A stretch of 64,000 nucleotides of DNA, taken from the IMG/VR virus record IMGVR_UViG_3300047323_000675; one strand, given 5' to 3'. The translations under genes were made by a program, and so were the position numbers. Shown one piece after another: positions 1 through 64,000 of the stretch (position 1 is its first letter; every line of letters starts with the position of its first letter). The stretch is from a virus. Below the pieces are notes generated by a model. That model had not been told where the DNA came from and ran no database searches. It saw nothing but the letters and a program-made list of their open reading frames with translations.

Positions 1-385
1 AAATGTCAGAAAGTTTTCCAACATAAGAAGAAGAAATAAGTTTTAAATTACCATTGTTTTTTTCGTAAAACAAGACATTGCAAGGCTTGTTGAGAGAACA
101 CAGTAATTCACTATCTATTTGAAAACAAATATGATAATTATTGTCATCTTCAACAAGTGGATCTTCATGCGAATTAGGTGTAACTATTCTAAATTTATAC
201 AAATCTATATATATATCTTTTGAATATATCTCATTATTATTTTCATCTACTAAAGAAAAATAATAAGCTTTGTTGCCTATTAGCTCCTTTGGGACTCCAA
301 ATTGCACCATAAAAAAATGAAAAAAAGAAATACCTTCTTGGAAGAATCTAAATCCTTTTTCTACAGAAAAAATTACATTACTCAT
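1..385 (-). CDS. Hypothetical protein, partial (runs off the window start)
   Basis: Manual translation from ATG at 385 (MSNVIFSVEKGFRFFQEG...) stays open to position 1; not in the ORF track. Confidence 0.6.
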   Translation of the reverse strand, partial: MSNVIFSVEKGFRFFQEGISFFHFFMVQFGVPKELIGNKAYYFSLVDENNNEIYSKDIYIDLYKFRIVTPNSHEDPLVEDDNNYHICFQIDSELLCSLNKPCNVLFYEKNNGNLKLISSSYVGKLSDI

Positions 386-502
386 GATTTCAAGACTTTT
401 ATTTGAAAAAAGCTTATATCGTTTAAAGATAAAAGGCAAGTATTAGTTTGACAATTATTTTTTTCTGAATATAATTTCCTAAATTTTTAAGGAATATGAG
501 CT

Positions 503-1252
503 ATGTTATTACAAGATTTATTTAAGGAAGAAAACAAAAATTTGAAATCAGCTTATTCCATTACATTAAATGATGAGTCATCTTCTGTAGAATATTCAAC
601 TCCTCCATTAAATTTAGAAGAGATTGGTTTTATATTTCGGGTTAATGAAGAAGGTGAAATAGAAGAAAATTTATTAGATGTAATTATTAATTGTGGCTTA
701 AAGAATTTACCTACTTTAGTTGAAGTTCCTAGCCAATTAATTTCCGAAGAAAAAGTTTCAGTAAAATATTTGATTCAAATGGCAAGTAATATTGGATTTT
801 TCTTAGCATTTCTTCCGCCAGGTCATGAAGAAGTAGGAAACTTAATTACTATCTCGCAATACAAAGATGTAGTTATGCAAGTTACCGAAGAGATGCTAAA
901 AAGACCTAATTTTGATAAGTTTGTTTATCCTGTTTCAAATTATTTTGAGTACTTAATGTTAGAACAAATTTTAGGCAAAGATAAGCTTGTAAATTTTAGA
1001 CCTGAAAGTGAATATATCAAAGATAATTTTTCTAATTTAATGACAAGTAAGGATAGTGACGATTTTAAATTATCTATTCGTAATCGTTTATATGATTTTT
1101 ATGGTGGAGAAAATGAATTTAATTTAGTTGCTCAAACTATTTTAGATGGTGTTTATGAAAAAAGTAAGGAAATATTTACAGATATAGTTGAGCATTCTCT
1201 TCCGGAACAAGAGGGAAATAATATTAATGAATTAAACAATGAAAATAAATAA
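503..1252 (+). CDS. Hypothetical acidic protein
   Basis: 249-aa ORF; TTGACA..TATAAT promoter upstream, AAGGA RBS, hairpin terminator at ~1263-1287. Confidence 0.8.
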   Translation: MLLQDLFKEENKNLKSAYSITLNDESSSVEYSTPPLNLEEIGFIFRVNEEGEIEENLLDVIINCGLKNLPTLVEVPSQLISEEKVSVKYLIQMASNIGFFLAFLPPGHEEVGNLITISQYKDVVMQVTEEMLKRPNFDKFVYPVSNYFEYLMLEQILGKDKLVNFRPESEYIKDNFSNLMTSKDSDDFKLSIRNRLYDFYGGENEFNLVAQTILDGVYEKSKEIFTDIVEHSLPEQEGNNINELNNENK

Positions 1253-1341
1253 ATTTTAAATTAAGAGGCTCTTTAAGGGCCTTTTTTCTTGATTTCATAA
1301 AAAAAGACACTAAAATAAATATAATATTAAGGGAAAAATAT

Positions 1342-2382
1342 ATGAAAAAAGATATACTAAGCAAATTAAGTGCTGAAACATTTAGCCAAATGGCTGCTAA
1401 TGGGGATATTTCTGATAACTTTTCAAAAGGTTTAACAGATAAATTCTTAAGTTTAGGTGTTACAACTGTTTTAGCTGGAATGATGTTTCTTTCTAGCGGA
1501 GTTGCACATGCTGATGATGTAAGAACTGGTGCAATTACTTTAAGCGGTTTATTTGGATTAATGTCTAATAATACAAAACCAAAAGATATTCCTTCGGATT
1601 GCTATGTGCAAGGAACAAGTGGAATGAAAACTGGTGGTGCTGGTGCTGTTGGTGGTTGGTTGGGTAGTAAAGTAGGCGATGGCAATGGTCAAAAAGTTGC
1701 AACTATTGCTGGAGCAATTATTGGTGTTACTGCTGCTCAGACTAGCGAAAACGATAGAATGAGAAGAGAGTGTTCTGAGCAAATGGCTTATAACAAAAAA
1801 GTTAATGGTATCCCAATGTATGCCACTAATAATAGTTCTCCACAATCACCTATTCTATATGAAGGCAGAACTGTAAATGGAAGAAGCTTTTATGTAACTA
1901 TGCAAGATAGCCCAGGTATTGCCGGATTATCTGGAAGAGTTGCTGGTGGTGCTAGTGTAGATAATGACCCAATTGTAAGAAATGCAATGGAAAAAGGTTC
2001 TGAATTATTAGCTATGTCTTATAAAAATTTAGAAAAACAAGCACAAGTATATAATAAAGTAATGAGTGGTAGAACCACTGTAGCAAAATTAACTAGATAT
2101 GCTGTAGATACAAATGATGTTGGAGCCAATTCTGAATTAAATAGGAATAACCAAGCAATGCTTGCTCAAGCTAAAAGAGAATTTGATATGGCTTATAGCG
2201 AATATTCAAGAAGGAGATCAGTATTTGCAAATGTAGCAGATAATGCAGTTGTAGATGGATTTGATATTTCTAGATATAGGGATTCATTAGAGTATTTTGT
2301 ACCGCCAGATTCAGCAACTATGACTTATAATGGTAGATTAAGTAATAGTTATGCCGTAATTCCTGCTCCTGCAAGACCATAA
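1342..2382 (+). CDS. Exported/membrane protein with glycine-zipper 2TM motif
   Basis: GAGAVGGWLGSKVGDGNGQKVATIAGAIIG matches the glycine-zipper 2TM pattern; hydrophobic segment ending AHA-DD resembles a signal peptide after a long N-region. Confidence 0.7.
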   Translation: MKKDILSKLSAETFSQMAANGDISDNFSKGLTDKFLSLGVTTVLAGMMFLSSGVAHADDVRTGAITLSGLFGLMSNNTKPKDIPSDCYVQGTSGMKTGGAGAVGGWLGSKVGDGNGQKVATIAGAIIGVTAAQTSENDRMRRECSEQMAYNKKVNGIPMYATNNSSPQSPILYEGRTVNGRSFYVTMQDSPGIAGLSGRVAGGASVDNDPIVRNAMEKGSELLAMSYKNLEKQAQVYNKVMSGRTTVAKLTRYAVDTNDVGANSELNRNNQAMLAQAKREFDMAYSEYSRRRSVFANVADNAVVDGFDISRYRDSLEYFVPPDSATMTYNGRLSNSYAVIPAPARP

Positions 2383-2415
2383 TTTATATAAAAGAAAGCC
2401 CTCACATGAGGGCTT

Positions 2416-2619
2416 TTATTTTTTCTGAACCGCATTAAAAACATTAATATTGATTGGCTTATTACAAATCTTACAATCAATTTGTTTAGGGTTATAGCAA
2501 TTATTTTCTTTATCATATGCGATAGTCACACTCATCCTTAAAAGGCAGTGTGGACACATAATAGGAAAACAATTAAATTTAGATGATCGTAGTTTATAAT
2601 AAGTTTCTATATGATTCAT
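2416..2619 (-). CDS. Small zinc-ribbon-like protein
   Basis: CPHC...CKIC pair of CxxC motifs; ends at the shared bidirectional terminator ~2395-2418. Confidence 0.55.
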   Translation of the reverse strand: MNHIETYYKLRSSKFNCFPIMCPHCLLRMSVTIAYDKENNCYNPKQIDCKICNKPININVFNAVQKK

Positions 2620-2783
2620 GTTTTGAATTAATTATGTTTTCGACAATATTAATATTTTATCTAAAAACCGAAATTATTGCAACAACTTATTAATATATTA
2701 AAACTTAATACACCATTAAATAATTTAAGCTTGACTTTAATTTATCTCTGTTATAAATTTCTTTTTAACAACTAGGTTAAAAT

Positions 2784-3254
2784 ATGCAAAATACAAATCT
2801 TGAAAATTTAATTGATGGAATAAATCATATAAGTTTAAATCACGAGGATTTATTAGATACAGTATTAGACTTTGCTAGTTTATATAGCAAACAAAATCCA
2901 AATGAAGCAACAGTAATAGATAGATTTTTCGTTTACGGGACATTTATTGACCAATCTGTAATCGCAGCAAGAGAAGCGATAGTTTTAGCAATGAATGCAA
3001 TTACTTTAAATGAACAAATAGATTTTGAAGATGTTATTAAGGGTTGTGTAAATCTTACCAATCAAAGACAAGCTGAAGATGATATTTGTGCTGATGATGA
3101 TACAAAAATTGCAATGCAACAGTTCCTTAAAGAACTAAGAAAAGAATTATTCAGCCGCTTATATTCACAAAATAAAGATTTTGACCGTTATTCCAAAATT
3201 AGTAAATCTGTTCTCAAACACCGATTTGATTTGTTTATGAATCAAACATTTTAA
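2784..3254 (+). CDS. Hypothetical protein
   Basis: 156-aa ORF with upstream TTGACT promoter-like sequence; closely coupled to the next gene. Confidence 0.75.
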   Translation: MQNTNLENLIDGINHISLNHEDLLDTVLDFASLYSKQNPNEATVIDRFFVYGTFIDQSVIAAREAIVLAMNAITLNEQIDFEDVIKGCVNLTNQRQAEDDICADDDTKIAMQQFLKELRKELFSRLYSQNKDFDRYSKISKSVLKHRFDLFMNQTF

Positions 3255-3256
3255 TA

Positions 3257-4180
3257 ATGAAAAATTTTTATTTATTCTCAATGCTTATTGCTTTGGGTGG
3301 ATTTTCACTTGTTCAAGCACAAGATACACTAAAAGATGTAATTAAAGTAGAAAAATCAGATACTTCTACAAAGAAAGAAGCAGATGATGATGTTTTATTT
3401 GTTCAAGAAGGCGAGGAAGAAAAGTCTTCAGCTAAAACATATGATAATTTTTCAATTGCAATTCAATCTAAAGATTATAAAAAAATTGATAGTTATCTAC
3501 TAAAAGGTTCTAATATTAATATAAACCTTTATAATGGCAATACAATAGTTCATATCTCAGCTTTTCATAGAGACTTAGATTTTTTACTTTTTGCTTCTGA
3601 ACGAAAAGCTAATTTAGCTCAACTTAATAATAATGATGAAAGCATTCTATATTGGGCAGCAGGAGGTCAGAGTGTTCAGTATTTAGAAGAAGCTAGAGCT
3701 ATATTAGGTAAAAATTTTAATACTTTATTAGCTAAGCAGACAAAAATAGGAAGAACACCTTTACATTCAGCAATTCTTTATTCAGCTAACTCAGATGTAA
3801 TTAAATGGCTCATTGATAATAAAGTGAATATGAATGCAAAAGATATAAACGGTAAAACAGCACTTCACTATGCTGCTGGGATGCGAAGATGGGAAGCATT
3901 AGAAGTTATGCTAAAAAAAGGAGGAAATATAAATGAAGCAGATGATGAAGGTAAAACTGTAGAAGATTATATTTTTGAAAGAATGGATGTTTTATCTGTA
4001 GATATGTTTTATCCTTATGTAAGTCCTGCCAAAAAATTATTTATAGAAGAATCTATTGGTAAAATATTCCCTGACAAACTTACTAAGCTAAATCCAAAAT
4101 ATAAACAAAATCTTTCACAGTTAAATAAACATGCTCCATTTAAAGAAGAGTTTATTGAAGGAAAAGAAGTTATAAAGTGA
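3257..4180 (+). CDS. Secreted ankyrin-repeat protein
   Basis: N-terminal signal peptide (MKNFYLFSMLIALGGFSLVQA); ankyrin motifs GNTIVHISA, GRTPLHSA, GKTALHYAA. Confidence 0.85.
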   Translation: MKNFYLFSMLIALGGFSLVQAQDTLKDVIKVEKSDTSTKKEADDDVLFVQEGEEEKSSAKTYDNFSIAIQSKDYKKIDSYLLKGSNININLYNGNTIVHISAFHRDLDFLLFASERKANLAQLNNNDESILYWAAGGQSVQYLEEARAILGKNFNTLLAKQTKIGRTPLHSAILYSANSDVIKWLIDNKVNMNAKDINGKTALHYAAGMRRWEALEVMLKKGGNINEADDEGKTVEDYIFERMDVLSVDMFYPYVSPAKKLFIEESIGKIFPDKLTKLNPKYKQNLSQLNKHAPFKEEFIEGKEVIK

Positions 4181-4438
4181 TAAAAATGTATAAATGATTG
4201 TATATCTAATCAATTAAGTAAACTAAGTTTTTCTCAACAGAAACTATGTTAAATTTCTTTAATCATTTTATAAAAATGTTTGCATAAATCTTCTTTTTTT
4301 TGTATATATACATTATTTTCTAAAACATAATGTAAATACTTATATAAATGTATGTAACTATTTGATTTAAAAACATTTATTTAGAAAATAGGAATTTTTA
4401 ATTATATTGCATAAAATTAATTATAAAAGGAAAAAAAC

Positions 4439-4918
4439 ATGAGTAAAAACAATAATTTACATGAATATGTTGAGCCAGTTTTTGCGTTAGAGTATACAAA
4501 AGAAGAAAAAGTTAAATTTGTAAAAAAAGGATTTATTTTCGGAGGGGCTACTGTTCTTTTAATGAAGTTTTTTTTCATACCTTTACTTGCTGAATTTGCT
4601 AGTGTCGCACATAATATAAATTTTTTAGGTATATCTGGAACAACAATACTACTAGTTGGAATATTTTTAGGTGTTCCAATATTATCAGGAATAATACTTC
4701 TTCCAATATTTAAAGTAGCTATAAAAAGTATACAGCAAAAACAATATCCACCTAAAGAACTTAAAGTTTTTCAAAAAACAAGAATAATTAAAGGAAAAAA
4801 AGCAATTGCCAAAGCGGTTATTATTTTGCTATTATATTTTGTTGCAATAATTCCCGTAACTATTTTCGGATATAGCAGTTTAAATATTATGCTTAATAAC
4901 AGGAATAGTGGCAAATAA
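4439..4918 (+). CDS. Membrane protein (3 predicted TM segments)
   Basis: Three hydrophobic stretches; YPP-x-x-KVF motif. Confidence 0.75.
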   Translation: MSKNNNLHEYVEPVFALEYTKEEKVKFVKKGFIFGGATVLLMKFFFIPLLAEFASVAHNINFLGISGTTILLVGIFLGVPILSGIILLPIFKVAIKSIQQKQYPPKELKVFQKTRIIKGKKAIAKAVIILLLYFVAIIPVTIFGYSSLNIMLNNRNSGK

Positions 4919-4949
4919 AAATATTATTATGAAAAGGAAAATATAAATA

Positions 4950-5906
4950 ATGAAGCAATTAAAAAAACAAAAACATCAATTAGTAATTTTAGGTAGTGGT
5001 CCTGCTGGTTGGACTGCTGCAATCTATGCTGCTCGTGCAGGATTAAAGCCTGTTGTTATTTCAGGATTTTCAAAAGGTGGTCAGTTAATGACTACTACCG
5101 ATGTTGAAAATTGGCCAGGAGAAAAAGCTGTAGAGGGACCAGAACTAATTTCTAATTTAGAAGCACATGCGGTTCACTTTGGAACCCAACTCATTGAAGA
5201 TCATATTGATAGAGTAGATTTTTCAAAAAAACCATTTAAGTTATTTAGTCATGAAGCTGAATATGAATGTGATGCAGTTATTATATGTACAGGTGCTAAT
5301 GCAAAATATCTTGGTTTAGATAGTGAACAAGAGTTTTTAGGTCGTGGTGTATCAGGATGTGCTACTTGTGATGGTTTCTTCTATCGTAATGATGAAGTAG
5401 CTGTTGTAGGTGGAGGTAATACTGCGGTTGAGGAAGCAATTTATTTATCTAACATTGCGTCTAAAGTACATTTAGTTCATAGGAGAGATACATTTAAAGC
5501 GGAAAAAATTATGATTGATCGCCTACAAAGAAGAATTGATCAAGGCCTTGTTGAACTACACTTAGATAGTGAAGTAAATGAAGTTAAAGGTGATGAGACA
5601 GGTGTTACATCGTTAGAGATTAAAAATACAAAAAGTGGCGACACTAAGGATATTCCATTAAGAGGTGTATTTATTGCTATTGGTCATTCACCTAACACTT
5701 TAATTTTTAAAGGTCATTTAGAATTAGATAAAAATGGTTATATTCTAACTAAAAAAGCATCTAACCATGTTACTCAAACAAGTATTCGTGGAGTATTTGC
5801 TGCTGGTGATGTTCAAGACAATATCTATCGTCAAGCAATTACGAGTGCTGGTGCAGGTTGCCAGGCAGCATTAGATGCAATTGAATACTTAGAAGGATTA
5901 AATTGA
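4950..5906 (+). CDS. trxB: Thioredoxin-disulfide reductase
   Basis: GSGPAG FAD motif, CATCDG redox centre, [15 protein letters not shown] motif, C-terminal [17 protein letters not shown]. Confidence 0.97.
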
Positions 5907-5963
5907 TTAATCTATAAAATATAAAAAGCTCAGAATTTACTGGGCTTTTTTTTTAAATTTAAT

Positions 5964-6488
5964 TTGTTAAAATATAAGTACACTATTTGGGAATTAAAAA
6001 TGGAATATAAATTGGAAGATCTATCTATTCATCCTAAAATATTAGCAGAGAATAAATATAATAAATTTAATGATAGCACTAAAAGATATAACGAAGAATA
6101 TATGGAGTCATGGCAAAAAACCATTTATAACGATTATGGAAAAGCTTATTTCATAAATTTTAATTTTTATAATATGACTCATATTTATTCGCAACATAAG
6201 ATAAAAGGAAATCCATATTCTTGGGAAGCCGATTTACAGTTTAATTCACTTGATAATGATATGACAGTAAATATCAAAGTTTTTGGAACTCATCGTAATT
6301 TGCATTCTGTGGAAAATTTTTGTGAAAAAATGTTTAATCAAATGCAGTTTAAAAATTATGATTATTACAGTGATGAAGATGAGTATAAGCATAAAAAAGG
6401 TTTAGAAGTTATTAATGATGTAAATGAATTAGAAAAAGAACTGCCAAAATCAAATACTAAGAAAAAGAATACAAAAAGAAAAATTTAA
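5964..6488 (+). CDS. Hypothetical protein with basic C-terminal tail (likely ATG start at 6000)
   Basis: ORF followed by terminator; ends ELEKELPKSNTKKKNTKRKI. Confidence 0.75.
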   Translation: MLKYKYTIWELKMEYKLEDLSIHPKILAENKYNKFNDSTKRYNEEYMESWQKTIYNDYGKAYFINFNFYNMTHIYSQHKIKGNPYSWEADLQFNSLDNDMTVNIKVFGTHRNLHSVENFCEKMFNQMQFKNYDYYSDEDEYKHKKGLEVINDVNELEKELPKSNTKKKNTKRKI

Positions 6489-6558
6489 AAAGGCTCCGTA
6501 AGGGGCTTTTCTTTTATATATATTTTAATATTCTTAACTTATATTAAAATATATACAT

Positions 6559-7017
6559 ATGAAAAATAGATTAATTATTCAAAAAACAGATTCTGATTGT
6601 GGATTAGCTTGTATTACTATGATAGCAGAATGCCCATATGAAGAAGTATTATCTAATTTTATGAAATTAGGATTATATGGGAAACATAACAAAACTCGTC
6701 CTTATGCTACTAATTTTAAAGATGTAAAAAGTATTTTATCTAGCTTAGGCTTTGAAGGAAAAGTGAAAAAATTTAAAACTTGGGATGAAATTAATTGTCC
6801 ATCAATTGTAAAAATTCCCAATGGTAGAAAACGCTCTTTTCATTGGATTGTTGCAATACCACATTCTGAGCATAAAGTAGTAATATATGATCCATGTTTT
6901 GAATTTTTAAGTTATTTTGAAAATCCGCCATTAGATGAAGCATATATTGATCCTAATAATTTTATGGGAAAATTTAAACCAAATGGTTCATTTATTGCAT
7001 GCCAAAAAATAAAATGA
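6559..7017 (+). CDS. C39-like (papain-fold) cysteine peptidase
   Basis: QKTDSDCGLAC catalytic Cys motif, HWIV His and IYDP Asp motifs. Confidence 0.8.
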   Translation: MKNRLIIQKTDSDCGLACITMIAECPYEEVLSNFMKLGLYGKHNKTRPYATNFKDVKSILSSLGFEGKVKKFKTWDEINCPSIVKIPNGRKRSFHWIVAIPHSEHKVVIYDPCFEFLSYFENPPLDEAYIDPNNFMGKFKPNGSFIACQKIK

Positions 7018-7150
7018 TATGACTTAAGTTATCTAGACTTCATGTTAAAAATTGATATAATTAAATAATTAATAAGCTGAAATAATGAAGTTGAAAAATT
7101 ATAAAAAATTTAATAATAAAAAAATCAAATAAAAGAAAGTATAGAAACAA

Positions 7151-7564
7151 ATGCAGAAAAAGATTATCCCAATAGAAGAACAATTAAGTTATTATTTAAG
7201 AGAAGGAAGTGGAATATTTGCATATGCTTTAGCAAAGTTATTTAATCAAGGGAAAATTTATATCCTTTCAGATTTATATGGCGAGGATTGGAGTGATGAT
7301 ATACCATATGAAGTAACACATGTTTATTTCTCACCAGATAGAAAAATATTAATAGATGCTAAAGGTCGTAGAACTGAATCTGCAATGGCGAAAGATTTTG
7401 CTTTGGCAGGAGGAAATTATAAAATAATTGGCGGATTTGAACCAAATGATTTTAAGAAACATTTCATGGGGTCATCTAATAAATATCCATTATTTGGGAA
7501 AAACTCTGATATAATACTAGCTCAAGAATTAATAAAGAAATACTCAAACATTTACTTATTATAA
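7151..7564 (+). CDS. Hypothetical protein
   Basis: 137-aa ORF; HVY...IDAKG motif. Confidence 0.7.
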   Translation: MQKKIIPIEEQLSYYLREGSGIFAYALAKLFNQGKIYILSDLYGEDWSDDIPYEVTHVYFSPDRKILIDAKGRRTESAMAKDFALAGGNYKIIGGFEPNDFKKHFMGSSNKYPLFGKNSDIILAQELIKKYSNIYLL

Positions 7565-7568
7565 GAGG

Positions 7569-7865
7569 ATGTATATGATTTATAAACTTGGAAATGGCGA
7601 AGATCTTAATCGAGAAAATCCTGATACTTTTTATATTCCGACAAGAGAAGAAAGAGAATCTATTAAAGAAGGTGACACCGTAAAGCTTATGTTTATTTTT
7701 GAAGATGAAAATGCAATGACAGAAAGAATGTGGGTACAAGTTGTGTCAAAAGCTGGTAATCAATATAAAGGTTTTTTAGATAATGTTCCTTATTCAACAG
7801 ATTCAATAAAAGCAGGCGATGAAGTTATTTTTTCTCCTGAACATATTATTCAAATTTATTCTTAA
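7569..7865 (+). CDS. DUF2314/YegJ-like small protein (likely start 7575)
   Basis: ERMWVQV...YKGFLDNVP...GDEVIF pattern recalled for this family; AGAGG RBS. Confidence 0.6.
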   Translation: MYMIYKLGNGEDLNRENPDTFYIPTREERESIKEGDTVKLMFIFEDENAMTERMWVQVVSKAGNQYKGFLDNVPYSTDSIKAGDEVIFSPEHIIQIYS

Positions 7866-7893
7866 AAAAAGCCCTCAACTGAGGGCTTTTTTA

Positions 7894-8241
7894 TTACATG
7901 ACTCCAAAAAATATATCAATAAATAAAGCATATATAATTAATACTTGTTCTTGACTGATATTTTTCCAATCTAAATTATTGCGAGAATCAAGTATTTGAA
8001 ATTCCTTCATTTTACTATTCAAATAATTAATTTTAACTGAAGTATTTTTCTTTGTGCTTTCATCTTCAGGATTAACAAAAGATTCATATACACAAATATT
8101 ATCTATATGAGGCCACATTTGGATACATTTACTCGAAATAGTTTGATTCGCAAGCAAAATTGCATTAATTTGCTGTAAATCCTTTTTTAAATGGTAAGAG
8201 GTGCTTCTTTTGCTAGTATTTGTATTGTTAATATTGCTCAT
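7894..8241 (-). CDS. Hypothetical protein
   Basis: 115-aa ORF ending at a bidirectional terminator ~7866-7892. Confidence 0.6.
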   Translation of the reverse strand: MSNINNTNTSKRSTSYHLKKDLQQINAILLANQTISSKCIQMWPHIDNICVYESFVNPEDESTKKNTSVKINYLNSKMKEFQILDSRNNLDWKNISQEQVLIIYALFIDIFFGVM

Positions 8242-8402
8242 GTTTAGTTATTCAAAATTTGAGTAACAATATAGTAGGAAAGAAATAAAGTCAAGATGTC
8301 AACAAGCTTATGTTTATAGGTTTAATTAAGAATAGTGAGCTTCATTTCTATTAACAATAATATAAATTTGTAATTTAATTTGAGCTTGCTACAATAATAG
8401 TA

Positions 8403-9149
8403 ATGGTGGAGAAATTATATATGAAAATTTTAAAAATGAATTGGGCAAAAACTTCTTGGTTAAGACAAGGCTCTTATGGTAATGATTCTTTATTATCATT
8501 TGATTGTTTTATTCCTAAAGATATATTTGAGATAATTAAACCTTCATTTGAAGGCTATATACAAAAAAATGAAAAGAAAACTGCTGTATATAATTTAAAT
8601 GTTATTAGTTCCTTACTTGAAAAGGATCTACAAGTTGAAGTAGACGGTGTAAATATAAATAAAGATGATTTCTATAACCATAAAATGAGAGTTATTGGAT
8701 TATTTGAAAAAAGTACAAATGAAGTAGTCTCAAATTTAGCTAAATTATATAATCAGGAGCTAAAAAATAAAAAATTTAAAGAAGAAGTATCAAAAACAGT
8801 TAATGATATTTTTGGAAATAAGTATTTCATGGAATTATCAATAGGAGTTAAAGTTCCTGAAGATGCAAATTTTGAAAAAATAAATGTAGGTGGGGTGGAG
8901 TACAATATAGATTTTAAATATGGTGTTCAAGAGTCTACCCAATGGGAGGAAGTTTCTCATGAAAACTTTCAAGGAAAATTTGTTTATAGAGCTATACCAA
9001 ACAAAAATAAATTACCAGAATTAAGAGCATTTTTAGAAGAGGCGAAAAATTATGTTAACAATTCTTTAATTGATGAAAATAGCAAATGGTTGCCAGGATT
9101 TGATGCTGCAACTTTTGAACCAAAGAAAAAATTTAGTCCCAAAAAATAA
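8403..9149 (+). CDS. Hypothetical protein
   Basis: 248-aa ORF followed by a hairpin at ~9171-9205. Confidence 0.75.
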   Translation: MVEKLYMKILKMNWAKTSWLRQGSYGNDSLLSFDCFIPKDIFEIIKPSFEGYIQKNEKKTAVYNLNVISSLLEKDLQVEVDGVNINKDDFYNHKMRVIGLFEKSTNEVVSNLAKLYNQELKNKKFKEEVSKTVNDIFGNKYFMELSIGVKVPEDANFEKINVGGVEYNIDFKYGVQESTQWEEVSHENFQGKFVYRAIPNKNKLPELRAFLEEAKNYVNNSLIDENSKWLPGFDAATFEPKKKFSPKK

Positions 9150-9304
9150 AAATCAATATTATCTTTTAAATAAAGCCAAACTTTTTAAATTTGTTTGGCT
9201 TTATTTTTTATTTAAAAAGTTGACAAAATTATAACAAAACTTTATTTGATTCAAATATTTAATTATATCAAAGTATGTTTTTTAAGCTACCCTTTTTACA
9301 AGCA

Positions 9305-9324
9305 TACTGTAAGTATTTACACTA
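9305..9324 (+). promoter_or_regulatory. lux box upstream of luxI
   Basis: TACTGTAAGTATTTACACTA = NN-CTG-N10-CAC-NN imperfect palindrome; centred ~41-42 nt upstream of the start implied by the -10 TATTAT at 9343-9348. Confidence 0.7.
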
Positions 9325-9389
9325 ATCTATAAGCCGGATTTATATTATATCTTAAATAACAAAAACAATAGTAAGCGAAAGGATATAGT

Positions 9390-9986
9390 ATGAAGTATGA
9401 AATTATAAGAAATGGTGATAATTTATTTAAAAAATATGAAGCTGATATTTATAAGCTTAGATATAAAGTCTTTAAAGAAATATTAAATTGGAAAGTTGAT
9501 ACAGTAGATGGTGATAAAGAAATAGATTATTTTGATTCTTTAGATGATTTACACTATGTAATTACTTTAGATGATGATGGAACTTTAGTAGGATGTATGA
9601 GATTACTTCCAACAATAAATGATTATATGTTAGAAAAAGTTTTTCCTAATTTATTAGATAATCAAAATATACCTAAAGAAGAAAAAATATGGGAAATAAG
9701 CAGATTTGCAATAGACCCTGATTATCAAAGACAAACAAACATGTTAGCCTTTAATAAAGCAACTCTTTTATTAATGAAAGGAATGTGTGAGTTTTCTAAA
9801 AATCAAAATATTGATTCATATGTAGCAGTAACAACTGATAGAATGGATAGAATGCTCAAAAAACTTAAAATGGATTCACAAATGTTAGGTAAAAAATTAG
9901 CAATGGAAGATTGTAATGTCGTTACACTTCAATTAAATATGAATAATAACAGTTTTAATGCAGTTGAAGAAGCACTTACAAACTAA
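9390..9986 (+). CDS. luxI: Acyl-homoserine-lactone synthase (LuxI family)
   Basis: LRYKVFKEILNW, EIDYFD, GCMRLLPT, WEISRFAI motifs. Confidence 0.95.
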   Translation: MKYEIIRNGDNLFKKYEADIYKLRYKVFKEILNWKVDTVDGDKEIDYFDSLDDLHYVITLDDDGTLVGCMRLLPTINDYMLEKVFPNLLDNQNIPKEEKIWEISRFAIDPDYQRQTNMLAFNKATLLLMKGMCEFSKNQNIDSYVAVTTDRMDRMLKKLKMDSQMLGKKLAMEDCNVVTLQLNMNNNSFNAVEEALTN

Positions 9987-10671
9987 TCATGTTTTTAGTA
10001 ATAGCTAAAGAAATAATTTGATTTTTAGATACACAATTAAATTTTTTCTTTAGCTTTTCGCTATAATCAACACAAGTTCGATAAGAAATATTCATTATAA
10101 TAGAAATTTCTTCCATTGTTTTACCAATTGCTAACCACTTGAGAAATTCGGTTTCTCTTGGTGTTAGTCTTGGATTTTGGAAAAAGTCATGTTTACTTAC
10201 TTCTAATTCAAAAATTTTATGATGAATAAATGGAACTATTGCATTAATATATAACATTGCCTCAAAAGGTATCTTTTTCTTTCCTGCAATAGCAAATAAC
10301 CCTTTTTCGCCACGAGGACCATGAATAGGAAATGTTATGCCATTAGGAATTCCTGCATCGCTAGATTCTTCTCTTAATTTTGCACAATTTTGAAATAATT
10401 CATCAGACCATTCAATTGGTTGAACATTTTGAAAAGCATATGCAATGGTTGCATCATTAAGATAATACTTATTTTTTTTGTAATGATTGATCCAAGATTC
10501 AGAACAACCAGAAAATATATATGGTTCCTCATTAGTTATGATGCTAGGTGCCTTAATCCCATAATTGAATTCATTAACACCATAAAAATTAATGTTTTTC
10601 AAAATTAATTCCTTAACTTCATTCATTGAAGAAGCTGTTGCAAGATCCTGCATAAAATTGATATTTACCAT
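9976..10671 (-). CDS. luxR: AHL-binding LuxR-family transcription regulator
   Basis: Autoinducer-binding domain (W..HY....YY..D.......P..W, GITFPIHG) plus C-terminal HTH (LTPRETEFLKWLAIGKT.EEI); convergent with luxI, 11-bp overlap. Confidence 0.95.
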   Translation of the reverse strand: MVNINFMQDLATASSMNEVKELILKNINFYGVNEFNYGIKAPSIITNEEPYIFSGCSESWINHYKKNKYYLNDATIAYAFQNVQPIEWSDELFQNCAKLREESSDAGIPNGITFPIHGPRGEKGLFAIAGKKKIPFEAMLYINAIVPFIHHKIFELEVSKHDFFQNPRLTPRETEFLKWLAIGKTMEEISIIMNISYRTCVDYSEKLKKKFNCVSKNQIISLAITKNMISL

Positions 10672-10744
10672 ATACTCTTAAAATTTACTTTTATAATTAT
10701 TAAACAATTCTATAATATCTTATTGATTTAATCAAGAAAGGAAA

Positions 10745-10764
10745 GACTGCATATTTTTACAGTA
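10745..10764. promoter_or_regulatory. lux box upstream of luxR
   Basis: GACTGCATATTTTTACAGTA = exact NN-CTG-N10-CAG-NN; ~74 nt upstream of the luxR start. Confidence 0.7.
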
Positions 10765-10972
10765 TTAAAATATAACAATTTATATATTATAATGGACCAA
10801 AATATAATATTTTTATTATAAAAAAAGCTAACAAAAATAAACCATAAAGACTGAAAATATTGATTAGATTCTTTCCTAAACTCACATTTACTCTATATTT
10901 TAAATACAGAAAAGCAACACTAAAAACCTTATTTGTTTGACATATTTATAACAAATGTATAAAATATAATAT

Positions 10973-11308
10973 ATGTTGACTAAAGGAAACAATATGGAAA
11001 ATAAAGAAATTATATCTCCTGAATTTATTATTTTTAAAGGTGATAAAAGTTTTGTTTTTGGAATCAAAGGATTAAACAAAGAAAATCAGAAGAATATCAA
11101 AAGCTCCATTAATTCATCAGAAGCCTCAATTGAAATTAATGAGAGCAATACTTTGGTCTTACATGCTGGTGAACAATCATATAGTTTTAATCTAGAGCCA
11201 TATTTTGGATTCTTTTCACCATCAAAGTTTTATGTAGGTTTTGATTTTATTGATGAAAAACCTCATTTGGATGATGATTATCGTAGAATGTTTAGAGTGC
11301 AAAAATAA
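10973..11308 (+). CDS. Hypothetical protein
   Basis: Own TTGACA promoter, AAGGA RBS (probable start ~10994), terminator ~11312-11340. Confidence 0.75.
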   Translation: MLTKGNNMENKEIISPEFIIFKGDKSFVFGIKGLNKENQKNIKSSINSSEASIEINESNTLVLHAGEQSYSFNLEPYFGFFSPSKFYVGFDFIDEKPHLDDDYRRMFRVQK

Positions 11309-11382
11309 TAATAAAAACCCACATTTTAGTGGGTTTTTTCTTTATATTATGATATAATAGCCCTTTATTAATAGGGGTAATT

Positions 11383-12435
11383 ATGCACGATTTAACCTGT
11401 AAAGAATATATAGAACTTATCAATAGTTTAAATTTACCATCAAGAAATAGACAAGTCCTTTTCCAAAAAATTAGATATGGTGGTGGAGTTATTAATGCTA
11501 GTTTTGGCGATCAACTTGTTTTTAATTCAAACACTTATGCAACAAGCTATTTCGTTAATGATGTTTTTACTAATTTAGGTAAGGATTTTTACCATTTACT
11601 AAAATATAGTAAATGGAAGAAAGAATTTATAGACGCAATTCCTAACTTCTTTAGTAATACTTCAGGCAGTAAAAAAAATGAATACTTTACTAAAATTTAT
11701 GAAGTAATAAAAAAATCAGAAGAATTAAATTTAAAGAGTTTAGAAAATAGGAATTTTTTTCTCAAAATCTTTCATATTGCTGTAAATATTGAAGCAAAAA
11801 TTGAAGAAGACTCTATTGTTAAAATAATGTATGACATGTTCAAAGATAAAGAGAATATTGATTTAGATTTATTTAAAGAAATTTTTGCTCTTTATATTGA
11901 AAAAATAAAAACAGATGCAAAGTACCAAAAAAGAATTAATGATATTAAAGCTTGGGCTGCAACTCAAGATTTTACTGAATTAACAAAGAAATATAAAAAT
12001 ATTCGTAATTATTTTGATGATTCGAATGAAGAAAAGGTATTTACTGCATCATCAAAAAAGTATGATTTAAAAGCTATTGCAAAACAAAATAAAACTAAAT
12101 TAAGTGTTATTCAGCAAAATTTTAATGAATTAAATAATTTTATTAGTGAAAAATTAAAAACTAATGAAAATATTCAAGATTTTATTATCCGTGATGAAAA
12201 AATATTCTATAAGGTATTGATTGTTTACGATAAAAGAGATTTTGTAATTAATGCAGCAATTAAAATGCATGAATCATTCTTTGCAATGATTAAAGGTAGC
12301 GAATCGCTTGAAAAAGAATTGATGTATTCTCTATGGGATAAATTAATGATGAAGGCAGATCTTGAAAGTAGTTTTGCAGAAGCCAATAAGGGAACAGGTC
12401 AAATAGAGGCTCCTCGTAAAATTACAAAATTATAA
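11383..12435 (+). CDS. Hypothetical protein, paralogue A of a tandem pair
   Basis: MHD.TCKEYIE start and QDF.EL.KKYKNIRNYF shared with 12522..13562. Confidence 0.85.
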   Translation: MHDLTCKEYIELINSLNLPSRNRQVLFQKIRYGGGVINASFGDQLVFNSNTYATSYFVNDVFTNLGKDFYHLLKYSKWKKEFIDAIPNFFSNTSGSKKNEYFTKIYEVIKKSEELNLKSLENRNFFLKIFHIAVNIEAKIEEDSIVKIMYDMFKDKENIDLDLFKEIFALYIEKIKTDAKYQKRINDIKAWAATQDFTELTKKYKNIRNYFDDSNEEKVFTASSKKYDLKAIAKQNKTKLSVIQQNFNELNNFISEKLKTNENIQDFIIRDEKIFYKVLIVYDKRDFVINAAIKMHESFFAMIKGSESLEKELMYSLWDKLMMKADLESSFAEANKGTGQIEAPRKITKL

Positions 12436-12521
12436 TTAAAAAGCTCACAATTTTGTGGGCTTTTTTGTTTTCCTAAGATTTTTAATTATAATTATATTAA
12501 TAATAATTGAAGAGTTAAATT

Positions 12522-13562
12522 ATGCATGATATGACTTGTAAAGAATATATTGAGATTATTGATGGACTTGATATTAGCTTAATTTCTCGTGGTGCTTTGT
12601 ATGACTTAATTAATTATACTAAAGATGGAACTTTAGATAAATTATTTGTAATGGATGTTATTGATTCAGAATATAGTTTAGTCTCAGAAGTTTTTAGACA
12701 TGTCGGACAAGATATTGAACCCTTTCTTCAATATCGAAAATGGAAAAATAAATTTATAGCAGTTGCTCATAACAAGCTCGGTGAAAGCTTTGGACATGAA
12801 AAAAATTTATTGTTTACTAAAATATTTCAAATTTTTAAAAATTCACCTAATTTAAATTTAAAAGAAAAAGATAACCAAGATTATTTTCTTAATTTATTTA
12901 AAAAATCTGTTGAATTAAGAGCTAAAAATGAAGAACAGTCAGTAGTTCATGTTTTATATAGCTTATTTAAAGAAAAAGAGGAACTTACTAAAGAATTTCT
13001 TAAAGAATTATTTGCTATCTATGTAGATAACATAAAAACTGATCCTAAATATCAATATAGAATAAAAGAGATAAAAGATTGGGCTATAAATCAGGATTTT
13101 AGTGAATTATCAAAAAAATATAAAAATATCAGAAATTATTTTAATACTGATTTAAGTGAAAAAATATGTGAAGCATCTGTCAAAAGATATGATTTAAATG
13201 ATATTGCTGAAAAAACAAAAACTAAATTAGTATGGATTGAAGAAAATTTTAATGCCATAACTAAATTAGTAGATAAAAAATTAATAGGAAATACTAATAT
13301 TCATAATTTTGTATGTATAGATGAAAAAATATTTCATAAAGTTATTCTAGTTTATGAAAAAAGAGATTCTATTGTTGAAGCTGCAACAACTATTCATGAT
13401 GTTTTCTTTTCTATGATAAGTAAGACTAAATCTTTAGAAACTGAATTGATAGAAAATTTATGGGAAAAATTATCTTTAAAAGCTGAAATTGAGGCTGATT
13501 TTAATAAACATAATAAACAACATCCCAAACCAAATGTTTCTACCAAAGTGCAGAAGATTTAA
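12522..13562 (+). CDS. Hypothetical protein, paralogue B of a tandem pair
   Basis: Full-length similarity to 11383..12435. Confidence 0.85.
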   Translation: MHDMTCKEYIEIIDGLDISLISRGALYDLINYTKDGTLDKLFVMDVIDSEYSLVSEVFRHVGQDIEPFLQYRKWKNKFIAVAHNKLGESFGHEKNLLFTKIFQIFKNSPNLNLKEKDNQDYFLNLFKKSVELRAKNEEQSVVHVLYSLFKEKEELTKEFLKELFAIYVDNIKTDPKYQYRIKEIKDWAINQDFSELSKKYKNIRNYFNTDLSEKICEASVKRYDLNDIAEKTKTKLVWIEENFNAITKLVDKKLIGNTNIHNFVCIDEKIFHKVILVYEKRDSIVEAATTIHDVFFSMISKTKSLETELIENLWEKLSLKAEIEADFNKHNKQHPKPNVSTKVQKI

Positions 13563-13624
13563 TTAATTTTTTATATTGACAAAAATTATACAAATATTAC
13601 TTATATATAAAAAATGGATAATAT

Positions 13625-13894
13625 ATGATTATTGAAATAACTTTACCAATTCATGATGATTTAACTTTAATTGCTGCTTGGGATTTTTCAGATAAGGTAT
13701 GGAATGAAAAACAAGCAACATTAAATAAATTTATTAACGGAGTATTAAAGATAAAAGAAGTTAAATATCAAGAAAAAAAATGGAAAGAAAATATCATCTT
13801 TGAATTAGATGCTAAACCTTTCCATTTTTATGATATACAAAATTATTTTAATGATTATTTTAAATCTTTGGGTGCTACTATTTTAGTAAATTAA
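13625..13894 (+). CDS. Hypothetical protein
   Basis: 89-aa ORF behind a TTGACA promoter-like sequence. Confidence 0.7.
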   Translation: MIIEITLPIHDDLTLIAAWDFSDKVWNEKQATLNKFINGVLKIKEVKYQEKKWKENIIFELDAKPFHFYDIQNYFNDYFKSLGATILVN

Positions 13895-15366
13895 AATCTG
13901 CGTTTTCTTTGAAGACTTTTTTGATCTAAACCAAAGAAAGAGTCATCTACAACAAAGTATTTACCACCTTTTGGAGTTAATTGACGACAATAGTCATTAT
14001 CAATTAATAAAATCCAATTTTTAGGTTCTTTAACTTTATCTCTTAGTTCAAACTCAAGATCTCCATCAGATAATACAACAACATTGTCAGGATATTTCCT
14101 TTTTTCTTTTTTCATGATTTTAAGAATTTCTTCTTCAATACAGTCAAAACCACCAGCATTACCACCATAAAAGCTAATTTGATGCTTTTTTACATCTACT
14201 TCTTCACAATCATCTCCAAATGCAAAAGCACGGCAATGAACTTGTTTTTCTTTAAGGAGTGATACAACGATATTTGAAAATGTATTAAACATATCACGAC
14301 AAGAGCCTGAAGAGTCAATAAATATCCAAACTTCTTTTTTATCTTTGCCTGAAAATTTTTCTTCTTCTTTAATATTAGGTAAAATAATATTACTGTTTTG
14401 TTTTAAGAATGAGGTATAACGACGATGAGTTCCTACCCAAACCTCATGTTCATCATCACTAATATCTTTTTTCTTAGGAATTAAAAGTTTCATTAATTTA
14501 TTAAAACTAGGCTTTTCTGGTGGTGCTTCAAACTCAACTGTATTTCCTTTAATTCTTTTTCCCAATGGAACACCTTTAGGAATGTGTTCTTTAATGCCTT
14601 CTCCAAATTCAGCAAATTCAGGACTCTCAGCTATAGTCTCAGCTACTTCAGGATTTTTTTCTAAAATATTTTTAAAAGCTTCGGAAAAATTATCAGGAGA
14701 AAACTCTGGAGGCTTATTACCTGAACCACCTTCCTTATCTTCTTTTTTTTCTTTAGAATCTTTTTTATTCCCTTTTCCAGACTTTTGTTTATTTTCATTA
14801 TCTTGGCTCTCTCCATTCCCATGTGAGCCTAATAACTTAGGTTCCTTTTTTAAGTCCTTCCTTTGTGCTAGTTTATTATAGTAGTATTCAAAACTTTTAT
14901 CTGTTGGAACATTTGTTTCTTCAGGAAAGCATGTCTCAACCCAACAATAAGGCTGCCAATCAAATCCTTCTCTATGTAAACCAATTTTTTCATGGATATG
15001 ATGATTAATAACAATATCACTAGCTTGATTGCCAATTGAGAAGTCACCACCTAAAGCAATAATTCTTTTTCCGTGATCATATACCACATGATATAATTCA
15101 TGAAGAACAACGAAAGTTTTAGCATCATCACATAATCCATCCCAAAAATCAGGATTAACAAGCATTTCTAAAGTATTTCCTTCTTTATCAAAAGTAATAC
15201 ATGCAGTAGAAACTTCATCACTATAAGAAACATTAGCAAGATTGTAGAGTGCAGCATAAAAAACATCACACTCTTCAATTCTTTTTTTAATTTTAAAAAA
15301 ATCGCTAATATTAAAAGGTTTTTTCATTATCAATAACCTCTTTTCTTTGGTTTGGAATTCATCCAT
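13891..15366 (-). CDS. VWA-like protein with N-terminal HExxH putative metallopeptidase (DUF2201-type); likely start 15327
   Basis: HELYH motif, NQASDIVIN, low-complexity linker, C-terminal FIDSSGS and VLSDGD MIDAS-like motifs. Confidence 0.85.
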   Translation of the reverse strand: MDEFQTKEKRLLIMKKPFNISDFFKIKKRIEECDVFYAALYNLANVSYSDEVSTACITFDKEGNTLEMLVNPDFWDGLCDDAKTFVVLHELYHVVYDHGKRIIALGGDFSIGNQASDIVINHHIHEKIGLHREGFDWQPYCWVETCFPEETNVPTDKSFEYYYNKLAQRKDLKKEPKLLGSHGNGESQDNENKQKSGKGNKKDSKEKKEDKEGGSGNKPPEFSPDNFSEAFKNILEKNPEVAETIAESPEFAEFGEGIKEHIPKGVPLGKRIKGNTVEFEAPPEKPSFNKLMKLLIPKKKDISDDEHEVWVGTHRRYTSFLKQNSNIILPNIKEEEKFSGKDKKEVWIFIDSSGSCRDMFNTFSNIVVSLLKEKQVHCRAFAFGDDCEEVDVKKHQISFYGGNAGGFDCIEEEILKIMKKEKRKYPDNVVVLSDGDLEFELRDKVKEPKNWILLIDNDYCRQLTPKGGKYFVVDDSFFGLDQKSLQRKRRF

Positions 15367-17054
15367 CCACCACCATAAGATTTATCATAAGGATTATCAT
15401 AAGAATTATCATAAGGATTATTATAAGCTTCTTTTTTTTGAGCTACATAACTTTCTTTGTCAGAAATAGAATCGTATTCTTCTGGAGTGATAATATCTTT
15501 AATATTTTTATTAACAGTAGCGCTCTTTTTTCTTTGAGATGGGCGCGCAGTAAGTTCAGAATAAGTTGATTTTATTTCTTCAGAAGTTAAACCTGCATAC
15601 TTGTCCATAACTTTTTGAATTCTATCATTCATATCTAAAAATTGAGTATCAATGTCATTCTTTTTCCAAATATAAGATGAAACAGATGGATCTAAAAAAG
15701 AATCAAAAGTTTTTTGTATGGAATCATTAATACTTGTTTCAGCAGAAATTAATGCAAAAACAATACCAATTCTTTCAGCTATCTGTTCTTTTGCTCTTTC
15801 TATTGTAATACTATTACTCTTTGCAGCACTTATAGCTTTATTGGTAACATTTCTCATCTTGTTCCAATTAAAGATTTTAATATCTGAACCACTTAATTTC
15901 CAAGATTTTTTCATTAATCCCTGTTCATCAATTAAGCTAACTAATGTTTTTTCAGCATTACTATCAGGAATCAAGCTATTTTCAATTAATGCTTTAGTTG
16001 CAGCAGCTTTTTGAACATATGCCTCTTTAACTTCTTCGGTCATAAATTCTTTAAATTGCTCGAAATTCTTTTTAACAAAAGGATTTTTACCTGGATTCAT
16101 ACAAACAATATCTTTAATAATATCTTTTGCTACAATAGCATTATCCGAGTTTTCAGTACCAATTTTCATGATTAAATCATGAACTTTGCTTTTAGATAAG
16201 AATTCTTTAGAAAGCCATTCTTTATCTAAATGTGGTAAGAAAAACTCAAATATTTCACGGTTACTTCTGAAATAGTTAGCTACATTGGTTGGATAATTCT
16301 TACTTAAAATACCTTTTGATGCACCTACAGTCTTAGCATTAAAATCTTTTTCCAATATAATTAATTGACTTGCAGATTTTAAATCTTCTTTAAGTTTTTG
16401 TGTATTGCCAACAGTAATCATGTCAGCTAAATCACCACCAACTAAATGGAACTGTACCGAGTCAAACAATCTTCGTGGACTAATTTCTTTCTGAACAGCT
16501 TCTGGTTGGTTTTGCCACCAATTACAGAATATTTCTCCTACTTGACCATAAGATTTTTTAAAGTATGCAACATCTACTTCGTATGGTATTTTAATATGGA
16601 TTTGAAATCTATCTTTTACAGCAGGATCTAATGGCTCAACATGGTATTCTTCATCTTCAGTATGAGGATTGATTGCGGCCCAAATCATTTTAATATTATA
16701 TGGTTTACCATTAATAGTTTTAAATTGCATTAACTCCATTAATGCGTTCATTACTTTTTTAGGAGCGCGATTAAGTTCATCAATAAATATAACATCATAT
16801 TTATCATCTACAAAATCTTCTGGAGGAATAAGTCTTAAAACTTCTTTTCCATCTTCTCTGGTAACTGTACTAGGAACACCAACTAAATCTGTCCAAGGGT
16901 CCATAGTAGGTGCAGAAAAATATTTAACTCTATATCCCGCTTTCAGAAAAGTGCTGGAAATAATAGAGGTTTTACCAACTCCTCTTTGTCCTTCAAATAA
17001 AACATTGTAATTATTATTTACATATAGTTCTAATTTTCTTTGATCAACTAACAT
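15330..17054 (-). CDS. MoxR-type AAA+ ATPase
   Basis: Walker A GQRGVGKT, Walker B IFIDELNRA, AAINP, LDPAVKDRF; coupled to the VWA gene. Confidence 0.9.
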   Translation of the reverse strand: MLVDQRKLELYVNNNYNVLFEGQRGVGKTSIISSTFLKAGYRVKYFSAPTMDPWTDLVGVPSTVTREDGKEVLRLIPPEDFVDDKYDVIFIDELNRAPKKVMNALMELMQFKTINGKPYNIKMIWAAINPHTEDEEYHVEPLDPAVKDRFQIHIKIPYEVDVAYFKKSYGQVGEIFCNWWQNQPEAVQKEISPRRLFDSVQFHLVGGDLADMITVGNTQKLKEDLKSASQLIILEKDFNAKTVGASKGILSKNYPTNVANYFRSNREIFEFFLPHLDKEWLSKEFLSKSKVHDLIMKIGTENSDNAIVAKDIIKDIVCMNPGKNPFVKKNFEQFKEFMTEEVKEAYVQKAAATKALIENSLIPDSNAEKTLVSLIDEQGLMKKSWKLSGSDIKIFNWNKMRNVTNKAISAAKSNSITIERAKEQIAERIGIVFALISAETSINDSIQKTFDSFLDPSVSSYIWKKNDIDTQFLDMNDRIQKVMDKYAGLTSEEIKSTYSELTARPSQRKKSATVNKNIKDIITPEEYDSISDKESYVAQKKEAYNNPYDNSYDNPYDKSYGGGWMNSKPKKRGY

Positions 17055-17166
17055 GATTTTCCTTATAATTATTTTTATATTATAAAAGATTTAAAAATGT
17101 TTTCAAATATTTGATTTATATTTTTGATAGTATTCTAAATAAAAAAGACCAAACGAATTGGTCTTT

Positions 17167-17751
17167 TTATAATTTCAATTTTTTGTGATTTTTATCGGTA
17201 TTAATTTTAATGTCTTTTTGTAATATCAAATGCCAATATTCTGGTTCATCATATGGTCTTCCTTCATAATAGAACTCAACATTATTTTGTTCTACGATTG
17301 CAGGCCCATCTTCCCTATGTAGTTTTCCGAAGACTATCCACATTGTTTGTTCACCAACAGAACAAAATGCTGGTTCGTTATTTGGATTATGTAATTGTCC
17401 ATTATAATACCAAGCATAGCTTCCATCCGAATCAATTCTGGCTGGACCATTTTCACGATGTAATTGATTATTTTTATACCAAAACATATCACCATTAGGA
17501 TTTGTTGTCGTAGGATTATCGCCATCACGATGCCTTTTACCATGCTTCCACCATTCTTTTCTACCATCTGAATAAATAATAGCTGGCTCATCATTATCTC
17601 TATGAAGTTTTCCCTTAAAATACCATTCTTCAGTCCCATCAGCATGAATAATTGCAGGGCCATTTATTCTATGTGGTTCTCCATTAACTTCCCAATGTTT
17701 ATCACCACAACTACCAATTCTTGTTGGATTATCTATCATAATTAAATGCAA
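17167..17751 (-). CDS. HRxDGPA beta-repeat protein (array 1, gene 6)
   Basis: Tandem WYxNGxLHRxxxPA repeats; basic tail HKKLKL. Confidence 0.85.
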   Translation of the reverse strand: MHLIMIDNPTRIGSCGDKHWEVNGEPHRINGPAIIHADGTEEWYFKGKLHRDNDEPAIIYSDGRKEWWKHGKRHRDGDNPTTTNPNGDMFWYKNNQLHRENGPARIDSDGSYAWYYNGQLHNPNNEPAFCSVGEQTMWIVFGKLHREDGPAIVEQNNVEFYYEGRPYDEPEYWHLILQKDIKINTDKNHKKLKL

Positions 17752-17779
17752 AATATTAAATAAAAAATTATACCATAAT

Positions 17780-18775
17780 TTAAATTTTCAACTTCTTTTT
17801 ATCTATAGAATGTTTTTTATCAACTTCATTATTTAATTGGAAATACAAGAATTCTTTTTCTGTAATCTTTTCATTATTAACCCAATATTCAATATCTCCA
17901 TTTTCATATATAACAGCCGGTCCTGTAAGCCTATGCTTATTGCCTTTAAAATACCATTCTTTTTTATCTCCTGGAATATAAACTGCTGCTTCATCATTGG
18001 GGTTATGAAGAACGCTTTCACAATACCACTTATATCCGCCATCTTTAAAAATCATTGCTGGAGCATTATCTCTATGAATATATCCTTTGTTATACCAAAA
18101 TTTATCGCCATTTGCGAAAATAATTGCAGGCTTGTCATTATCTCTATGAATTTCACCATTTTGATACCAATATTCTGAACCATGTTTATCTATAACAGCA
18201 GGCTTATCTCCATCTCTATGGTATTTATCATTTATATACCATTCCTTAGCTCCATTATCATTTATAATAGCAGGTAAATCATTATCTCTATGAATTTTTC
18301 CATGTTTATACCAAATTTGCTCTCCGTCAGGATCAATAATTGCAGGAAGATCATTTTCTCTATGTTCTTTACCATTTATTACCCAAGCTTGAACTCCATC
18401 TGAATGAATAACAGCAGGTTTATCACCATCTCTATGAACATCACCATTTTTATACCACATTAATTTACCATCTTCTTTGATAACTGCTGGCTCATCACCA
18501 TCTCTATGAAGCTCTCCATCTTTATACCATTCTTGTTTACCATTTTTATAACTAACTGCTGCTTCAGTTAAACAATGTAATTGACCTTCAAAATACCATT
18601 TAGTAAATTCACGACTAATAATAGCTGGTCCATCAACTCTATGTAACCTTCCATGTTTGTACCACTCTTGTCTGCCATCTTTACTAATAATAGCTGGACC
18701 ATCTTCACGATGATGTAAACCATTTAATAGCCAATGTTCAATTCCATTCTGATTAATATATTCTATTTTATCCAT
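17780..18775 (-). CDS. HRxDGPA beta-repeat protein (array 1, gene 5)
   Basis: About 12 WYxNGxxHRDxDxPA repeats; tail KKKLKI. Confidence 0.9.
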   Translation of the reverse strand: MDKIEYINQNGIEHWLLNGLHHREDGPAIISKDGRQEWYKHGRLHRVDGPAIISREFTKWYFEGQLHCLTEAAVSYKNGKQEWYKDGELHRDGDEPAVIKEDGKLMWYKNGDVHRDGDKPAVIHSDGVQAWVINGKEHRENDLPAIIDPDGEQIWYKHGKIHRDNDLPAIINDNGAKEWYINDKYHRDGDKPAVIDKHGSEYWYQNGEIHRDNDKPAIIFANGDKFWYNKGYIHRDNAPAMIFKDGGYKWYCESVLHNPNDEAAVYIPGDKKEWYFKGNKHRLTGPAVIYENGDIEYWVNNEKITEKEFLYFQLNNEVDKKHSIDKKKLKI

Positions 18776-18776
18776 T

Positions 18777-19226
18777 TTAAACCTTTAACTTCTTTTTTCC
18801 AAATTCATCGTTTGTAGTTAACTCAATATTTAATTCATTATTTAATTTAAATCTATTAAATTCATGCTCGGTATATTCAATGCCATCAATGTACCATGAT
18901 AATTTACCTCTTGGATGAATTATTGCAGGGCCATCTATTCTGTGTGGTATACCATTTTTGAACCATTCTTGCATAGCACCATTTTGCATAATTAAAGCCG
19001 GACCATTTTCCCTATGTAAATCCCCCTTTTGATACCATCCTTGATTACCATCTTTGAAAACTACAGCAGGTAAGTCATTATCTCGATGTAATTTCCCTTT
19101 TTGATACCATTGTTCTGTTCCATTTTTAGTAATGACAGCAGGCAAATCATTATCTCTATGAAGTAATCCATTTTTATACCAAACTTGACTACCGTTCTCG
19201 TCTATTTCCATTATTTCATCAGCCAT
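18777..19226 (-). CDS. HRxDGPA beta-repeat protein (array 1, gene 4)
   Basis: Same repeat; tail KKKLKV. Confidence 0.9.
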   Translation of the reverse strand: MADEIMEIDENGSQVWYKNGLLHRDNDLPAVITKNGTEQWYQKGKLHRDNDLPAVVFKDGNQGWYQKGDLHRENGPALIMQNGAMQEWFKNGIPHRIDGPAIIHPRGKLSWYIDGIEYTEHEFNRFKLNNELNIELTTNDEFGKKKLKV

Positions 19227-19234
19227 AATAATCC

Positions 19235-19837
19235 TTATATCTTTATTTTCTTTTTAACTGAAGCACTATTGATATTTAAATCTTTTGTTAATTTTTTATG
19301 CAATTTGATTGCATTAAATTCTTGTTCAGAATACTGAACTCCCCGAATCCAATATTCTTTACTACCATCAGCTTTAGTAATAGCTGGTCCATTTAAGCGA
19401 TGTCTTTTACCACGAAGCCACCATTCTTCACATTTATTTGCATGAATAATAGCTGGTTTACCTTTTCTATGATATTGCCCATTAACTGCCCATACTGTTC
19501 TTGCTCCACGAACATACATTGCTGGCTCGCCATTAGGATTATGTAATGAACCATCTTTATACCATGCATAAGAACCATCTTTTTCAATTTCTGCGGGTCC
19601 ATTATCTCTATGTTTTAAACCGTTTTTGAACCAATTTTTAGCACCATCAGCAAATATGATTGCAGGCTCATCATTATCTCTATGAAGTAATCCATTTCTA
19701 TACCATTTTTTTAAACCACCAACATAAATTTCAGCAGGACCATCTTCCCGATGAGATCTACCATTAACTTTCCAAAATTGATTACCTAAAAGATCTTGTT
19801 CATATATTGGTTCTTGCTTCTCTACTTTTTCATTCAT
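19235..19837 (-). CDS. HRxDGPA beta-repeat protein (array 1, gene 3)
   Basis: Same repeat; ATGA overlap with upstream gene; tail KKKIKI. Confidence 0.9.
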   Translation of the reverse strand: MNEKVEKQEPIYEQDLLGNQFWKVNGRSHREDGPAEIYVGGLKKWYRNGLLHRDNDEPAIIFADGAKNWFKNGLKHRDNGPAEIEKDGSYAWYKDGSLHNPNGEPAMYVRGARTVWAVNGQYHRKGKPAIIHANKCEEWWLRGKRHRLNGPAITKADGSKEYWIRGVQYSEQEFNAIKLHKKLTKDLNINSASVKKKIKI

Positions 19838-20598
19838 ATTTTAACTTTTTTAATTATATTTTTTTTATTATTTAAATCTTCAAATTCTAATTCTTTTTCA
19901 AGCATATTTTTAATAATTTCATAAAAATTTTCTCTGGTATATTCTTTCCCATCAATCCAATACTCTGATTTTTGATTGTTAATCATTGCTGGACCATCTA
20001 AACGATGTAACTTGTTATATTTATACCATTTCTCATGACCATTATGAGTTATAACTGCTGGTTTGCCATCTCGATGACAAAATCCATTGTGATACCAATA
20101 TTTATCACCATTCGCATCTATAGTAGCAGGTAAATCGTTATCTCTATGCCATTCACCATTTTTATACCACTCTTGTGAACCATCTGCTTTAATTACTGCT
20201 GGTAAGTCATTATCTCGGTGAAGAAATCCATTTTTGTACCATTCTTTAGTTCCATCAGCTTTAATAATTGCAGGTAAATCATGATCTCTGTTTAATTGAC
20301 CATTTTGATACCATTTTTGTGTTCCATCATTATAAATGCCAGCAGGCATATCATTATTTCTATGGATTAATCCTCTAATTCTCCATTCTTTAGTGCCATT
20401 TGAGTCAATAACAGCAGGAAGATCATTATCTCTGTGAAGTAATCCTTGTTGATACCATAATTCAAGTCCACCAGGAATAATCCTCGCAGGTCCATCTTCA
20501 CGATGAAAGAAACCACCCGCTTTCCAAGTTTTAACTCCATTTTCTAATAATTCATAAACAGGATTTTCCCAATCTATATCGTCCCATTTTACTTTCAT
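19834..20598 (-). CDS. HRxDGPA beta-repeat protein (array 1, gene 2)
   Basis: Same repeat; ATGA overlap; tail IKKVKI. Confidence 0.9.
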   Translation of the reverse strand: MKVKWDDIDWENPVYELLENGVKTWKAGGFFHREDGPARIIPGGLELWYQQGLLHRDNDLPAVIDSNGTKEWRIRGLIHRNNDMPAGIYNDGTQKWYQNGQLNRDHDLPAIIKADGTKEWYKNGFLHRDNDLPAVIKADGSQEWYKNGEWHRDNDLPATIDANGDKYWYHNGFCHRDGKPAVITHNGHEKWYKYNKLHRLDGPAMINNQKSEYWIDGKEYTRENFYEIIKNMLEKELEFEDLNNKKNIIKKVKI

Positions 20599-21020
20599 AA
20601 TTTCATTTTCTTTTTATTAATTATTTTTTCGGTAAGTTCTTTATTTAAGCTAATAGCATTAAACTCCTGTTCAGAAATTTTTATGCCATTAAGCCACCAA
20701 GATTTAAATCCTTCGTTTGTTATTACCGCAGGTCCGTCTTCACGATGATATTTTCCATTTAAAGCCCATATAGTTGAAGCCTCAGTATATGAAGCTGGCT
20801 CAGTTCCTTCTCTATGAATTTCTCCATTTTTATACCATGTGAACCACCCTTTAGGATGTGTCATTGCAGGACCATTTTCTCTATGTTTTTTTCCATTCAA
20901 ATACCATTGTTCAGTTCCATCTCTTCCAATGATAGCAGGGCCATCCTCACGATGAAGCTTTCCATTTAATCTCCAAAATATATTTCCTGCTTCTTCTTGT
21001 CTAATAGGATTTTGGCTCAT
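20595..21020 (-). CDS. HRxDGPA beta-repeat protein (array 1, gene 1)
   Basis: Same repeat; tail KKKMKL. Confidence 0.9.
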   Translation of the reverse strand: MSQNPIRQEEAGNIFWRLNGKLHREDGPAIIGRDGTEQWYLNGKKHRENGPAMTHPKGWFTWYKNGEIHREGTEPASYTEASTIWALNGKYHREDGPAVITNEGFKSWWLNGIKISEQEFNAISLNKELTEKIINKKKMKL

Positions 21021-21152
21021 AATTTAAATTTTTAGGTGTTATTTTAAGATTATAAAACATTTTAGTATAATTCCAAATTATATAATCTGGCAATTAAATT
21101 TATTTTCAATAATTACATTTAAACGACATTATAATTTATTTTTAAAAATGCG

Positions 21153-21181
21153 TTGACTCATTTTAAAAAACGCCCTATATT
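21153..21181 (+). promoter_or_regulatory. sigma70 promoter with GC-rich discriminator (stable-RNA type)
   Basis: TTGACT-N17-TATATT followed by TCCGCC. Confidence 0.7.
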
Positions 21182-21187
21182 TCCGCC

Positions 21188-21566
21188 TTCATGTTTTATG
21201 CGTCGATTAAAAAAGGAGTTATCTTACTCTTTTCATATTCACGATTGGAGCATTATAACCACCAAATAGCTTGATGTTGAGGCATGGATAAACAAAACTG
21301 ACAACCTATCTTGAAAAGATAGCCATTTATAGTAAAAGTTGGAGTATTGGTTAATAAGGATAAAAATCTGAAGGTAGTACAATGGGAGCACAGCACACTA
21401 TCACCGAAGCTAAATCTAGACCGGGCTGTGGGGTTTTTAAGTAACCTGAACTAGAAACTTGCGAAACTTAAAATTAGCAAGGCCGTATCTTGGGCAAACC
21501 TTGGCGTGCAAAGCAAAAGGAAAACTTTCTTGGTTTTTCTATAGGGAAAGCTTTGCCGTCCAAGGC
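21188..21566 (+). ncRNA. Candidate structured non-coding RNA, family unknown
   Basis: GC-richer than flanks, no convincing ORF. Helices: 21211-19/21226-33, 21306-12/21316-22, 21389-94/21425-30, 21458-62/21477-81, 21499-514/21550-65. Confidence 0.5.
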
Positions 21567-21642
21567 ATATAAAAATCAATAATAAAGATCAATAGGTAAA
21601 TTTAAATATATTAAATAAAGTTAACTTTGAATTAAACTACAT

Positions 21643-21813
21643 TTAATTTCCTGAATAAACTTTTTGTAATGTATCAGTAGGAAAAATTTTACTTCTAAAA
21701 TCATTGCCATCATCCCAAATGCAATATATATCATCTTTTGATTTATTACTAACAGTCATTTTTGGACTGCCGCTTTTCAATTGAACAATATCTCCAATTT
21801 TTAACTCTCCCAA
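21643..21813 (-). CDS. YodC/DUF2158-family small protein (TTG start)
   Basis: Manual translation MGELKIGDIVQLKSGSPKMTV...CIW (56 aa); GGGAGA RBS; below the ORF-track cutoff. Confidence 0.8.
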   Translation of the reverse strand: MGELKIGDIVQLKSGSPKMTVSNKSKDDIYCIWDDGNDFRSKIFPTDTLQKVYSGN

Positions 21814-21956
21814 AATATTCTCCCAAATTAATAATTTAACATTATGTAAAATTCATATAAAATCAAGAATTGTATATTCACCATAATAATTATTGAACAA
21901 AAAGCATTGTGTGTTTGATTAAAAATATTATAATTAAATTAAAACAAGAATAATTT

Positions 21957-23666
21957 ATGTCAGAACCAACACAATTTACCAATCAAGAAATATTAAATAG
22001 TACTTTATTATCAAGTATGGCTTATTTAGAAGATAGACTGATTCGTCATGGTGATACTCTTCAAAGAAGAACTATGTCAAAATTGGATATAATTACTTTT
22101 TTAAATGAAAATAAAATTTCTAAAGAAAGTATTAAAACTATTGAAGATTTTGATAAATGTGTGGATAAATGCCTTCAGAAAGTAATGTCCAATCCATCAT
22201 TTAAAAACATTGTTGCTCAGAAAACAGAATTTTATAGAAGTTTTCAAGAAGAGTTTGGTATTGTTGAGAACACTAATAAAACTGTTATCACTAAAATTGC
22301 TAGAAAAGATTCTATTTGGGAACTTAAAAAAATTGTTACCGAGAATTTAATTAAAGAATTAAAGCTTTTTGATATTAAATTTATTGATTATAGAAACAAT
22401 TTAGAAAAGCGAATAATCAAATCAGTTGTAAGTGGTAATGAAGAAAAAAGGATGATGTATAGAGATGTGAAGAATTTATGGGAAAAATTTTCACCAATAG
22501 ACTTTTCATTAGAACTACAAAAAAAGTATAAACTTTATGACCCAAAGAATGACAGCAATATTAAAGCTACCTTTTATAATGGCTATATAGATGCTGGTCA
22601 AGGAGGAAAGAAATATAAGGATGCTTCTTTACTTATGGGATATGTTAAAGAAAAAAATGAAGATGTTTTATATATCTCTTTTCGTGGAACTGAACAAAAA
22701 GTTAAATCTGCATTTAGATATTTTTTAGAAAATTATCCGAATATGGAAAGGCAGTATAATTATTTTGAACCAATTATTAAAGATGTTTTAAAAGAAGAGA
22801 TTAAGAAATATAAATTATCACATCCTAATAAAAAGTTAAAAGTTATTTTTACTGGACATAGTTTAGGGGCAGCACTAGCTGAGAAATCACTCGATAAATT
22901 TCATGATGATGAAAATACATCATTTAAGGGAATTTTTGTTTCAAATCCTGGTTCATTTCACTATGTTCAAAATATGGTGAATAAATTAGACCAAATTGAT
23001 TGCGATTTAGATAAAATAAAGAATTCCAATATAAAAAATGGTAAAACTAAATTTTTATCACTTGGAGCTACTGCAATGAAAAAAGCAATAAAAGTTGTAA
23101 AAATAGCAGTATTGGGAATAGTTGGAACTACAAGTTATATGGTAGGTGCTGTGGATATAAAAATAAAACAAATGAGCATAAAAGATGTAAATAGAGCAGA
23201 ATTATTTGCTGATATGTTTGAGCTTTCAACTCTATATACTGCAAAGATGTTAAATGTTGGATTCAGAGGTGCTTTTTCTAGTATAAGTTGGCTAATTAAA
23301 AAAGCAGTTTCTCCTGTGATTGATAAAAAAAGTGCAGATCCTAGAGCTTGCACTATTAATCATGAACAAGACAATATACCACATATAGGTAAAGCATTAT
23401 TCCAGAACCACAATCCACAAAGTGTTATATTAAATAGTCCATTACCAATTGAAGAAAATAAAAATATTGTCGCCAAAATTTTCCAAATTGATTATCATGG
23501 GCGTGAGGTTTACTATACTGAATTAAAGCGTAAATCGTTAGAAGGTGATTTATATAAACCGAAAGGAAGTACAGAAAAAGCACCTATAGTTGACAAGATT
23601 AAGAAACTGAGAGAGAATCTGGCAACTAATAAAGCAAAAGAGAAAACTAATGGTAAGAAAATATGA
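21957..23666 (+). CDS. Lipase class 3-like alpha/beta hydrolase
   Basis: ISFRGT lid/oxyanion motif, FTGHSLGAALA nucleophile elbow, D..P and C-terminal H; paralogue of 40897..42654. Confidence 0.85.
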   Translation: MSEPTQFTNQEILNSTLLSSMAYLEDRLIRHGDTLQRRTMSKLDIITFLNENKISKESIKTIEDFDKCVDKCLQKVMSNPSFKNIVAQKTEFYRSFQEEFGIVENTNKTVITKIARKDSIWELKKIVTENLIKELKLFDIKFIDYRNNLEKRIIKSVVSGNEEKRMMYRDVKNLWEKFSPIDFSLELQKKYKLYDPKNDSNIKATFYNGYIDAGQGGKKYKDASLLMGYVKEKNEDVLYISFRGTEQKVKSAFRYFLENYPNMERQYNYFEPIIKDVLKEEIKKYKLSHPNKKLKVIFTGHSLGAALAEKSLDKFHDDENTSFKGIFVSNPGSFHYVQNMVNKLDQIDCDLDKIKNSNIKNGKTKFLSLGATAMKKAIKVVKIAVLGIVGTTSYMVGAVDIKIKQMSIKDVNRAELFADMFELSTLYTAKMLNVGFRGAFSSISWLIKKAVSPVIDKKSADPRACTINHEQDNIPHIGKALFQNHNPQSVILNSPLPIEENKNIVAKIFQIDYHGREVYYTELKRKSLEGDLYKPKGSTEKAPIVDKIKKLRENLATNKAKEKTNGKKI

Positions 23667-24318
23667 TCCTCAGGATGTCTTTGAGGAAATTAAAAACAAT
23701 TTTAAATCAATTGAAACTTTTGATAAGTTAGTGCAATCTTCAGCACTCTACTATCAAGAGTATGGCTTATTAGATGTTCTAAAGCTCTTTATTCCTAACA
23801 ACAATAACTATGATTGTTTAAATCAATGGACTACTGAAAAAGCTGAAACAGCAGCCAATGATGTTATTCGCGTCTTTATGGAACAAAGAATCTCTAATGC
23901 ATATCTTAAGGAAATCCAACAGGAAGGTATCTATTTGGCTTTCCAAACTAGAACTTCAGTATTTTTGAGCTATTCTGAATATATTGGAGAAGCATCTTAT
24001 ATAATCGGTAATGCGAGAAATAATGGTGTTAGTATTACTGCTGATGAGTGGCTTAGAGATTTCCCTTATGAGTTTCATGCAGCTTGGTATAACCGTACAG
24101 CAGTGTCGGAAGAAATCGCTATTTTGTTAAAAGAACCAGAAAATGAAATTTTAGCTCAAGCACTTTATGATGGTAAACAAAATTGGTTAGAAAATTTTAG
24201 ATACCCAGAAATTGACAATTGGAGTCCTACTAGTAAATTTATTGAAGTTTTTCAATGGGATGATACTGAAGATGAAAAACAACAGTTAACAAAAGAATTT
24301 AGAAAAAATTATAACTGA
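23650..24318 (+). CDS. Hypothetical protein
   Basis: 222-aa ORF overlapping the lipase stop; terminator ~24325-24350. Confidence 0.75.
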   Translation: MVRKYDPQDVFEEIKNNFKSIETFDKLVQSSALYYQEYGLLDVLKLFIPNNNNYDCLNQWTTEKAETAANDVIRVFMEQRISNAYLKEIQQEGIYLAFQTRTSVFLSYSEYIGEASYIIGNARNNGVSITADEWLRDFPYEFHAAWYNRTAVSEEIAILLKEPENEILAQALYDGKQNWLENFRYPEIDNWSPTSKFIEVFQWDDTEDEKQQLTKEFRKNYN

Positions 24319-24379
24319 ATACTTATAGCCCAACTACGGGCTATATTTTTAATTTATTTTTAAAATCCTAATTTTTCAT

Positions 24380-25021
24380 TCATAATTTCAATTTCTTTTT
24401 ACTAGAATTATTTATATCTAATTCTTTTTGTAGCATTGAATAATTAAATTCTTGTTCGGTGATTTTTTTTCCATCTAACCACCATTCTTTTCTACCATCT
24501 CTATAAACTACAGCAGGACCATCTTCACGATGTATTTTTCCATCAACTGCCCATGTTTGTTTGTCTTTTCCTACAGTAGCAGGTTTTCCGCCATCTCTAT
24601 GATGTAACCCATTTTTGTACCATTTCATAGCACCATTAGCTTTTATAGTAGCAGGTAAATCACCATCTCTATGCAAGACTCCATTTTTATACCATTGTTT
24701 AACTTTTGGGTTAATCACAGCAGGTAAGTCTCCATCTCTATGAAGTTTTCCATGTACATACCACTCTTGCATTAAACTTGATAATTGTCTTGCTGGAAGG
24801 CCATTATCCCTATGTTTAACTCCATTAAGCCACCATTCTTTTAAACCATGTGTGTATACTTTTGCAGGAAGATCTCCGTCACGATGGTACTTCCCATTGA
24901 TAGCCCACTTTTTATTTCCATGAGCTAGTTCTACCGCAGGGCCATCTTCACGATGAAGTTGGCCATTAACTTTCCAATACTTATTTCCTTTAACATCTAT
25001 TTCTGTAGGTTCCATGCTCAT
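24380..25021 (-). CDS. HRxDGPA beta-repeat protein (array 2, gene 5)
   Basis: Repeat motif; tail KKKLKL. Confidence 0.9.
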   Translation of the reverse strand: MSMEPTEIDVKGNKYWKVNGQLHREDGPAVELAHGNKKWAINGKYHRDGDLPAKVYTHGLKEWWLNGVKHRDNGLPARQLSSLMQEWYVHGKLHRDGDLPAVINPKVKQWYKNGVLHRDGDLPATIKANGAMKWYKNGLHHRDGGKPATVGKDKQTWAVDGKIHREDGPAVVYRDGRKEWWLDGKKITEQEFNYSMLQKELDINNSSKKKLKL

Positions 25022-25668
25022 AATTTTAATTTTCTATTTAATTTTTCAGAATTAATTTCTAAAACTTGTTCTAGTTTATAATGATTTACCTCTTGTTCTG
25101 AGCTAACTTTTCCATGAAGCCACCACTCTATTCCACCATCAGACCAAATTACTGCTGGTCCATCTTCTCTATGATATTCATCATTTAGTGCCCAAACTGT
25201 TTTAGTCTTTCCAACGAATGCAGGCTTTCCACCATCACGATGTAATTTACCATTTTTATACCATTTTTGACTACCTTTATGAGTAATACTAGCAGCCTGA
25301 TCATTATCTCTATGTAATAATCCGTGTTTGTACCATTTTTGATCGCCTTTTTTATTAATTGATGCAGGTAAATCTGTCTCTCTATGCAGTTGACCATTTT
25401 GGTACCATTCTTTTCTCCCATTATGTGAAACTATAGCGGGTAAATCACTATCTCTATGAAGTAAACCATTCTTATACCATTCTTGATGACCATCTTTGAA
25501 ATTAATAGCTGGCTCATCATTATATGAATGCAATTCCCCATTTTTATAATAATACTCTACATAACTAGAGATTACTGCTGGACCATCTTCACGATGAAGT
25601 TTGCCATCTACTTTCCAACATTTATTTCCTTTCGCATCTATCTCTGTAGGATTTGAATCATCTCTCAT
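25018..25668 (-). CDS. HRxDGPA beta-repeat protein (array 2, gene 4)
   Basis: Repeat motif; tail NRKLKL. Confidence 0.9.
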   Translation of the reverse strand: MRDDSNPTEIDAKGNKCWKVDGKLHREDGPAVISSYVEYYYKNGELHSYNDEPAINFKDGHQEWYKNGLLHRDSDLPAIVSHNGRKEWYQNGQLHRETDLPASINKKGDQKWYKHGLLHRDNDQAASITHKGSQKWYKNGKLHRDGGKPAFVGKTKTVWALNDEYHREDGPAVIWSDGGIEWWLHGKVSSEQEVNHYKLEQVLEINSEKLNRKLKL

Positions 25669-25680
25669 AACTATTCACTC

Positions 25681-26259
25681 TTATATTTTCAATTTCTTTT
25701 TATTATTATCATTTATGCATAATTCTTTTGCTAATTCATTATTAAATTTTAAAATTTTTATTTCTTCTTCATTAAGTTTTACACCATTGATCCACCACTC
25801 TTCATATGCTCCACTGATGACCGCTGGTCCATCAAATCTATGTTTATTTCCGTTAATATACCAAGCTTGATATGGGTGTTTATTGTCAGGTTCAACAACA
25901 GCCGGGCCATCTTCACGATGCAACAATCCATGCTGCATCCACTTCTCATTACCATATTTATCTTTAATAGCTGGACCATCTTCACGATGGGGAACTCCAT
26001 AAGTATACCAAGATTCTTTTCCGTTTTCTATAATAGCTGGTCCATTAATACGATGTAGTTCTCCCTCAAAATACCATTTTTGGTATTCATTTCCATTAAT
26101 GACAGCCGGACCATCTATTCTATGTCTTTTTCCATATTTAAACCATTGTTCTGTTCCGTCAAGATCAATAGTAGCTGGTCCATCTTCTCTATGAAATTTA
26201 TCATCAAGTAACCATATTTGACGATTAAATCGATCTAAGCTTTTTATTGGCTGATTCAT
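25681..26259 (-). CDS. HRxDGPA beta-repeat protein (array 2, gene 3)
   Basis: Repeat motif; tail KKKLKI. Confidence 0.9.
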   Translation of the reverse strand: MNQPIKSLDRFNRQIWLLDDKFHREDGPATIDLDGTEQWFKYGKRHRIDGPAVINGNEYQKWYFEGELHRINGPAIIENGKESWYTYGVPHREDGPAIKDKYGNEKWMQHGLLHREDGPAVVEPDNKHPYQAWYINGNKHRFDGPAVISGAYEEWWINGVKLNEEEIKILKFNNELAKELCINDNNKKKLKI

Positions 26260-26627
26260 ATTTTTAATTTTTTTGTACCTTTTTCATTAAAGGTTAACTC
26301 TTTTTGTAATATAATAAAATTAAATTCTTGTTCGGAATATTTAACACCATCAATCCACCATTCTTTTAAATTTAATCCATTTACCTCATCTTCTACAGCA
26401 GGACCATCTTCTCTATGAGCTTTTCCATGTTTAAACCAAACTTTTTTACCGCAATGTGTTTCCATCGCGGGACCATCATCTCTATGTTGTAATCCATTTA
26501 TATACCACACTTTAGTTCCTGATTTTGCTTCAATTGCAGGACCATTTTCTCTATGAAGCTTTCCATCAACTTCCCAAAATTTACATCCGTCAGAATCAAT
26601 TCTTGTAGGTTTATCATTGTTATTCAT
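26256..26627 (-). CDS. HRxDGPA beta-repeat protein (array 2, gene 2)
   Basis: Repeat motif; tail TKKLKI. Confidence 0.9.
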   Translation of the reverse strand: MNNNDKPTRIDSDGCKFWEVDGKLHRENGPAIEAKSGTKVWYINGLQHRDDGPAMETHCGKKVWFKHGKAHREDGPAVEDEVNGLNLKEWWIDGVKYSEQEFNFIILQKELTFNEKGTKKLKI

Positions 26628-27292
26628 AATTTAATTTTCTTCTTAGTAAATTCATCGTTCACGGATAGCTTGTTTCTTAATTCTTCATTTAGTTTTATTG
26701 CATTAAATTCTTTTTCTGATAGTTGTTTACCATTTAACCACCATTCATTTTCACCATTTGTTCGTATAACTGCTGGCCCATTATCTCTATGAAATTCACC
26801 TTCAACAACCCATGCTATATATTTATCTTTTTTATAAATTGCAGGTTTGGTTATATCAGGATTATGAATTTTATCATCGGTGTACCATTGATATGAACCA
26901 TCAGGATATTCTTCAGCCGGTCCATCTACACGATGTTTTTTACCATTTATATACCATATTTTAATGCCATTAGCTTTGAGATTTGAAGCTTCAATAGCTG
27001 GTCCATCATCTCTATGTAGAACTCCATATTTATACCATCTTTCGCTTCCATTAGAATCAATACTTGCAGGATCATTATCCCTATGTAATTTACCATCTTG
27101 ATACCAATGCATTTCACCATTTACATCAATAATTGCAGGTTGATCATTATCTCTATGAATTTTATCATTTTTAAACCATATTTCTTTGCCGTTTGCTTCA
27201 ATTACGGCAGGCCCATCTTCACGGTGAAGTTTACCATCTACTTCCCATAATTGGCTACCATTTTCATCAATATTTGTAGGTCTTGAACTCAT
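26624..27292 (-). CDS. HRxDGPA beta-repeat protein (array 2, gene 1)
   Basis: Repeat motif; tail KKKIKL. Confidence 0.9.
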   Translation of the reverse strand: MSSRPTNIDENGSQLWEVDGKLHREDGPAVIEANGKEIWFKNDKIHRDNDQPAIIDVNGEMHWYQDGKLHRDNDPASIDSNGSERWYKYGVLHRDDGPAIEASNLKANGIKIWYINGKKHRVDGPAEEYPDGSYQWYTDDKIHNPDITKPAIYKKDKYIAWVVEGEFHRDNGPAVIRTNGENEWWLNGKQLSEKEFNAIKLNEELRNKLSVNDEFTKKKIKL

Positions 27293-27636
27293 ATTTATAA
27301 TTTAAATATACTGTTTAAATTATAAAAAAATTATGATTAAAAAACAAATAAATATAGATAATTACTTATAAAATTATTTATTTTTAAAGAAAATTATGGT
27401 AAATCAAAAGAAATAGATGATATACAAACTATTTTAATTGGCAGGCATGCAAACAGACTAATGATCAAAAATACTACAGCTTTGAACAAGAAATTTTTAG
27501 AAAAGCCTGGAATAGTGGAACTATTTATAAACAAAACAATATTATAAATTATGATCCAATCGATCATATAGTATTATCTAATGAACAGATTAAAAATGTA
27601 AATTTATAGAGCCTACATTGAGTCGGCTTTATTTTT

Positions 27637-29037
27637 TTGTATAATAAAGATAATTATATTGGAGTATCAATGAAATTATATACATTTGAAGAATTAGAGA
27701 AATTTACAAAAAAAGATATTAAAAATATCTTAACAGAGCGTGCTAAGATGTGTGGATCTTTATTAAATGATGCTCTCATTGGAAAAACTATAGAATCAGA
27801 AGGAAATGATGAAGAAGAAGAACCATTAAATTTCAAAATAAAAGAAATTATTTATCATCCTAGTAAAGAATTATCAATCAACGAAAAATTTATAGCCATA
27901 CCAGTAAACATCTATTTAGAAGATTATAATTGCACAACTAAAGCAGAAATTATATATGAAAATGAAACAACAGATTTTTCAATAAAAGATTTATTGCAAG
28001 AACAGATAATTAAAGGAACTAGATTTAGTTGGCGAGCAAAAAGGCTTCAGGGTTTAGATTATATTAATATAGAAATATTAATTCCTAATGCATTAATTAA
28101 TCCTGATATTAAAATATTTAATGAATATAATGATTTCATTACAACAAATCAAAAAGTAAGTTCAGTTAAAAAAATAAAACACAGAAAAGAATTAGAAAAA
28201 AAATTAGCTTTAGAAATAGAGGAGTTAAAATATCAAAAATTTAATATAGTAAAGGAATCTGGTTCGTATGTGCCTGAAGATAAAGAAGAATTAATGCAAT
28301 TTATTCATCATGCTAATCGAGTCTCTTTTGATAAACAAGCATTGGTTGAAGTTATGAAGAAATATTCAGATAATAAAGAAATAGTCGAAGCTATATTAGC
28401 AGGTTTTTATGAAGATATTTTCAAGTATGCATCAAATAGATTAAAAAACGATAGGGATTTTATAGAGTCATGTCTTGATAAAAAAATAGTCACTATCATG
28501 GAATATGTATGTGATAAATTTAAAGATGATGATGTATTAATACATAAAGCTGTTACAGTAAATGGTTCAGTTATTGAACATGCATCAGAAAGATTAAAAG
28601 ATGATAAAAATATCGCTCTAATTGCTGTCGGAAACAATCTAAGTGGGGATAGTGCTTATTTTAGTATTTCTGAGAATTTAAAAAAAGATAAAGATATTAT
28701 ATTAAAATTGGTTGAAACTAGAGGAGATTTTTTTGCAGTTTGTCCTGAAGTAGAAACCAATAAGGAACTGTTAATTAAAGCGTTTTCTACCGCATTTGAT
28801 CGTCAAAGCAGCAATTTATTAAGAAATACTAGTGAAGAATTAAGAAATGATAAAGAAGTTGCTTTAGCTGCAATAAAATGTAACCCTGATAACATTTATC
28901 ATATCGGTGAAAAATTAAAAAAAGAAATTGGTAGTTTTGATCCTTATACATATTTAAGTAGAATAGATTTATACAATGAAATAAATGAAGAAGTTATTAA
29001 TCATGAAGTTAGCCCAAAAAGAAAAATGAAAATGTAA
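27637..29037 (+). CDS. DUF4116-repeat protein, paralogue A (likely start 27670)
   Basis: Repeats ASxxLKxDxxxxLxAV (ASNRLKNDRDF, ASERLKDDKNIALIAV, SEELRNDKEVALAAI); GGAG RBS before 27670. Confidence 0.85.
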   Translation: MYNKDNYIGVSMKLYTFEELEKFTKKDIKNILTERAKMCGSLLNDALIGKTIESEGNDEEEEPLNFKIKEIIYHPSKELSINEKFIAIPVNIYLEDYNCTTKAEIIYENETTDFSIKDLLQEQIIKGTRFSWRAKRLQGLDYINIEILIPNALINPDIKIFNEYNDFITTNQKVSSVKKIKHRKELEKKLALEIEELKYQKFNIVKESGSYVPEDKEELMQFIHHANRVSFDKQALVEVMKKYSDNKEIVEAILAGFYEDIFKYASNRLKNDRDFIESCLDKKIVTIMEYVCDKFKDDDVLIHKAVTVNGSVIEHASERLKDDKNIALIAVGNNLSGDSAYFSISENLKKDKDIILKLVETRGDFFAVCPEVETNKELLIKAFSTAFDRQSSNLLRNTSEELRNDKEVALAAIKCNPDNIYHIGEKLKKEIGSFDPYTYLSRIDLYNEINEEVINHEVSPKRKMKM

Positions 29038-29046
29038 GGAATAAAT

Positions 29047-30417
29047 ATGAAATTATATACAATATCAGAATTAGAAAAATTATCATCAGATGAAATTATT
29101 GAGATTATTAATAGCCGTTACAAGCTATTCACCAAACTAACTAATGATGCAATTATTGGTAAAAAAGTAGAAACAATTGGCAGTAAAGCTAAAGAGATCA
29201 ACGGAAGACAGGAAAAAAGATCTTTCCCTATAAAAAACATTGAATATTTAGAGAATAAAAATCCACTTTTTGGTCAAGATGTTGCGATAATTCCAATCAA
29301 TATAATTCTAGATGGATATGATAGTAAAAGTAAAAATGGAACTCTTTATCATGATCATTTAACAACCAGTTCAATAAGTAATTTATTGCAAAAAAAAATA
29401 GAGAAAGACATAACAATTCATTGGAGTGCTAAAAAATTACAAGGACAAAATCATGTTAGTTTTGATTTATTATTCCCAATCAAGTTGATTGCTCCTGATA
29501 TAATTGCATATATAGATTATAATCCCGATTGGAATTCTAAAAAAATAATATCAAAAATAATAGATAATGAAAAAAAACAAAAATTAGAAAATAAATTATT
29601 AAAAGAAATTGAAGAAATTCAAAATAATAAATTTAATTTAATCAAGGAAAAACATGCATATGTTCCTGACAATAAAGAAGAATTAATGGAATTTATTCAA
29701 AAATATTCAAAAATATATGATAAAGATGCTTTAAATGAAGTAGTTAAAAAATATCCTGATAACAAAGAAATAGTATTAGCTGCAATAGGTCTTTTTAATG
29801 ATGAAGTTTTTAAATATGCATCAGATAAACTAAAAGATGATAGAGAATTTGTTAATTATTGTATTGAAAATCATAAAGGTAACATACTTGAATTTGCATC
29901 AGAAAGACTAAGAGATGATGAATCATTACTGCTAAAAGCAATTAAATCGGTCGGTGGTCAAATAATGAGAGCAGCATCAGATAGATTAAAAAATGATAAA
30001 AATATTGCGTTGATTGCAATTCAAAGTCAAGCAATGGCTTACACACACATTTCAGAAAATTTAAAAACGGATGAGGAAGTTATATCTATATTAATAGAGC
30101 AAAAGCCTGATTTTTTCAAACCACCTCCGATTATTCGAAATAACAAAGAACTTTTAATTAAAGCATTTAAAAATGCTTATCCTGACAGTAGCAATTTACT
30201 TTTAGAATATACTAGTGATGAACTTAAAAATGATACTCAAGTGGCTTTAGCTGCAATTGAATGTTCTCCAAGAAATATTGAATATATTGGTCAAAAATTA
30301 AAAGATGAAATTGGTGATTTTGAACCTTTTGCTTATTTAAAAAATATTGACTTATATAAAGAAATGCATAATGAAATGACAAATGACAATAGTAGTAAAA
30401 GAAAGCCAAAGATGTAA
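29047..30417 (+). CDS. DUF4116-repeat protein, paralogue B
   Basis: Same repeats and N-terminus MKLYT..ELEK; tail KRKPKM. Confidence 0.85.
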   Translation: MKLYTISELEKLSSDEIIEIINSRYKLFTKLTNDAIIGKKVETIGSKAKEINGRQEKRSFPIKNIEYLENKNPLFGQDVAIIPINIILDGYDSKSKNGTLYHDHLTTSSISNLLQKKIEKDITIHWSAKKLQGQNHVSFDLLFPIKLIAPDIIAYIDYNPDWNSKKIISKIIDNEKKQKLENKLLKEIEEIQNNKFNLIKEKHAYVPDNKEELMEFIQKYSKIYDKDALNEVVKKYPDNKEIVLAAIGLFNDEVFKYASDKLKDDREFVNYCIENHKGNILEFASERLRDDESLLLKAIKSVGGQIMRAASDRLKNDKNIALIAIQSQAMAYTHISENLKTDEEVISILIEQKPDFFKPPPIIRNNKELLIKAFKNAYPDSSNLLLEYTSDELKNDTQVALAAIECSPRNIEYIGQKLKDEIGDFEPFAYLKNIDLYKEMHNEMTNDNSSKRKPKM

Positions 30418-30781
30418 AAAAAGCCAAATTAGTGGGCTTTTTTAATTTGTTATAATAAATTTATTATGAACTTTTATTTTTCTTTTCAAATACAGTTATT
30501 AAAGAGTATAAAATAATTGATATTACACTTGAAACAACCAATCCTGACAAGAAATCACTTAAACAAATAGTAGAGTGTAAAGGAGTGTCAAGTAATGGTG
30601 AGGGAATTGAAAAACTAATATTCCCAAAATCAAACATATCTTTCAAATTAGAAAATGGCGAAATAAGCATATTTAAATCCTTATAGTTGTACTTTTCTAT
30701 TTCTATTAAATTATTTACTAAAAGTAAAATATTTTTTTCATTAATATCTAAATTAGACTATTTTCTGCTATAATACACTTT

Positions 30782-31639
30782 TTGAAGATATGGAGAAAAA
30801 TCATGTTTTGGAGATTACATAAAGCTATTTTTGCGGAACAGATAGATAAAGCTGTGGAAGTAATCAAAGGATTAGGTGATGAATTCCAAGTAGTAAGTGG
30901 CACTCCATCTCAATTAGCCGAAGCTCCACTATCTATTAATCAACCAGCATTAGCTATTACTACTTTACAAGATGCACAAAGATTAATTCGAAAGGATTAC
31001 CCTAGTACTCCTTGGTTATTCTTCAATAATAATAAATATAAAGTATCTCATTGGTTGCCTCGTATTGATAAAACCATCCCAACTCTTAATAGAGAGGCTA
31101 TATTTCTTCCTGTTGGATTACTCAAAAACCTGACTTCTCAACAAGTTGATCGTATTGTTCCTAAAGGGGAAAAGATTTTTATTAAACCAGATACAGGAAA
31201 TAAAGTATTCACTGGATTTAGTATTATTAATGATGAAAACTTTATGAAAAACATTGAAGATAATTTAATGTTTTCACATATTGAAGCTGAAGAAATGTGT
31301 GTTTTATCTCCACACAAAGAATTGGAAGAAACTGAATGGCGTTTTTGGATTGCTGAAGGTGAAGTTATTGCCTATACACCATACTCATGGGATGATGAAC
31401 CTGAATTTTTTGAAGCTCCTAGCCAAGTTTTACAAATGGCCAAAGCTATGGCCAAAAACAATTGGCAACCCGATTATGTTTATGTAGCTGATTTTTGTAC
31501 TACAAAAGAAGGAGAAGTAATGCTGATAGAGATTAATGCTGCATCAACATCAGGTGTATATAAGGCTCAATTAGATAAACTATTACCAGGAATAAGACAT
31601 ACTTGCATTAGAGAATACGAAGGAACTATTGAAGATTAA
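30782..31639 (+). CDS. R2K-clade ATP-grasp protein (DUF4343-like)
   Basis: FIKPD...KVFTG, EWRFWI..G.VI, VADF...G..LIEINAA motifs. Confidence 0.8.
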   Translation: MKIWRKIMFWRLHKAIFAEQIDKAVEVIKGLGDEFQVVSGTPSQLAEAPLSINQPALAITTLQDAQRLIRKDYPSTPWLFFNNNKYKVSHWLPRIDKTIPTLNREAIFLPVGLLKNLTSQQVDRIVPKGEKIFIKPDTGNKVFTGFSIINDENFMKNIEDNLMFSHIEAEEMCVLSPHKELEETEWRFWIAEGEVIAYTPYSWDDEPEFFEAPSQVLQMAKAMAKNNWQPDYVYVADFCTTKEGEVMLIEINAASTSGVYKAQLDKLLPGIRHTCIREYEGTIED

Positions 31640-31658
31640 TAATTAAAAGGAGATTACG

Positions 31659-32036
31659 ATGGATGAAGTTAAAAGTGTATCTAAAAAATTTAAAAAACCA
31701 GTATATATAGTTGATACTTCAAATAATCAGATTATAAGCAATGATACTGTATTTTCTATTAATGGTTATGATTTTGGTGATAGATTACTAGAAGGTGTGA
31801 TGTTTAGAGCTAAATTATCTGAAGATGGCAAAGAACTTACCGTTATTGGAACAAGTGATAATAAATATATGTCTGATCTTAATTCTGAAAAGTGGATGAA
31901 AGTAGCATTAAAGCTATTTACTCAAATCGCAAATGAAGGTGATTTTGTGTTTAGTGAAAAAAGCCATAAAAGCTCAGATTTAATTTTAGCAACAGAAGAA
32001 ATTATGCAAGAACATTATCCTGAATTGATAAAATAA
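31659..32036 (+). CDS. Hypothetical protein
   Basis: AGGAG RBS; terminator ~32037-32060. Confidence 0.75.
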   Translation: MDEVKSVSKKFKKPVYIVDTSNNQIISNDTVFSINGYDFGDRLLEGVMFRAKLSEDGKELTVIGTSDNKYMSDLNSEKWMKVALKLFTQIANEGDFVFSEKSHKSSDLILATEEIMQEHYPELIK

Positions 32037-32064
32037 AAAAAGCTCCTATTGGAGCTTTTTTAAA

Positions 32065-33288
32065 TTAAACTTTAGGTCTTTTAGGTTTTACCTCGTTTGA
32101 ATCTAATGTGTCATTAAGATTATGATACATATAATATTGATGAACAAATTTGGCATCCATATTAGTGCTTAATTCATCTTCACCATGATATGATTCTGAC
32201 CAGGTTAATCTAATTTTTTCTGATACTTCTAAAACACCTTTTAAAGCTGTTAACAATATTTTTTCAGCTTTTTCTAAATTTTCATAAGTATCTGTGGAAA
32301 AATATAAGATAACATTAGACTGATGTTCTTTGTTTTCAATATTAGTAATTGTTATATCCTCACCTATAAGCTGCATAAATTCAGAACTAGCAACTACTGT
32401 TAAACAATGAGTAGCTATATTTGATAAATGCCTTCCATCCTTATGTGTTAAGCCATATTGTTCAATCAATAGAAATAGATTTATGTCTATACATCCTTGA
32501 CATAATCGTTTAGTAGAGAAAATCTTTGATTCTAATAAATTTGGATAATACTTAAAATTTTCTTCTAGATGATTTGGAAAATTCTGTTTCATATATGAAT
32601 GAATTTTTTTCTGTGAATCATAATTTAAAAATTTACAATAATTAACTAATTTACGAGTTTCTTCATCTTTGATGGTGCAAAAGAAATCTAAAGTATTTAA
32701 AAACCATTCATGTGTAATTTTATCATTTGGAGTAACTTCTAATAATTTAAAAAAGTTAGCCACTTCTTCATCAACTGATTGATGGCTAAATCTTTTATAT
32801 TCAGCTAATATTTCAATAAATTTGTTATTTATTTTATCTATAATTTTTTCATTTCTATTATTTAAATAATCTAAGTAAATACTAAAAAAATCTCTTATAT
32901 GCCAATCGTTGTAATCTTTTGGTTCATAATTTAAATTATCTAATAAAATTTTAGTTATATCTATGTTATCTTTTTTAAGGAGGTCTAATAATTCAACTGA
33001 CAAATAAGATGACGACTGAATATTTGGAGTATCATTATATTGAAAATCACCATGCTCTGATCGATAAAAACTTGCAATATTTTTTAATAATCCACCGATT
33101 TTCTCACCATTTGAAATCATTTTCTCCCACTCTGGAAACTTGTCTTCTCTCTTAAACCATGAGTAGTACCTATGGTGCACATCAAACCTCGCTAATATTT
33201 TTTCTTTCCAGAATTTGCGAGTTTCATCAGAAAATTTTATATTTTTAAGTGGTGTATGTAATTCAATTTTCATATAGTTATTATTCAA
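32065..33288 (-). CDS. Hypothetical protein with basic tail
   Basis: 407-aa ORF ending LNDTLDSNEVKPKRPKV. Confidence 0.8.
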   Translation of the reverse strand: MNNNYMKIELHTPLKNIKFSDETRKFWKEKILARFDVHHRYYSWFKREDKFPEWEKMISNGEKIGGLLKNIASFYRSEHGDFQYNDTPNIQSSSYLSVELLDLLKKDNIDITKILLDNLNYEPKDYNDWHIRDFFSIYLDYLNNRNEKIIDKINNKFIEILAEYKRFSHQSVDEEVANFFKLLEVTPNDKITHEWFLNTLDFFCTIKDEETRKLVNYCKFLNYDSQKKIHSYMKQNFPNHLEENFKYYPNLLESKIFSTKRLCQGCIDINLFLLIEQYGLTHKDGRHLSNIATHCLTVVASSEFMQLIGEDITITNIENKEHQSNVILYFSTDTYENLEKAEKILLTALKGVLEVSEKIRLTWSESYHGEDELSTNMDAKFVHQYYMYHNLNDTLDSNEVKPKRPKV

Positions 33289-33390
33289 TTTATTACTTAT
33301 AATTATAAAAGAGTGGAAATTTAAGTCAATTAAAACTTCACATTACAATATAATTAAGTATAATATTATTAATAAAGAAAAGGATAAATA

Positions 33391-33954
33391 ATGAAAGTTA
33401 AAGTTATCAAAGACCCTGGATATTATCGTCTTGTTTGTAATGACCAAGCTATCAACGAAAAATATAATCGTTCAGAAGGTAGTCCTATTGAATTAGCTAC
33501 AATGAGTACATGGGAAATGTCTAAGTGTTGGAAGCTAAGAGATATTCGTTTAGAAAATATGTTTTATCCTAGAGGTCATTTAGAAGGAAATAACTTACAA
33601 AAATATACTCCTGTTGATGAAGAAGATGCAAAGAATCTTAAATCACAACTTAGATATTATAAAGAAACCCCTGAAGGTGAAATTAGATGGGGAACTTTTG
33701 TTGGTATCGTAGGTATGGGAGATAGAACTGATCACCCTGATAATCCTAGTTGGATTGCACAATCAGTAGAAGGATGTTGGAGTTTTAATGCTGCAAGAGA
33801 AAAGTTTAAAGAAATCAAAGAGTTTTGGAAGAACTTCCAAGGTGATGATTTGGAAAGCGCAATGATGGAAAATCCAAATAAACAAATAAGTGAATTTGAT
33901 TATAGATTCCAAAAAGGTGAATATAGTAGCACTCCAAAAAAAAATAAAATGTAA
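33391..33954 (+). CDS. Hypothetical protein
   Basis: AAGGA RBS; tail PKKNKM. Confidence 0.8.
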   Translation: MKVKVIKDPGYYRLVCNDQAINEKYNRSEGSPIELATMSTWEMSKCWKLRDIRLENMFYPRGHLEGNNLQKYTPVDEEDAKNLKSQLRYYKETPEGEIRWGTFVGIVGMGDRTDHPDNPSWIAQSVEGCWSFNAAREKFKEIKEFWKNFQGDDLESAMMENPNKQISEFDYRFQKGEYSSTPKKNKM

Positions 33955-33968
33955 TATTAAGGATAATT

Positions 33969-34499
33969 ATGGTTCAATTTGATTTAAAAAAAACAAATAT
34001 TTTCATTCGTTTTGCTCCTAATTTACAAGAAGAATTAGAAGAGTATATGTTTGTCTATTCTGATATAAATGGTTTAGCTCATTTAGAAAAAAAACTAAAA
34101 GAAGATAATCTATTTTCTGATTTATTAAACCCGCCTGAAATTCTTGAAAAAATGGTAAATAAAATTTCTGCTAAATTTTCTTCTAATGAATTTCCAGGTA
34201 TTGATTCTGGAGCATGGATTGGAAGATTTATAGGTGCATTTCCAAAAAAAGGTCAAAATTTGGATGAGCATCTTATACCTTGGATGATTAAGCTAGAAAA
34301 TTTATTGGGGAAAGAAAATATTTTTAAAGTAGTTATTCCATTAAAAGAGTTTGATGATTATACGAAATCAATTAGAAATAAAGAAAAAGATGAACGCAAC
34401 CAATTAGTATTGCGTTATATTGAAAGCTATAGACTGAAATTAGAACTAGAAAATGATTTAAAAGATAGTAAAAATTATAAAACTAAAATTAAATTATAA
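33969..34499 (+). CDS. Hypothetical protein, paralogue A
   Basis: QFDL.K.NIF, LGKENIF, YRL.LEL.NDL shared with 34530..35069. Confidence 0.8.
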   Translation: MVQFDLKKTNIFIRFAPNLQEELEEYMFVYSDINGLAHLEKKLKEDNLFSDLLNPPEILEKMVNKISAKFSSNEFPGIDSGAWIGRFIGAFPKKGQNLDEHLIPWMIKLENLLGKENIFKVVIPLKEFDDYTKSIRNKEKDERNQLVLRYIESYRLKLELENDLKDSKNYKTKIKL

Positions 34500-34520
34500 A
34501 ACTAAAATTAAATTATAAAA
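34472..34520. repeat. 19-bp tandem duplication spanning the stop codon of 33969..34499
   Basis: AAATTATAAAACTAAAATT x2 plus an 11-nt partial third copy. Confidence 0.85.
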
Positions 34521-34529
34521 GAAGAATAT

Positions 34530-35069
34530 ATGAAACAATTTGACTTAGATAAACCGAATATTTTCATGAAATTAATGTTTGTTGATGAAGAAACTAATAA
34601 TAAAGAATTAACATTCCTTTATTCCGATTCCAATGGAATGAAACATTTAGAGACAGTATTAGAACAAAATCCTTTATTCTCAAATTTATTGTCTCCAACA
34701 GAAGTGCTAACGAAAATGTCTTATGAAATAGCAGGATTATTTGCTTCTAATCAATTTACAGGAGTTGAATCCTGTGGTTGGATAGGTAAATTTGTAAAAG
34801 CATTTTCTAATGAAGAGCCGTATTTTAATACAGAATTTAATAAATGGAAGAACCAATTAGAGGCATTTCTTGGTAAAGAAAATATTTTTGAGGTTAAAAT
34901 TCCGGCTAATGAATTTGATACATACTACGAATCAATAATTAATTCAGGTATTCATAGACATGAACAAAGTATTCATATTTTTAAATTTGTTGAAACTTAT
35001 AGATTAAATTTAGAATTAAGAAATGATTTGAATATAAACGACAATCCTAATCGTAAGCATAAATTATGA
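34530..35069 (+). CDS. Hypothetical protein, paralogue B
   Basis: Similar to 33969..34499. Confidence 0.8.
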   Translation: MKQFDLDKPNIFMKLMFVDEETNNKELTFLYSDSNGMKHLETVLEQNPLFSNLLSPTEVLTKMSYEIAGLFASNQFTGVESCGWIGKFVKAFSNEEPYFNTEFNKWKNQLEAFLGKENIFEVKIPANEFDTYYESIINSGIHRHEQSIHIFKFVETYRLNLELRNDLNINDNPNRKHKL

Positions 35070-35674
35070 AAAAAAATAAATTCTTAAAAATATCTGAATC
35101 CATAAAAATTTACTTTTATGGTATTAAGAATAAATTTAAAGATGATACTCAAAAAGGTAGAGACTTTTATGAATTATCGGTTTGTTTACAAGTAGGTAAT
35201 ATAAAAAAATTTGACGAATTTTTTCTTAAAAGATATAATCCGATTTCATTTATCTCATTAATTGCTCCAGCAATTGGGAATGGTAAATTAGAAACTTTTT
35301 TAGCACTCGAAGAAAAAGCTATTAAAACGAATAAAATTGAACAATTTTATGAAACTGCTCTTGATTTAGTAACGAGTTTAAATAACTTAGATGTATTAAA
35401 ATATTTGATTAACAATAAACTTATTGATAAAGAAAAAATTGATTATGCATATATAATTAATGCTTATGAATCGGATTCAAAAGATGTATTGAACTATCTA
35501 TTATATGAGTTTAGAGTTCCTACAAATAATGATTTAAATATTAGTTTAAAATCAAATCCGATTGGAAAGTCATATCCTGAAATAATTGAATTAATAGAAA
35601 AACGAGATTTAATGTTTCAGTTAAAAAAAGATTTAAATCAAGAAGAAAAGAAACCAAAACCGAAAAAAATTTAA
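35066..35674 (+). CDS. Degenerate ankyrin-like helical repeat protein
   Basis: GNIKKF, NNLDVLKYLI motifs; paralogue of 39596..40252. Confidence 0.7.
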   Translation: MKKNKFLKISESIKIYFYGIKNKFKDDTQKGRDFYELSVCLQVGNIKKFDEFFLKRYNPISFISLIAPAIGNGKLETFLALEEKAIKTNKIEQFYETALDLVTSLNNLDVLKYLINNKLIDKEKIDYAYIINAYESDSKDVLNYLLYEFRVPTNNDLNISLKSNPIGKSYPEIIELIEKRDLMFQLKKDLNQEEKKPKPKKI

Positions 35675-35685
35675 GAAAGAAAAAT

Positions 35686-36513
35686 ATGAAAACAACTTGG
35701 ATTATGCAAACAAATATGGGTGAAAACAGCGATATTCAAGAGTATGTTCAAGCTGTAAGAGATAGTGGAGCAGATGTAATAGAGGTGGAATATAAAGCAT
35801 TTTCTGATGATTATCCGAATATAGATATTGCTGGACCTGTAGTAGTTTATGGTGCAGTTAATTGGGTAAAAAATATTCAAAAAGCAGGCTTATACCCTTT
35901 AGGTATATTTGGAACTCCTGAAACTTTTACTTATAAGTCTTGGGCAGAGCATTATGGCTCAATGTTACTTAATTCTCCTGATAGCACTCAACTTACAACA
36001 ATTGGTGATTTTTGCTCAGATAAAAGAGATCCTAATGAAGATATTTTCGTTAGACCACAACATGACACCAAAACATTAGTTGGTAGAGTTTGGACTACTA
36101 GTGAATTTAAAAAATGGTGTTTAGAAGCAGCTACAGGCAAACATGCTGAAGTAGATGCAAATACACCAATTGTTGTTGCAACTCCATATGGTATTGAAGC
36201 AGAATGGCGTTTATTTGTAGTGGATAACAAAGTAGTAGGTGCCTCCCAATATCATAAAAAAGGAAGATTGTTTAAATCACCTGGTGCTCCTCAAGATATT
36301 TTAGATTTTGCAGAGAAAGTTATTGCTAAATGGATGCCTGCTCCTGCATATACTTTAGATTTATGCCGTTCAGCAGGTAATTGCTATATTGTTGAAGCAC
36401 AAGGCTTTAATAGTGCAGGACAGTATGCTTGTGATGTTAAAAAAGTTGCAGATGCAGTAAATGAAGTTGCAGTTAAATTATGGAAACAGCATACTAAAAA
36501 AGCTAAGCCTTAA
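35686..36513 (+). CDS. R2K-clade ATP-grasp protein (DUF4343-like)
   Basis: FVRP..DTKTLVG, EAEWRLFVVDNKVVGASQY, YTLDL......IVE...FNSAG. Confidence 0.85.
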   Translation: MKTTWIMQTNMGENSDIQEYVQAVRDSGADVIEVEYKAFSDDYPNIDIAGPVVVYGAVNWVKNIQKAGLYPLGIFGTPETFTYKSWAEHYGSMLLNSPDSTQLTTIGDFCSDKRDPNEDIFVRPQHDTKTLVGRVWTTSEFKKWCLEAATGKHAEVDANTPIVVATPYGIEAEWRLFVVDNKVVGASQYHKKGRLFKSPGAPQDILDFAEKVIAKWMPAPAYTLDLCRSAGNCYIVEAQGFNSAGQYACDVKKVADAVNEVAVKLWKQHTKKAKP

Positions 36514-36547
36514 AATAAAGCCCTTGGCGGGGCTTTTTTATTTCACA

Positions 36548-36994
36548 TTAATCAACTAACTCCCATTTAATTTCAGGTTCTACATAATTTTGAGTATCAT
36601 ACATCGTTTTTGCTAAGAACATTTTTTCAGGATTTTCTTTAATAATTTTATTGATAATATTTTGATACTTTTTTTGTTCATATAAATTCTCTTCAATATC
36701 TATACAAGCTGCAAATATTAGCCAAAATTTAGCTGCTAAAATTAATGTTAAAGGAAAGAAAAGTAGAATAATTTTAGCATTGTCTTTTATAGATAATAAT
36801 TCGTAATGAAATATTAAAAAACCGAATACAAAAATTAATCCAATACTGAAAAAAAGCTGAAGGATATTTTTTTTGATATTTAATAGGTGAACAGATTGTG
36901 AATCTCCTAACCTATTATTCTCATTATCTTTAAGGTAATAACCTTTTTTATCGTAACACATTTGATAGTCCTTCATTTGAAACAACTTCTCCAT
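36548..36994 (-). CDS. Membrane protein (2 TM)
   Basis: Two hydrophobic segments. Confidence 0.65.
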   Translation of the reverse strand: MEKLFQMKDYQMCYDKKGYYLKDNENNRLGDSQSVHLLNIKKNILQLFFSIGLIFVFGFLIFHYELLSIKDNAKIILLFFPLTLILAAKFWLIFAACIDIEENLYEQKKYQNIINKIIKENPEKMFLAKTMYDTQNYVEPEIKWELVD

Positions 36995-37039
36995 AAAAAG
37001 ACCATCTTATACGATAACCTTATTTTTTCAAGTATGAAA

Positions 37040-37498
37040 TTAATTAATCTTAAAATTTATTTTATTTCTTTTAGATGGATGATTGGCTTTTTCTAATGCA
37101 AGTTCATAAAAATAAGTCATATAATTTACAAAATCTTCTTCAGAAGATTGCATAGTTAAGTTTTTACCATGCTCATCATATTTTAATAAATCTACTAATT
37201 GATTTTTAAATGCTAGAGGATAAACTACTCCAGGAACATTAGCTCTGAAGGTTTCGGTATTGTGATCTTCAAATACATAATAGGTTTTTCCATTAGATTC
37301 AAAAAGAGCTATATCATCACTAAATGGATCGCACAAGACAGCTTCAGCTTCGCTTTTATCATCAAGAACTAAAGAACCATCTTTTTTCACATATGCATGG
37401 AAGTTTTGCATTGAACCTTCCAAGTAAAACAAGCCTTCAATCAAAAAATCATTTTCTGAAATTGCAGCTTTTTTACTGTCCTTATATGCTTTATCCAT
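37040..37498 (-). CDS. Hypothetical protein
   Basis: GGGAG RBS; 152-aa ORF. Confidence 0.75.
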   Translation of the reverse strand: MDKAYKDSKKAAISENDFLIEGLFYLEGSMQNFHAYVKKDGSLVLDDKSEAEAVLCDPFSDDIALFESNGKTYYVFEDHNTETFRANVPGVVYPLAFKNQLVDLLKYDEHGKNLTMQSSEEDFVNYMTYFYELALEKANHPSKRNKINFKIN

Positions 37499-37635
37499 AT
37501 TAATCTCCCAATTTAATAGTTATCAAATTATACCAAATTACCATCAAAAATGATAATAATTTACATTTAAATTAAATAAATATTGATTTCTTTAAATCAT
37601 TCCTTAGTCTATATTTAACATTTAAAGGATATGAT

Positions 37636-38214
37636 ATGGATAATTATACACATATAGGATTTATAAATAAAAATTTATCTATTAATGAAGCTATAATTCT
37701 TAATAGAATATCTAGTTATACTAGAACCAATATAGAAAATTATGTTTTAAATGAAATAAAGTTTCAACTTGCAGATTTAGAGTTTGTTTTAGACAATCGT
37801 AATGATGCACTGATGTTTTTTATTAGTAAAAGTGGAGAGATTTATTACCATAAAGTATTGGGAACTATTCAGAAAACTCTTTATAGGGAAGATACAGGAG
37901 CAGTTGTTACATTAAAAGTAATAACACAAAGTACTGCTCCAAATCGTGCAAGCAATAATATTACTAGTCTTGCTCTACCAGCTTATACTTTTGAAATTAT
38001 AGGGAAAAGGATGAGTCATTGGGATTTTATTAACAAAATGCATTTAGATAATCCTGAAGATAAAGTTTCAGCAGAGGATACACATACAAAAGGCATTCCC
38101 CTCCTTCAGCAAGATTATAAATTTAAATTATTTAATATTTTGCCTGATTTAAATATTAATTTTCCTATAACACAAATCAGGTTTAAAAAAGGTAGTTCAC
38201 CATATAAAATTTAA
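37636..38214 (+). CDS. Hypothetical protein
   Basis: AAGGA RBS; terminator ~38216-38242. Confidence 0.75.
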   Translation: MDNYTHIGFINKNLSINEAIILNRISSYTRTNIENYVLNEIKFQLADLEFVLDNRNDALMFFISKSGEIYYHKVLGTIQKTLYREDTGAVVTLKVITQSTAPNRASNNITSLALPAYTFEIIGKRMSHWDFINKMHLDNPEDKVSAEDTHTKGIPLLQQDYKFKLFNILPDLNINFPITQIRFKKGSSPYKI

Positions 38215-38312
38215 AAGAAAGCCTACTTATGTAGGCTTATTTTTATTCATAATTAATTTTGACAATATTCTATTTTTAAATATATACTCATTTAAATTAT
38301 TTTAATAATATT

Positions 38313-38699
38313 ATGAAAAAAGCAAAGCCATTCACATATAAACCAATTACTCCAATCATTCCTCAGTCATCTAAAAATCTGAAATATGATAATGGATTAG
38401 ATATTAAGCCTATTGTTAATCCTGCTCATCAATCAATGTATTTAAAAGAAGAAAATAAATTTCAACAATTTATTTATTTAAGTGATAAAGATATTGAAAA
38501 ATTGGGCAATTTCTATGTAGAAGATTTTTTTGTTGATGTTAAAAAGAAAAGAGGAGAAATTTGGTTATTTATAAATGATATTTATCTTGTCTTAAGTGAT
38601 TTAAATATTAAAATCATTGAGGAATTACAGAAGAAAAAATTAGATTTTTGTTTCTTTAAAGAAGATAAGACTTTTATTACTGCATTCAGATTGGCATAA
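38313..38699 (+). CDS. Hypothetical protein
   Basis: TTGACA promoter upstream; terminator downstream. Confidence 0.75.
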   Translation: MKKAKPFTYKPITPIIPQSSKNLKYDNGLDIKPIVNPAHQSMYLKEENKFQQFIYLSDKDIEKLGNFYVEDFFVDVKKKRGEIWLFINDIYLVLSDLNIKIIEELQKKKLDFCFFKEDKTFITAFRLA

Positions 38700-38730
38700 A
38701 TAAAGCTCCTTTAAAGAGCTTTATGAATAT

Positions 38731-39243
38731 TTATTTACCGACTTCATTTAATTTACCTTTTGAATATAAAACTTTGACAATAACTTTTTTATTTGGAAAG
38801 TTTGGTGCATCATTTTCGCCCACTTCTAAAGCATCAAAAGAAATATTCATATCACCATTTTTATTTTCAATAGCTTTAGCTTTAAGTCCCTGCACACCTC
38901 GCCAACCTTTTCCACCAATAGGGATATTATCTACATAGGTATAATAAGGCACATTATTTTCATTAAAGTTTTCTTCAAATATTGCTAAGAATTGAGTATG
39001 ATTATTTCCACCACCAAATCCTTCCATTGTAAACACAGTAAGAACCAGTTTAGATGAACCTTTTCTATTTATGAAATCCACATAAGTAGCAGGAGTATAA
39101 GAGACAGCATAACCATCACTTAATAATTCACCTAATTTTTGCACTTGAATTGTAAGTTCTTTAGGGATTTGTTTTTCTTTAGTTGCTGCATGAGAAAGTA
39201 AACAAATTGAAGATAATAATAGTGATATTACGATTTTTTTCAT
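38731..39243 (-). CDS. Secreted hypothetical protein
   Basis: Signal peptide MKKIVISLLLSSICLLSHA; FTMEGFGGGNNHTQFLAIF core. Confidence 0.8.
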   Translation of the reverse strand: MKKIVISLLLSSICLLSHAATKEKQIPKELTIQVQKLGELLSDGYAVSYTPATYVDFINRKGSSKLVLTVFTMEGFGGGNNHTQFLAIFEENFNENNVPYYTYVDNIPIGGKGWRGVQGLKAKAIENKNGDMNISFDALEVGENDAPNFPNKKVIVKVLYSKGKLNEVGK

Positions 39244-39245
39244 AA

Positions 39246-39530
39246 TTATTCTTGCTCCTTTATTAAATTTTTAGTTGTTTGATATTTTTTAATTCTAATA
39301 ATTACTACTTTTAAAAATAATAAAGGACCTAGTATATATGACATCCATAAGATAATCTCTGTTATTGCTTTAGTATGTGGAGGCCCAAAACAATGACCAT
39401 TAACAACATCTCCAATACCTGCTGCTTTTGCAGAAAAAGATATGAGCAAAAACATGAATATAAATATTTTTTTCATTATAAATCCATAATAATTAATAAT
39501 GGTTATATAGAATAAATTCATTATTATCAA
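39246..39530 (-). CDS. Small exported/membrane protein (true start probably MKKIFIF)
   Basis: Signal-like segment plus one TM helix. Confidence 0.6.
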   Translation of the reverse strand: MIIMNLFYITIINYYGFIMKKIFIFMFLLISFSAKAAGIGDVVNGHCFGPPHTKAITEIILWMSYILGPLLFLKVVIIRIKKYQTTKNLIKEQE

Positions 39531-39595
39531 TAGTAGTCTTATTTGTTAATCGTTTTAATATTGATATAATAGGTATTATATAGAATGTCATTAAT

Positions 39596-40252
39596 ATGAA
39601 AAATAATATTTTTTTAAATATTTCCAATTCAATCAGTTGGATAAAAGATTTGTTCAGAAATAACGATTTTTGGTATAATCAAGATTTTTATACTGAAAAA
39701 GCTGTTAAAGAAGGTAATATAAAAAAATTTGAGCAAATATGTAATGGTAGAAATCCACATACTGATTTTAGTTATTTATCAAGTTATGCAATTTTACAAG
39801 ATAACTTAGAATTATTTTTTAAAATAGAGCAAAAAGCTATTCAAGCTAGAAAAAATAGAGCTAGTAGTAGAAATTTTGAAAAAAAATATAAAACTAAGCA
39901 TTTAAAATATTTATTTTATAACGAAGTTATAGATGCTGCTATTACAAGAGATAACATTGAATTAGTAAAATATTTAATTGAAAATAAAAAAATAGACAAA
40001 AAAGAAGCATTTGATGGACATTCAGTATTGCAAATGGCTAGATATGATGCATATAAAGTTTTGAAATATGTCTTATTTGAGTTAAATATACCGCTTAGTG
40101 ATATATTAATGCAAAAGTTAGAGTATGATGACAATGGAAATAAACATACTAAAACATTAGATTTAATTGAAAAAAGAAATATGTATTTCCAATTAAATAG
40201 TAGTTTAGAAAAGTCTAACCAAATTAATAAAAATAAGTCATTAAAAATATAA
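39596..40252 (+). CDS. Degenerate ankyrin-like helical repeat protein
   Basis: AVKEGNIKKF, AAITRDNIELVKYLI; paralogue of 35066..35674. Confidence 0.75.
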   Translation: MKNNIFLNISNSISWIKDLFRNNDFWYNQDFYTEKAVKEGNIKKFEQICNGRNPHTDFSYLSSYAILQDNLELFFKIEQKAIQARKNRASSRNFEKKYKTKHLKYLFYNEVIDAAITRDNIELVKYLIENKKIDKKEAFDGHSVLQMARYDAYKVLKYVLFELNIPLSDILMQKLEYDDNGNKHTKTLDLIEKRNMYFQLNSSLEKSNQINKNKSLKI

Positions 40253-40350
40253 AAGCCCACAAAAAGGCTTTTTTTCTTCTTCAACATTTATTATGATAGA
40301 AAGTAGAACAGTAGTTTGAAATAACTATTTTTTCAATATGTCTGAACGAT

Positions 40351-40743
40351 TTGGTGTTTTACTGTCCCATTACTAGTATGGCAAACAACGAAAGGACAGT
40401 TATGAAATTTCCTAATATTAAGGTTGGTGATGTAGTTGGGCTAAAAAGCGATAACCCGAATTCACTTCGTTATTACAAATATGAACGAGCTAAAGTGTTG
40501 GAGATAAATGATGATCAATTTAGATTGGAACGAGGATGGTTTTCAAAAGAATATGGTCGTAAAGGATTTAATATTGTCATTTCTCTTGAGGAACTAGAGG
40601 AAAATAATTCAATTTTTTACAGAGAGCGTACTGCAAATCGCTTATTAGAGAATATAAACAAAAAATTAAGCAATCTTGGAACTTCTCCAACTGATGTAGC
40701 ACTATTAGAGAATATAAATAACATTCTTAGTAGCTATACTTAA
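40351..40743 (+). CDS. Hypothetical protein (SH3/KOW-like N-terminus; likely start MKFPNIKVGD)
   Basis: IKVGDVVG motif; AAGGA RBS before the internal ATG. Confidence 0.65.
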   Translation: MVFYCPITSMANNERTVMKFPNIKVGDVVGLKSDNPNSLRYYKYERAKVLEINDDQFRLERGWFSKEYGRKGFNIVISLEELEENNSIFYRERTANRLLENINKKLSNLGTSPTDVALLENINNILSSYT

Positions 40744-40896
40744 GAATTTTATAAAATATTTGTTTGAATGTATGGGAAGCCAATTCAAGAAAGCTCTGAT
40801 ATGAACCGTTTTTCAGAGGATTATTTAAATATTTTTAATGATAGTTATAAATGATATTGAACATTAATTTATTCTTGGTATCATTAATATAAATAC

Positions 40897-42654
40897 ATGG
40901 GAATATTTATGCTCAATTTTAGTAATCAAGAAATATTGAATAGCACTTTATTGTCAAGTATGGCATATATTGAAGATAGAGATATTCGTGGTGGAGAATT
41001 GTATCTTCAACAATTAGTGCCTAAATCTCAAACTCAAGATTTCCTTAACAGAAATAATATTACTACAGAAACTATAAAATCAATAGAAGACTTTGATAAA
41101 TATGTAAACTTTTATTTAGAAGAGGTAAGAAACCTTCCACTATTTAAAAGAGTAATGGGACAAAAAGCTAGATTTTATCAAAGATTTAAAGATGAATTTT
41201 ATATTCAATATAATTCCTCTGATTATAAAGCTGAAGATGATGAGGATACCCAGTTTAAATTCTTTTATAACTTAGCAAAGCAAGATGCTATTATTGAAAC
41301 TAAAAGAATTATTACAGAACAAATGATGAAAGAATTAAAACTTTCTGGAGTTATGTTTGAAACTTATAAAACAAAAATTGATAACGATATAATAACAAGA
41401 ATAGATTATAAAGACTCAAATAATATTAAGAGAAAAATATTAAATAGAGATGCTAGTGCTTTATGGCAAAAATTTACACCTATATCATTTTCAAAAGAAT
41501 TAAAAGATAAATATAAACTTTACGATCCAAAAAATAATAACAATATAAAAGCTACTTTCAGCATTTTAGGTTATATAGATGTAGCTAAAGTAAATAACCC
41601 AGGCCATAGAGAAAAACTTACAAAAGATGCCTCTGTATTAGTTGGATATGTAAAAGAAAATGATGAAGATGTTTTATATATATCTTTTCGTGGAACAGAA
41701 CAAAAAGTAAAGTCTGCTTTAAAATATTTCTTGGAAAATTACCCTAATATGGAAAGGCAATATAATTATTTTGAACCTATCCTAAAAGATATAATAGAAG
41801 TAGAAAGTAAAAAATATAAAGAATTACATCCTGATAAAAAACTTAAAGTTATTTTTACAGGACATAGCTTGGGAGCAGCTTTGGCCGAGAAAGCCCTAGA
41901 TAAATTTCAAGATAATGAAAATATTTCCTATAAAGGTATATTTGTTTCAAATCCTGGTTCATTTCACTACTTACAAAATGTAGTTAATAAATTAGATAAA
42001 TTTGAATACGATATAGATAGAATTAAAAATAGCCAAATTAATACTAATAAAGCTAAATTCTTAGCATTAGGTGCAGAAGTTATGGAAGTTGGCATTAAAT
42101 CCGTAAAAGCAACTTTACTTTTAGGTGTTGCTTTTACTAGCTATTTAAGTGGCTCCATAAATATAAAAATGCATCTTAGAGAAGATGAAATATCTAATTA
42201 TCCTAATGGATTTTCATTATATTCGGATAATTTTTTACAAAATTTAGAAAATTCAATTATTAAATTGTTTTCTAGAGGAATAACAGGAACAATTAAAAAA
42301 CTAGCTACTCCTATTATTGATAAAAAAAATGCTGATCCAAGAGCATGCACTATTAATCATGAACAAGATAATATACCCAAAATTGGTAGAGCTTTATTTC
42401 AAAATAATAATCCTCAACAAGTAATTTTAAAAGATTTACTTCCCATTGATGAAAGTCCTAACTTTTTAGGAAAAGTATTCCAAATTGATTATCATGGTAG
42501 AGATGCTTATTATTCGGAACTTAAAAAATTATCTATGCTTGGCGATATTTATCAACCTCAAGTTAGTGAAGATAAAGAGCCAGTTATTCAAAGGATTAAG
42601 AATTTAAGAAATAATTTTAATAATACAGAAACACAAAAGTATAAAATTAGATAA
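40897..42654 (+). CDS. Lipase class 3-like alpha/beta hydrolase
   Basis: ISFRGTEQKVKSA, FTGHSLGAALA; paralogue of 21957..23666. Confidence 0.85.
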   Translation: MGIFMLNFSNQEILNSTLLSSMAYIEDRDIRGGELYLQQLVPKSQTQDFLNRNNITTETIKSIEDFDKYVNFYLEEVRNLPLFKRVMGQKARFYQRFKDEFYIQYNSSDYKAEDDEDTQFKFFYNLAKQDAIIETKRIITEQMMKELKLSGVMFETYKTKIDNDIITRIDYKDSNNIKRKILNRDASALWQKFTPISFSKELKDKYKLYDPKNNNNIKATFSILGYIDVAKVNNPGHREKLTKDASVLVGYVKENDEDVLYISFRGTEQKVKSALKYFLENYPNMERQYNYFEPILKDIIEVESKKYKELHPDKKLKVIFTGHSLGAALAEKALDKFQDNENISYKGIFVSNPGSFHYLQNVVNKLDKFEYDIDRIKNSQINTNKAKFLALGAEVMEVGIKSVKATLLLGVAFTSYLSGSINIKMHLREDEISNYPNGFSLYSDNFLQNLENSIIKLFSRGITGTIKKLATPIIDKKNADPRACTINHEQDNIPKIGRALFQNNNPQQVILKDLLPIDESPNFLGKVFQIDYHGRDAYYSELKKLSMLGDIYQPQVSEDKEPVIQRIKNLRNNFNNTETQKYKIR

Positions 42655-42690
42655 TAAAAAAGCCTCATAAGAGGCTTTATATATTAGGAG

Positions 42691-43431
42691 TTATACTTTA
42701 ATTTTTTTGTTTGTTTTTTCATTGCCAATTAAATCGTTTTCTAGTTCTATTTTTAGTAACTTCTTTTCATGATAATTATTAATAGCTATGACTCTTTGAT
42801 TCTTATCTCTATAGTTAGTCCAATAAGGTTCTTTGGCAGAGCAATTGATGAAAATACTTTCTACTTCTTCTAAATTAAAGGGCTTCCAATTAGATAAATC
42901 TTTATCAAAATTACTTCCGTAAAACATAATTTCCATACGATTTACTTTTGAAACATCCCAATTGCAGATATCGCCATTAAAATTAGAGTTGTTAAACATT
43001 CCTCGCATATCTTTTACATTAGATACATCCCATTTTGAAAGATCACCAATAAAACTGGAATTATAAAACATTTGCCTCATATTGTTTACTTTGGAAGTAT
43101 TCCATTTAGATATATCACCGTTAAATTTAGAATATTGAAACATACAATTCATATTCTTAACATTAGCGGTATTCCATTTTGATATATCCCCATTAAACAT
43201 AGAACCATAGAATAAATGACTCATATTAATAACATTAGAGGTGTCCCATTGAGAAATATCTCCATTAAAACATGAAGATACAGCTAAATAATCTGAAAAT
43301 AATTCGCTTAAGTCTCTAATATTACTTATGTCTATATGATTTAGATCACACTCTTTTCCATTAATTCTAATTTCATCTTGGATTAAGTTTACTAAATGTC
43401 TTTTATTTTGTGCAATTATTTTAGATTTCAT
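42691..43431 (-). CDS. BspA/DUF285-type LRR protein (array gene 7)
   Basis: 25-aa FNGDISxWxxSxVxxMxxMF repeats; CDLNHID N-cap; KPF...PYW C-cap. Confidence 0.9.
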   Translation of the reverse strand: MKSKIIAQNKRHLVNLIQDEIRINGKECDLNHIDISNIRDLSELFSDYLAVSSCFNGDISQWDTSNVINMSHLFYGSMFNGDISKWNTANVKNMNCMFQYSKFNGDISKWNTSKVNNMRQMFYNSSFIGDLSKWDVSNVKDMRGMFNNSNFNGDICNWDVSKVNRMEIMFYGSNFDKDLSNWKPFNLEEVESIFINCSAKEPYWTNYRDKNQRVIAINNYHEKKLLKIELENDLIGNEKTNKKIKV

Positions 43432-44150
43432 ATTTTTAATTTTTTTATTTCACTTTTATTATTATTCAAATCATGAATTAATTCATTTTTTAAACAATAT
43501 TTTTCAATAGCTAATTTTCGTTCTTCCGCAGTTTCAAAAACACTCCAATAAGGAAAATATGTAGACTTGTCGTGATACATAGCAAAACTATTTTCTAAAT
43601 TAATCGGTTTCCAACTAGATAAATTTTTATTAAATGGAGCTTCATAAAACATATATTCCATTTCTGTTACATTGGAAACATCCCATTGACTAATATCTTT
43701 ATTAAAAAAAGAACGCATAAACATTCTATTCATATTTTGAACATTTGATGTATTCCATTTAGAAATATCACCATTAAATTCAGAATCCATAAACATTCTA
43801 TTCATATTTTGAACATTTGATGTATTCCATTTGGAAATATCACCTTTAAATTTAGAATGAGCAAAAACAGAATACATGTTTGTTACTTTAGAAGTATCCC
43901 AATTACTTATGTCGCCATTAAAAATAGATGAACAAAATAAATTTTCCATATTCGTAACTTGAGAAGTGTCCCAATCAGATATATTTCCGTTAAAGTATTT
44001 GAATAAAATTTTACTAAATAAACCACTTATATTAGTAACTTCTTTTATATCAATATGATTTAAATCACATTCAAACCCATTAATGGTTATTGATTCCTGA
44101 ATTAAACGAATTAAATCATCTCTATCTTGAGCTATTACTTTTGGTTTCAT
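43428..44150 (-). CDS. BspA/DUF285-type LRR protein (array gene 6)
   Basis: Same repeats; ATGA overlap. Confidence 0.9.
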   Translation of the reverse strand: MKPKVIAQDRDDLIRLIQESITINGFECDLNHIDIKEVTNISGLFSKILFKYFNGNISDWDTSQVTNMENLFCSSIFNGDISNWDTSKVTNMYSVFAHSKFKGDISKWNTSNVQNMNRMFMDSEFNGDISKWNTSNVQNMNRMFMRSFFNKDISQWDVSNVTEMEYMFYEAPFNKNLSSWKPINLENSFAMYHDKSTYFPYWSVFETAEERKLAIEKYCLKNELIHDLNNNKSEIKKLKI

Positions 44151-44788
44151 ATCTTTAATTTTTTCTTTTCAACTTCGTTATTGATTAAATCTTTCTGTAA
44201 CTCTTTTTCTAACCAATATGAATCAATAGCTTTTCTTCTTTCTTCTTTATCTACAATTTTCGCCCAGTAAACATCAAAATCTAGCGGAAATGAAGGATCT
44301 ATATATAAATTATATGGCTTCCATTTAGATAAATCAAAATTTATATTTTTCTTTTCAAACATATTGTCCATATCACTAACTTTAGATACATCCCAATTAG
44401 AAATATCGCCATTAAATTTTGAATTATAAAACATAAGATACATATCTCTTACATTAGAAACATCCCAATTACTTATATCACCATTAAACTGAGAATTTTG
44501 AAACATTCTTTTCATACTTACTACTTTTGAAGTATTCCATTTTGAAATATCACCATTAAATCTAGAGGAAGTAAACATTTGATACATACTTTCTACATTT
44601 GATACATCCCATTCTGAAATATTACCATTAAATTTTTCAGTCCCAAGGGTGGCAAACAAATTTTCCATATCTGTAATATTGCTTACATCTATATGATTTA
44701 AATCACAATTATTACCACTTTGGTAAATTTCTTCAGCAATCAAATTATGTAAGTCTCTTTGATTTTCAGCTATAACTTTAGGTTTCAT
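44147..44788 (-). CDS. BspA/DUF285-type LRR protein (array gene 5)
   Basis: Same repeats; ATGA overlap. Confidence 0.9.
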
Positions 44789-45705
44789 AATTTTAATTTT
44801 TTAATACTATTATTTTGTTTAATATTTAATTCTTTATCTAACCAATAATTATTAATAGAAATAACTATTTCTTTATTTGTTTTATAATTAGCCCAATACG
44901 GAACATTTGACACATTGTTTTCAAAAGCTCTATCACTTCTTTTCAAACTATAAGGCTTCCAATTATTTAAATTTCCATTAAACTGTGCATCTGAAAAAAT
45001 ATTATCCATATATTCAACATTAGAAACATCCCAATTTGATATATCTTTGTTAAATTGAGATTCCTGAAACATATAGCTCATGTCTGTCACATTAGATACA
45101 TCCCACTTTGATATATCTCCGTTAAAAACAGAGCCGTAAAAAATAGCATTCATACTCTTAACATTAGAAACATTCCAATTACTAATGTCACCTGTGAATT
45201 GAGAACCTGAAAACATAATACTCATACTTTCAACATTAGAAACATCCCATTTACTAATGTCACCATTAAATTTTGATTTACCAAACATTATTCCCATTCT
45301 TTTAACACGAGAGACATCCCAATTAGAAATGTCTCCATTAAATTCAGAATTACTAAACATACTACTCATATCATCAACTTTAGAAACATTCCATTTTGAT
45401 AAATCACCATTAAATTTACTAGCACGGAACATATCTGACATAATTTTTACATTTGAAACATCCCAATTACTAATATCACCATTAAATTCAGAGCCAAGAA
45501 ATAAGTTTTTCATAGTATTTACATTTTTTGTATTCCACTTTGAAATATCACCATTAAAATTTGATTGATAAAATAAATCGCTTAAATCTGTAATATTAGA
45601 AATATCAATATGATTTAAATCGCATTCAAGACCATTTAAACTAATTTCATTTTGAATTAAGTCTATTAAACTTCTTTTATCTTTAGCTACTATAGTTGGT
45701 TTCAT
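44785..45705 (-). CDS. BspA/DUF285-type LRR protein (array gene 4)
   Basis: Same repeats; ATGA overlap. Confidence 0.9.
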
Positions 45706-46415
45706 ATCTTTAATTTTTTCTGTTTGATTTCACTATCATTTAAATCTTCATCCAATTCTTTTTTCATCCAATAAGCATTAATAGCTTTACTTCGTTCATC
45801 TTTATCTTCTATTTCAGCCCAATAGGGAATAGGTGCGGAGCATTCAAAAAAAGCAAAATCTAAATACTGTAAATCATACGGTTCCCAGTTAGATAAATCA
45901 CCATTAAATTTAGAATTTGAGAAAGCAGACTTCATATTAATAACATTAGACACATCCCAATTACTAATATCGCCATTAAAGTCACTTTCTTCAAACATTT
46001 CATATATATGCTTAACACTAGATGTATTCCATTTAGATAAGTCCCCGTTAAATGTTGTATCTGCAAACATTCTATTCATTGCAATAACATTTTCTACATT
46101 CCAATTACTAATATCACGATTAAATGGTGAACCTTTAAACATATTTCTCATATCAACTACTTTTGATACATTCCATTTAGAGATATCACCATTAAAATCA
46201 GAAAATTCAAACATGTAACCCATATGGTCAACATTACTAACATTCCATTCAGAAATATCTCCATTAAATTCTGAACAAGTAAATAAATAGCTCATATTTG
46301 TAATATTACTTACATCAATATGATTCAAAGAACACTCATTACCATTTAATTCAATCTCTTTTTGGATTAACTCTTTTAGATGCTCTTTATTTTTAGCAGT
46401 AATAGTCGTTTTCAT
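45702..46415 (-). CDS. BspA/DUF285-type LRR protein (array gene 3)
   Basis: Same repeats; ATGA overlap. Confidence 0.9.
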
Positions 46416-47125
46416 ATTTTAGGCTTTTTATTTTTAATATCATTATTAATTAATTCACTATCCAACTGTTTTTGTAATGAATAAGCATCAATAGCTTTTT
46501 TTCTTTTATCTTTATTCTTAATTTTAGCCCAATATGGGATTGGAGATTCACACATATCAAAAATACCATTTATATTTCCTAAATTATATGGTCGCCATTC
46601 TGATACATCTTTTGTGAATAATGACTTATAAAAGATCATTTTCATATCTTCAACTTTAGATACATCCCAATTAGATATATCGCCATTAAATTTAGCTCTA
46701 CAAAACATACTATATAAACTTGTTACTTCTGATACATTCCATTTAGAAATGTCACCATTAAAATTAGAATCACTAAACATACTAGACATTTTTTGTACAT
46801 TACTAACATCCCAATTGCTTATCTCTTTATTAAACTGTGAACAAGCAAACATGTTATCCATCTTTTTTACATTGGACACATTCCATTTACTGATATCTCC
46901 ATCAAATTTTGAATTTGCAAACATCCCATTCATATCCATTACTTTTGATACATCCCATTGAGATATGTCTCCATTGAATTCAGAGCCAAAAAATAATCCT
47001 TTCATATCTATAATATTAGAAACATCAATATGATTTAAATTACATTTATTTCCATTTAATGATATTCCCTGTTCAATCAGTTCTGTTAAATGTTCTTTAT
47101 TTTGAGCGATTATGGTTGGTTTCAT
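46412..47125 (-). CDS. BspA/DUF285-type LRR protein (array gene 2)
   Basis: Same repeats. Confidence 0.9.
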
Positions 47126-47145
47126 ATTTTTAATTTATATTTTCT

Positions 47146-48294
47146 TCACATTTTTAATTTTTTTGGTTTAATTACATCATTATTATTTAATTCTTTGTGC
47201 AATTCCTTTTGTAATAAATAAGCTCCGATAGCTCTTTTTCTAGCTCCAACATCGTTAAATTTAGACCAATAAGGAATTGGTGCTTCAGATAGTTCAAATA
47301 TGTTAGTTATATCTATTGCACGATATGGTTTCCAATTAGTTAAATTTTTATTAAATTTTGATTTCTCAAACATACAACTCATATTGTTAACATTTGATAT
47401 TTTCCATTTCGATAAATCTCCGTTAAACTCAGAATGAGAAAACATCTTTTTCATATTTCTAACTTTTGATACATTCCAATTTGAAATATCACCATTAAAT
47501 TTTGACTGCTCAAACATATGGCTCATATCTGTCACCTTTGATACATTCCAATTACTAATATCTCCATTAAATTCTGAACAATTAAATGTACATGCCATAC
47601 TTATAACATTAGACACATCCCAGTTACTTATATCACCATTAAATTCTGTTTTTTCAAACATGCTTGCTATATTTACAACATTAGACACATTCCATTTACT
47701 TAAATCTTTATTAAATTTAGATTCTTTAAACATTTCATACATAGAAATGACATGAGAAGTATCCCATTTAGAAATATCACCATTAAATTCTGATTTACTA
47801 AACATACCAATTAAATGTGTTGCTTTAGAAAGAACCCAATTGGAAATATCGCCATTAAATTTAGAATTAGAGAACATTTCATTTACAGTAAAAGCATTGG
47901 CAAGATTCCATTTAGATATATCTCCATTAAATATAGAATTTGAAAAAATTCTATCTAGATTAATTACATTAGAAACATTCCATTTTGATATATCACCATT
48001 AAATTGAGAATTCATAAACATTTCAATCATACCTTTTACATTAGACACATCCCATTCTGATATGTCACCGTTAAATTGAGAATTACAGAACATTCCACTC
48101 ATATCCTCTACATTGGAAACATTCCATTTACTAATATCACCATTGAATTGTGTTCCTCTAAATAGATGCCTCATTTGAGTAATATTGGATACATCAATAT
48201 GATTCAAAGAACATTCATTACCATTTATTGCAATTTCATTTTCAATTAAATTATGTAAATGCTTATTATCTTTAGCTATAATTATATTTTTCAT
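47146..48294 (-). CDS. BspA/DUF285-type LRR protein (array gene 1, longest)
   Basis: About 11 repeats; tail KPKKLKM. Confidence 0.9.
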
Positions 48295-48421
48295 ATTTTT
48301 AATTTTTTCTTATTATTACTATTATTTTAGTTTTCATCTTCTTATTAAATTATAAAATATTAAATTGAGTTTACAAAATAATTATGATAAAGTAATCACA
48401 ATATAATAAAGAAAGGAACAA

Positions 48422-48625
48422 ATGACTAAATTTTATATGGATATAAGCCACAACTATGCATCATTTAAATTAAACGATAAAACCATATTTATAGATAGTT
48501 TTGATAACTTAAATTTTGAAGTAAGAGTAGGAACGATAGAAAAGCCAGAATATCTAGTTAATATTGAAGCTAAGTCTACTGAAGAACTAAATAAAAAGTT
48601 ATCTGAATTAGCTGAACAAATTTGA
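48422..48625 (+). CDS. Small hypothetical protein
   Basis: AAGGA RBS; terminator ~48637-48660. Confidence 0.7.
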   Translation: MTKFYMDISHNYASFKLNDKTIFIDSFDNLNFEVRVGTIEKPEYLVNIEAKSTEELNKKLSELAEQI

Positions 48626-48708
48626 GATAGAAAAATAAAAGCCCATGAAGGGCTTTTTTTGTTTAATTGTTTATAATTTTACCTTTTCTGCTTTTTTCAT
48701 ACTAAGTA

Positions 48709-49083
48709 TTATTTTTTAAAAGATTCACGAACCTTTTGGTCAGCTTTAACTAAATCATCTAAAAATTTATCACATCGTTCTTTTTTAGCCTCACAAAGAA
48801 GATCCCTTTTAATTGAAACTAGTCCATCATTTCCAATATTTTCTGAAACTGTCATTTTTACTACTGAGGGATATATTGGAGATTCTTTAGGAACAAAAGC
48901 CCATATTATATGATTAGTATCATCCGTAGCCATAATTTGACCATTAATATTTCTCATTTCAATTCTCTTATTAGCTTTAAGTACAGAAAAAGCTTCCGAA
49001 ACAGATTTATATTCAATTTTAGGTTGAGCATGAACAGATGAATATAAACATAATAATAAAGCTAATAATTTAATTTTTTTCAT
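48709..49083 (-). CDS. Secreted hypothetical protein
   Basis: Signal peptide MKKIKLLALLLCLYSSVHA; C-terminal CEAKKERC motif. Confidence 0.75.
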   Translation of the reverse strand: MKKIKLLALLLCLYSSVHAQPKIEYKSVSEAFSVLKANKRIEMRNINGQIMATDDTNHIIWAFVPKESPIYPSVVKMTVSENIGNDGLVSIKRDLLCEAKKERCDKFLDDLVKADQKVRESFKK

Positions 49084-49132
49084 AATTTATCTTTAGAAAA
49101 TTAAATAATAATTAACAAAATAATATAAATAA

Positions 49133-49921
49133 TCAAATCTTTACATTTTTTCTACTCATCTCACTTATAGCAAGATCTTTATTCAATTCTTTATATAAAT
49201 TGAAAGAGTCAATCGCTTGTATTCTTTTCTCTTGTTCTTCAATCTCTGCCCAATAAGGAATATTTTTATAATTATTATCAAATATATTTTCAATAGAATT
49301 TAATGCATATGGTTTCCAATCAGATAAATCAGTATTAATTTTTGATTCAAAAAACATATATCTCATAATTTTTACTTTGGATACATTCCATTTAGAAATA
49401 TCACAATTCATTTGTGATTTACTGAACATTCCATCCATATTTTGGACATTAGAGACATCCCATTGACTTAAATTTGTAGAAAAATTAGTGCAAAAAAACA
49501 TACTACTCATATTTATTACATTAGATGTATTCCATTTAGAAAGGTCTTGGTTAAACTCACTATTCCAAAAAAACATACAATTCATACATTCAACATTTGA
49601 AACATTCCATTGAGAAATATTTCCATTAAATTTAGAACTCCAAAACATTTGACTCATTGTTTTAACTTTAGAAACATCCCAATTACTGATATCTCCATTA
49701 AATTTAGAATTGATGAACATTTCATTCATATTCTCAACATTTGAAACATCCCATTTAGAAATGTCACCATTAAATTTTGTGTTTGCAAATAACTCACTCA
49801 TATCTGTAATATTAGAAACATCGATATGATTTAAATCACAATTACCACCAAATTTTCTTCGTGCTTTTTTAATCAATTGTTTTAAGTGTTCTTTATCTTT
49901 AGCGATAATGGTAATGTTCAT
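49133..49921 (-). CDS. BspA/DUF285-type LRR protein (dispersed copy)
   Basis: Same repeats and caps. Confidence 0.9.
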
Positions 49922-50037
49922 ATATTATGATTAGCAAATTTTATGAAATTATAACAAATTTACTTTAAATAAGAAACTAAAAAATTTGACAATATTTTTC
50001 TTAATATATATGATTTAATAAAACTACAGGACTTAAA

Positions 50038-50331
50038 ATGAATAAGCAAGAACAATTAGCATGGGCTAAAAAAGAATTGAAAGCAATAATGGATGATTCT
50101 AATAAAACCCGTTATAAAGCACTTGTATCTACACCTAATGATTTATTGTCCCTTGAAGAAGCTTTTCTTTTTATAGCCAATTCAAAAGCACAAGCATATA
50201 AATCATCTATGCTAGGCAACTATCAACAATCTTTTAATTGGGTTAATGAAAATTCCGATATGGCCAAAAGTATTCTTCTACTACAGCAAAATATAATTGC
50301 TATTAATGATGTTGCCATGCTTCCTGATTAA
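50038..50331 (+). CDS. Hypothetical protein
   Basis: TTGACA promoter, AGGA RBS, terminator ~50341-50367. Confidence 0.75.
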   Translation: MNKQEQLAWAKKELKAIMDDSNKTRYKALVSTPNDLLSLEEAFLFIANSKAQAYKSSMLGNYQQSFNWVNENSDMAKSILLLQQNIIAINDVAMLPD

Positions 50332-50368
50332 TATATAAAAGAAAAGCCCCTAGATGGGGCTTTTTTCA

Positions 50369-50503
50369 TCAAATCTTACGCTGAACATCTTTTGCTAATT
50401 CTTGCACTTTTTCACCACCCTTTTGAACATCCTGACCAATACCACTAATAGTATTGCAACCAGTTAATCCTACTAACAATAATATCGCAAATATTTTTTT
50501 CAT
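50369..50503 (-). CDS. Entericidin EcnA/B-family lipoprotein
   Basis: Manual translation MKKIFAILLLVGLTGCNTISGIGQDVQKGGEKVQELAKDVQRKI; lipobox LTGC then NT..G.G.D; AAGGAG RBS. Confidence 0.85.
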   Translation of the reverse strand: MKKIFAILLLVGLTGCNTISGIGQDVQKGGEKVQELAKDVQRKI

Positions 50504-50615
50504 CAAAGACTCCTTAGTTATAATGAAAATATAAAATATTTTTATAGAAATGCAATTATTGTAATCATATTCTTTTTTGGTAAAATATTATAAATAATAT
50601 ATTTAGAGGAAAAAA

Positions 50616-51305
50616 ATGGCAAAGAAAATAAAGCATCCATATATTTTAGATACAACTTATCAAGTCTATGAAAATGGTCAGTTTGATGAATTAGAAAATG
50701 TTATAGTTAAAATTTATGAATACACAGATAAAGCTGAGGAAGAACAATTAGATCTTGACGAAAGAAAAGATTACTTGGAAATTAGAATGAAAAGAATTAT
50801 CCCAAGCAGAGAAATAAACGATGTATTAGACATTGCAGATAGTGACAGTGCTGAACTTTTACATGCAATAGCTCCAATTTTAAAAGAAGGTCATGAAGAA
50901 TTCATTGCTAGTGCTTTAAAAATTGATGACTATATATTATTAGATAAATATATTTATATTGATACTATTGAAAAACATGGTGATTTCTTAGAACAATCTA
51001 TTCCTGCTGCAATCTCTAGAGCGTTAACTGTAATAACAAAAGGTTTAGAACCTGAAGATTGGGTTGCAGTTATGTATGAGGCTCACACAATATCTGAACA
51101 AAATAATGAAGTTGATATGAAGAGGAATAAAGTTGGTTCTATACTTAAAAACTTAGGATTCCTTGCTTTACCTGAGGTAGTATCTAATGTAGAAAAAGAG
51201 CATAATGTTCTTAATATTGTAGGTGGAAATACCTTAAATAAAAATTTAGAGTATTCTCCTGAATTGCTAGAAGAAAAGAAAAAAGATAAAAAAATTAAGC
51301 CTTAA
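50616..51305 (+). CDS. Hypothetical acidic protein
   Basis: GAGG RBS; terminator ~51307-51330. Confidence 0.75.
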   Translation: MAKKIKHPYILDTTYQVYENGQFDELENVIVKIYEYTDKAEEEQLDLDERKDYLEIRMKRIIPSREINDVLDIADSDSAELLHAIAPILKEGHEEFIASALKIDDYILLDKYIYIDTIEKHGDFLEQSIPAAISRALTVITKGLEPEDWVAVMYEAHTISEQNNEVDMKRNKVGSILKNLGFLALPEVVSNVEKEHNVLNIVGGNTLNKNLEYSPELLEEKKKDKKIKP

Positions 51306-51329
51306 ATAAAGCCCCTTAATGGGGCTTTA

Positions 51330-52121
51330 TTATATTTTTATTTTTTTAAGTTGAATATCATTTTTAATCAAATCATTATCCAACTCCTTATTTAACCAAT
51401 ATTTATCAATAGCTTTTTTTCTATCTTCGTTATCATCATAATTAGCCCAATAAGGAATTGGAGCAATAGACTCTTCAAATATTGTTAATGCAGCTTCAAA
51501 CATTAATAAATATGGTTTCCAATTAGACAAGTCTCCATTAAATTCTGATCTAGAAAATAATCCTGGAGCATTTTGTAAGCTAAAAACATTCCAATTACTT
51601 AAATTGCCATTAAATTTAGAATCAGAAAACATAGAATTCATATTTTTAACTTTTGACACATCCCATTGACTTATATCACCATTGAATTTTGAAGCCCAAA
51701 ACATGGCTATCATATCTTTTACACTAGATGTATTCCATTTAGAAATATCACCATTAAATTCAGAATGAGAAAACATATGTCCCATATGATGCACTTGTGA
51801 TACATCCCATTTAGATATCTCTCTATTAAATTCAGAGTTGTTAAACATTCCTATCATACTCTGAACATTAATCACATTCCATTGGCTTATATCACCATTG
51901 AATTTAGAACTATCAAACATGCAATTCATGTTAATAACATTAGAGACATCCCATTGGCTTATGTCACCATTAAATTTTGAATCATAAAATAACCTTTCCA
52001 TATCCTCTATCTTTGAAACATCAATATGATTCAACTCACATTGATTTCCATTAAGTGCAATCTCATTATTAATTAATTGTTCTAAATGTTCTTTATTTAT
52101 TGCGATAACTTTAGGTTTCAT
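51330..52121 (-). CDS. BspA/DUF285-type LRR protein (dispersed copy)
   Basis: Same repeats and caps. Confidence 0.9.
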
Positions 52122-52705
52122 ATCTTCATTCTTTTACTATTATTTCCTTCATTACTTAAACTATCATAAAGTTCTTGTGCTTGAACAAATTTTTCATAAC
52201 GGTTTAATATTCCAGGAACAAATTGCTTAGATCTATCTTGCATAAGATAATAGTCTTTTTTAATCCTTTCAATATAAGGACGAATATCCATTTTATAATC
52301 AAAAACTAAATACTCAAGCATATGTTTTGGAGCTAGGTTGAAACAATACATACAATCTAAACGAGCATAATCTTTTGTTTTAGCATCAGTTAACAAGAAT
52401 TTAGCAGATTCTACTGCACCTTCCTGAACAGCACATCTTAATGCTTCATTACATTTTTGCGGTAAGTTAATCTCCTTTGGAAATTCGTCAATAAAATATT
52501 TAATAATATCTAAGTGACCATCACCAGCAGCCAATATAAAAGCCTGTTCTTTTTTATATTCTTGAATCCTACTAAAATATTCAAACTCAGTGTTCATCAA
52601 ATATTTTACAGCTTCTAAATCATTTCTTCTAGCAGCAAAAATAAGCTCATTTCCATTATCAATGCTTGGCATATGAAATAATTTCTTTTGTTCTTCAGTA
52701 ATCAT
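52118..52705 (-). CDS. Ankyrin-repeat protein
   Basis: [42 protein letters not shown]. Confidence 0.85.
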
Positions 52706-52778
52706 AGTAAATATAAGTTTTTAATTAATTCTAGCAGAAAATAGATGTAAAAAAAGCCCTTGGAAGGGCTTGTGGTTT

Positions 52779-53759
52779 TTAGAATTGTGATTGTTCTTGG
52801 ATATAGCTTTTAACTATTTCTTTATAAGGTTCTCTTGTTAATAAAGTTCCTCTAGAAAATGGCTTGTTTTGTATCTCTGACACTTCCTTAGCTAATATAA
52901 TAGCTAATTCATTTGAACTTTTAAACTTTATATAATTATTCCTATAAGATTCAATTATTTTTTTAACGATATCTAATCTTTCATGCATTTTCTCAGATTT
53001 ATATTCGTGAACAGAAGAATATTTTTTAGGAGATGGAGGAATATCATTATTCTCATGAATCCAATCATATCTTTTTCTTTGTTTTATAAACCAAATTGTG
53101 CTTTTATGAACATTAAATTCTTTTGAGAGTTCAGTTAATGTTTTATTTTCGGCATAAAAAATATATAAAGCTTGTTCTTTTGTTAGTTTTCTCTGAATAG
53201 TATTATTTTCTAAATGACCAAATTGGCCACTATTAGGCTTTCTTAAAATATTAATATTTTCTTTTAATCGCTTTTTACCAGCACATGATTTACTGCAAAA
53301 AGCCTCTTTACAAGTTCTTTTTAGTTTATTGTCTCTAGAAAATTCTTTAGTGCAGAAGCCACATACATAAGTATATTTAGGCTTGTAGTCATCATAAAGG
53401 CTCTGAAAATTTTTAGTGTTATATTTCTGTGAAACATAATCAAATGCATACTTTAAATCTTCTTTCCTCATTACTCTAACTTTATAGCCTAATGATTCAG
53501 CTAGAGCAGTTTTTTTGTTAACACTATCTTCTTTTTCATAGCCCTTAGGCTCAATAATTGTTATTCCATCAGCTAATAAAAAATCTGGACAATAAACTAA
53601 TTTATCTTTTTTAAGTTGACCAGGAAAACGAGTAAATTTAATACCATGATCTAAAGCATGGATTGCCCAACATAATTCATAGGTTGAACCACAATATAAA
53701 CCTTTGTAATGTCCTTGCTTACTTCTTCCTGACTTTACTCTATAACCTCCACCTGGCAT
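52779..53759 (-). CDS. Putative PD-(D/E)XK endonuclease with zinc-finger and HTH modules (homing-endonuclease-like)
   Basis: STYE..., YCPDFLL...IIEPKG nuclease core; CGFC...CSKSC zinc motif; TLTELSKEFNVHKSTI HTH. Confidence 0.7.
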   Translation of the reverse strand: MPGGGYRVKSGRSKQGHYKGLYCGSTYELCWAIHALDHGIKFTRFPGQLKKDKLVYCPDFLLADGITIIEPKGYEKEDSVNKKTALAESLGYKVRVMRKEDLKYAFDYVSQKYNTKNFQSLYDDYKPKYTYVCGFCTKEFSRDNKLKRTCKEAFCSKSCAGKKRLKENINILRKPNSGQFGHLENNTIQRKLTKEQALYIFYAENKTLTELSKEFNVHKSTIWFIKQRKRYDWIHENNDIPPSPKKYSSVHEYKSEKMHERLDIVKKIIESYRNNYIKFKSSNELAIILAKEVSEIQNKPFSRGTLLTREPYKEIVKSYIQEQSQF

Positions 53760-53902
53760 ATTATTAGACTTTTAAAATGTCTAATAATATTATAAAAATA
53801 GTTGATTAAAGTCAATATTTTAAGATTAAAATAAGTGGTAAAAATTTACAGTATTTTAAAATTATATATTATGAAAAAATAGGTTTTTAAAAGGAGATTT
53901 AA

Positions 53903-54067
53903 ATGAAATTTGAAATATATAAAGATAAAAATGGAGAATGGCGTTGGAGAATTAAAGCAGCTAATGGAAAAATAATAGCTGATTCATCAGAGGGATATAA
54001 AAATAAACAAGATGCAATAAATATGATAAATGCTATTGTTGCAATTAAAGAATATAATGAAATATAA
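53903..54067 (+). CDS. YegP/DUF1508-family small protein
   Basis: Manual translation MKFEIYKDKNGEWRWRIKAANGKIIADSSEGY... (54 aa); AAGGAG RBS. Confidence 0.85.
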   Translation: MKFEIYKDKNGEWRWRIKAANGKIIADSSEGYKNKQDAINMINAIVAIKEYNEI

Positions 54068-54079
54068 TTTTTAAGCTCG

Positions 54080-54110
54080 AAAAAGAAAAGCCTACATTTC
54101 TGTAGGCTTT
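54080..54110. terminator. Bidirectional intrinsic terminator closing the tRNA operon and the YegP-like gene
   Basis: AAAGCCTACA-tttc-TGTAGGCTTT with a U-tract on the minus strand. Confidence 0.8.
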
Positions 54111-54118
54111 GTCATCGT

Positions 54119-54346
54119 TTAAACCATTTGTTCTGCTTTAGCAGTATTAATATTGTCAACATGTTTTTTTATCCATCTCATGAAAAGAATTGCTTTGTCA
54201 TCTGCTCCGAAAGAAGCATCCCCTGTGTCTGATATTGGAACTGGAAACTCAAATCCGCACTCAGTTTTGTACCATAATTCACTTTGTTGATAGCGAATAA
54301 ATTGAACTCTTTTCCCGTTGTTGACCATCTCTTTTATGCTGCTCAT
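54119..54346 (-). CDS. Small hypothetical protein, last cistron of the tRNA operon
   Basis: AAGGAG RBS; LWYKTECGFEFPVPISD...KAILFMRWIKKH; same strand, directly downstream of the array. Confidence 0.8.
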   Translation of the reverse strand: MSSIKEMVNNGKRVQFIRYQQSELWYKTECGFEFPVPISDTGDASFGADDKAILFMRWIKKHVDNINTAKAEQMV

Positions 54347-54420
54347 TATATTTCTCCTTTTATTTATAATAATGATTAATTGGTGGTAAATTAATTATAA
54401 GAAGCCACCACTTCTTATTC

Positions 54421-54495
54421 TGGCATCGCGTACGAGAATCGAACTCGTATCATTTGGTTGAAGGCCAAATATTCTCACCATTAAACTAACGCGAT
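54421..54495 (-). tRNA. tRNA-Glu(TTC), atypical C33
   Basis: Cloverleaf ATCGCGT/ACGCGAT, anticodon arm TTTGG-CCTTCAA-CCAAA, T-loop TTCGATT, encoded CCA. Confidence 0.85.
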
Positions 54496-54507
54496 ATTAA
54501 ATCTATT

Positions 54508-54601
54508 AAGAGTTTGCGGAGTCGAACCGCTTCTCTGCCTGCAAGCAGCGCATGAAGCCGACTAGTGATTGCAGTCACCAATACGCACATGCTGAACTCT
54601 T
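54508..54601 (-). ncRNA. Aberrant tRNA-like element (GCA/Cys-like loop, very long variable region, no CCA)
   Basis: Acceptor AAGAGTT/AACTCTT, T-arm GCGG-TTCGACT-CCGC, GGTGA-CTGCAA-TCACT arm, ~30-nt variable insert, weak D-arm. Confidence 0.55.
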
Positions 54602-54606
54602 TAACT

Positions 54607-54682
54607 TGGTGTCTCTAGAGGGATTTGAACCCTACATCTCCGGTGGGATTACGCGGCGATTTAACCATTAATCTATAGAGAC
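54607..54682 (-). tRNA. Glu-family tRNA body with scrambled anticodon arm (anticodon undetermined)
   Basis: Acceptor GTCTCTA/TAGAGAC + ACCA; D- and T-arms resemble the neighbouring Glu tRNAs; anticodon region CCG-CGTAATCCCAC-CGG is non-canonical. Confidence 0.7.
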
Positions 54683-54688
54683 AAAACT

Positions 54689-54772
54689 TGGTGGATGAGG
54701 TTGGATTTGAACCAACGAACCCGAAGGAAATGATTTACAGTCATCGCGCTTTAGCCACTTGCATACTCATCC
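54689..54772 (-). tRNA. tRNA-Tyr(GTA)
   Basis: G1-C72, A73, loop CTGTAAA, long variable arm, CCA; identical to 55943..56026. Confidence 0.95.
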
Positions 54773-54798
54773 ATTAAAACTATTTACTGATTAAATCT

Positions 54799-54876
54799 TG
54801 GTATCCAGTATGGGGGTTGAACCCATTTTCTCGGATTGAGAATCCGATTTCCTAACCTACCGTAGAAGAACTGGAT
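54799..54876 (-). tRNA. tRNA-Glu(CTC)
   Basis: Arm TCGGA-TTCTCAA-TCCGA; acceptor ATCCAGT/ACTGGAT; CCA. Confidence 0.9.
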
Positions 54877-54900
54877 ATAGAACTATTTACTGCATAATTT

Positions 54901-54985
54901 TGGTGGATCAGGTAGGATTCGAACCTACTCATCCGAAGAAACGGGGTTACAGCCCATCACACCTCTCCAACTGTGTCGCTGATCC
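54901..54985 (-). tRNA. tRNA-Tyr(GTA)
   Basis: Arm ATGGG-CTGTAAC-CCCGT; long variable arm; CCA. Confidence 0.92.
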
Positions 54986-55020
54986 AAATTTAAAAATTCT
55001 TTCAAAAAAATACTTAAATT

Positions 55021-55102
55021 TGGTGGATGAGGTAGGGATCGAACCTACTTGCCGAAGCCACGGAGTTACAGTCCGCTGCCCTACCATTAGAGCATCTCAT
55101 CC
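55021..55102 (-). tRNA. tRNA-Tyr(GTA)
   Basis: Arm GCGGA-CTGTAAC-TCCGT; variable arm GGCTTCGGC; CCA. Confidence 0.93.
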
Positions 55103-55107
55103 AAAAA

Positions 55108-55216
55108 TTAAGTGTATTTGCGTAGACGGAAAATCCGTTCTTCGGGATGGGTTAAGGCTCGTAGCCCCGATTCTGCAAATCCCCATTTACTAGCCAGGAG
55201 ATAAACTCACACTTAA
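55108..55216. ncRNA. Structured non-tRNA element inside the tRNA array
   Basis: Closed by TTAAGTGT/ACACTTAA; internal ATTTGC/GCAAAT, ACGGA/TCCGT and GGCT/AGCC helices; GC-rich in an AT-rich context. Confidence 0.55.
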
Positions 55217-55235
55217 AAACTTTACTACTACAATT

Positions 55236-55310
55236 TGGTATCGTGTATGGGATTCGAACCCATGTCCAAGGAGTGAAAGTCCAAGTATCCTTCCAGTAGA
55301 TGAACACGAT
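55236..55310 (-). tRNA. tRNA-Glu(TTC), weak anticodon stem
   Basis: GGA-CTTTCAC-TCC with two T.T mismatches below; acceptor ATCGTGT/ACACGAT; CCA. Confidence 0.85.
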
Positions 55311-55336
55311 ATAAAACTATTTTTATTACTTAAAAT

Positions 55337-55414
55337 TGGTGTCCCCAACGGGATTTGAACCCGTGTTTTCGGATTGAAAGTCCGACGATCTCGACCAAAC
55401 TAATCTATGAGGAC
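55337..55414 (-). tRNA. tRNA-Glu(TTC)
   Basis: TCGGA-CTTTCAA-TCCGA; CCA. Confidence 0.92.
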
Positions 55415-55440
55415 GATGAAACTTTTTACTACTTTTAAAC

Positions 55441-55525
55441 TGGTGGAGATGGATGGATTTGAACCACCGCGCCTTTTGGAAACTGATTTACAGTCAGTCG
55501 CATTCGACCCCTCTGCCACATCTCC
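55441..55525 (-). tRNA. tRNA-Tyr(GTA)
   Basis: ACTGA-CTGTAAA-TCAGT; long variable arm; CCA. Confidence 0.93.
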
Positions 55526-55548
55526 ATTAAAACTTTTACTACTTAATT

Positions 55549-55625
55549 TGGCACACCCAACGAGGATTGAACTCGTATTTTCGGATTGAAAGTCCGATGT
55601 TCTCGACCAATTAAACTATGGGTGT
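55549..55625 (-). tRNA. tRNA-Glu(TTC)
   Basis: TCGGA-CTTTCAA-TCCGA; acceptor ACACCCA/TGGGTGT; GCCA. Confidence 0.92.
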
Positions 55626-55647
55626 AAAACTTTTTACTACATTATAT

Positions 55648-55723
55648 TGGAGCACCTAACGGGGATCGAACCCGTATTTTCAGATTGAAAGTCTGACTAT
55701 CTAACCAATTAATATATAGGTGC
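55648..55723 (-). tRNA. tRNA-Glu(TTC)
   Basis: TCAGA-CTTTCAA-TCTGA; acceptor GCACCTA/TAGGTGC; TCCA. Confidence 0.92.
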
Positions 55724-55729
55724 TTTGTT

Positions 55730-55805
55730 TGGTATGGGTAACGGGATTTGAACCCGTGTCTGCGGATTGAAAGTCCGCTGATCTATCCAACTAATCTATA
55801 CCCAT
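55730..55805 (-). tRNA. tRNA-Glu(TTC)
   Basis: GCGGA-CTTTCAA-TCCGC; acceptor ATGGGTA/TACCCAT; ACCA. Confidence 0.92.
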
Positions 55806-55853
55806 GTAAATATTTACAAATTTAAAAACTCTTTATTTAAAAGTGTTTAAATT

Positions 55854-55937
55854 TGGCGTTCCGTGGGGGATTCGAACCCCAGTCTTTCGACATCACCTTG
55901 AAAGGGTGAGGACGGTTGCCGGCCGTCAACACGGAAC
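55854..55937 (-). tRNA. tRNA-Glu(TTC) with an unusual long variable arm
   Basis: TCACC-CTTTCAA-GGTGA; variable hairpin GTC-GAAA-GAC; 5-bp D-stem GACGG/CCGTC; GCCA. Confidence 0.85.
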
Positions 55938-55942
55938 ATATT

Positions 55943-56026
55943 TGGTGGATGAGGTTGGATTTGAACCAACGAACCCGAAGGAAATGATTTACAGTCATCG
56001 CGCTTTAGCCACTTGCATACTCATCC
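55943..56026 (-). tRNA. tRNA-Tyr(GTA)
   Basis: Exact duplicate of 54689..54772. Confidence 0.95.
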
Positions 56027-56053
56027 ATATTCACAACATTTACTACTTTAATT

Positions 56054-56139
56054 TGGTGGGGCAGGTAGGAATCGAACCTACAAGCCGTAAGGCGACCGCT
56101 TTACAGGCGGCTGATTTCACCACACTTACCATCTACCCC
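56054..56139 (-). tRNA. tRNA-Tyr(GTA), first tRNA of the operon
   Basis: GCCGC-CTGTAAA-GCGGT; long variable arm; ACCA. Confidence 0.93.
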
Positions 56140-56163
56140 AAATTTGCTACTTTTACTACGCTC

Positions 56164-56179
56164 AATTTTTAAAGAACAA
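56164..56179 (-). promoter_or_regulatory. boxA antitermination signal (rrn-type)
   Basis: TTGTTCTTTAAAAATT on the minus strand, 25 nt before the first tRNA; matches the TGCTCTTTAACA-type consensus. Confidence 0.8.
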
Positions 56180-56188
56180 TACTACTCA

Positions 56189-56207
56189 TGTTGTCGTTTT
56201 GACAACA
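56189..56207 (-). promoter_or_regulatory. boxB-like hairpin preceding boxA
   Basis: TGTTGTC-AAAAC-GACAACA perfect 7-bp stem. Confidence 0.6.
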
Positions 56208-56210
56208 CTA

Positions 56211-56246
56211 CAAAAACAAAAAAGGCACCAATTTCTCGGTGCCTTT
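56211..56246 (-). terminator. Attenuator terminator (segments 3:4) between the leader ORF and the tRNA array
   Basis: AAAGGCACC-GAGAAATT-GGTGCCTTT followed by TTTGTTTTTG. Confidence 0.9.
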
Positions 56247-56380
56247 GATTTACTTCTTACTTACTTGTCAGAGTGAACTCAGTTAATATAAACTTGGGTT
56301 TCCTTGTTTACATTAACCTTTGCATCAACACTATCTGAACGAGCAAAAGTAAATGCGACACCGTTGGTGTTCATTTCCTC
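56237..56380 (-). promoter_or_regulatory. Attenuator RNA switch: 1:2 protector and 2:3 antiterminator
   Basis: 1:2 = GAG-G-AAATG-A-ACACC / GGTGT-CG-CATTT-A-CTT. 2:3 = CGGTGTC/GGCACCG, ATTTACTT/AAGTAAAT and TTGCT/AGTAA; it uses the terminator 5' arm. Confidence 0.8.
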
Positions 56381-56413
56381 TCGTTCATAATAATAAGTGT
56401 TCATGCGGTTCAT
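56279..56413 (-). CDS. Tyr/Glu-sensing leader peptide (44 aa)
   Basis: MNRMNTYYYEREEMNTNGVAFTFARSDSVDAKVNVNKETQVYIN*; codons TAT TAT TAT GAA CGA GAG GAA; GAGAGA RBS; lies between promoter and terminator. Confidence 0.85.
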   Translation of the reverse strand: MNRMNTYYYEREEMNTNGVAFTFARSDSVDAKVNVNKETQVYIN

Positions 56414-56460
56414 GTTATTTCTCTCAAATAAATAAGTTTGTCTAAATCTTCAATGTAATC

Positions 56461-56489
56461 ATTATGCCTCAGTTGCAATTCCGTGTCAA
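56461..56489 (-). promoter_or_regulatory. sigma70 promoter P2 of the leader/tRNA operon
   Basis: TTGACA-N17-CATAAT with an AT-rich upstream tract. Confidence 0.85.
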
Positions 56490-56568
56490 TAGGTTTCTTC
56501 AAAATATTTTTATTGTTTCAAAAAAACAACACATGACACTTGTTGCTCAACTGCATTCAATGAAGTGA

Positions 56569-56598
56569 ATTATATATTAAATTTCAATTAGGTGTCAA
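56569..56598 (-). promoter_or_regulatory. Candidate upstream sigma70 promoter P1
   Basis: TTGACA-N18-TATAAT about 110 bp upstream of P2. Confidence 0.6.
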
Positions 56599-56605
56599 AC
56601 AATAT

Positions 56606-56854
56606 TTATAATTTACTATGTTTGGAATATACATGATGAGAAAAGCCAGCAAACATAAAAAATGAGATAACAGCCAAGCAAACACATATAAGAATTACTA
56701 CTGCTTGAAAAAAAGAATAATTCCATGTTTTCATCATTATTACTAAAACCATTAAAATTGATATAGCACAATATCCCATAACCATAAGCATAATTCCAAT
56801 TGGACATAAAGCGAATAATTTTAATTCATACCAAAAATTTTTTAGTTTATTCAT
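56606..56854 (-). CDS. Small membrane protein
   Basis: Two hydrophobic segments. Confidence 0.6.
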   Translation of the reverse strand: MNKLKNFWYELKLFALCPIGIMLMVMGYCAISILMVLVIMMKTWNYSFFQAVVILICVCLAVISFFMFAGFSHHVYSKHSKL

Positions 56855-56994
56855 AATATACCTATTCTATTGAGTTTAGATATTAGAGGTAAGTTCAAAA
56901 TAGTCAATAGTATGCTTAGTCTTAAAAATATGCCATATTGTATTGATAAGAAGATAAGAGTATAATTATTAGAATAATATATGAAGGAATCATT

Positions 56995-57879
56995 ATGAAA
57001 ATCAAAGAAATATTAACCTCAGCAGAAGATAAGTCTGTGAACTTTATCTATGACAATTGGATAGAGGCTAGATTTGTAAGAAGAGAAGCTGATTACTTCA
57101 TTATTTATCTTTCATCGCATGATGGTTGTAATAAGGCATGTCGTTTCTGCCATTTAACTCAAACAAAACAAACTTCTTTCAATCGGGTAACAATAGAAGA
57201 ATATCTAATGCAAGCTGAAGATGTCTTGAATTACTACGACTCAATTAAAAATAACCAAGGTGCTGCAAAAAGGGTTAACTTTAATTTTATGGCTAGAGGA
57301 GAAGCCCTAGCTAACCAAGTTATTTTGGAGAATGCTAAAGAATTATTTTCTAGTTTGGAAAATTTAGCATTAAAAAGAGGTTTAAGTGCAAGATTTAATA
57401 TTTCAACAATTATGCCAATGGAAATAGAATCAAAAGATTTGGCTGATATTTTCAAGGATGTTACTCAAGATTATGGGATTTATTATTCACTATATAGTGT
57501 CGATGATAAATTTAGGAAGCGCTGGCTACCGAAAGCTTTAAATTATGAAGTAGCACTAAAAAAATTAGAAGAATTACAGCTAAAAAGAGGAGCAGATATT
57601 GCCTTCCATTGGGCATTTATTGAAGGTGAAAATGATAGTAAAGAAGATTTAGATGAATTAAAGAATGTCTTGTCTAATTACAACATTAAGGCCAAGTATA
57701 ATTTAGTAAGATATAATCCCTATAGTTCCAATCAAGGGAAAGAACCAACAGAGGATGTTTTGCAGTATAATTTTAATGAATTAAATGAATTTTTTAAAAG
57801 TCCTGCATCTAGAATTGTTCCTCGTGTTGGATTTGATGTTAAAGCCTCATGTGGGATGTTTGTAATCAATAATAATTGA
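56995..57879 (+). CDS. RlmN/Cfr-like radical SAM enzyme (divergent, lacks the resolving Cys)
   Basis: LSSHDGCNKACRFC, FMARGEAL (cf. MGMGEPL), IEGEND, NLVRYNP, C-terminal ASCG; Tyr at the RlmN C118-equivalent position. Confidence 0.8.
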   Translation: MKIKEILTSAEDKSVNFIYDNWIEARFVRREADYFIIYLSSHDGCNKACRFCHLTQTKQTSFNRVTIEEYLMQAEDVLNYYDSIKNNQGAAKRVNFNFMARGEALANQVILENAKELFSSLENLALKRGLSARFNISTIMPMEIESKDLADIFKDVTQDYGIYYSLYSVDDKFRKRWLPKALNYEVALKKLEELQLKRGADIAFHWAFIEGENDSKEDLDELKNVLSNYNIKAKYNLVRYNPYSSNQGKEPTEDVLQYNFNELNEFFKSPASRIVPRVGFDVKASCGMFVINNN

Positions 57880-57882
57880 TTT

Positions 57883-58338
57883 TTATTTTCTTGGCTTAGG
57901 TCTACTTATTTGCTTATCAATGAAATTTTCACGCAAAGATAATATTGGTTTTATTCCATCATTCTCAGATAAGTTTTTTAATCTCTTTAATTCCGATTTT
58001 ATATATTCTTTTTCATTTGGATTCATGGCATCATAACTATCTTGCATAATTTTTTCATTATCGGGTATAATATTACGATTTTTGCCGTTACGAATTAAAA
58101 TTGTTGCTAATATAACAGGCCCTATTACTGTTGCAGCATATCCCATCATCCATATAGATAAATTTGATTGACTTAAATTAGGCGATTGAGAAGTAAGTGC
58201 AATACCTAATGAAGTCGCACCTAATGCTATAAAATTAATATTTTTAACAATTTTTCTAAATGATTTTTCGCTGACAACTTCTAATTCTGCTTCTTGAAAT
58301 GATTTTGTAGTAGAACTATTGATTAATTTTTTTGCCAT
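57883..58338 (-). CDS. Membrane protein (2 TM)
   Basis: Two hydrophobic helices; basic tail. Confidence 0.7.
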   Translation of the reverse strand: MAKKLINSSTTKSFQEAELEVVSEKSFRKIVKNINFIALGATSLGIALTSQSPNLSQSNLSIWMMGYAATVIGPVILATILIRNGKNRNIIPDNEKIMQDSYDAMNPNEKEYIKSELKRLKNLSENDGIKPILSLRENFIDKQISRPKPRK

Positions 58339-58385
58339 AATTTATCCTTTTATTTTATATTAAAAAAACTTTAATCAAATTATCA

Positions 58386-58790
58386 TTAAAGTTTTTTTTT
58401 AATCTTACTTTTTTTGCTTGCTAAAGTCTCTTTGAAGCTATCTTTTAATTCCCCATAATTATCAAAAACTTCTTTAATAGACTTATAATCGTTTATAACT
58501 TTAGCAAGGTCTTCAGAACATTTTAAATTCATATGTGCAATATGTTTAATAGGATGATTGCTTTCATCTTTAAAGCTTTTTTGGAGTTTCTTTAGTTCTT
58601 TAAAACTAATTTCCTTATCTGTCTTATCAAAGCCTTCTTCTCTAGAATAAATAATTTTAATATCTAATGCTGTTTCATCAAAATAAAGTGAATAAATATG
58701 TGTACTTCTATTGAATAACACAAATCCATATTTACTAAATAATTGATAATTTTTGGTTCTTGGTTGCATGATATTAATCTTTAAATTCAT
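58386..58790 (-). CDS. Hypothetical protein with basic tail
   Basis: 134-aa ORF; paralogue of the interrupted gene upstream. Confidence 0.75.
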   Translation of the reverse strand: MNLKINIMQPRTKNYQLFSKYGFVLFNRSTHIYSLYFDETALDIKIIYSREEGFDKTDKEISFKELKKLQKSFKDESNHPIKHIAHMNLKCSEDLAKVINDYKSIKEVFDNYGELKDSFKETLASKKSKIKKKL

Positions 58791-58796
58791 TAATAA

Positions 58797-59180
58797 TTAA
58801 ATTTTATTTTTAACTTTGTTTTTCTTGCTTGCCACAATATCTTTAAAACTATCTTTTAAATCCCCGTAATTATCAAATATTGTTTTTATATCACTATAAT
58901 GTGTAATAGCTTTTTCTAATGTATCAGAAAACATTTTCTCCATATTAGAATGATTGCCATTCTGGCTACTGATAGAATTTTGAAATCTTCTATTAAATTC
59001 ATTTAACTCTTCAATGCTCATTTCCTTTGTTTGTTTTTTTTATACTGAGAAACCCTCTTCTTTTGTATGAATTATCTTAATATCTAAATCGGGTTCATTG
59101 TAATAAATTGAAAAGATATATTTAATTCCAAAAAAAGAAGCTTCATTTTGACTATATAATTGGTAATTTTCTAAGTTCAT
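58797..59180 (-). pseudogene. Paralogue of 58386..58790 interrupted by an in-frame TAA (59040-59042)
   Basis: ATG at 59180 gives MNLENYQLYS...LDIKIIHTKEEGFSV*KKQTKEMSIEEL...; same frame on both sides of the stop; aligns with NYQLFS...LDIKIIYSREEGF...FDNYGELKDSFK. Confidence 0.8.
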
Positions 59181-59698
59181 AATTTAGGCTTATCTTGTTT
59201 TACAGTATTTTCACTATTTAACTCATTATTTAACTCATTATTTACACTTCTTATTTTAAATAATTTTTCTACATATTCTGCCATATCATGATGAGGTGTA
59301 TTTTTAGATTCATTAAGAAAATTGTCTATATCTTTAGTGCGATTGATTTTGCAATCAAATATAAGGAACTCTAATATATCATTATAATTTCCTGCATTAT
59401 AATTTCTTAAAAAAGTTACTATAAAAGCTGAATCATTACCAACATGTATATCTGCATGTTCTGTTAGTTCATCTGATGTTAATAAATACTTAGCCAATGC
59501 TAAATCTTTGTCAATTAATGCATTTCTTAATGGAAGCCCTTTTTCACCATGAGCTTGTGTATTAATATCAGCATGTTTTGATAATTCTGGACTAGTTAAT
59601 AAATATTTAACCAATGCCATATCTTTTGATTTGCATGCTTTAATTAAGCATTCATCTAAATCATATTGATCTAAATTTTGATATTTTTCTTTGTTCAT
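59177..59698 (-). CDS. Ankyrin-repeat protein (array gene 8)
   Basis: KYLLTSPEL..HADI motif; tail DKPKL; closest to 62110..62637. Confidence 0.85.
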   Translation of the reverse strand: MNKEKYQNLDQYDLDECLIKACKSKDMALVKYLLTSPELSKHADINTQAHGEKGLPLRNALIDKDLALAKYLLTSDELTEHADIHVGNDSAFIVTFLRNYNAGNYNDILEFLIFDCKINRTKDIDNFLNESKNTPHHDMAEYVEKLFKIRSVNNELNNELNSENTVKQDKPKL

Positions 59699-59718
59699 AT
59701 ATTTAATCCTTATATTTT

Positions 59719-60234
59719 TTATAATTTATGTTTTCGTTGTTGTTCTTTTATATCTAAAGAATCACTTAATTCTTTATTTAAGTCTCGCAAATCAAACCAA
59801 TGTTTTATTTTTTTTATTAATACATCATAGTCACTACCATGCTTATGATGATTTTTATAATTTTCAATCCAATCAATTTTGTTTATTTTTAAATCAAATA
59901 TAAAATATTTTATTATATTTTCAGAAAAATTATTATATGCATAACCAAAAAAATTATTGCGTCCACTAAATGCATCAAATGGTTTTTCTATATCAGCTTG
60001 TATATTAATTTCTTTATTTAAGTTTAATAGTAATTTAAGGGCATCTACCTGATCAAATATGCAAGTGAAATCAATTAAATTATTTGTAATACTAGGATGA
60101 TAAATTAACTGTGGTGAAGTTAATAAGTATTTTATAGTATCAATTTCACCATGTTTACATGCATCAATAATTACATCATCTAATTTTTGATTAGACATAT
60201 CTTTAAATTTCAGATGTAATTTTACATTTTCCAT
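59719..60234 (-). CDS. Ankyrin-repeat protein (array gene 7)
   Basis: ACKHGEIDTIKYLLTSP; tail RKHKL. Confidence 0.85.
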   Translation of the reverse strand: MENVKLHLKFKDMSNQKLDDVIIDACKHGEIDTIKYLLTSPQLIYHPSITNNLIDFTCIFDQVDALKLLLNLNKEINIQADIEKPFDAFSGRNNFFGYAYNNFSENIIKYFIFDLKINKIDWIENYKNHHKHGSDYDVLIKKIKHWFDLRDLNKELSDSLDIKEQQRKHKL

Positions 60235-60252
60235 ATTGTTAAAATTTAATTT

Positions 60253-60858
60253 TTATAATTTAGGCTTTTTTTGTGATTCATTAATATCTAAGGATTCATT
60301 TAATTCCTTATTTAAGTCTCGTAAATTAAACCATGAAGTGATTTTTTCATCAGGGTGGTTTGTTAAAAATTCATTAATATTATTTGTTTTTTCAATATTG
60401 AGATCAAAAATCAAACAATTAACTATGTCGTATACTTTATATTGAGTGCAATAAATAAATGTTTCATCATTGTTGATATGAATATCAGGCTTGTTAATTA
60501 CTTCAGGAGAACCTAATAAATATTTAATTATTTCAACTCTATTGTTATCGTATGCTGAATATATGAATATATTATCAGGGTGTTGAGGGCAAGCATGTTC
60601 TTTTATTTCTGGAGAAGCTACTAAATATTTTACAATATCTAAATGGCCAAATTTACATGCATTTCGTAAAGGCTCATCCTCATCTGCATGAATGTCAGCA
60701 TGAAGTTTAAGTTCGGGAGAAGTCAAGCAAAATTTAACCACATCTAATTCATTATTAATACAAGCTAGAATTAGAGCATGGTTAATAGAATGTTGGTTAT
60801 TAAAGTTAATGCCTCTTTTCTTTAACTTTTGTATTAGTAAATCTGATTCATCGGACAT
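60253..60858 (-). CDS. Ankyrin-repeat protein (array gene 6)
   Basis: ACKFGHLDIVKYL; tail KKPKL. Confidence 0.9.
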   Translation of the reverse strand: MSDESDLLIQKLKKRGINFNNQHSINHALILACINNELDVVKFCLTSPELKLHADIHADEDEPLRNACKFGHLDIVKYLVASPEIKEHACPQHPDNIFIYSAYDNNRVEIIKYLLGSPEVINKPDIHINNDETFIYCTQYKVYDIVNCLIFDLNIEKTNNINEFLTNHPDEKITSWFNLRDLNKELNESLDINESQKKPKL

Positions 60859-60916
60859 AATTATCTCTTAGGAATAGTTATAATTATAATACAAAAAGAT
60901 GGTTAATCAATTTTAA

Positions 60917-61399
60917 TTATAATTTAGGTTTTTTTTGTTGACTATTATTGGTATCTAAATTTTGGATTAATTCTTGATTCAAGTCTCTCAATTCAAACCA
61001 GGAAATAGGTAGTTTATCAGGGTGATTTTTAAAGTAATTATTTACAATTTCAGTTCTTTCAATCTTTAAATCAAAAATAAGAAATTTCAATATCTCCATA
61101 TTCCCATTTGTTATGATGTCACTAAATATATGATTAATATTAGAGTTAATATCAGGATTTTCTTTTAATTCAGATGAAGTAAGCAAAAATTTCATAACAT
61201 TTAAGTGGCCACGACTAGATGCAACTCTTAATGCATAATGTAGATTATTAAGACTATTTAAATGTTTTGACAGTTCATCATTTGTTAATAGATATTTAAC
61301 TAAATCAAAATTACCATTTCTACAAGCAATATCTAAAGACTTTTTAAGATCTTTAGGATTATCATAATGATGTGTTCTGTATATTTCATTAATGGGCAT
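60917..61399 (-). CDS. Ankyrin-repeat protein (array gene 5)
   Basis: ACRNGNFDLVKYLL; tail KKPKL. Confidence 0.9.
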   Translation of the reverse strand: MPINEIYRTHHYDNPKDLKKSLDIACRNGNFDLVKYLLTNDELSKHLNSLNNLHYALRVASSRGHLNVMKFLLTSSELKENPDINSNINHIFSDIITNGNMEILKFLIFDLKIERTEIVNNYFKNHPDKLPISWFELRDLNQELIQNLDTNNSQQKKPKL

Positions 61400-61402
61400 A
61401 TT

Positions 61403-62113
61403 TTAAATTTTTATTTTATTCTGAGGTTGTTTTTGGTTATTTAGATTTAGATCATTATTTAAATTTTGAGCTAAATCGGTTCTGAGTTCTCTAGTTTTAA
61501 ACATAGATTGTACTTGCTGATTATTTGATTCTTTTAAATATTTATCAATCTGTTCAGTTTTTTTTATGAAACAATCAAATATTAAGTAATGAAGCATTTC
61601 ATTTTGTTCATGTACGCAAGCTTGGCGAAATGCGGCATCATCAGCCATATGAATATCAATTTTTTCTTTTAGTTCTTTTGAGTGAAGAAAGAAATCAACA
61701 ATATCTATATGTCCTCCTGAACAAGCAAAGGATAGTGCATTAATTTTATTATCAACTATTTTTGCATGATTTTGTATTTCATTTGATGTCATTAAGTATT
61801 TAACAATATCTAGGTATCCATGAAAAGCTGCAAATAGTATAGGTTCATCATTGTTAGCATGAATGTCCGCATATTGTTTTAAATCAGGAGATGATAGAAG
61901 ATATTTAACTATATCTAAATGTCCTTTTTGGCATGCAACTCTTAATGCTACACTTTTATTATGATTAATTTCTGCATTAACTTTTAATCTAGGTGATGTA
62001 AGTAAAAACTTAACAACATATAATTTTCCAATTTCACAAGCATTGGATAATGAATAATTTAAGTCATCAAGTGGAAAATCTTTAAATCCCTCGTATAATT
62101 CATCTTCGGTCAT
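61403..62113 (-). CDS. Ankyrin-repeat protein (array gene 4)
   Basis: ACQKGHLDIVKYLLSSP; tail NKIKI. Confidence 0.9.
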   Translation of the reverse strand: MTEDELYEGFKDFPLDDLNYSLSNACEIGKLYVVKFLLTSPRLKVNAEINHNKSVALRVACQKGHLDIVKYLLSSPDLKQYADIHANNDEPILFAAFHGYLDIVKYLMTSNEIQNHAKIVDNKINALSFACSGGHIDIVDFFLHSKELKEKIDIHMADDAAFRQACVHEQNEMLHYLIFDCFIKKTEQIDKYLKESNNQQVQSMFKTRELRTDLAQNLNNDLNLNNQKQPQNKIKI

Positions 62114-62637
62114 ATTTTTCTTTCTTTATGCTTATTCTCAGAAATAGTCATTTTTTTATCTAATTCATTATTTAATTCTTTATTTAATTCTTTATTTAAA
62201 CTTCTAGTCGTGAACATTTTCTCAACAAGTTTTTTCATCTCTATGTGATTGTGATTATTAGAAGGACTCAAAATAAAGTCTATATTTTTTGTTCGTTTTA
62301 TGTCGTAATCAAAAATAAGACATGTTAAAACATCAATTTGTTTTCTATAAAAAGCTGATCTAAAAATATCATCTGAAGCAACATGGATATCAGCATGTTC
62401 TTTTAACTCAGGCGAAGTTAATAAATAATTCGCTAATTCAAAATTTTTATAACAAAATGCTGTTCTTAACGGTTGTCCATTTTCACCATGACATAAGGTA
62501 TTAATATCAGCATGAATAGATAACTCGTTGCTAGTCAATAGGTATTTAACTAATTCAAAATCAGAATCTATACATGCATCAATTAAGTATTGGTCTAAAT
62601 CATATTGCAGTAAATTATTGTATTTTTCTTTATTCAT
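62110..62637 (-). CDS. Ankyrin-repeat protein (array gene 3)
   Basis: LVKYLLTSNEL..HADI; tail KERKI. Confidence 0.85.
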   Translation of the reverse strand: MNKEKYNNLLQYDLDQYLIDACIDSDFELVKYLLTSNELSIHADINTLCHGENGQPLRTAFCYKNFELANYLLTSPELKEHADIHVASDDIFRSAFYRKQIDVLTCLIFDYDIKRTKNIDFILSPSNNHNHIEMKKLVEKMFTTRSLNKELNKELNNELDKKMTISENKHKERKI

Positions 62638-62648
62638 GTAGTTAATTT

Positions 62649-63359
62649 TTATAATTTAGGTTTCTTTGTGATTTCATTGTTATCAGGTAAAGAATTGTTT
62701 AGCTGCTTATTTAATTCTCTAAGTTCAAACATATTTTTAGCTTCATTTACTAAGTTTCCGTTAGGATCTTCTAAGTATTTATTAATATCATCAGTTCTAT
62801 CAATGTTAAGGTCATAAATTAAATATTGAAGCGTTTTCATATCGCCAAATTCACATGCTTTTATAAAAATAGAATCTTCATGAATATGTATATTTACGGG
62901 TTCTTTTAAATCTGGTGAATTAAGTAAATAATCAACAATATCTATATTCCCCATTTGAATTGCATATTCCAATGAATGTCTTTTGATATTAGAATGTTCT
63001 TTTAAATCAGGAGAGGTTAATAAATATCTTACAATTTCAAAGTGACCTTCATTACAAGCAATGTTTAGAGTCCAATCATTTTTTGAATGGATATCAGAAT
63101 GTTCTTTTAATTCAGGCGATGAAAGAAGATATTGAATTATGTGTAATTGATTATGTTCACAAGCTTGGTGAAGTGGTTTGTCTTCTTTATAGTGTATGTC
63201 AGCATTATGTCTTAACTCAGGTGATGTCAATAAAAATTTAACTTTATCCAAGTCACCATCTATACATGCATCGAGAAGTGATTCATTTATTTGTTTTTTG
63301 GTAAATTTATGGATTTTAGAGTAAAAGTCTGAATTTTTATGGTTCATATATATTCTCAA
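62649..63359 (-). CDS. Ankyrin-repeat protein (array gene 2)
   Basis: ACNEGHFEIVRYLLTSPDLKEH; tail KKPKL. Confidence 0.9.
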   Translation of the reverse strand: MRIYMNHKNSDFYSKIHKFTKKQINESLLDACIDGDLDKVKFLLTSPELRHNADIHYKEDKPLHQACEHNQLHIIQYLLSSPELKEHSDIHSKNDWTLNIACNEGHFEIVRYLLTSPDLKEHSNIKRHSLEYAIQMGNIDIVDYLLNSPDLKEPVNIHIHEDSIFIKACEFGDMKTLQYLIYDLNIDRTDDINKYLEDPNGNLVNEAKNMFELRELNKQLNNSLPDNNEITKKPKL

Positions 63360-63372
63360 ATATTTTATAAGT

Positions 63373-63984
63373 TTATATTTTAACTTGTTTTTTACTTTTT
63401 TGGTTAGAAACTAAATTATTATCAAGATCTTTTTTTAATTCTACTTTATTAAAACAATTCTCTAAATCTTTAGAAGAGTATTGTGGATAATTAGATAATA
63501 GATGTGAGATATGATCATTTTTCCGTAGTTCAAACTCAGTAATTAAATATTTAAGTGACTTATGAGCACGAGCAAAAAATGCAGAGTGGAAAATATCTTG
63601 GAATTCTTTTTTTAAATTAATTTTACCTTTAAGTTTTGGATGGGTTAAGAGGAACTGAACAACATCTAGACTTTCTGTTGTGCATGCAGTTTGAATAGGA
63701 GTCCCATAGCTTGTATGTTTTGCATTAATATTAGCATGTTCTTGGAGTTTTGGCGATGTTGATAAAAATTTTACTGCGGTTAAATCGCCTTCACTGCATG
63801 CATTAAAAAGAGCAATATCTTTTTTAGTATGTATATCGGCTTTATAATGAAGTTTTTCAGAAGTTAATAAATATTCCATTAGTTCATAATCCCTATGAGC
63901 AAAGGCTTCTAAAAACTCTTTATTGATTTCTTTTTTATTTAAATACTCTAAATATTCAAATCTATTATATGGTCGTCTTGTCAT
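63373..63984 (-). CDS. Ankyrin-repeat protein (first array gene within the window)
   Basis: ACSEGDLTAVKFLSTSPKLQEHANI; tail KKQVKI. Confidence 0.85.
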   Translation of the reverse strand: MTRRPYNRFEYLEYLNKKEINKEFLEAFAHRDYELMEYLLTSEKLHYKADIHTKKDIALFNACSEGDLTAVKFLSTSPKLQEHANINAKHTSYGTPIQTACTTESLDVVQFLLTHPKLKGKINLKKEFQDIFHSAFFARAHKSLKYLITEFELRKNDHISHLLSNYPQYSSKDLENCFNKVELKKDLDNNLVSNQKSKKQVKI

Positions 63985-64000
63985 TTTTTACTTTTTTTTA

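Follow-up and report, generated by a model that had tools for sequence, protein, structure and literature searches.

Within the window, by which we mean the whole 64-kb stretch of DNA analysed here, the minus strand carries two tandem promoter-like sequences, a short open reading frame (ORF), an intrinsic terminator, a boxA-like element and an array of tRNA genes followed by a gene for a 75-aa protein (Table 1). The surrounding DNA has a GC content of 27% and holds LuxI/LuxR and TrxB genes together with arrays of ankyrin, DUF285 and DUF4116 genes, and because of this composition and gene content it looks like a bacterial chromosome. A LuxI-type autoinducer synthase gene with a convergent LuxR-type regulator (9390-10671) and a thioredoxin-reductase-like gene (4950-5906) are surrounded by ankyrin, DUF285, DUF4116 and class-3 lipase arrays of 24-34% GC, a gene content that suggests a proteobacterium living with a eukaryotic host. 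The radical SAM protein encoded next to the locus shares 44-49% identity with jumbo phage proteins (CcrColossus, CcrPW, and Phabio), and no relatives of its gene were found in viral contigs. In the related loci described below this gene does not lie adjacent to the leader, and as the two are unlinked there, the idea that the ORF supplies this enzyme with a RiPP precursor was rejected.

Table 1. Predicted features of the locus and its immediate neighbours (positions in the window).
Feature	Position	Strand	Description
Radical SAM protein gene	56995-57879	+	Adjoins the module; PHROG 27142 (E 4e-105)
Promoter P1	56569..56598	-	TTGACA-18-TATAAT, 12/12 consensus matches
Short hairpin CAACA/TGTTG with seven-T run	56520..56545	-	Just 3' of P1; read from the sequence
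Promoter P2	56461..56489	-	TTGACA-17-CATAAT, 11/12 matches, near-consensus sigma70
Shine-Dalgarno-like GAGAGA	56420..56425	-	Purine-rich, 6 nt 5' of the ATG at 56413
Leader ORF	56279..56413	-	44 codons (44 aa) plus stop, from translation
Control codons 7-13 (YYYEREE)	56375..56395	-	Within the 5' arm of hairpin A (segment 1)
Hairpin A (1:2 anti-antiterminator)	56322..56406	-	Codons 3-31; stem GAACGAG:CUCGUUC
Apical hairpin of hairpin A, ACACC/GGUGU	56370..56358	-	From folding
Segment 2	56324..56363	-	Codons 17-30; CGGUGUC, AUUUACUUU, UCAGA; pairs either in hairpin A (as 3' arm) or in the antiterminator (as 5' strand)
Hairpin B	56281..56318	-	13 bp, codons 32-44, ends at the stop codon
Segment 3	56237..56278	-	Spacer (UCUGA, GUAAAU) plus terminator 5' arm GGCACCG; partner of segment 2
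Intrinsic terminator (putative attenuator)	56211..56246	-	11-bp stem with 4-nt loop (56246..56221), then TTTTTTGTTTTT
BoxB-like hairpin	56190..56206	-	GTTGTC-AAAAC-GACAAC; lost in L005
BoxA-like element	56165..56178	-	TGTTCTTTAAAAAT; GCTCTTTAAAAAT in L001
tRNA array (putative controlled cargo)	54421..56139	-	14 ARAGORN tRNA genes (14-15 tRNA genes in total) plus tRNA-like extras
75-aa gene	54119-54346	-	Strong AAGGAG ribosome-binding site; closes the tRNA operon
Terminator after the 75-aa gene	54110..54087	-	3' of the gene

Six related peptides with 79-98% identity were found in a search of 5.8 billion proteins, and the longest contig carrying the window's own peptide measures 2.23 Mb. The relatives compared here are the metagenomic loci L001-L007 and the contig L008, which hold six distinct leaders beyond that of the window, seven with it. 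Among metagenome contigs, an invariant 29-mer of the leader was found in L008 only, which is a duplicate of L003; the same 29-mer had no match in viral contigs, a search of genome contigs with the peptide alignment gave no relative, and a blastn comparison of the locus with 50,697 phage records yielded matches of tRNA length only. A tRNA array restricted to Tyr, or to Tyr and Glu, follows the leader in six of the seven loci L001-L007, with 1-15 ARAGORN genes, short contigs ending early (L004 carries five array tRNA genes, and the L006 contig ends before any ARAGORN tRNA call). Upstream neighbours vary by locus, being ankyrin genes, the radical SAM gene, or infC, and given this difference P2, the leader, the array and the 75-aa gene behave as a module. 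The locus with infC is L006, where the module lies directly after this gene for IF3 (930-1454); the corresponding E. coli operon with infC also holds the pheM-pheST attenuator, and the resemblance may be coincidental.

The 44-aa ORF had been proposed in a first-pass annotation of this DNA, and translation bears it out. Its codons 7-13 read TAT TAT TAT GAA CGA GAG GAA (YYYEREE), that is, three Tyr codons (7-9) and three Glu codons (10, 12, and 13) split by a CGA Arg codon, exactly as that annotation had claimed. Among the 76,383 stop-free seven-residue stretches in the six frames of the 64 kb, YYYEREE is the sole one with at least three Tyr and at least three Glu, and we estimate a chance expectation of about 0.001 such stretches per 300-nt leader, given frequencies in long ORFs of 4.2% for Tyr and 7.4% for Glu. 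The ATG at 56413 is invariant across the relatives and the second ATG (56404) is replaced by GTA in L005, which makes 56413 the conserved start. A GAGAGA ribosome-binding site and a transcription start about 40 nt before the ORF had likewise been suggested, and both agree with the sequence: P2 puts the predicted start of transcription near 56454, ~41 nt 5' of the ATG, and GAGAGA, weak in comparison with the AAGGAG of the 75-aa gene, becomes AGGA in L005, so that a purine-rich site is retained. A 62-aa form of the peptide annotated in L001 and L002 was rejected, since its extension begins inside the -10 box of P2, upstream of the predicted transcription start. The remark that the ORF is long for a classical leader holds insofar as 44 codons exceed most of them, but the extra length finds its explanation in the RNA, because the 3' arm of hairpin A and the whole of hairpin B lie within the ORF; the E. 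coli pyrL leader also has 44 codons. Pfam and PHROG scans of the 44-aa peptide gave no match.

Of the two tandem promoters, which stand ~109 bp apart, P2 has its TTGACA and CATAAT invariant in all seven distinct sequences, and P1 is present in the window, L001-L004, and L007 and absent from L005 and L006. P1 resembles a partial duplicate of P2, CATTGAA following both, and within ~45 nt it leads into a small hairpin with seven T, possibly a weak terminator for P1 transcripts. P1 may therefore yield only a short RNA, or it may add a second control point.

Downstream of the ORF, the terminator is conserved among the relatives, and the boxA-like element beyond it, upstream of the tRNA genes, matches 10-11 of the 12 positions of the E. 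coli rrn boxA consensus, GCTCTTTAACAA. The sole promoter-like site between the terminator and the first tRNA lies at 56205..56176 (TTGTCA-18-TATTGT, 9/12 matches), and its -10 hexamer falls inside boxA; in L001 this hexamer reads TATCGC, the final T being gone, and the promoter-like site is broken while the boxA match improves to GCTCTTTAAAAAT. BoxA acts in RNA and hence must be transcribed from upstream. Since the only promoter-like site downstream of the putative attenuator overlaps boxA and is destroyed in L001, transcripts of the array would probably pass the attenuator, and this arrangement favours, short of proof, their origin by read-through from P2.

The array itself consists of six tRNA-Tyr(GTA), seven tRNA-Glu(TTC), and one tRNA-Glu(CTC), with no other anticodon called, and the amino acids it serves, exactly Tyr and Glu, match the control codons of the ORF. 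ARAGORN calls an 84-nt tRNA-Glu(TTC) with a long variable arm at 55854-55937 (minus strand), for which the Rfam tRNA model gives no match even at E up to 1; this member of the array is atypical or non-canonical. Conversely, the stretch 54610-54682 (minus strand) scores 46 bits with the Rfam tRNA model and receives no ARAGORN call; by eye, its acceptor and T arms look normal and its anticodon arm looks aberrant, with a loop of ~11 nt. Another tRNA-like stretch between two array genes, 54508-54601 (minus strand), has an acceptor-like closing helix and a GGTTCGACTCC T-arm, and neither tool calls it. The 75-aa protein matches PHROG 20427 (E 6e-32), and jumbo phages of 350 kb carry homologues with ~54% identity to it, the one in Serratia phage BF being encoded directly after a tRNA-Arg gene; a PDB sequence search with the protein found no relative. 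These matches place it in a family linked to tRNA regions. Since the best matches of both the 75-aa and the radical SAM proteins are in jumbo phages, and the phage BF homologue adjoins a tRNA gene, the module looks phage-derived.

Comparison of the relatives shows that codons 1-31 of the leader hardly vary in nucleotide sequence. When the window is set against L001, L003, or L004, 1-2 of the 31 third codon positions differ; for the same genome pairs, the neighbouring 75-aa gene differs at 19-25 of 69-75 such positions and a 326-aa gene at 142 of 322. With third positions in neighbouring genes diverging by 26-44%, silent sites of the leader are 5-10 times more conserved. Across codons 5-29, substitutions that alter the peptide are about as rare as silent ones, the C-terminal third of the peptide varies freely with the frame staying open, and indels within the ORF are of -6 and -12 nt, or of +8 nt followed by an immediate stop. 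These patterns indicate that the leader is both coding and constrained as RNA, and such conservation is what a leader would be expected to show, unlike that of a working small protein. YYYEREE is invariant in the relatives, near-invariance reaches beyond the run over all of codons 1-31, and these codons contain no frameshift.

Consensus folding of the seven sequences predicts hairpin A, hairpin B, and the terminator, hairpin B being retained in six of the seven, and the leader as a whole adopts a rod-like, very stable fold (-79 kcal/mol). Codons 3-13, the run included, make the 5' arm of hairpin A and codons 20-31 its 3' arm, and the Tyr and Glu codons are buried in the stem, with no specifier-type loop. 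RNAalifold reports three compensatory pairs. At the base of hairpin A, an A-U pair has become G-C in L005, altering two amino acids (M4V and D30H); in L006, a C-G pair of hairpin B is changed to U-A and a G-C pair of the terminator to A-U. As the seven distinct sequences are fairly close and share a near-invariant core, this covariation rests on few substitutions, mostly those of L005 and L006. A further long-range pairing is predicted between 56421-56448 and 56249-56276 (minus strand), joining the 5' UTR, ribosome-binding site included, to the pre-terminator spacer; in leader RNA that has been terminated, this pairing would make the ribosome-binding site inaccessible. Two suggestions of the first-pass annotation lose their ground here. 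The CGA codon had been thought to add a basal pause, which is unsupported; the invariant CGA belongs to the 7-bp stem GAACGAG:CUCGUUC, and its conservation needs no such explanation. A separate role for the peptide is unlikely, given that changing and silent substitutions in codons 5-29 are about equally rare, that two of the changing ones are compensated in stems, and that the C-terminal third is free to vary.

When the 5' part is masked up to a ribosome at codon 10, all seven sequences fold into the same three-helix antiterminator. In helix 1, CGGUGUC (codons 17-19) pairs with GGCACCG of the terminator 5' arm; in helix 2, AUUUACUUU(UGC) pairs with the spacer (...GUAAAU); and in helix 3, UCAGA pairs with UCUGA just 3' of the stop codon. 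The substitution S26L of L006 (UCA to UUA) is compensated in the spacer, where UCUGA has become UCUAA. These helices were compared sequence by sequence, and column-based covariation counts were dropped, MAFFT misaligning the variable spacer.

A stall scan was then modelled with the A site at every codon and the ribosome covering -15 to +12 nt. In the ensemble, pairing of the terminator arm with segment 2 has a probability of 0.00 without a ribosome or with one at the stop codon. With the A site at the Tyr codons 7-9 this probability is 0.39-0.42 in the window and 0.72-1.0 in the relatives, and at the Glu codons 10, 12, and 13 it is 0.65-0.86 and 0.89-1.0, respectively. Codon 15 gives 0.00 in every sequence but L006 (0.21), and codon 20 gives 0.00-0.02 in all seven. 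Minimum-free-energy folds capture the terminator arm with the A site at the run in six of the seven sequences: at codons 7-13 only in L004 and L007, at codons 7-11 only in L003, at codons 7-10 and 12-13 and again at 28 and 30 in L001, and over a wider permissive range, recurring near codons 25-31, in L005 and L006. In the window's own sequence under stall, the competing 5'UTR:spacer pairing wins the minimum-free-energy fold, and the antiterminator prevails only in the ensemble (0.39-0.86) or with the 5' UTR masked. When segment 2 was replaced by dinucleotide-preserving shuffles, 6-9% of these still paired the whole terminator arm, with energy z-scores of -2.6 to -4.9. As a control, the script was also run on the thr leader of E. 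coli, for which it gave an antiterminator probability that is high up to codon 15 and low thereafter, which is its known behaviour. The stall site lies ~150 nt before the terminator, farther than in classical leaders. In this model, the permissive stall positions coincide with the Tyr/Glu run. Conservation, nucleotide constraint, compensatory changes, and constrained folding thus give support in silico to the earlier proposal that the run senses a shortage of either tRNA, like the multivalent thr and ilv leaders.

Taken together, we consider it probable that the ORF encodes the leader peptide of a ribosome-mediated transcription attenuator that responds to Tyr as well as to Glu codons and controls the very tRNAs that read them. 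Transcription would begin at P2. With no ribosome on the leader, or with a ribosome that has run to the stop codon, segment 1 (codons 3-13) and segment 2 (codons 17-31) would pair as hairpin A, upon which the terminator would form and transcription would end before the tRNA genes. Where too little usable Tyr-tRNA or Glu-tRNA holds up a ribosome anywhere within codons 7-13, this ribosome would instead cover segment 1, and segment 2, thereby freed, would pair with the spacer and the terminator 5' arm and block the terminator. RNA polymerase would then read on through boxA, which would presumably recruit Nus factors that keep it processive on the untranslated array, and more tRNA-Tyr and tRNA-Glu would be made. 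The sensor would be multivalent in the sense that either codon type suffices. Translation of the leader, its coupling to transcription, actual read-through, and the physiological trigger are what we infer from the sequence and the folding.

The best-surviving alternative is a structured non-coding leader RNA in which the open frame is incidental, for instance an element for processing or for protein binding, a small RNA with its 3' end at the terminator, or a riboswitch that binds tRNA directly. The near-invariance of codons 5-29 in nucleotides, the stable rod-like fold and the weak ribosome-binding site would suit such an RNA, but the ATG and a purine-rich ribosome-binding site are kept throughout, even where GAGAGA gives way to AGGA in L005, and the indels either preserve the frame or are immediately stopped. 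A 44-codon open frame has, by our estimate, a chance of ~2% per frame at this base composition, and the permissive stall positions coincide exactly with the Tyr and Glu codons. A T-box or other Rfam element was rejected, as an Rfam scan of 50000-60000 gave no match in the leader to any family, T-box included, at E up to 1, and the codons lie in a stem with no specifier-type loop. We regard a purely non-coding leader as unlikely.

That the ORF is a small gene of the usual kind, with a promoter and a terminator of its own, and that its YYYEREE stands by coincidence beside an independently transcribed Tyr/Glu array, is in our judgement quite improbable. This reading could draw on the promoter-like TTGTCA-18-TATTGT between the terminator and the first tRNA, yet that site overlaps boxA and is broken in L001. 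The length of 44 aa, beyond that of most classical leaders, and the conservation of the peptide stretch EMNTNGVAFTFA outside the control codons would also fit a gene in its own right; against this, silent sites are 5-10 times more conserved than in the neighbours, substitutions that change the peptide are compensated in RNA stems, the C-terminal third is unconserved as protein with no Pfam or PHROG match, and the run has an estimated chance of only ~0.001. A translated leader that responds to translation stress in general, or works as an arrest peptide, instead of reporting specifically on Tyr and Glu tRNA supply, is very improbable, for although drug-sensing and arrest-peptide attenuators exist (e.g., TnaC) and a nascent-chain effect would suit the invariant residues around the run, the invariance is at the level of nucleotides and not of the peptide, and the match between codon run and tRNA cargo, kept in all relatives, would be left unexplained.

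Returning to the attenuator, its trigger is more likely to be a shortage of tRNA, or damage to it, than amino-acid starvation, since extra tRNA helps in the former case and is futile when the amino acid itself is short. Published work describes nucleases of tRNA-Tyr (retron-Eco7 and colicin E5) and of tRNA-Glu (RloC), and no tRNA-targeting nucleases of those kinds were found in the 64-kb window. A more far-reaching version, which we offer tentatively and would not call likely, is that the module is a mobile phage-derived cassette and a self-referential sensor of tRNA damage, in which decoding of a Tyr/Glu test ORF governs the supply of diversified, nuclease-evading replacement tRNAs once the cell's own have been lost to, for instance, anticodon nucleases that stem from competitors, from defence systems, or from a host.

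If the attenuator operates as proposed, the cell would test the decoding of two codon types on a mini-gene and answer with exactly the matching tRNAs, closing a direct feedback loop on tRNA supply and providing a natural explanation for single-purpose tRNA arrays. It could also provide an inducible defence against toxins that cleave tRNA; rescue of infection from such nucleases by phage tRNAs has been described (PMC11555353). With its compact size of ~280 bp, the element could serve as a codon-specific biosensor of tRNA availability.

Expression of tRNA genes is thought to be controlled mainly at their promoters, through growth rate and stringent control, and leader-peptide attenuation is the textbook mechanism of amino-acid operons. 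A full-text search, with most subscription journals outside its coverage, found no published description of leader-peptide attenuation of tRNA genes; the classical mechanism is known, and its use on tRNA genes with a two-amino-acid sensor and an rrn-type boxA seems new.

Several known systems share parts of this design. In the rrn antitermination leaders, tandem promoters, a boxB-like hairpin, and a boxA-like element occur as they do here, where binding of Nus factors is predicted, but the rrn leaders are not known to have a translated ORF or attenuator between promoters and boxA. T-box riboswitches likewise let the status of a specific tRNA decide read-through of a terminator; they bind uncharged tRNA directly without translation, whereas here the codons lie in a stem within an ORF. 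The E. coli pheM leader, the attenuator of the synthetase operon pheST, resembles the present one in that leader-peptide attenuation acts on a part of the translation machinery dedicated to the amino acid that is sensed, but it controls a synthetase and not tRNA genes, and it senses a single amino acid. Multivalent leaders are represented in enterobacteria by thrL, with Thr and Ile codons, and by ilvL/ivbL, with Ile, Leu, and Val codons. With these, the leader described here shares a promoter, a short ORF in which codons for more than one amino acid are clustered, an intrinsic terminator, alternative hairpins of the 1:2, 2:3, and 3:4 type, and read-through that either codon type can trigger (here in silico), all without sequence homology. 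It differs from them in its greater length (44 codons, ~243 nt), in the extra hairpin B within the ORF, in the boxA that follows the terminator, and in what it would control, namely the tRNAs that read its control codons in place of biosynthetic enzymes.
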